Positions 1-64,000 of a stretch of 64,000 nucleotides of DNA are shown here, one piece after another. The notes beneath the pieces are model-generated. The model did not search any database and had not been told where the DNA came from. It worked only from the letters and a program-made list of their open reading frames with translations. The DNA comes from Felis catus (taxonomy: Eukaryota), in contig NC_058368.1 in assembly GCF_018350175.1 (NCBI RefSeq), positions 116,498,001 to 116,562,000 on the forward strand, given 5' to 3'. Position 1 is the first letter of the stretch. Each line of letters starts with the position of its first letter. The position numbers and the translations under genes are program-made.

Positions 1-11
1 TATTTTGAGTA

Positions 12-495
12 ACATGGCTTTACAAGGCCCTACATAATCTGGCCCTGCTGTTCTGTAATGTTTTCTCTTACTGTTCTTCCCTTCCACCCCTGCTCATCCT
101 GCTTCCCCCACATTGGCCTCCTTGCTGTTTCCTATAACATTCCAAAGCCCTCAGGATCTTTGTGCTTGCCATTGTCTCTACCTGAAATGCCATTCCGGAA
201 GCTATCCTTAAGCTCACTTTCCCAATTCACTCATGAGTTTGTTCAACTATCCCTTACCAGAGAGGCCTTCCTAACAATCCCATATAACATATCAATCCTC
301 AATGCTCTCTCCTCTTTCTCTTCACAGCACTTATCTTACTTTGATATATTATATGTTTATTGTCTTCCCCTCACCCCCACCATCCAACTAGAATCTGGAC
401 TCCGTAAGAACCAGAACTTCTTTATGATTTCTGCTGTATCCACAGGGTTTAGCATTGTGCCTGGCACATAATTAGCACTTGAATGGATGAATGTC
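12..495 (+). mobile_element. Degenerate L2 LINE 3' fragment
   Basis: Resembles the L2 3' end (...tgtgcctggcacata...gaatggatgaatg); recognised by eye. Confidence 0.6.
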
Positions 496-2022
496 TCCAG
501 CTTCCATCACCATGATCTCCAGCCCTACGTAATCAGTTATAATTCCCAGATCTGGCCATTATACTTTCAGGTTTCTGAGCCTTTTGAAGTGCCATTTTTG
601 CCTGGGAATGTCCTTCCTGAGGAAACACCTCTCAAGAGCTGGGTTAAATGTCTCCTTTTCTGTACAGCCTTCCACAGAACCACCCTTCCCTCATATAGTT
701 GATCCCTCCCACTCACTGAATCATAACTATCTTTTCTGTGTACATCTCCCTTATTGGATTGAGAACTCCCTGAGGACATGGATGTTTTGGATTCATCTTT
801 GTATACCAGGATCCTAATGGGGCCTGAGGTTGAGCAGGGGCTCCATAATTTTGATGAAGAGTTCTCAAAGCTATTCAAATGAAAGGAGTTGCTTCAAGTG
901 GTTAGTTCTCTGAGACAAGAAATGTTCCAAGAGGCTGGATGAAGTCCCTTGGGGACACTCCAGGGGGCCTCCTGACTGGGGGTGGGGGGGGGAGGTTTAT
1001 TTATCTGTCCCCATGATTCTCTGCATCTGTGGTCTGGTAACCTGTGTAACTCTCCCACCAATGTTACTTTGCATCCTTCATCCCTACCTGTGTGGCTCTA
1101 GATACTAGAGGGAAGCAGATCAGTGGGTTGTGGTTATTTATATCCCCCTCCCTTCCTTCTCCCAGCTCCTCTGTGAGGCAAGTGTATAGCTCTCTGATGG
1201 ATGTGGCTGCCTCCTCGATGTACAGAAGAGACTCCTAGAAGGAACAATATGTCTTGGTCGATGCCCTGGGTCTCTGAAATAATGTGGTTTGGAGGGCACA
1301 TGTGGTTAATTGCCCTGTGAAAGGTCTAAGAGGCTGTGAAGGGTCTAAGCTGTTATCCTATTTGCAATTCAAAGATCCAGCCAGCAAAAAAAAAAAACAA
1401 AAAAACAAAAAACAAAAAAACAGCCAGAAACAATTATACACACATTTACTAACATAATGATCAGATCTCTGGTTCAGACACAGAATGTTTAATGACAGCA
1501 TCTTGCAACAGTCCTCTGTGCCCAAATTCCCCAATGACACAGTGGAAGCCAAAATACCTGTGTGTGCCAAGGGGCTTTACACAGCAGAAGAGAAACCCTG
1601 GAATTATGAAACCCAGAGCTTATGTAGGACAGGTGGCATAGCTGTCCCTTCTCCCGGGAGGGTGGGAGAGATAAAGAGAGAGAGAATAAGTAAGTGGCTC
1701 CGGTTTTATTGCCATTGACAGGGGGAGAAGCTGGCTCTTGGAAAGTGCACCACAGAGGAAACGTGCTGTAACTTGCTAGGCACGTTTCTCACTCAGATAT
1801 CCTTTAACTCAGGTGCCAGTAATCTCTTCAGAAAGCTGGATTGCACCGAAACCTCTGTTTCTCACACACAGCCTAGACAGGCAATATTCCCTTCCCCTTG
1901 CACCCTTGAAGTTCTATTCTTAGGATGAAGAAAGTCTAAATATATCCAGCTCTGTGCCTAGCACATCACAACACCCAGTACACACATCTGTTGAGTAAAT
2001 GGCATGAATCGTTGTTTCAGGT

Positions 2023-2028
2023 TTTAAT
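2023..2028 (-). terminator. CD14 poly(A) signal ATTAAA
   Basis: tttaat on the + strand about 95 nt past the stop codon. Confidence 0.65.
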
Positions 2029-2123
2029 GAACATGGGGCAGAGGGTTGGTTGATTAAGACGTTCTGACGAGGCTTCCCAGCAGCCAGGGCAATCTGAGCC
2101 AATTCATTAGTCTCTCCTGGGCT

Positions 2124-3337
2124 TTAGGCGAAGCCCCCCGCCCTTTGAAGCACCGCGAGGGTTCCGGACATCCCCACAGCCAAGGCCGAACGCGCACAGG
2201 CTTGGACCACGCCAGAGTTCATCGGGTCTTCTTGGTATTTGGGGGCTTCAGGGTCCATAAAGGGATTCCCGTCCAGTGTCAGGTTACTCACCTTGGGCAG
2301 CTCTTCTAGCCCCGGCACTCTGTTCAGCCTGTTGCACCTAAGATCTAGCACGCTGAGCTTGGCCGGCAGTCCCTTAGGCACCTGCTCCAGCCCAGCGAAC
2401 GACAAGTTGAGAGAGTTCAGTGTGCTGGGCCAGACACATCCAGGAGCGCCTGGGGCGGTGGCGCGCAGCGAGTTGTGGCTGAGGTCTAGGCTGTGGGGTT
2501 GCACACCCGCCGCCGCCATGGCCACGCACACGCCGTTGGGCGTCTCCATCCCCGCGTTGCGTAAAGCCAGAGCCCGAAGGGCCGGGAATTTGTGCGGACA
2601 AAGAGCTGCAGTCAGTCCGTCCTCGCCCAGTCCGGGATTGTCGGATAAATCTAAGGTGGTGAGGGCCGGAAAGGTGCGGAGTTGGGAGCAGGGAAAAGCA
2701 AGCGAGTGTGCTTGCGCAATATTCAGTACTTTGAGGCCCGGCTTGAGCCACTGCTGCAGTTCCGCGAGCCAGGCACCTCCGGTTGCCCACGACACGTTCC
2801 GGAGACTGAGGGTGGAGAGCGCAGGCCCAGTGGCTTCCAGAAGAAGCGGCGGCATCGCGCCGGTTACCTCCAGGTTCTGGAGCGTCAGTTCTTTGAGGCG
2901 GGAATATGAGAGCGCACGCAGGAAGGCGACCAGCAGCACAGCAGGAACCTGTGCAGAGCCCACTGTGAGCCGCCGCAAGCGCAGAGCCTTGACCATGTCA
3001 GCATACTGCTTCGGGTCGGCGTCTGCGCCCTTTAGAAATTGTTCCAGGCTGCGGCCGCCGCCGTGGATCTCCACCTCGACGGCAGCCATACACTGGAAGG
3101 CGCTGGACCAGTCGGGCTGAGGATCCGTGAAGTTGCAGAAGCAGCGGACATCGTCGTCGTCCACTTCGCAGGGTTCTGGTGTGGTCTCAGAGACGCACAG
3201 CATTGGCAGCAGCAGCAGCAGCAGCAGCAAGCAGGGCGCGCGCACCTGGGAAGAGAGCGGAGGTCAGGGCGGCCCCAGCTAGTCCCTGGGGTTCTTCGAG
3301 TTGTTCCCTTTCGTCCCCAAGACCGTACACTCACCAT
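2124..3337 (-). CDS. CD14: Monocyte differentiation antigen CD14 (GPI-anchored LRR LPS co-receptor), 374 aa
   Basis: Exon 1 is the ATG only (3337-3335) followed by a GTGAGT donor; 89-nt intron 3334-3246; exon 2 is 3245-2124. Protein MVRAPCLLLLLLLLPMLCVS..EPCEVDDDDVRCFCNFTDPQPDWSSAFQC, LRR motifs (LDLSDN, LDLSHN) and a hydrophobic GPI tail. Confidence 0.98.
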
Positions 3338-3459
3338 GGTCGATTGGTGCTCGGAGACTCTGTCCTGGCAAGCTCAGGGAAGGGCTCTGGCTTCTTTCCT
3401 TGTGCAGCGGCACTCCCTGGTTTCTAGGCTCCCCACACGTTATCTGTCCTCTTTGGCGG

Positions 3460-3770
3460 CCTCTGAGAGTTTATGTAACCCTGGGGTGTCACTCTGTTAC
3501 TTCCTTTGTGAACCCTGGTCACTCCCCACCTCTCTGCCACCCAACCGCTCTATGCACTACGGTTCTGGGAAATTTTGCAATGAGGGATTTTGCCAGGAGA
3601 GGGACTTTTGCAGGAAGGATATTGTAGGGCATCTGGAGTGCAATGCTCCAGGCAGTGCCCTGATGAGTCAGACACCCCAGGCTTGTTTGATAGTTATTGA
3701 GAAAGAAGGATCTCCAGTGCCGCAGGCCAGGACTCTTACCTCCCTCTGCCTCTATCCCAATGACTCAACT
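3460..3770 (-). promoter_or_regulatory. CD14 proximal promoter with myeloid motifs
   Basis: PU.1/ETS AGGAAGT (3499-3505), C/EBP-like ttttgcaat (3573-3581), two AP-1 sites TGAGTCA (3664-3670) and TGACTCA (3761-3767). Confidence 0.55.
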
Positions 3771-6407
3771 GGGGTAGTTTGCTTAACTTTTCTCTAGTTT
3801 TGGTGGTTACTATGAACTTACCAACACACCCAAATCCAATCACCTGAATATCCTCAGATATATAATTGGATATTTTGTGGAAGGAATTGCAAATTTCATC
3901 TGTTGACTCCAAGGGATAGGATGAGGTTCGTGAGAAGGAAGTAGGTCTGAAGAACAACTCTCTTCCTTTTTTTTTTTCTGCTGACTTGTTCTTTTTAAAA
4001 CTTTATTAAGAAAGTAATAGCTTTCTTAAAAGTAGAAAGAAGTGTTTAACAGAGACACATTGGCCAAGTAGCTCCACCTCTTACAGTTTCCATGTTCTTA
4101 TCCTGAAATTGAGAAACAAGGCATTTCTAACCCAGTTTGCCCCCTTGCACCTAGCTCTCCCCTCCCTTCCCCCCAACACAATTCCTGTGTCCTAGAAAGG
4201 AAAGGCTGGACCAATGTTGAATGAGGATTAATTAGTAACCTACCTGTTTTGCCAAGAAAAAAAAGCAAGTGTCCCAGAGGGTGGTGTAGGGGCTATGCCT
4301 CTATAACTGCCCTCACAGTTCTGCACCTCTGGATTCTGGGGAAAGAGCTATACAAAAAAAATGTTTGAATTCTCACTTCTCCTATTTTTCAGGAATGGCT
4401 TCACATCTGTCCTCATTCCAAACAGGGAGGCTTCATCAGGCCAGACTGCTCTCTGTGTGCCTTGTTGATCATGCCCTTATACCCTGAGCCATGCCCCAAA
4501 GCCAGGCCAGGTCACTGGTGCTTCCTTGAGGACCAAGATGTGAGTATAGCTCAGTGTTGAATACACTGACTCTGCAGTCAGACAGCCAGGCTTGGAATCC
4601 CAGCTCTACCACTGAGGTTGTAAGATTTGGGCAAGTTTCTGGGCCTCAGATTTCTGCGCTCCTGCTTTGTAAAATGGACCTAATGGTAGTACCTGTCTAT
4701 GACTACAGAGCCACATCTATTAGAGTACTCCTGATGGTTATGTAAGGTCATCAAAGCCTCTGCATTCTGAAGACTCAGGGCACTGAAGCCTGGCTCCTTA
4801 GCAAACCCCATCATTTTGGGGAAAGCACTTTGTGGTGCAAATGAAGAGGGGCAATGATGGCTTGCAAAGATCACCAACTCACACCTTGATTCAACAAATA
4901 TCTATCATTTGTCTACCAAATGTCAGGGCTGGTACAAAACCCAGGGATGCAGACATGGTCATCACACAGTCCCTCAAGTACTCCAGGAACTGGAAGAGGC
5001 AAACACAGACCCAGAGCTACAGTCCATAGAGAAGAGGACTCAGAGGGGAGAAACCAAGGACTTGTGGGAGCTGTGGAGAAAGGAACAGTGAGTACTGTAT
5101 TAGAGAGGACATGGGGCTGTTGTTTACAGGATTGACAGTCTTGTTGGGCAGATAAGTGCAAAAAAAATCAGGGTGGGCAGCTGTAACTCTCTGAGCAGAC
5201 ATTTTGCCTGGTGACTTGTCTTACCTTCGCCACCAGGAGAAATATGTAGGTGTTAAAAGCAGCCTGTCCCATGACAAAGGAGATAAGACCCAGACCCTAC
5301 CTCCAGCCAGAGCATGGTGCATAGCAGGTGCTCAGTAAATGGTTGTCCCGGAGCTGGATGGATGTTGAACCTGGAGAGATGTGGGGGCAGGATGATGGTC
5401 TGCAGATATTTAACTAGGTGATTTGTGGAAGAGATTGAAGGCAACTGACTCCAAGAGATGAAATTAAATTCTGGGGAAGGAAGTTGGTTTGAAAGTGCCA
5501 AATCTTAACCACTAGACTACCAAAGGAAGTTGGTTTGAAGAACTGTTCCCTTTCCTGGATTTGCTCTTTTATTTGCCAAAGTAATAGCTTTCTAAAAATT
5601 AGAGGCCTCCAGGGAAAGCTATTAGGTAAATGTTTTATAAATTACTGTTTCTCATTTTCAGTCATACCTAATGATTTCGGTAAGCTAATGTCCTGTCTTC
5701 TTAGGTACGCATCAAACCTGGCACACATTAGAAATCATACAAAGTCCTGGATAGTTTTCATTTAACTAATCGATAGAAAAACACTTATTTTCCTATTGTA
5801 AGTGTGAAGCTTTTTGATTGTTAATAAAAGAATCTACCAACCATCAAAAAAGTAAAATAAAATAAAAATAAAAATTGGAGGCCTCCAATAGAAATTTTTA
5901 AGTGCTACCAACACTCTACTTTCTTGGAATTTTGAAAGAGAGGAGACAACATCAAACGATTACACTGTAACTTAATGACAGCTGTGAAAAGGGTTATGAA
6001 GTATACATTGTTATAGGCTCTCATGACAGGGACGCAGATACAGTAGTTCTGAGAAGGGGACACTGTAATTGAGATCCTGAGGGTGGTGTTAATTAAGGGA
6101 AGGGTGCTTATTGGGGGTTGTGGAGCAGAGACAGGGCTCTAGGGAGGGTAACAGCCTGTGCAAAAGCCTGGAGAAGGAAGAAAGCAAGGGCTTGGAACAA
6201 AGAGAAGATCCCAGGAGAGATGAATTAGTTGAGGATCCCTTCCATTGAAAACTGGAGAGGTATGCAGGGATTAGACCATGCAAGGCTTACTTGGCCACAG
6301 TTCAGATTTCAGAGGTAAGGAACACAGTTTTTAAATTCACCAGTGTTTCCCCAGTGCCTGGTAGTTAATGGCACTCAAAATTTGGTTTAAGAATTACTTA
6401 ACCCCCC

Positions 6408-6844
6408 AGGCGCCTGGCTGGCTCAGTTGCATTCTACTCTTGATTTCGGCTCAGGTCTTGATCTCATGGTTCCTGGGATCTAGCCCTGAGTGGGTGGGGC
6501 TCTGCTGATAGCGCAGAGCCTGCTTGGGATTCTCTCTCTCCCTCTTTCTCTGCCTTTCCTTCGCTCTTTCTGTCTCTTTCAAAAATAAATAAACATTAAA
6601 AAAACAATTAAATATTAAAAAAAAGAATTACTAGGGGCGCCTCGGTGGGTCAGTCGGTTAAGCGTGGGACTTGGGCTCACGTCATGATCTCACAGTCCAT
6701 GGGCTCCAGCCCCACCTCCAGCTCTGTGCTGACAGCTCAGAGCCTGGAGCCTCCTTCAGATTCTGTGTCTCCTTTTCTCTCTTTCTCTGCCCCTCTCCGT
6801 AACACGCTCTCTCTCTCAAAAGTAAATATACATTAAAAAAAAAG
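6408..6844 (+). mobile_element. Two tandem CAN-SINEs (about 6408-6622 and 6634-6844)
   Basis: tRNA-derived head, CT-rich tract and A tail; AAGAATTACT at 6389, 6623 and 6845. Confidence 0.9.
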
Positions 6845-7463
6845 AAGAATTACTTTTACTTAGAACAGGGAAATAATTATATTTGTCTCATTTTCTTTAT
6901 ACGTGTGTACTGGGGATAACTCATGATGGAGAACAATTCAATAAAGTAATGCGAATCCAGCGTTCATCAGTGAGAGCCGAGTTATTGGTGAAATCTTCCT
7001 AGAGGTTGGGGTAGTTTTGAATGTTCGTCTAGGATGTGTTAGGTATGGGGAGGTGGTATTTGCCGAGCGGAAGGTGAGGCACTGTCAGTCCAAGTCGAGG
7101 CTGAGTTTCTTTCCTAGAACTGGGAAGGAGAAAAACCGCGCTGTTCGGCTTTGCGTAAGCTCCTGGCTGCAGAGGTCCTACTCCGCCTCTAGCTTTCGCT
7201 CCGCCCCTCCCTGCCCCTGCCCCACCCCATTCTACTCTCCCTTCGCCCCGCCCCTCCATCGGTCGTTACCGCCTCTGTCCCCGCCCTGCTCCACAGCCTG
7301 GTCGCGCCTTCTAGCTCCTCCCCGCCTTCTCTTTGCGCCGTGCTCCGCCCACTCGCACCTCCTTTTCCGGCAAGCGCTGCGGTTGCGCGGTGCGTGCCAT
7401 CTTTTAGGCTCGTGGAGCGCTTTGCTGGCTTTCTGCTTTGGGCGAATTTTATCCAGGCCCACC

Positions 7464-10400
7464 ATGTGGAGCGGAAGGCAGGGTCGCCTCAGACCGGTGG
7501 GCTGCGTGGTAGAGGAGCTACGGTGCCGCCGACGGGAGCGGGAGGCAGGTGCTGGCGAGCAAGGGAGACGGCAGGATGCGCGGGGTGGCTATGGCGGTCG
7601 AGATAGGATAAGGAGGCTCCCGGGTTGGAGACGGGGTTCAGAGTCCTAGATGCCCCCCCTACGTTCAGCCGGCTTCTTTGCCCCCAGCACTGCGGAAGGC
7701 GCGGAGGGAACAGCAGCTGATCAGTAAGAGACTGCTGAGAGACGACGCGTCGGAGGAAGCCGAAGGGGGATGTGTGGCCATGATCCTTGGGGAAACTGAG
7801 GTGAGGCCACAGGGTGCACGGTGAGGTCGACACCGGCTGGCGCCAAATTCCTTTTGAGGTCCGCCCCACATCTGGACGCGGTCCCTTCACTACCTCCATC
7901 CATCCAGTGGGCCAAGCCAGAAACCGGTGAATCATCCTCGACAACTCGGTCTCTCATCCCCACACCGATACATCAAGTCTTAGTCGTTTTGAACATCTTA
8001 AGGAGCTTTGGCGTCCTTAACGTGCTTCACCATCGTGGTTAAGCCATCCTCTTCTCCGTGTACTCAAAATAGCCTTCTAACAGGTCATCTGTATCTGTGC
8101 TTGCCGCCTTCAAATTCATTCTCCATACATCAGACAGATGTGCCTTTTAAGAACACATAGAGACCGAAATCCTTCCTGTGACCTATAATGTCCAGCACTG
8201 TCTAACCTTTGCCTCCCTCCAACCTTACCAGTTTATTCATCTTAGCCCAAATTACCCGTTTTTAGGTTTTTTTGTTTTTGTTTTTTTGTTTTTTACTTAT
8301 TTTTGGGAGAACGCAAGCCAGGGAGGGGCAGAGACAGGACAGAGGCTCTGAAGTGGGGTCTGGGCTGAAGCCTTACAGAAGCGATCCTGATGTGGGGCTG
8401 GAACTCACGGGGAGATCGTGACCTGAATATAAGTCGATCCTTCAATTGACTGAGCCACCCAGGTGCCACACCCCTTTTTAGTTCTTGAAAGACTGTATTA
8501 GGCTCTTTCCTGTCTCAAGTCATTTGCATTTGCAGCATCTAAAAGTGAGTCTCTTTTAGTATTGGCTTGACAGCCTGTTTGCAGAATATCGATCCTAATT
8601 GCTTGTTTATCATTTTTCCAACGAGACTTATTTATTTGTTTTTTAATGTTTATTTATTTATTAAAAAAAAATTTTTTTTTCAACGTTTATTTATTTTTGG
8701 GACAGAGAGACAGAGCATGAACGGGGGAGGGGCAGAGAGAGAGGGAGACACAGAATCGGAAACATGCTCCAGGCTCTGAGCCATCAGCCCAGAGCCCGAC
8801 GCGGGGCTCGAACTCACGGACCGCGAGATCGTGACCTGGCTGAAGTCGGACGCTTAACCGACTGCGCCACCCAGGCACCCCAAATGTTTATTTATTTTTG
8901 AGAGAGAGACAGAGTGCGAGCAGGGGAGGGGCAGAGAGAGAGGGAAGGAGACAGAATCTCAAGCAGGCTCCAGGCCCCGAGCTGTTGGCACAGACCCTCA
9001 TATGGGGCTTGAACGCTCAAACCGCAAGATCATGACCTGAGCCAAAGTTGGACACTTAGCTGACTGAGCCACCTAGGTGCCTCAGAACCTACACCCTATC
9101 TTAGTTGTTGTCATTGAAAACTCACATGTCTGTAGACTATCAAGGCATATAGTAGATGGTCAGTATTTAGTGAATAAGTGAATGAAATGATTAGTTTTAC
9201 CTGATTTATTCATTCAGCAAGCATTGGGCATCCCCTTTGTTTATATTGTCTATGTTTACATATGTTGTTCACAAAGCACTCGTGCCTAGGTTCATTGGTT
9301 CATTGTGTGCTTACTTTATGCCAAGATACTGTGCTGGGTACTGAGGTACACAAAGATGAAGAGAATCCCTTTCTTTGAAGTGCTTGCAATAACCCAGTGA
9401 AGGAGACAGGTGTGCTAACCACCTGTCATGAAGGAAACATGAGGCACAATAGAAACCCCTAAATGTGCAAAAGGAAGCCAGGAAGACCTTACTTCTCAGA
9501 GGCAGTAACCGGAATAGAAATCTGAAGGGAGTGGAGGACCTGGGGAGGCTATCCCAGGCAGAAAAATGGATTGTGCAAAAGCTTGGAAGCATTAGAAACA
9601 AGTCATGTTATGCTAGGTGTTGGAGTATAGGTTGCACGGGGAGAATGGCTAGAGGGATAGGCTGTGCCAGACTGAAAGGTTTAAATGTTATCCTTGAAAT
9701 AACCCCTTAAGAAGGCAGGAAAGATGTTATTCCCATTTTTCAGGTGAAAAACTGAGGTTTAGGTTTCTTGTAGAGAAGTGGCAGGGCTGGTATTAAACCC
9801 AGTTGTGATTCCCTCTTCTGTCTACCCTACTGCAAGATTGAGACTTACTAGCTATATTAGTAAGCTAGCTATATTAGTGTGACAAGTTCAAGGCATGGTG
9901 CAACATTGGAGTGCTCACAGGTGAAGTGGGCAGAGTAGGACTCATGTTTGCTTTCTGGCAACTTTATGTTGCCATCTCTTCTCTCCATGCCCTGTGCTCC
10001 AGATCCAGCATTTCCTACGATTAGCACAGCAGGGGACAGAAGAAAAGGAGAGAGAGAGGGCTCTGGTCAGCCTTCGTCGAGGCTTGCAGCACCCTGAGAC
10101 GCAGCAGACCTTCATCTGGTCAGTGTGGGTGGTGTGAGTGGGGGCTGGGTCTCTAAGAGATGGACAGGAGTGTGGAGGGGATGGGCCACAGGCTGAGCAG
10201 GGCTCTGGTGCTCACTCATGTAGGCTGGAGGGCAGCATGCGGACCTTGGTCGGGCTTCTGACCAGCAACCAAGCCCTGTTGCAGCTTGAGGCCGCTCGGT
10301 GCCTTCATGAGCTCTCTCATTCTGAACAGTCTGCGGTGGCTGAGGCCTGCCTGCCAGCCACTTCCTACCTTCTCACCTACCTCTCCGGTCACAGCTCAGA

Positions 10401-13192
10401 CTTTATAGTAAGCCTTGTCCCTTCCTACCTTGTTCTTGGCTTGGATTTAAAAATTATGCTTTTGGGTATAGTTTGACCTGGCACATAGGGGAAGAAGAAA
10501 ACTTGTTTCCCCTGATGTCCATAGCCATACATATGCCCATCATCTTCCACTCCCTTTTGCCCAGAGCCTCGAAGACAACGCTGTTCCATCCTCCGCACTC
10601 CCACCCCCACCCTAGCCTGAGATAGGCTATGCCCAGTGCTTTTGTTGTCCCACTCTCAGGAGCTCTGTCTGTATACACTGGGTAACCTGATTGTGGAGAG
10701 TGAGGCTGTGAGAAGGCAGCTCCTGCCACAGGGCATTGTTCCAGCCTTGGCTGCCTGCATCCAGGTGAGCGTCCATCTACTGTCTCCCTCCTTGGGCAGC
10801 ACTCCCCTCACTTGTCTCTACATGGTCCCCCTGCTTTGTTTAGGCAGCTTCAGCCTCTGCCCTATGCTAAGGGGTTGAAGGTCACAGGGAACCTTATGAC
10901 GCGGTTTCCAGAGTCAGATCTGTACTCTGTCTACTTCTAGTACTTCTGTACTCTGTCTGCTTCTAGTCCCCCCATCTGACTGTGCTGGAAGCCCTAGGAT
11001 ATGCCTTATCCCAGCTTCTGCAAGTTAAGGAAGCTCCAGAGATGATCATCCCGTAAGTAAAATTGTGTCTGCAGATGTGCAGGTAGGTGTGACCCACTTT
11101 GTATTGTAACCCCTGGAGGTGTGATTGAGTCTTGTTTCCAAAGCTGTTGCACATTTTAGCTCAAGGTGTCTGGCTGGGAAGAGCTTTGGATTTGAATGCT
11201 TTCCCACCTGCTCTTAGGGTTTGGGAAGAATGACTGGCATTTTGGTTTCTGTGGTTCCCACTCACAGCTCTCCTTCTGCTGACAGCTCCGTCTTGGGCTC
11301 CACTCTCCCTGAGCACATCCTGCGACTGTTGCAACCTGGTCCAAAGCTGAACCTTGGGGTTGCTGTGGAGTTTGCTTGGTGTCTGCACTATATCATCTGC
11401 AGGTAACAAAGGCCTTTTGCAGAAGTCCCACAGACCTTCCCTAGGTCTCCCTAGGGATCCCTTCTAGGACACTCTTGTTTTTGAACTTTGGTTTCCGGAA
11501 TTTCAGAGAGTTTTCTTCCTTCTGCAGTCCTCTTTACTTGGAGCCCAGGAAGCCTACAACCTAGGTCATTTGCCATCTTAAAGGTAGGATTGACTGAGTA
11601 GTGACTATTTGATTCTTATTGCCCAGCCAGGTCGACAATACCCTGCTTATCTCCCATGGGGGTCTGTCCACTCTGGGGTTGCTGCTATTGGACATGGCTG
11701 GAGCTGTCCAGAGAACAGAGGATACAGGACTGGAGCTGGTAGGTGAAGAGAACAGGTCAAGGTCTGGGCTACCTTTCTTCCTACTCTGTTCTTCCTTCAG
11801 TGCACAGGTAGCCCCTTCCTCCTTAGACCATACTCAGACCAACTTGTCTTTGCAGCTGGCATGTCCTGTGCTTCGGTGTCTAAGCAACTTACTAACAGAA
11901 GCAGCAATGGAGGTTGTGGGAGGGCAAAATCAGCTTGAAGACGAGCGTGTTGTGGCTGCCTTATTTATCCTTCTGCAGTTCTTCCTTCAGAAACAGCCCA
12001 GCCTACTTCCTGAGGGCCTCTGGTTCCTTAACAACCTCACTGGTATGTGTCATAATGTGCCTAGGACCTTTAGATACTGGACATACTTACTCACTGACTT
12101 GGCCAAGGTGGGTAGGATTGGGGGGGGGGGGCAGTTGCGGTTTCATTTCCCTGTTTGGGGACTCTACTGTGACATTTTCCCTTCTAGCAAACAGTCCTAG
12201 TTTCTGTACCTCCTTGCTCTCCATGGATCTGATTGAGCCCCTCTTGCAGTTGTTGCCAGTTTCTAACGTGGTGAGCATATTGGTAGGTATTGGGGTCACT
12301 TAAGTATGGGATCTGGTGCCAAAGTAAAAACAGTGGGAGCAGGCCTTTGCACTCAGAAGTACCCTTACCTGAGAGCTGGCAGGTGGTGTGGTATGGATGG
12401 CTTCAGGGCCAGACCAGTCTAGATGTGAATCCTTAAACGACTAGTTACTAACCTTGGGCAAATCAGCTTATCATCTTGAACTTTAGTTTCCTCGTGTGTA
12501 ATTGGGAATAGCAGTCCTACCTGAGGGCAGCTGTAGGGATTACAAAACATGCATAGAAGTGCTTGGCATGGTGCCTGGCCATGTGGTCAGCACTCCATAT
12601 TTTAGCGATCTTTAGTCTTTAGTTTTCATCCTTTGTGGGTACTGTGTATACATGTCTTTCTGCAGGTCCTCACAGTTCTGTGCAACGTGGCAGAGAAGGG
12701 TCCTGCTTACTGCCAACGTCTGTGGCCAGGGCCCTTGCTCTCCTGCTTGATTGGTACACTGGCCTTCCCTGACATTGAGGTAGTAGGCCAGAGTTTAGAG
12801 CTGCTGCAATTGCTGTTCCTCTACCAGCCAGAGGTGGGTTTTGGCCCTGGTCCCCTGTTCTGAGGCCTCTAGTCTCACTATGGCCCCTTTCCTTCCAGTC
12901 CTATCTCTAGTCAATTCTCTGGGCCTGGCAAGCCTATATGGACTCCAGGTCGGAACTTCCAGCCTCTTTTTGGGAAGGCTTTCTTCCAAATAGAGGTGGA
13001 TTAACCCATAAGCCTGTAGGAATCAAGTGTTAGGGCACAGGGACCCAGGTATTAAATCCTGTTCTACCCTGCCCTTAGGCTGCTAAGGATTTTCTGCAGC
13101 AATCAGGGCTGCAGGTCCTGGAAAGGCACCAGGAGGAGGCCCAGCTCCAGGATCGTGTGCATGCTCTCCAGCAGACAGCTCTTCACCAGTGA
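7464..13192 (+). CDS. TMCO6: Transmembrane and coiled-coil domain protein 6 (IBB plus ARM-repeat, importin-alpha-like), 493 aa
   Basis: Exons 7464-7548, 7688-7800, 10003-10118, 10224-10407, 10660-10764, 10967-11052, 11286-11402 (alternative acceptor 11268), 11627-11738, 11856-12042, 12188-12282, 12666-12833, 13079-13192; all GT-AG, 1482 nt in frame; MWSGRQGRLRP..EELRCRRREREAALRKARREQQL. Confidence 0.95.
8265..8468 (-). mobile_element. CAN-SINE
   Basis: Reverse-complement SINE body with T-rich tail. Confidence 0.8.
8630..9083 (-). mobile_element. Nested CAN-SINEs: a young Felidae-type copy (about 8672-8882) inserted in the tail of an older copy
   Basis: Two SINE bodies; aatgtttatttattt duplicated on both sides of the inner copy. 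Confidence 0.88.
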
Positions 13193-13453
13193 CCTTTTTG
13201 ATGTCATTCTACTCATCACCACCACCCTACCCTTGCCCCAACTTTCTTGCCTATGGATCCCCCTTTGAGGTTTTAGAACGGTAATGGTATCTCCTGCTCT
13301 CTGCTCCTGTGTCTAAGCCAAGACTTTCAAAGCTCAGCTCTTCTTTGACCCAGAACTGTCCATATAGGACCAAAGGGGACTTGATGTGGGCCTGGAATCA
13401 TCCCCCCCCCCCCCCCCCCGGCCATTAGCAGCTCGTGGTTTTTGAAGGGACAG

Positions 13454-13467
13454 AATAAAGTTTTATT
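13454..13467. terminator. Back-to-back poly(A) signals: TMCO6 AATAAA (+, 13454-13459) and NDUFA2 AATAAA (-, 13467-13462)
   Basis: Sequence aataaa-gt-tttatt between the two convergent stop codons. Confidence 0.7.
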
Positions 13468-13660
13468 TTTACATTAAACTGGTTTGTCCCAGTGGTTGCA
13501 CAATAAGGGGTGGAGGGGAAAATAAGGGCATCCAGAGATGGTATTTTTCAGCACAAGCTTTATAAATAACAGAAGAACACATTTTCCCCACATTTTACTC
13601 AGTCCAGCATAGTCCAAGCTTTGGGGCTGTTGCTCTTAACAATCAGTGGAGGCTTCACCT

Positions 13661-16045
<2,385 letters not shown>

Positions 16046-19000
16046 ATGCCAGAGCGAGACAGTAAGGCTCGGGTCATCTGTTCTTTATTACCTTCAGGAC
16101 TTGGGACACTTGGCGTGTTGTTTTCGCCTCAGTTCTTAAGCCCTGTGTGGAATCTGGGGGGTGGAGAGAGGGCGGGGTGTGACGCTGGAATCTGGCGAAG
16201 CCGTTGGGTCCCGAGTGAAACCGGGAATCTCCGGACTGTTGTCTCTAAGCCTTGTCCTTGCCCCAAGTGACAACGGATGGTTTATCTGTGAACTATCCCC
16301 TATCCCCAGCACTTAATCTTGAATTGCGCCAATTTATCTTTCACGCAGTATCTTAGATGTCATCTTCAGGAAGTCTTTGCTGATCCTCCAGCGCTGGTTT
16401 AGGGGCCCTCTCTGCACCAACAGCTCCTTGCATTTTCTCACTTCGGCACATAATTATGATCTATTGTCACTGTCTTTGTTCTTACCGTTCTTCCTCACTA
16501 TATTGTGAGCAGTTTGACGTGAAAACATCTGTATTGTTCGCTGATACATTCCAACTTTTGCACAGGGCCTGACACGAAAGAGATTTAAGTGCCTATTATT
16601 TTTCTTAGGTGAGCCTTTCTCCAACCCCTTGGCTCCAGATGGCCACGATGTGGACGATCCTCACTCCTTCCACCAGTGAGTGTTTCAGTATGGGACTATG
16701 GGAATGACCTAGGGGGCAAGTAGAGTGGTGTGGTGACAGTGAAAAGAATTCTAAGTTGCAGCAAGGATGGTCCAAAAAATTGTGCCACTTGCTTCTTTAT
16801 CTCTGTGAACTTTAGCTGGATCAGGTCAATTGCATCAAAGTATTAGAGAGGAAATTCTGGCCGGGAGGGTGCTAGTTTTTAAAGTTAATGTTTAATTGCA
16901 TATGATACAGAAGTTGATTCTTGTAGAAAACTAAAGTAGAAATAAGGGTAAATAACATCCCCAGTCCCTTTCTTAGAGGTAACCACTGTTCCTTTTTTAC
17001 TTGTCTTTTTTTTCCTTTTTTTTTTTTAACATTTATATACATACTTGCATGTCTGAGGAAAATATATTATTACTCTATAATTTGAAGTCTTAAAATTAAA
17101 TGGTACGGTGTTGTGTATATATATCATTTTGCCACTTGGTTTTCCCCACTCCATATCTTGGAGATTATTATATATTTTTTTAAGTTTATTCAGAGAGAGA
17201 CAGAGAGAGGAAGGGAGGGAGGGAGGGAGAGAGGGAGGGAGAGGGAGAGAGAACACCAGTAGGGGAGGGGCAGAGAGAGAGGGAGAGAATCCCAAGCAGT
17301 CTCTGCACTGTCAGCACAAAGCTGATGTGGGGCTTGAACTCACGAACCATAAGATCATGACCTGAGCCAAAGTCAGAAGCTTAACCAACTGAGCCACACA
17401 GGCACTGTTTGGAGATTATTTTCATGGCAGTAACAAGGACTCCCTTCTTGACCAGATTTTCATCAGGCTTCTCTAGGGTCTGTTTTTGACTAGGACTGTT
17501 GGGCTCCTGTTTATCAAAGAATGCTGTTAAGCCAGTTTATGGAGAATCCCCTTAAGTAATGAAGTAGGTCCAGTCAGGGTCCTTTTTCTACCCTTGATGC
17601 TTAAAAGTTCCTTTTAGTAATTTTTTTTTTTTATGTTTATTTATTTTTGAGACAGAGAGAGACAGAGCATGAACAGGGGAGGGGCAGAGAGAGAGGGAGA
17701 CACAGAATCTGAAACAGGCTCCGGGCTCCGAGCTGTCAGCACAGAGCCCGACGCGGGGCTTGAACTCACGGGCTGCGAGATCATGACCTGAGCCGAAGTC
17801 GGCCGCTTCACCAACTGAGCCACCCAGGCACCCCAGTAATTTTTTATAAGTTTCCAGTTGTCCCAGTGTATATTCAGAGTTGAGTGTCAGTTCCTCTCCC
17901 CTATTGCAGTAGTTTTTATTCCTATGACAGTAGTCTTTTTTTCTTTTTTTTTTTTTAAGTTTTTTAATTTATTTATCAGAGAGAGAGTGCATGCCTGAGA
18001 GCAGGCGTTGGGCAGAGAGAAGGGGAGAGAGAGGCAGGTTCCATGCTGTCAACACAGAGCCTGATGCAGGGTTCGAACCCATGAACTGCAAGATCATGAC
18101 CTGAGCTGAAGCTGGACACTTAACCAACTGAGCCACCCAACTGCCCTTACTATGACAATAGTCTTGAACAGTGTCTTCCTTGGGAACACTTAGCAGGATT
18201 CTTTGCTAAAACTGGGCACAGCAAGCCCAGAAAGAGCCCGACTGAAGTTTGGCCAAGGAGTAAGTCTTTATCATTGTACCAATTAAAATTATCTCTTATA
18301 CCATTGTTGCTATCTACCCCACATTTGAGAAACGTGATTTAATTAGTCTCTAGTTAATATACATTTAGGTTGTTTCCAAGTTTTTATTATCTTCATATCC
18401 GAAACTGAACCTTTTTTACAGGCCTTCTAATATACCTATGTCAGTAATTAGCAAAGCTAAATATAGGTGAATGGAGTTGCTAGGTCATAGGAGATACACA
18501 TGTAAATTTTGATACTGCCAACTTGTCCTCATATTGGCTGTACTGACTTATATATGTTCCCTTCAGCAGAATGTTTACTTCCCACATTCTCACTCATACT
18601 TGATTTATCAGACTTTTTAATTGTTAACACTGTGATGCATTAAAAGTGGCATGTTTTTGTCTTAGTTTGTATTTTCATGGTTTCCAGTAAAATTAATCTT
18701 TTTTTACATACTTCTTTTCCAGTTTTTACTAGGTACTCATTTTTAAAATCTTTGCCTTCTAGGTCAAAACTCACCAATGAAGACTTCAGGAAACTTCTCA
18801 TGACCCCGAGGGCTGCACCCACATCTGCACCACCCTCTAAATCACGTCACCATGAGTAAGTTCTGGGGTCTTCCAGCCTGTCTCTTATTTCCTTCCTATG
18901 GAAAATCTACCAAATTAGATGTCTTAGGAACTGGAAGTCTAGTTATTTTTGAAGACTGTGATTCTGATTGTCTCCTGCTGGAGATTGAAGCTCCAGTGGA

Positions 19001-22000
19001 GACTGGGGTGCTTTAGGAACTCAGAATGTTCCACATACCACTTGTACTACTAGAGTTGCTGCTGGTGCTTAAATGGACAGAGGTCCATTCCAGCCCTATG
19101 CACTCAGATACTGGGGTAGATATTGGGGAATATATGATTTTAATAGTGCTTCAGGTGGTTGTGATGTTTTCTAACGCTGTCATTGAATTTCTTTGTCTTC
19201 TAGGATGCCAAGGGAGTACAATGAGGACGAAGACCCCGCTGCACGAAGGAGAAAAAAGAAAAGGTGAAGGAAGGATGGAGGAGTGTTGGGCTTTAAGTGT
19301 TGGATAGTATTTGGGGGAAAGGAGTAGGAGGTAGTAGTAGGAGCATAAAGATTAACATTTTCCTTTATTATTTTGAGGTTCTGTGCTTCACTGGAGAGGA
19401 GGGATAGAGTGGCAATTTAGGACTCTGGAGTCAGCCTGCAGTATTTTAATCTTATCTTTACCAGTTTCTAGCTGGATAGCCATGGGCATATTGCCTAACC
19501 TTTCTAATAGTATTCTCATGGGTAGAACAGAGAGTGATTTCACAACTTTTTATCAGGTTGTCATGAGGATCAGCTGCGATATAAGTGCAGCTGATATAAG
19601 TGCATATAAGCACTTAGCACTAGTGCCTGGCATATGATAACCACCCAGTAATACTTGTCTACTGTTATCACCATCATCATCATTATCATCATTATTCATT
19701 TCTATGATACTAAAACTTCTGGACCTGGTATTTTGCTGTTGCTTTCTTTCGGGGGAGGACCAGCAAGGAATGACTGACTTTCAGTTGAAATTTGGAAGGT
19801 GATAAAAATTTAGATAACTTCCTAGTTGCCCTATGGAAAAATCTCTACAGAGTTGGGTGGCATTGAAGAATTCTGAATTGACAGAATGTCCTGAGGTGGC
19901 ATTGAAACACTGCGATCTGGAAGATGCTGTAGTTCTGATTTTGAGAACTGTCAAGAGGTGGCCAGCAGTTCTATCAGGACATATATGAGTTTTCACCAGA
20001 GAGTTGGAGGAAACAGGCAGGAACAATTCTGCTGACCTTGGGATAACAGCTGGTGAGCTTTACGCATTGCTTTTCTCTTGTCACAGTTATTATGCCAAGC
20101 TTCGTCAACAAGAAATTGAGAGAGAGAGAGAACTAGCAGAGAAGTACCGGGACCGTGCCAAGGAACGGCGAGATGGTGTAAACAAAGATTATGAGGAAAC
20201 TGAGCTAATCAGTACCACAGCTAACTACAGGGCTGTGGGCCCCACTGCTGAGGCGTGAGTACCATGGCAGCCAGGGTGTGATTCCCTAAGCATTCCAGAG
20301 TCCTGCAATCACAGTGTGAGTTCTACCTAACACTTTACCCACTTTGGAGCCTCAGCTGAGCCATTTCAAGAGGGACTTGAAGACATAAAAGACTATTCTA
20401 ATGTGGTTCTCTTTCCATATATAGGGACAAATCAGCTGCAGAGAAAAGAAGACAGTTGATCCAGGAGTCCAAATTCTTGGGTGGTGACATGGAACACACC
20501 CATTTGGTGAAAGGCTTGGATTTTGCTCTGCTTCAAAAGGTGAGCCTTGGTGGGTGGGTGGAGAGTAATTCTAGAGTGCTGAATGCTCTTGTACAAGCCT
20601 TTCCAGGTGAAGGAGGGAGACTTCTGTTAGTCCAGACCATGTAGAAGGGCTAATGGTGGCTCTTGTTTAGGAGTAATTACTATTCATCCTTCAAGTGATC
20701 ACCTAGGTATGGTTAAGCCCCATTCCTCACCTCCTACTTCCTGTACCTTTGCATAGCTCTTCTATTTCACTTATCATAGTTACCACATTTTGCTGTCTCT
20801 TCTGCTGTAAGCTCCCTTAGGGCAAGCACTGTATTGACTTATTTAGTATTGAGTCCTTAGTTCCTGGTACAGCAAGGTGTATAGTGGTGTTAGGTAAATG
20901 TATGTAATATGAATAAATGTCTAAACTCTAGGTACGAGCTGAGATTGCCAGCAAAGAGAAAGAAGAGGAAGAACTTATGGAAAAGCCCCAGAAGGAAACC
21001 AAGTAAGTAAACATTGTGGAGAGCTTGAGAGTTTAGAAAAGTGGGACTTAAAGTAGGAACACTTTGGATTCTGTGTCTCCCTCTTTCTCTGCCCCTCCCC
21101 TGCTTTCACTCTGTCTCTCTCTCAAAAATAAATATTAAAAAAAAAAAAGATAAAAAAGTAGGAACACATTTAGCAAAAAAACTTATTTTTATCTTTCTAG
21201 GAAAGATGAGGATCCTGAGAACAAAATTGAATTTAAGACACGTTTGGGTGAGTACAGAATTTCTACGCTAAAGGTTATACATTTTAGGTGAATTGTAGGG
21301 ACTTAATGCTCTGAGCAGGATATGCTTCTCCTTTCCCTCAACCTGCTTTCCTCTATCTTGCCCCCAGAGTAGCTAGTTCTTATAAAATGCTCTACTAGAA
21401 ATTGGATGTGGACTTAGTCATTTCATGTGTATAAGTTATTAATGTCTCCTCAATTATGTTGGAAGCTGTTTCAGATTGTGGTTTATGCATTAAGGGAAAT
21501 AGCTCGTAGCTTATGTGTTAAAGGAGGTAGCATGGTTGGTGATTAAAAGCTCAGAATTTGCAGTCTGAGACCTGGGTTTGAATCTTGGTAATGAAACTGC
21601 ACTAGGCATGTGATATTAGGCACCTGACTTCACTTCACATTACCTGTTTGTCTGCAAAAATGGGGCTAATTCACCTCATGGGATTATTGGGGCAAAGAAA
21701 AGTAGTTTATGCACCGTACCTATCATGTTAAGCATCTTTCTTCCTCACAGGGCCTAATACAATGTGAGGCACATAGTGCTCTTGAGAAGACTTTGTAAAA
21801 GACTGGATAGGAGCTCAGGCTTTGGAGATAGACTGCCTGGGTCCCCTTCTTTATTCTGTTGCTTGGTAGCTATATGATTCTAGGTAAATCATTTCACTCT
21901 CAACTTTTGTATCTTTATCAGTTAAAAGGAGATAGTAAGGCACATCTTATAGGGCTATTGTGAAGTTTGAGTGGAGGCTGGCACAGAGTTAAGCACTTGA

Positions 22001-25000
22001 TAAATGGCAGCTGTTAATTGTAGAAGGTTCTCAATGGCTATGCTTGCTGCTCGTCCTGTTTTTGTAGGGCGCAATGTTTACCGCACACTGTTTAGGAGCA
22101 AGGCATATGAACGCAATGAGCTGTTCCTGCCAGGCCGCATGGCCTATGTGGTAGACCTGGATGACGAGTATGCAGACACAGATATCCCCACCACGCTTAT
22201 CCGCAGCAAAGCAGATTGCCCCACTATGGAGGTAAGTGACTTGAGAGCCTCTTACGTGAGCCTTAAACCTGGGAACCAGCCTTGATTCTGCCCTGGGTCT
22301 CATCCACCACATTTAACCCATCACTGAGTCCTGTCCACTTTTCACTTTCCACAGAATCACTTGAATCTAAATTTCAATTTAGATTCACTGGAGTGATTTT
22401 TACAAATGGCTGGTGTGATCTTTTTCAACATGTACATTTTTGCCTCACCACTATTGAGAAGCTTTCAGTGATTTCTCATGGAGAAATTGCCCTTGCACCT
22501 TTTGGCCTTCTGAGCCACTTTTCACCATGATTCCCTGTTGTTGTTCTCCAGGGAATCCCAGCTCTCTTGAACATGCTAGATTCACTTTTGACACAGATCT
22601 CTTTGTATATGCTATTCTGTTTGCCTGGAATCTCCTGTAACACCTTTGTCTGTTTTCACCTAGTTGGTTATAATTTGTCCTTTAGTTTGTTAAGTGAATG
22701 AAGTGAAGAGATTCTTGCTCTGTGGGATAATATCCTTGCTACTTGGGGTTTTCAGGCCCAGACAACACTGACTACAAATGACATCGTAATCAGCAAGCTC
22801 ACCCAGATCCTTTCCTACCTGCGGCAGGGTACCCGCAATAAGAAGCTCAAGAAGAAGGATAAAGGTAACCTGGAGAGTTAGGGAGAGAAACCTTAACTCT
22901 GGAGGGGCATTTGAGGGTGGAACCATGGTCTGCTGGAGCCTTCTGTGTCTAGAACATTGGGGGGCTCCTGGAGAGCAGCAAAAAATGAGAGCAATAGAGC
23001 ATTAACTTGGCTCACCCAGAAAGCAGTGGTCAGCTTTGAGACTTGATGGGGGAGAGTATTGGGAGATTTTATTGTCCCACCTTCTAAACAGATGGGCATT
23101 CAGAGCTGTTTAGGCTAAGTGGGAATCAACTTAGGAATATTTTGTTCACTACTCTCTTTATATCTTAGGGAAGATGGAAGAGAAGAAGCCCCCTGAAGCT
23201 GACATGAAGTATGTATTGTAGCACCGTCACCTGATGTGAGGGAGGAAGGAGCTCTTTGTTTCTTGTTTTTGGCATTTTGGGGAGGCCTTGGTGTGAGAAT
23301 CTGGAGAAATGGCCAGGGAGAGTGGAAGTGGTGTGACTTTGGCAGCTAGGGATCTCTGTTTTTCTAGTATATTTGAAGACATTGGGGATTATGTGCCATC
23401 CACAACCAAGACTCCTCGGGACAAGGAGCGGGAGAGATACCGGGAACGAGAGCGTGATCGGGAGAGAGACAGAGACCGTGACAGAGAACGGGAGCGAGAA
23501 CGAGATCGGGAGCGGGAGCGGGACAGAGAGAGAGAGGAAGAGAAGAAGAGGCACAGCTACTTTGAGAAGCCGAAAGTGGATGATGAGGTGAGATAGGACC
23601 CTGGTACGGAGTGGTAGAACTGCCCATCTCTGTGCCTGCCCAGCCAGGTAGGGTAGGGAGTTGATTCAGGGATTAGTCAAGTGGGGAGGAATGAGTGTAA
23701 ATCCCTCACGGTGATACTCACTTCAGTTTCTCTTTTCTTTCCAGCCCATGGACGTTGACAAAGGTGGGTTGTATCTGAGACATCTTGAATTAGCTCTGGT
23801 GGTCTTGCTTTGCCCTGGGCTGAGAGTCTATCCTAGAGTTCAGAGCTGGCAACGGTTGGGATTGTGGGACTTCTGGTCTGGGTTCTCATTAAGATCCACA
23901 TCTTGCTTCATGGAATAGAAAGAAGAGGAGTCTGGAGTTGCCTCCCTCTTCCTGGGCAATGGCAGGCATATTTGCTCTGTTAGATACAATTCCTCCAGCT
24001 TTGCGGTTCTGAAAGACGTGAGGCAGGTCTCATCGGCCGTATTCTTTGTACACAACCCCATTTCACCCAGAGTAGCTCATTATTAGTTGAAATTTGATTA
24101 AAATTATGTTAACTAAAAGAGAGTTTTTTCTGTTACTTAAAAAATGGTTTTATGAAAACAGGTTAGAAGTGTGTGTGGAAAAGAGGTCGAAAGTTCCTTG
24201 TTTGACATTCTGAATAGAGTTCCCTTTCCCCCCCAGGACCTGGATCTGCTAAGGAGTTGATCAAATCGATCAATGAAAAGTTTGCTGGATCTGCTGGCTG
24301 GGAAGGCACTGAATCATATCCTTTATTTCACTATGTTGTTGGATTCTAGAAAACTGTTGTCCTGTTTCTTTCCAATTCCACCTACCTCCCTGTTTCCCCA
24401 CAACCCCTGGCTCCCATCCTGCCTCTTACCTCTTATGGTGAATTTTGATAGAATTTTGCAGTCATTGTGACTTCCCCTTTTTTCCCCACATTTGTTCTTT
24501 TTTTTTAAGGTATTATTATTTTTTTTAAGTTTATTTCAGTAATCTACACCCAGTGTGGGGCTTGAGCTTAACGACCCTGAGATTAAGAGTCACATTCTCT
24601 TCTGACTGAGCCAGCCAGGTGCCCCATGCCTTTCCCATTTCTCAGAGGATTCACACAAGCTCACAGCCTTCTCCTCACAAGTTTTCATGTTGGGGCTTCT
24701 AGGCCTTGGCCCTTCCTTCTTGAAGCTTTTCTGCTATAGGTAGAATTATTTTCTTTGACATAGCGTATGCTGAAGAAGCCAGAGGACAAGAAGCAGCTGG
24801 GAGACTTCTTTGGCATGTCCAACAGTTATGCTGAGTGTTATCCAGCCACGTATGTGAGACTGTTAAAGAAGGGAGGCTGGGATAATTGGACAATAAGTTG
24901 TGGGGAGGGGGATGAGGTGGAAATTTCATTAACTTGGACCCACGGGTACTTATTTGGATGAACTGTTCTTTGAGGCTCTGGGTGGGAGGTCTGGGGGTGG

Positions 25001-26592
25001 TGGTTGTCATTTCTAGGCTTATGGCATCTTAGTTGGGTGGGTTTCTGGATAAAGCATAGGAGTATGGGTCTGCACCATCTCTTTAACTGTTGCTTCTCTC
25101 CAGGATGGATGACATGGCTGTGGATAGTGATGAGGAGGTGGATTACAGCAAAATGGATCAGGTGTGGAGTTGGAAGGATGGGTGGGGATTTGGGGGTAGT
25201 TACTCTTCAGCAGTATCCGCCCCCCCCCCCCAAAAGATCTGTGTCTCGTTTTCTGGGCCTTAACTTTTCCTCCACTGCAGCACTAAGAACAGCAGCATTG
25301 TGAGGTCATGAGAAGCTTAACCTTTAACGTATCTGTCCAGAAGCAAATGAGATATGCCCAAAATAGATTTATTTCCTACAAAATGCCAGGCTTTGATTTC
25401 TGTACTAGGCAGTAAGCAAGCCTTTAGTGCATAAAGAGAAAGGGTAGGAAGGAACTTCAGTCTTGAGAAAAATAACTGAATTTTATTCTAGCAGGATTGA
25501 AATGTTCTTTTCTGTCTTAAAAACAAAAATACCTTAACAAATAATACCATTAATGGTGGCGAAATTTCAACTAGTTTTTCCTTGTTTTTACTGCAGTGGT
25601 TGAGCATGGTGTAATTCCATCTTGGAGAATTGCTGAACCCTGGCTCTGCCAAGTTTTGTGACCTTGACAACTTATTTTACTGCTTATGCTTCAGTTTCCT
25701 CATCGAGAGAATTCGGAGGAATATGGTTGTTTTTTAATAGAGTTTGAGGAAATTAAATAAGTGTTCAGTATAATGTCTGGTACATAGTAAGCATTTATTA
25801 GGGTGGGATTTATGAATGATGAAACAAGATTGTGGGAGAACCTGGCTTTATTAAGGGCTAAAATTCTGTTTCCACTGACATTTCTAACTTCCCTGTTCTC
25901 ACTGTGTCTCTAACAGGGTAATAAGAAAGGCCCCTTAGGCCGCTGGGACTTTGATACCCAGGAGGAATACAGCGAGTATATGAACAACAAGGAGGCTTTG
26001 CCCAAGTGAGTTGTACTAAATATGGCCAAAGATTGAGGAGAGGGATGATGATGGGCCAGCCTTCACCAGAACAGGTTCTCTGGTCACAGGGCCATCTGGG
26101 AACACCTTGCTACTGCTATGCAACCTCTGATGCCTTCTTTCTCCCAAATGTCCTTTATTGTTCTCAGAGCTGCATTCCAGTATGGTATCAAGATGTCTGA
26201 AGGGCGGAAGACCAGGCGCTTCAAGGAAACCAATGATAAAGCAGAACTAGATCGCCAGTGGAAGAAGATTAGTGCAGTAAGTGAGACTGCCTCTTAGGTG
26301 GACTTCATCTGAGGGAGACAATGGCCCACAGATGCAGGAACAGGCAGGGGGTTGGAGAGCAAAGGAGAGCGGTCAGACTTGTGTCTTAGGTGAGCTTAGG
26401 CTCACAGCCTAACTGTTGTGTGTTAACTGTTCTTTTTTGTAGATCATTGAGAAGAGGAAGAAGATGGAGGCCGATGGGTGAGCAGTAGCATTTTTCCTCT
26501 GGGGCACTGTAATAATTGGTTAGAGTACTGATCTTATGCCAACTCCTTTTTCCTTCCATTGCAGAGTTGAAGTGAAGAGACCAAAATACTAA
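16046..26592 (+). CDS. IK: Protein Red (IK), spliceosomal B-complex factor and SMU1 partner, 555 aa
   Basis: 20 exons: 16046-16061, 16609-16675, 18763-18855, 19204-19263, 20087-20254, 20425-20539, 20932-21002, 21201-21247, 22068-22231, 22756-22864, 23169-23208, 23368-23587, 23745-23763, 24237-24315, 24769-24849, 25104-25161, 25917-26005, 26168-26276, 26443-26477, 26565-26592; 1668 nt; MPERDSEPFSNPLAPDG...RE/RD repeat...VEVKRPKY. Confidence 0.96.
17170..18147 (-). mobile_element. Three antisense CAN-SINEs in IK intron 2 (about 17170-17405, 17620-17834, 17937-18147)
   Basis: SINE consensus; TSDs agtaattttt and ctatgaca(g/a)tagtctt. Confidence 0.85.
17430..18272. mobile_element. ERV1-type (MER31-like) LTR split by SINEs, plus an inverted fragment of the same family
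   Basis: Starts taacaaggactcccttcttgacc and ends ...ctctcccctattgca..atagtcttgaa; 18180-18272 is a reverse copy of the 5' end. Confidence 0.5.
21063..21150 (+). mobile_element. 5'-truncated CAN-SINE in IK intron 7
   Basis: CT tract plus A tail flanked by TSD aaagtaggaacac. Confidence 0.85.
23421..23550 (+). repeat. RE/RD dipeptide repeat (RED domain) coding tract
   Basis: Encodes RERERDRERDRDRDRERERERDRERERDRERE within IK exon 12. Confidence 0.9.
24316..24768 (+). other. U12-type (minor) intron 14 of IK with AT-AT termini
   Basis: 5' end ATATCCTTT; branch-like TTCTTTGAC at 24751-24759; the reading frame requires the 3' end at ...CGTAT|G. Confidence 0.85.
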
Positions 26593-26742
26593 TCTCTGGT
26601 TCCAACTGCAAAAAGATTCACCACAAGGATGTGCTTGCCACTGTTTGCTTTCTATAATTCCCCAAAGAGTTGCAAGGTGTCTTTCTGTGAATGTATATAA
26701 AATGTTGTATAATCATTTAGTTCCATTAAAACTGGTCAACCT

Positions 26743-26960
26743 GGGGGCACCCTGGGTGGTGCAGTCTGTTAAGTGTCTGACTCTTGATTTCAGTTCAGGT
26801 CATGATCTCATGGTTTGTGGGATCAAGCCCTGTGTCTGGGCTCCGCTCTGACAGCGTGGAGGCTGCTTGGAATTCTCTCTCTCCCTCACTCTCTGCAAAC
26901 GCTTCCCCCCTGCTCTCCCTCTCTCTCTTAAAATAAATAAACTTAAAAAAAAAAAACCAA
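26743..26960 (+). mobile_element. CAN-SINE immediately after the IK ATTAAA (26725-26730)
   Basis: ggggcacctgggtgg head; tail with AATAAA; degenerate TSD ending aacctg. Confidence 0.88.
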
Positions 26961-27958
26961 AACCTTGTTAACCTGCTATGTTGTCTTCTCTGTGTTCAGC
27001 ATCCTCCTTTCAGGACCCCTGAATCACCAAGAGGAATTCCACTGATTGTGTAAAATGTACATGTGGAAAGTTAGCTCAGACCTTCTTTAAGCCGTGGTTC
27101 TAGATTGCTGGATAAGGATCCTAGCCAAGACACCTAGTGGAGAAGGACGTAATGACCTCACTGATGGGCAAGAGGTAAACAGGAACATAAGGATGATTGG
27201 TCTCAAATAACAGAGGCATTCAGGCCCATATGTGGCCTATTCTTAGGACAGAGATTCCCTGGGAATTAGGGTCCACCCAATGGGCTACCAGTCTGATTTC
27301 AAGGTTGTGCAGGACTAAGCTCTAGGTGAAGGTACCTGAGGACAATCATGGGAATAAAAATGAATTTATACCCCCCCCCCCCCCCCCCCGTGCTTTTAGT
27401 AATTCTAAGCACAAATTGCTGATTCTCTGGCTGAAGGGATAATCCTAGTAAGTGCCTTGTGGGGGGGGGGGGCCCTATGCTAGGCCAGCAGGGTTTGGTG
27501 CCCTTCAACACCCTGAAATGTTTGTCAATGCCCCAGGTGGGTCCCTGGCCTCTGAATCATTCCATCCCCAACCTTTTCCCCCTCTCTGCTCATTGCTAGC
27601 ACTTTGGTCTGGTGCTCATAGGGTCATCATTTATCTTCTGACTGGATGCCTAGCTGCCACTTCTTACCCTGAGCCCAAGACCTGTCCAAGAAAGCTAGAA
27701 GGCCACCTTAACCTTTTTGCCTTGCTGTTGGTCACTTTTAGCTTGATAGGGCAAGATCATTTGAGGAAGCCAGCTTTGTGCATGGCACCTAGAAGGATGA
27801 AATTGGGCCTTGTCTGCAACAGCACCTAGAATGCCTAATATCAGACAGTAAAGGACATCCTGGTCTCATGGTTGAAGCAGTGGTCTCAGTTAAGGGTCAC
27901 AGAAACCTGGCTCAGATAAAGATATCTAGAGGGTCATTAAATTTAACACCTGGCGTTT

Positions 27959-28259
27959 GGGGGTGTGTGGCTGGCTCAGTCCATAGAGCATGCGACTCTT
28001 GATGTCAGGGTCATGAGTTCAAGTGCCATGTTGGGCATAGAGCTTAATTAAAAAAAAAAAGACCTGGGAGTTGACTCAGTTTAAAATTCATTTCTGGGGG
28101 TGCCTGGGTGGCTCAGTCGGTCGAGCATCTGACTTCAGCTCAGGTCATGATCTCACAGTTCGTGAGTTTGAGCACCACGACAGGATCATTGCTGTCACCA
28201 TGGAGCCTGCGCGTCCCTCATTTGCATTCTCTCAAAAATAAAAAACGTTAAAAAAAAAA
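27959..28259 (+). mobile_element. Short tRNA-derived SINE (about 27959-28060) and CAN-SINE (about 28096-28259)
   Basis: A/B-box head and A tails. Confidence 0.8.
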
Positions 28260-28557
28260 TAGTTTCTGGCTCTTTCCATGGCAGCAGAGCTCTTGCAATG
28301 AGAGTCAATGTTCCTAAAACCTGCCAGACTTTCTGCAAGAAGTATGGCAAGCACCAACCCCACAGAGTATACACAGTACAAGAAAGGCAAAGATTCTCTG
28401 TTAAGCCCAGGGAAAGCAGCGTTATGACAGGAAGCAGAGTGGTTATGGTGGGCACACTAAACTGATTTTCTAGCAAAAGCATAAGATTACAAAGACGATT
28501 GTGCCGAGGGTTGAATGTATTGAGCCCAATAGCAGATCTAAGAAAATGCTGGCTATT

Positions 28558-28718
28558 GGGGCGCCTGGGTGGCTTGGTCAGTTGGGGTTCGACTTCGGCT
28601 CAGGTCATGATCTCATGGACCGTGAGTTCGAGCCCCGCGTCGGGCTCTGTGCTGACAGCTCGGAGCCTGGAGCCTGTTTCAGATTCTGTGTCTCCCTCTC
28701 TCTCTGCCCCTCCCCTGT
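28558..28718 (+). mobile_element. CAN-SINE inserted into the RPL36A pseudogene (3' end lies in the gap)
   Basis: ggggcgcctgggtggc head directly after the ..MLAI codons. Confidence 0.9.
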
Positions 28719-28905
28719 NNNNNNNNNNNNNNNNNNNNNNNNNNNNNNNNNNNNNNNNNNNNNNNNNNNNNNNNNNNNNNNNNNNNNNNNNNNNNNNNNN
28801 NNNNNNNNNNNNNNNNNNNNNNNNNNNNNNNNNNNNNNNNNNNNNNNNNNNNNNNNNNNNNNNNNNNNNNNNNNNNNNNNNNNNNNNNNNNNNNNNNNNN
28901 NNNNN
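28719..28905. other. Assembly gap (further gaps at 47647-47790 and 63812-63959)
   Basis: Runs of N. Confidence 1.
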
Positions 28906-28967
28906 GTTATATTATGAAGACCATAACATCTTGAGGTTATGTTAAATAATAAAAATCAGTTTCTGCA

Positions 28968-29300
28968 GAGGAGCCTGGCTGGCTGACTTGGTCAGTAGAA
29001 CATGTGACTCTTGAACTAAAGGTGTGAGTTCAAGCCCCATGCTGGCTGTAGAGCTTACTTTAGAAAAAGTTTTTGGGGGTGCCTGGGTGGCTCAGTCGGT
29101 TAAGGGTGGGTCTTTGGCTCAGGTCATGATCTCCTGATCTGTGGGTCATGATCTCACGGGGTTTGTGCCCCCCATCGGGCTCTGTGCTGACAGCTGGGAG
29201 CCTGGAGCCTGCTTTGAGTTCTGTGTTGCTCTCTCTCTGCCCTTCCCCCCTGCTCACACTCTTTCTCGAAATAAACATTAAAAAAAATATAAAAAAAATT
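28968..29300 (+). mobile_element. Short SINE plus CAN-SINE composite
   Basis: Flanked by the exact 16-nt repeat aaaatcagtttctgca (28952 and 29301). Confidence 0.85.
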
Positions 29301-30275
29301 AAAATCAGTTTCTGCAAATATCACCAAGACTTGTGGACATGACCGAGGTCCTCTGGTTGTCCACATGGTGAGTGACAAGGACCCCCAACACCACATGGCA
29401 ACTTTTCCATTCACACAGGACATAGAGCTTCTCTGAGGTCCCTCACCTCACTCACCTCTTATTAAGGGCTTTGGGCATCAGCATATGTCTTAGAAGGCTT
29501 AGCATTACAGTTATGTGAGAAACTTCTCTTCAACCACAGAAGCTGTGCTCTTTATGTTCCCCACCAGAGAGTGCTCCCATCTTTATGGAGCCTTTGGTAA
29601 CCAGAATGTTCAAAACGTCAACTGTTGTGCCCATTTTCCTCTTCAGCAACTCCTTGGCAGCTCTGAGCACTGTTGGTCTGGCCCACTGAGAGTATGCAGC
29701 CAAACTGTAGGAACCGGCAGGACGCTGTTCCTTTGGCCCGGAAGATGTGGAGCACGGAACGCAGCAGCTTAAGCGTGCGCTTGAGGTGCTTGCTGTCCAA
29801 GACCCCGCGTATCAAATTCTCGCGGTGTGGGGCTTTTGCTGCTGCCGGACTAACCTGGAGGCCGTCCATGGGCTTCACGAAGCCACGAACTGCTGGCGTC
29901 CCCTTCTGCTATCTCGAGGGCGGCAAATCATCCTTTATAGTTGCGGGAGGGAGTACCCTACCTGTCAGCATCGATCAGGATGAGGGGAAAGGACTTAAAG
30001 GCAGTTCCCAACTTTAGGTGATTTGACCAAGGAGAGCAATGACGGTTGTGCCGTCTACCTGGCCAACGGCAACACGGAGAACTACAACTTGAGGACCAGG
30101 TCCCTGGGATGCACTACACCTACGATACCTGCAGCCTGCCGGGACTTTACGCGTCTTAGCGCCACTTCCGGCCCCGCCCCAAAGGCGGAAGCGGAATCTG
30201 GGCCACTCCTCCAGGCGTGTAAAAGCGTTTTGGGCTTACCGGTGCACTCTTGAGCGGTTCGGATTCCTCTGGTGC

Positions 30276-33200
30276 ATGGACCGCACGTGTGAGGAGAGGC
30301 CTGTGGAGGATGAGAACGACGAGGACGACCCCAACTCCACGGAAGCCCCAATCCGCATCCGGGACACTCCGGAAGACATCGTGCTGGAAGCTCCAGCCAG
30401 TGGGCTGGCGTTCCATCCGACCCGCAACTTTCTGGCGGCGGGGGACGTGGACGGGGACGTGTACGTGTAAGTGCTGGGCAGGGCTGGGGGCTGCCGGATC
30501 TGGAAACTTCCCAGGGATAGAGGGGGGACGAGGAGAGAAAAGTTGCAGGGAGACAAGTTTTAGAAGACTGAAGTGGTCTTATTCGTTCAACAGCATTTGG
30601 TTTTAAACCAGTTAGTACCTGACCCTGAAACAGGCTCAATGCGGTCCCCCCACTTTGCTTCTTGCCTGTTTTAATCTTTCAAAAACACAAAACCCACCAC
30701 CTCTCTTTCTTGATTAAAACCCTTCAATAGTTTACCTTGTTTTTAGGATTAGGTCCAAACTCCTTAATCTGGCTTTTAAAGTCGTGACCACCTGGCCCTC
30801 GCTTACTTCCCCCTTTACTGTTTTATTCATCCTCTTATCTTTTAAATGTATCTGTTTATTAATCGTTATTGCAGGCACACACATAAAATGCTGGTTGCAG
30901 CTCATTACTGGGTCATGAGTGGAGTTTAAGGAACACTTTTCTGTATTCTGTAGTCCGTTTTGTTCTCCGTTATATCTCCTGCTTCTAGACAAGGGTAGGT
31001 GCTCAATACGTGTTTGATTTTGAACGAGAAGTAGGGTGGAAGCAGTGAAAAGCCACTGAAGGTTTTAGCCAGAAGAGTTGTGCTGTCAGATTTACTTAAT
31101 GAATTTAAACCTCAGCCTCCTCATTAGCTTCAGTCACCTTGGGCAAGTTAACTTCCATATTTTCGTCTTCAAAAATAGGAATAATAATAGAGGCTTACCT
31201 CTGAGATATTGCATGTTTGGCTCCAGACCATTGCAATAAAGTGAGTCATAGGAATTTTTGGGTTTCCCAGTGCGTGTAAGTTAAGTTTACACGATAGTGT
31301 AGTCTATTAAATGTGCATTAGCATTATGTCTAAAAAACAATATACATACCTTAATTAAAAAATATTTGATTGCTAAAAAATACTAACTATAATCTGAGTC
31401 ATAATCACGATCACAGATCATTATAACAAATATCATGAAAAACTTTGGAATTTTGCAAGAATTACCAAAATGTGACACAGAGACACACAGTAAGCAAATG
31501 CTATTGAAAAATGGCATGGATAGACATACATACCATAGAGTCGCTGCAGACCTTCAGTTTGTAAAAAATGCAGTATCTGTGAGGCACAATGAAAGGAGGT
31601 ATGTCTGTACCTATGTTGCAGAGTGTCAGGTGTATATACTACAGCACCGGAGTTCAACAAATGTGGGTTCTGTTCTACTGCCTTTCATACTTCATGCCAT
31701 ACGCTTGGGAGTACCTCTGGACTTCCACCTTTACTCACACCCTCATTGCGTCAGGTTTTTCTCCTCTTCTCTGCTCCCAGCCACTGCCTTTTGGCAGGTT
31801 TCTGACTTCTCCCATGACCATTCCAAAGAGGTTCCTTTTCCCATAGGACTAAATTAATAATCCTGCTTGGCCTATGGTCTCAAGTCTAGTCTTAACTCAT
31901 TTTTCCGGATTCAGCCATTCCACTCCTGCCAGTGGAACCCACCTCATTCCTTGTGTCTACCCTAGAAGAGACCTTGATATGTGCCTCCAGTATCTGCAAG
32001 GTGAATTGCTTTATACGACCCAACTCATTTCGTAACCTTAGCTTTCCAGGGCTCTCATCTTTAAGGCACTGGGACAGAGCAAACAATAAGCAGATATAGT
32101 TCTGCTCATCTGAAACTCACTGGCAAGCACTTAGTCATTGGTCCTTTTTGAAGATCTGCTCTGAGGTAGGCACTGGTAATACATTGTGGACAAGTATTTG
32201 CCTCAAAGCTGAGCTTTCAGTCTTGTGTTTCTCTGCTCCACCTCCATTTTGATCCTACCTCCTTTTCATCATGTGGACATGTGGCCACAGTGTCCTGTAA
32301 TCAGTTGTTACCTGGGGTACAAGACCCCTGTCTTGTTGATTTTTACATTTCCAGCTCCTGGGGCTCTTGTGACTTCAGTAAATATCTCATGCTCTCCATA
32401 GTGGTCCAGATCTAGTATTTCCTGAAGCTGGGGCTTTGCTTTGTAATGATGTTGTGGGGTCAGCTTACAAAATCCTGAGCAAATACACTTTGAATTAACG
32501 TATATTGAATTAAAGACAGAACATTTGAAGCTCACTGAAAGTGGAAAAATGGGATGGTGAGCTCTTTGGGTTTGGTGGTGTGCAAGTGTGAGTTCCTAGG
32601 TATGTTGGAAGGCTGAGTAGTCTTTATGTTCCATGCTGCCAAGATCTGGGGTCATTCAATCTCCTCTCCCCTCCCCGCCCCCAGCTTTTCCTACTCCTGC
32701 CAAGAGGGAGAAACCAAGGAGCTCTGGTCTTCAGGTCACCACCTCAAATCCTGTCGAGCCGTGGTCTTCTCTGAAGATGGGCAGAGTGAGTATTGGGGAA
32801 GGCAGCCAGGGATACGGTGGCAAGGGATCAGTGAGCAGCACCATGACCTGGGCACCTTTTCCCCCAGAACTTGTTACTGTCTCCAAGGACAAAGCCATCC
32901 ACGTTCTAGATGTGGAGCAGGGCCGACTGGAAAGACGCATATCCAAGGCTCATGGGTAAGGGGAGCTAATTGTGTGTTGAGGTCAAGGGTAAGGTGGTTA
33001 AGTCCCTACTGGAACAAAAATGGCTCAAGAAGCTCTGTACCTCTAGTGCCCCCATCAACAGTCTTCTGCTGGTAGATGAGCATGTCCTGGCCACTGGGGA
33101 TGACACAGGTGGCATCCGGCTCTGGGACCAGCGGAAGGAGGGCCCCTTAATGGATATGCGGCAGCACGAGGAGTATATTGCCGACATGACTCTGGACCCA

Positions 33201-34074
33201 GCTAAGAAGCTGCTGCTGACAGCCAGGTACAGCCTCAGAGCTGCTTCCCCTTCCCTGTTAAATGTCTCCCTCGCTGGGAGCTTTGGCCAAGCCTTCTGCT
33301 CTGCTCTCTCTACAGTGGGGATGGCTGCCTTGGTGTCTTCAACATCAGGCGACGCCGGTTTGAACTGCTCTCAGAGCCTCAGTCTGGAGACCTGACCTCG
33401 GTCACCCTCATGAAAGTACAGATGGGTATGAGGGTTTGGGATTATGCTAGCAATCTGGTCTGAAGGAGTGCCACAGACATGTTTTTCTCCATTTCCCTAC
33501 AGTATGGAAAGAAGGTGGCCTGTGGCTCCAGTGAAGGTACTATATATCTCTTCAATTGGAATGGCTTTGGGGCCACAAGTGATCGGTTTGCCCTAAGAGC
33601 TGAGTCTATTGACTGCATGGTTCCAGTCACAGAGAGCCTGCTGTGCACTGGCTCCACTGATGGAATCATCAGGTGAGAGAAACTGGAGAGTCCTAAGATC
33701 ACATGAGGGTCAGACCCAACCAGCCAGGACCCAACATTCTTTTCTCTCTGCCCAGGGCTGTCAATATCCTTCCAAACCGAGTGGTGGGCACTGTGGGCCA
33801 GCATGCTGGAGAGCCTGTGGAGAAGCTGGCCCTTTCTCACTGTGGCTGCTTCCTGGCCAGCAGTGGCCATGACCAGCGCCTTAAGTTTTGGAACATGGCC
33901 GAGCTGCGGACTGTGGTAGTGGATGACTACCGCCAGCGGAAGAAAAAGGGAGGGCCCCTCCGGGCCCTAAGCAGTAAGGCTTGGAGCACAGATGACTTCT
34001 TTGCAGGACTGAGGGAGGAAGAAGACTCCACAGCTCAGAAGGAAGGGGAGGAGAGTGAGGATGAAAGTGATTGA
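30276..34074 (+). CDS. WDR55: WD repeat-containing protein 55 (nucleolar), 382 aa
   Basis: Exons 30276-30466, 32685-32785, 32868-32955, 33047-33226, 33316-33415, 33503-33672, 33756-34074 (1149 nt); [13 protein letters not shown]..., WD40 motifs and acidic C-terminus. Confidence 0.96.
31190..31607 (-). mobile_element. Internally deleted Tigger1-type DNA transposon inserted in a MIR
   Basis: Inverted termini gaggcttacctc / gaggtatgtctg with TA on both sides; Tigger1-like subterminal sequence. Confidence 0.8.
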
Positions 34075-34780
34075 GGGGATGAGGTCAATCTCAAGATGGG
34101 TCCTCCCTGGGGAAGTCTTGCTTCCTGGGCTGGATACCAGAGAGGCTATTTATTTATAATACTCTTGTGCAGCACACAAGATGCATAGCTAGAGATGCAG
34201 AACCGAGGGCGCTCGTGACAAAGCACTTGCCCTGTAGCGGCTACTCACTCTACCAGTGTAAGAGAAACCCGCAGCTGGGGCAAGACAGCACGGACACAGG
34301 TGTACACCAACCAGGGGTTTAATATAAATACAACCAGCATAGAAAAACCCAACATCACACACCAGAATGTAAAGTACTGGGGACAGAAAGCAGATTTCTG
34401 AACCTTTGGCTCAGCCAGCCCCCAAATAAAATCAACAAAAATGACAAATCAACAAAATAAGAAGTGAGATTCATATTAAGCTATGGGAGGAGGAGGAAGG
34501 TTTGTGTATGTATCACACAGAACGGCCAAGGAATACCAAAGGGCTAAGGTTAGTCCCTGGGCTGGGAGGGGCATGGCAAGGTCCCTCACCACAACTTAGC
34601 CAAACCAGAGCTGTCCCAGGTGTACTGGGGCCCTGCCCCAAAGGGGAGGCTGTGTCAGAGGTAGGGCAGAGCCCATGTTCCTCCCCCTTTGAAATCCGAT
34701 GGTGGCTGCCCAGGCCTGCTGGGCTAGGGACTGACACAGGCTCTGTCAACTCGTTTGGGCTGCCTGTGAAGAGGACATGG

Positions 34781-37033
34781 TCACTGCTTAACCACGGTAC
34801 CTGCCTCAGCCCCACCAGTCGGTAGAAGACTGGCTCTAGAGGCACTCAGTGCCTCTAGCAACCTTGCAGACACAGCATCCTTAGCCATCTCATGCCCATT
34901 CTGCACATCTGGGGCCAGCACAACCCAGATGAGGCCACTGAAGGGCACTGGATGCCCAGGGATCACCACCTGGTACCAGAAGCGGTGCCAGCCAGCAGGG
35001 CCCATGCCCAAACACTTGGTGAGGAACACAGGGCTGCCCAGCTTCATCCGCTGGCACAACAGCTGCAGGGCACCCCGAGCCCCTTGGGACTGTAGCTTGT
35101 CCCTGGCCAGGGCCAACCGACTGCCCTCTGGCTGTAGGCACTGCAGGGAGGGGCCCACCAGCTGCTGGCGAAGTCGCTGCTTCAGATCTGGCTTGAGCCA
35201 CTCGACGGCCACCTGCTCTCCACAGAGGCGTGACTGCCCTGCAGAAAAAAGGCAGAGACAAGGGCAGGTCGAACCCCTGGATCCTAAGCCCCCAAGCCCT
35301 ATCAACACAAGCCTGTTTAATTTCTAGCCTCCCCATTTCCTGGTAGTGTAACCTTGAGCAACTTCTCCAGGCTTCATTGTGTTTCTTTGTAAAGGGGGTG
35401 TAGTAACTGCTATCTCCTAAATTTCCTTGTTGGAATGCTGGTTGATGCGGGCTTTGTCTACCTTATAACCATCATAATAGCTAACCTTTACTGCGAATAC
35501 CTGCCAAGAATCAGGGAATGTGCTAAGTGCCACCTAATTCTCAAAACAGCCCGAGGAAGGAAGTTCTACAGTAGATAAAAGGTAGACTCGGTAGGACTAC
35601 CTTGGGCGAATCAATCTCAAAACTGTCTCTTTTCATATCTAAAGAGGAAGATCAGTCTGTGTGTGTCACTGGGATGCTGATTAAGTTACAAGATAATGCC
35701 TGGAAAGCTTTAAAGTTACCATAGATGGTAGCTGGTAGGTAGCACAAACGGAAATTTAAAAATCTCAGGTTAAATAGCATGAGGTCGAAAACTCAGGGAT
35801 TCTTAACGCTACTATCTTGCTCTTTACCCTATATGCTGACGTGTAAAAGTGCACGGCATAATGTGTTTGGCCCCAACCAGCGGCCCCCCCACCGCCTAGC
35901 TCCCATACCTTCCACTAGGGCTTTTTTGGCCATGGCGGCGGCGCGGTGCGAGTTGAACTTCAGCAGCGCAATTTGCGCGGGCGCGGGCCCAGGGCTGGGC
36001 ATCAGCAGCGCCTCCTGCAGGCCGGGACCCAGGGGCTGCAGCGCGAGCAGCAACGCGCGGCGACTCAGCCCCGGAGGCAGCCCGTCCACACTCAGCTCGC
36101 ACTTCTCAGTACTGCGGCACACGAGCAGCGGGCAGGAGGGCCGCAGTGGGTGGTTGTGCAGCGTGGCGATGGCGGCCTGGGCGCCGCGCCGCGAACTGTA
36201 GCGGGCGTAGGCGAAGCCACGGTTTAGGCCGCTGAAGGTCATCATCAGGCGGAACTCGTAGAGCCGGCCCACGCGCTGGAACAGTGGGATCAGCTGGTGC
36301 TCGTACACGTCTTGGGGCAGCCGCCCGATAAACACCTCTGAGCCGGCCGGCGGCGGGCTGCCCACCCAGCCTGGGGGATGTGGGTGGGAAAGGGGCACCG
36401 TCAACCTACCGCATGGTTCCAGGTTCGAACCCAGCGCGAGAGAGCCCATGTGCAAACATCTGTGAAATGGGCGCAACACTCGCACCCCGACTCGTAGGCA
36501 TAACTAGGCGCCCGAACTAACAACGGGGCTAGCACAGAGTAGGTGCACCTTAAGACCGGCACCCTCCCTCGAGGGGGAGGACGGGCGGGGTGGGTGGAGA
36601 GCTACGGACAAGTTTTCTCAGCTTCTTGGGTGGAAGGGGTGCAACGGGTTAGAGGTTTCTGACTGCACAGCCCCGGGATAGAACACCCCCCCCCCACCCG
36701 CCCCCAAGAGGGTGCCAGCCGGGACCGTCAAGGATTTTGTAGGGTGGGACTACCGTACCTGGGGGTGGCCCGCCATACTTCCTCTGCCCGTTCACCTGCA
36801 CCAGGCGGATGCCCGTCTCCCTGACCCATGCCTCCAAAGCTGCCTTGTTTTCCGGATTCACCCTCTCACACCACAGCTGAAGGGGAAAGGGCTGGTTGGA
36901 ATGGCGGATCACCGCGCCGCCGCCACCTCGCCTATGGAGCTGCAGCCCAAGGAGTCCCCACTCCCAGCGCTGGTGGCGCTTGTCGACCCCATCTCGCTAA
37001 CCACCTTACCTCACATTCCCGCTTGGACTGCAT
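34781..37033 (-). CDS. DND1: Dead end protein homolog 1 (germline RRM RNA-binding protein), 353 aa
   Basis: Exons 37033-37010, 36876-36759, 36370-35909, 35238-34781 (1062 nt); [25 protein letters not shown]..., RRM1 [13 protein letters not shown] / [16 protein letters not shown] motif. Confidence 0.97.
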
Positions 37034-37440
37034 GGCTATCCCGCCAGCTACTCTGTACTCGCTTTATAACCTCCTCCCCCCCGTCTGCCTCTGGAAGCTT
37101 CCCTACCCCTCCACCCCCCAAGCTCTCATTGGCTCTGAACACGACCCCGCCTCCCAAGGGGGTGGGGGTATCCACTGCACGTGCGCTGCGGAAACCTCCT
37201 ACCCGCAGGTGAAAGCTAGGAACCTTAGCGGGTGGATGTGCTCGCAGTCTCACCTCCTAGGGCATGGATGTGCGCTGGCTGGCGGCACCCTTCACCCTGG
37301 GGAAGAGCTCGTGGCGCCTAATGTAAGTTCTTCTCCCCATTTTACACCGCTTAAGTGGTTGAAATGGGAGGCCCAGGCTCCCACAGGGAAAGACAGGGCT
37401 AAGCAATAGTGACACAGGCAGGCTCCAGTGGTTGAGTTAT

Positions 37441-37446
37441 TTTATT
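37441..37446 (-). terminator. HARS1 poly(A) signal AATAAA
   Basis: tttatt about 315 nt past the HARS1 stop. Confidence 0.7.
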
Positions 37447-37759
37447 GGACCTTTGACGGTTGGCTGTGGAGAGCATTCCCTCCATTTGGTTAGCATCCTG
37501 CAGGGGAGACCTTAGGATGGGTCCCTGTAGTGCAGACTGGACTAAACCCCCAGGACCTCCTATGAAAAATGGTGTAATACCTGACCATTTTGGCCTGTGA
37601 TTATCAATAAAATAATGATAATAAAAAGTCTGTGTTCTGACCATTGTTCAGGTCTTCCTGCTGGAACAGAAATGTGCAAAGCTGCTGATGTACATAGGCA
37701 GAGTTCTGTCTTAGCTTCAAATAGTGCCAGTCCCACTTTCTCCTGATAGTGTGCTCAAC

Positions 37760-51051
<13,292 letters not shown>

Positions 51052-51380
51052 ACTTACGCCAACTAGCGCTGACTGCTGTCTAGATCGTCTGGGCTTTCCG
51101 CAGCCTCAACTCGGATAACTTCCGGCTATCGAGTCACTGGCCCACACGCCTAGAGAGCCTCCGCCGAGCACAAAATCACTTCCGGCTACTACCGGAAGTA
51201 CGGAAACTGGGCGTGCGCCTGGGAGGTCCGGGGCCAGCCAGTAGGGTTTGGAAGGTGCGGAAGTATTTTTTCCAGGGTGCTAGGGCTACCTTCTGCAGCG
51301 CTCTGCACCCTTACTGGGTCCGACCTGCTTCGTTCCCAGGTTTTGGCGCCTGTCTCGGAAAAGGGCTTTCTTGCTACACG
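51052..51380. promoter_or_regulatory. HARS1/HARS2 bidirectional promoter
   Basis: Divergent ATGs about 330 nt apart; ETS/GABP sites acttccggcta (51118, 51178), accggaagt (51191), gcggaagt (51257). Confidence 0.85.
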
Positions 51381-57765
<6,385 letters not shown>

Positions 57766-58481
57766 CTCTTGCCTGATTGCCATCTGCTGCTCTTTCTAGA
57801 AAATGTTTCTTCTAGAACTGAGTTGCTGATGGACTTCACAACTGCTGGCCAGGATGGGTGACAAGTTCCTCTGCCTCCTCCATCCTTTCTGGGTACAGAA
57901 CTGTGGAAGGCCCTGAGGACTCCTGGGCTAGTGCAAGCAGCTATTCTGCATGGGTGCAGATGGCTGGTATGTGAAAGAGACATACTCTAACTGCAGAGGC
58001 AGAATTGAAGTGCCATTGAATGCTGCCAGTAGGTACTGAGATGGTTGCTTTTAGCAAAGCTCTAGGACAGTTGCCTAAGGCTGAGACCATTGAGACCAAA
58101 AGTCAGAATCTTAGCCTTCTACTGTGGCTTCTGAACCAGATTCTGGGGAATTTGTCCACAATCTGCCCTTGGCCTGTCCAGGGAGTTTTGGAAGACAGCA
58201 AAGAAGGGGGAACAGCTACTTTCTCTTTTGTTTGAGGACAGAGATGCTATCCTGAGGGCAAAGTAGTGCTCATATTGATATGGCATGTCTCTAGCCCATC
58301 CACATAGAGTGAGGCTGTCTGTTTAGTAATTTTGAATGTTGAATTTAATAGGTGACTTGATGCAATGGTCTAATCTTTTGAGATTTTGGAGACCATTTCC
58401 TGTGCCAGAATTACTACTCTGACTTTATTCAATATTCTCCTATGGAGGTGACCTTTCTAGAAGTGATTGGATAATGTATTA

Positions 58482-58487
58482 AATAAA
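58482..58487 (+). terminator. HARS2 poly(A) signal AATAAA
   Basis: First canonical hexamer I found after the stop, followed by GT-rich sequence. Confidence 0.65.
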
Positions 58488-59129
58488 AATATTAAATGAA
58501 GTAGCTTGGGTGATTTGTCATCAAGAGATTGGTTTGCATAGACCATAGAAAATGCTTGAGTGTACACTAGAGAATTCTGAGAGCTAGGAGCAACCTCCCT
58601 GGGGTGATGCTTCTGTATTCAGTGAATGGAGCAGTCACGGTTCCCGACTGCTGCCCATTAACCCCTCAACCCCCAACTCAACACATAGTGAGTCATCTGT
58701 CAGAGTTCTTCACCCTACAGAGTTGCTGATGACTGGCCTTTCCAAGTCCAATCATGTTAATTAAATTGTGCCCTATAGATTGAAAGACTGTAAGATTCCT
58801 CAGTTTAAGGAAAAATGAGTTAACCAAAGGGTGTTAGCGTTGCTTCAAAACAAGGAGAGAGTGTGCAAAAAGAATTTTGTATTTGTGCGTTGGGAAGGCT
58901 GCAATCTTTAAAAACACTGTATGTGGTGCATACAGGTAAATGGGACACCTAGAACTCCTGATAACCGATTCAGCCTTAACGAAAACTTAGAAACTCTTGG
59001 CAAACGCACGCAAAATTGCTTAGATCAGAGGGCGCTGATCTGGACCGTTGCCTCGTTTGTAAAATAGACGAGTCGAACTAAATCAGCCCTTCAACGCACG
59101 TTTTGAAAGCCTGGGGAAAGAAACGTTTG

Positions 59130-59352
59130 TAGGCACCCTTACTTCCGTGTTGCTTCAAACCCCCCCCTTGCGCATGCGTCATTTTCTTGGGTCAGAGGAG
59201 GGGCCAACAAGCTTGTTTAAGAAGCCCTCCAGTCCTTAGCTCGTTTAGAACACGAGACTCTAAGCTTATTGGAGGGCAAGCCTGCTTTACGGCTCAAGGC
59301 CGCTTTTTACGTCATTTTCCGGCTACCCATTCACTTCGCAGTGAAGATGGCG
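59130..59352 (+). promoter_or_regulatory. ZMAT2 promoter
   Basis: NRF1-like tgcgcatgcg (59169), ETS acttccg (59141), YY1 aagatggcg over the ATG. Confidence 0.65.
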
Positions 59353-62300
59353 TCCGGCAGCGGGGTAGGTGTTGTGTGTGTGTGGAGGCTTTGGTCGGGC
59401 GGGGGGCAGAGGGTGGCTTCTCAGTGCGGAATATCCTGCAGCCGGCTGGCTTCTCGACACCTCCTTGTGGTGTAATGGCCCGGATTCAAGAGCTTCCCCG
59501 TGGGGCTCTGGTTCAGGGTTTGTTGAATCGCGGAGGTCTCTTGGGTTTGGGTCCTGAGGCTACCTTAGTCTGGTGTGGTCCGGAGAGTCTTCGCTCTCCA
59601 CAGGTCCGCGGGACGCCGTGCCGCGTAGACGCGGGTCTTTCCATTTCTCTAGGGGTCGGACGTGATTAGCGACGAATCTTGAGCGCTTTTTTCTCTACAG
59701 ACGAAAAACTTGGACTTTCGCCGAAAGTGGGACAAAGATGAATATGAGAAGCTTGCCGAGAAGAGGCTCACGGAAGAGAGAGAAAAGAAGGATGGTGCGT
59801 GCCTGCTCCGTCAAGGGCTGTGGGTATAGTAGAGGCGAAGCCATAGCTGGGAGCCGGTGGGGAGTTGAAATGCATTGACCTTTTACGCCGTGTAACCTCT
59901 GGCAGAGCGTTGCCTCCCTGCCCCTTGAGTTCTTAATGTATAAAATGAGAGCAAGAAGGACTTGAAGCGGTTTTGAGGTGTTTTCCCCTTGTTTCTTCTC
60001 CTTCCTTGCTCTCCTTTTGCTTGGTTCATTTTGTACTTTCCTGAAGTACAGATAAGAGAGTGGAATCCTTAGTAGTGACAGAAAAGAAGTGTATTTTGTT
60101 GCTGTGCATTCTGCTATTGAGGCTGGCTTCTTTCCCTTCAAGTCACTTAAGGGGAAGAAGAACTGGCTCAGTTAAGACCTTTCCCTGTAGTCTGAGAAGA
60201 GCAAGGGTACTACTAAGGAGTGTGTGATTTTTTTTTTTTTTTTTTTTAAGCTGATGCTTAGTAGTACTGCTCCCTATGTACAGTGTTGGGAGTTGGTGCT
60301 CCTCTCCTAGATAGAGATTCCACTGTACAAAAATAAATGTCTTATTTTCTGTTTTCAAACGTATACATTCTTCTTTCATTTTAGTTTCACACCATCTTGT
60401 ACACACTAACCCTTTTAGTTTTTATGTAATTTGTACAGTAGTGCCAGCCACATAACAGGTATTTCCTGAATATTGATCTTTAAAAATTTTCCCCAGCCCT
60501 GTGAAGATTCTTTTCTGTGTTAATGCTTGGGGTATCTGTCTGAAAGTGTCTTTGCTCTTTTAAAAGTTCGCTTTTTGTGAAAATTCAGAACTCCTTCTTT
60601 CAATTCAGTTAATCAATAAAAAAACTTTGCTTTTAGACTTGTTGGCTTTAAAGTGGGTAAAAGCTGTACATAGTTTAGGGACTGCTTATCATTTTTCCTG
60701 TGTCGAGATTCTGTCTTGGTGCTGCTAGAAGTGCTCCTTGTGTCCCTGGCTTTGGGTTCAAGAAAGAAAGGAGAGTAGACACCTGTATTTTGGGTATCAT
60801 GCATTTCTTTTCCTTTCTGGTTCAAGAACTGAAGTATTGAAGAAACTTTCTCCTCTATTATACTTTAGGAAAACCAGTGCAGCCAGTCAAAAGGGAGCTC
60901 CTCCGGCATAGAGACTACAAGGTGGACCTGGAATCCAAGCTTGGGAAGACAATTGTCATTACTAAGACCACACCACAATCAGAGATGGGAGGGTGAGTGA
61001 CTTTTCATCTTTCTCAGGAGCCAGGAATAGGTATAATAAACTCTGTGTTGCTTTTAGCAGGTGTTGAGGAGGTTCCCTGGCCCCAGGATAACAACCTTGT
61101 TGCCTACAATTCTACCTTTAAGTTTGTTTTTCTTTGTTCCCCCAAGGTCTCAACTAAACATAATAGTGTCTCTAGGAGGAGTCACTCGGTAGGCTTATTC
61201 ATACTAGTACTGTAAGTGCTACTTAATATTTTAAAGAAGAAATGAGGAAAAGAACTACTGAAGAGATATTTAGGGGAGAGATTAGGTGGAGATAGAATGG
61301 AGCCGAGGAGCTGTTGAATAAAGGGAGTTGAGGTTCCAGACTGGCTGCAGAGGCTGTAGTTGTTATGGATTGCTTGGTTATACACCTTCTTCCTGACTAC
61401 CTGCCTCCCATGGTAAGAAGTGTCCTACAACAACTCTTTATTCTTTTGCGCACGACTACTACTTCCATGTTCACTTAGTCTTTCTAGCAGGAGGGCAAAA
61501 CAGATAGCAATGAATGACATGTCTGAGTTGCTTAGAAAATCCACTAACGTCATTCCTCTTTGTATTCGTTCTCTCTTGCTTTGTAAGTTAACAAATCCAA
61601 AATTTAGCATCATGAAATAACAAATAGCTCACAATTTCTGTATCTAAATAATCTGGGAAAGGCTTAGCGAGGTGGTTCTGGCTCAGGGTTTCACAAAGCT
61701 ACAGTATAGGTGTCTGGTGGGTCTGCCTTCATCTGAGGTGTAAGTGGAGCTGAATCATTTGATTGAAGGCTTTTTCACGTGGCAGTGCTTTAGAGGCCTC
61801 AGTTCTTTGCCCCATGGGTTTCTCCATAGTGCTGCTCCATAGTGGCTTCCCCAGAGTAAGACACGGACAGAGTAAGACAGAAGCCACTTTTTTTTTAATA
61901 ACCTTATTTTGTAAGTGACATAGCATCACTTTTGACATATTCTTTTAGTCACAGACTAACCCTAGTACAAATTGGGAGGGGACTACACAAGGTAGGAATA
62001 CCAGGAATTTTGGCGTCATGGAGGTTGGCTACCATATTCTTCCAAGAGATAAAGCTTTATGAAAATCAGACGTGCCTTCTTGTAAAAAGAAAATTTACCT
62101 AAAAAATAGGAGTTTGTTGGCTGAAAACATTAAGATCCTTATAGCTAGTGGGGCACTTGGGTGGCTCAGTCGGTTAAGCGTCCGACTTCGGCTCAGGTCA
62201 TAATCTCACGGTCCGTGAGTTCGAGCCCCACGTCGGGCTCTGTGCTGACAGCTCAGAGCCTGGAGCCCGTTTCAGAGTCTGTGTCTCCCTCTCTCTCTGC

Positions 62301-63083
62301 CCCTCCCCTGTTCGTGCTCTGTCTCTCTCTGTCTCAAAAATAAACATTAAAAAAAAAAAATTAAAAAAAAAAAGATCCTTATAGCTAGATTTGACCACAA
62401 GTGCTATTTATTCTGTTTGCTAGGTATTACTGCAATGTCTGTGACTGTGTTGTGAAGGACTCCATCAACTTCCTGGATCACATTAATGGAAAGAAACGTA
62501 AGGCTTGGAGGTAGTTTATGCTTAGGGCTGGGTTTGGGGAAAGGGTAGTTTCTGTTGGATCTTTTTTTAATGCCTGAGAAATACTCTAATTGCTTCAGTA
62601 CAGGGCATCCTTTACTTCATTATCTAATGTTTCTGGAGGCCTTGGATGAGACACTGTTTCAAGCTTTCAACAAGAAGACCATGGTCTTTTCCATGGCCTA
62701 GCTGTCCCCACTGGTGTGCATTTGCTCAGCAAAGGCAGTTGAACACCACTTGCATCTTGGCTATCTGTAGCTGCTGCTTCTGGGAACAAGTAAAGCCAAT
62801 GGAGTTTTTTCCAGCCATAATTATTTTTGCTTTGTATTTTATGAGAAGTTTTTTTTTTTTTAATATAATGTCAAGAAAAGACTTTGAGGGACTGGGGATG
62901 TACTGACATTACCTTTTTCACTCTTGATCCCATCCAGATCAGCGAAATCTGGGCATGTCTATGCGTGTGGAACGTTCCACCTTGGATCAGGTGAAGAAAC
63001 GTTTTGAAGTCAACAAAAAGAAGATGGAAGAGAAACAGAAGGATTATGATTTTGAGGAAAGGATGAAGGAGCTCAGAGAAGAA
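59347..63083 (+). CDS. ZMAT2: Zinc finger matrin-type 2 (Snu23 orthologue); partial, last exon not found in the window
   Basis: Exons 59347-59364, 59701-59794, 60869-60992, 62424-62497, 62938-63083; [49 protein letters not shown]. Confidence 0.96.
61561..62036 (-). mobile_element. Old MLT1-type LTR
   Basis: Resembles the MLT1 consensus in reverse (gaggtggttctggctcagggt; ggaggttggctacca). Confidence 0.55.
62149..62372 (+). mobile_element. CAN-SINE in ZMAT2 intron 3
   Basis: TSD aagatccttatagctag. Confidence 0.92.
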
Positions 63084-64000
63084 GTAAGGCTCTGCTGTTC
63101 TTTCATCTTTTATCCCCTAGCTTTGAGTTTTATGTTCTGAATCATGGGGAAGCATTCTTCCTCATTCCACTCCCACCCCCAGAGGATAATTGAATCCTGA
63201 ATTTCTCTATATTGGGGGAAACCTTTACTGCCTTTGTTTGGGACTCTCATGATCTTAAGAATATGGCTGTAAACCTATTCTTTTTTCGTGGACTCTCTGG
63301 GCCTACTTACTTTTTTTCTTACTGCAGGAGGGATTAAATACACCTAGTCCCCAAGAGGCATGTGGAACCAGCCTGACTGGGTCAGAATTCTGTTTCCTTC
63401 ACTTACTGGCTATGACTCTTGGGCAAGTTATAGAACTTCTCCATGTCTCGGTTTCCCCATATTAGAGATCTTAATATATAATCTACACAAAGCACATAGA
63501 CCAATTCCTGGCATGTGCTGTGTGCCCCAGGATGATAGGTACTATTATGTGGTTTTGCTTCCATAACCTTTTTTAAGAACCAGAGATAACCTGGAACGTA
63601 GGACTGAGAAGTGCTCTTCACAGGCTAAAATTTCTCTTTGTTGTTTCTTATAATCTTTAGTGTGGCTTTTCTTCTGTTCTTAAAATTTTATTTGTCTTTA
63701 ACTGCTTTCTCCTAAAGATAGAAAGGAATCTTGACCTCACTTGTCTCTTTCAATCTTTGGCTCAGGAGTCTGAACTGATTCTGAGTGATTTCCCCCCTAG
63801 GAGGAAAAGGCNNNNNNNNNNNNNNNNNNNNNNNNNNNNNNNNNNNNNNNNNNNNNNNNNNNNNNNNNNNNNNNNNNNNNNNNNNNNNNNNNNNNNNNNN
63901 NNNNNNNNNNNNNNNNNNNNNNNNNNNNNNNNNNNNNNNNNNNNNNNNNNNNNNNNNNNGCCCTTTGCTAACTTTGTGTGTGAGGGGGGTCATTTTTTTC

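Follow-up and report, generated by a model that had tools for sequence, protein, structure and literature searches.

The IK locus and its AT-AT intron

The window, by which we mean the whole 64,000-nt stretch of cat DNA that was analysed, carries the IK/RED gene on its forward strand. Membership of the IK/RED family was established by sequence match to Protein Red: with exon 14 alone as the query, residues 400-424 of that protein (PDB 5o9z_R, 6q8i) were identical at 24 of 25 positions (E 5.8e-10). Eighteen of the 19 IK introns have GT-AG ends, the sole exception being intron 14, which has AT-AT ends. The coordinates of this intron and of the features around it are collected in Table 1.

Table 1. 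Features of the IK gene and of its intron 14 in the window
Feature	Position	Strand	Basis or remark
IK/RED coding gene, 20 exons, 555 aa	16046..26592	+	exon-model translation without internal stop; Protein Red match
IK exon 14, ending in phase 2	24237..24315	+	gene model
IK intron 14, U12-type (A-type), AT-AT, 453 nt, phase 2	24316..24768	+	gene model; human orthologue AT_AT, 280 nt
U12 5' splice site ATATCCTTT, perfect RTATCCTTT match	24316..24324	+	abuts the end of exon 14
SINE-like insertion in IK intron 14, approximate limits	24497..24626	- (strand inferred from T-rich tail)	BLAST: 7 further hits in the window
U12 branch-site-like TTCTTTGAC, predicted branch A at 24758	24751..24759	+	unique in the intron; human TTCTTTAAC at the same place
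Terminal AT at the 3' end; next base G, the third of a Ser codon	24767..24768	+	human AT then G; fish AC then T
IK exon 15, 81 nt, symmetric (phase 2 to phase 2)	24769..24849	+	gene model

A sequence-only reading of this locus had placed a perfect U12-type donor directly after exon 14 and a U12-like branch site about 10 nt before the next exon, and both were borne out. The donor is an exact match to the RTATCCTTT consensus given for U12DB (PMC7367187). This 9-mer has a probability of ~6e-6 per site; two copies occur on the forward strand of the window against 0.38 expected, and one of the two lies exactly at the exon end demanded by the reading frame. Other sites with the shorter motif RTATCCTT were found at 1797, 22730, 33764 and 54545; those at 22730 and 54545 lie at intron 3' ends, and those at 1797 and 33764 were matched to no exon end. 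The predicted branch site is the only one within two mismatches of TTCCTTRAC in the 453-nt intron, has one mismatch to TTCCTTRAY and would place the branch A 10 nt from the intron end. Intron 14 thus displays the two sequence hallmarks of the U12 type, an RTATCCTTT donor and a branch site near the 3' end. The SINE-like insertion (~130 nt), presumably a CanSINE by name, accounts for most of the 173-nt excess of the cat intron over its human orthologue.

Several other features were recorded in the vicinity of IK. A gene on the reverse strand at 15390-16060, which we take to be NDUFA2-like, lies head to head with IK and starts ~300 nt from the IK start codon, a spacing that suggests a shared promoter. 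Just downstream of IK, at 28300-28560 (+), is a decayed, intronless ribosomal-protein-like retrocopy, which presumably resembles RPL36A. Elsewhere in the window, two paralogous genes at 43168 (-) and 53855 (+), assumed from their peptide to be HARS1 and HARS2, are each interrupted at the same codon position by a U12-like intron with GT-AG ends, whose donor is the variant GTATCTTTC and whose branch is CTCCTTAAC, near 42528 (-) and 54555 (+).

Orthologous introns in human, mouse and fish

The U12 intron of IK has been catalogued in two mammals. Table 3 of a survey published in 2006 (Sheth 2006; PMC1557818) gives its ends as AT-AT for human and AT-AA for mouse, and Table 2 of the same survey counts six AT-AT U12 introns in human and six in mouse. 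The tables of PMC8280824, in which AT-AN introns are handled as one class and eight rows among the U12 A-type introns are AT_AT, describe the human IK intron (NM_006083.3, chr5:140659835-140660114) as AT_AT, 280 nt long and covered by 588 spanning reads. The human and cat introns share AT-AT ends, a branch A 10 nt from the intron end and G as the first exon base. They differ in length (280 versus 453 nt), in the branch site (TTCTTTAAC versus TTCTTTGAC), at acceptor positions -5/-4 (CA in human, CG in cat) and in the distance from the upstream AG to the intron end, which is 9 nt shorter in cat. The U12-type AT-AT identity that had been proposed for this intron is therefore confirmed through its annotated human orthologue (PMC1557818, PMC8280824): the intron is real and was rightly described. 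As it has been in print since 2006, a claim of novelty is not supported, and the cat sequence adds a carnivore copy to the existing human/mouse entry.

A first scan of metagenomes with a longer exon-15 pattern gave no matches. A second scan returned five loci, three of which (L002, L003 and L006) are RED homologues; the remaining two (L004 and L005) have no RED-like flanks and were dropped. L003 (MDSQ01033740.1) contains the orthologues of IK exons 14 and 15, separated at the same phase-2 position by a 140-nt intron with AT-AC ends, the branch TTCCTTGAC, a branch A 12 nt from its end and T as the first exon base. Fifty-two proteins matched its exon 14; all those named are from teleost fish, and the best matches are to percomorphs (88-100%). 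The peptide formed across the AC junction of L003 occurs exactly in 2 of these 52 RED proteins, and 24 of the 52 have a QEPG-type peptide. Intron position and phase 2 are thus conserved between human and one percomorph fish, and so within the vertebrates. An ancestral AT-AC ending had been postulated from the cat sequence, and this single outgroup contig agrees with it, making AT-AC the likely ancestral end of the IK intron. L006 is a full-length but intronless RED homologue (49% identity), and in L002, a fragment of a RED-like gene, the upstream DNA examined contains no RTATCC donor; for these reasons, neither is informative on intron termini. The supplements of PMC9992838 and PMC2831892 yielded no outgroup termini.

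Choice of the 3' junction

Joining 24315 to 24769 yields the 555-aa ORF. The nearby AC and AG had been predicted to lead to stops, as indeed they do: both rival ends are out of frame, with a stop after one codon for AC (24759) and after three for AG (24763). The accompanying assertion that the AT end is the sole junction to keep the frame has to be narrowed. This end (24768) is the only one that yields GTES-LKKPEDK and agrees with the annotated human junction, but AA ends at 24774 and 24777 (16 and 19 nt past the branch A) are also in frame, giving 553 and 552 aa, as is skipping of exon 15 by joining the U12 donor to the AG of exon 16 (528 aa). Frame alone therefore does not fix the junction. 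Reading frame and human orthology together suggest that the spliced cat product is joined at the AT end.

The frame-preserving routes, through an AA acceptor or an exon 15 skip, would offer other ways of making the protein, and the T at 24768 could in principle be an error of the assembly. We consider all of these very improbable, given that T is also the base in the human orthologue, whose annotated junction falls in the same register and has 588 spanning reads (PMC8280824); the shared register in itself makes an assembly error very unlikely. Sequencing runs agree with this indirectly: a fraction of 0.99 of 160 words sampled from 23745-25161 was present in 14 runs from five studies, although few of these words span 24768 and one run may be the source of the assembly. 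A search of G000 for an IK retrocopy with exons 15 and 17 found only the gene itself.

For splicing at the AT end we propose a mechanism in which the perfect donor would be bound by U11 and the branch site by U12, each through base pairing, and in which the acceptor would be chosen mainly by its distance from the branch A, such that an AN at 10 nt is used regardless of its last base. The AC and AG of the cat intron lie 1 and 5 nt from the predicted branch A and would be too close to it, so that the AN at 10 nt would be used. The fish intron of L003 agrees with this distance rule, in that an AG 6 nt from the branch A leads to a stop, the protein being recovered with the AC at 12 nt. The rule comes from the mutational literature (reportedly Dietrich 2005 and Levine & Durbin 2001).

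Dependence on the minor spliceosome

The human tables of PMC8280824 show that the orthologous intron depends on the minor spliceosome. Depletion of CENATAC raised the PSI of the IK intron from 0.024 to 0.099 at 24 h and 0.169 at 48 h (padj 6e-17 and 2e-28), with a log2FC of -0.41 for IK mRNA. Retention also went up in patient lymphoblasts (0.015 to 0.102) and in samples with mutant ZRSR2 (0.064 to 0.223). The other human AT-AT introns in these tables (UBR3, ERCC5, HNRNPLL, SMC3, KCMF1, TCTN1 and SRSF12) have the same termini and motifs and belong to the CENATAC-dependent class. Compared with them, IK has the lowest basal retention of the eight (0.024, HeLa) and the smallest rise among the seven that rise. 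Just 3 of 116 A-type rows (file 1, parts 2-6; median 0.108) fall below the basal retention of IK, and its CENATAC effect of 0.145 is less than half of the 0.36 averaged over A-type introns. The three human IK rows of these supplements carry no flag for alternative splicing. By analogy, the cat intron would depend on the minor spliceosome as the human one does. Retention of intron 14 in cat introduces a stop at codon 434, for a 433-aa product, and since this stop lies 791 nt upstream of the last junction the transcript is predicted to undergo decay.

These data bear on the earlier suggestion that a weak intron could make IK output hinge on minor-spliceosome activity. Taken further, a deliberately weak AT-AT end would tie RED/IK, which acts in the B complex of the major spliceosome, to minor-spliceosome activity as its rate-limited read-out. 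RED together with Smu1 promotes B complex activation on short introns (PMC6692369, in which neither 'U12' nor 'minor' occurs). Such a valve would fit with the 3.5- to 7-fold greater retention when CENATAC or ZRSR2 fails in human (PMC8280824), with the predicted decay and with the non-canonical ends kept in human, mouse and cat. It would also have a precedent in the SRSF10 circuit (PMC7244321, PMC8329584), where a minor intron likewise lies in the gene for a regulator of the major spliceosome. The SRSF10 circuit differs, however, in having a nested competing major intron, autoregulation and a basal PSI of 0.38 (PMC8280824), and for IK no competing intron of that kind is flagged; the published human tables give IK neither high basal retention (PSI 0.015-0.064) nor a competing major-spliceosome path, either of which would mark an SRSF10-like switch. 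Further evidence against a valve is that IK mRNA falls by just ~25% at 48 h of depletion and that the intron ends differently in human and in mouse, and canonically in fish. We therefore regard a valve as improbable. The dependence is real, but basal retention is low (1.5-6.4% in human, among the lowest of A-type introns), the CENATAC effect is small and alternative splicing is not flagged, and the claim of a weak, rate-limiting intron is thus not supported. Most likely, the odd AT end is a tolerated, near-neutral substitution and not a regulatory device.

Origin of the AT-AT termini

With high confidence, we view IK intron 14 as a U12-type AT-AT intron whose human orthologue depends on the minor spliceosome and whose last base, originally C, probably became T through CpG deamination. 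The ancestor would have been AT-AC, the change would either predate the human-carnivore split or have happened twice, and mouse would later have moved to AA. Taken by itself, a CpG origin of the terminal T at IK is moderately probable, and the evidence for it comes largely from AT-AT introns as a class. Among the human introns tabulated in PMC8280824, G is the first exon base behind 5 of 8 with AT-AT ends, compared with 18 of 101 with AT-AC ends (Fisher p 0.010; 0.031 when IK is removed), the latter being followed otherwise by A (43), T (21) or C (19). For this AT-AC baseline, parts 2-6 of file 1 (116 rows of a sheet ordered by response; PMC8280824 gives 179 A-type introns for HeLa) were gone through by eye, and three duplicate rows (the second rows of AP4E1, GATD3A and NR2C2AP) were left out; with the duplicates kept, the count is 20 of 104 and p is 0.013 (0.038 without IK). 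The observed/expected ratio of CpG in the IK gene body is 0.21.

Under CpG decay, an AC followed by an exonic G would become AT then G or, via the other strand, AC then A. HNRNPL has AC then A where HNRNPLL has AT then G, and their next five bases are identical (supplement of PMC8280824); these would be the two products expected from one ancestral CpG. SLC9A8 has AC then G in human (PMC8280824) and an AT-AT intron in mouse (PMC1557818), and KCMF1 has an AT-AC intron in fly (PMC1635337) and AT then G in human (PMC8280824).

Deamination of a CpG spanning the junction had been put forward for IK from the cat sequence. The idea is plausible and accords with the G excess at the level of the class, but at IK itself the fish has T after the acceptor and the mouse intron is AT-AA, which requires a transversion; with the fish T read from one contig, an ancestral CpG at IK is not demonstrated. 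The same two observations favour a possible, if somewhat doubtful, alternative in which CpG methylation plays no part and AT-AT ends come from ordinary substitution, as A-type introns drift among C, T and A at their last base. Also in keeping with drift are the three of eight human AT-AT introns that are followed by A (UBR3, ERCC5 and SRSF12) and the human-mouse comparison of U12 introns with a non-canonical end, where 14 of 24 pairs differ (PMC1557818). Drift sits poorly with the enrichment of G behind AT-AT and with the pairs that fit CpG decay (HNRNPL/HNRNPLL, human/mouse SLC9A8 and fly/human KCMF1). The numbers behind the G excess are small, and selection favouring a G next to a weak end could also have produced it. 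Since methylation occurs in plant gene bodies too, CpG decay alone leaves unexplained the near-absence of AT-AT introns from plants (PMC10639083).

Whether CpG decay extends to the whole vertebrate AT-AT subclass, IK included, is in our judgement evenly balanced; the subclass would then be mostly a by-product of germline CpG methylation, tolerated through the distance-based choice of the 3' end. If this is true, the first exon base would predict which introns have AT-AT ends, and such ends would be a sign of mutation pressure and not of regulation. A search of the open-access literature found no proposal of a CpG-decay origin of AT-AT, and the term 'CpG' gave no hits in the U12 surveys PMC1557818, PMC10639083, PMC1635337, PMC2831892 and PMC11347168. 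The modest new contribution here consists of the fish AT-AC orthologue and the G excess after AT-AT, which favour CpG decay as a source of AT-AT ends.

Annotation of RED genes in fish

The IK U12 junction misleads gene annotation: 13 of the 52 fish RED records (P0001-P0052) run into the U12 donor, so that exon 14 is followed by Tyr-Pro, and in several others the exon is cut short. These errors suggest that the same donor has been kept across teleosts.
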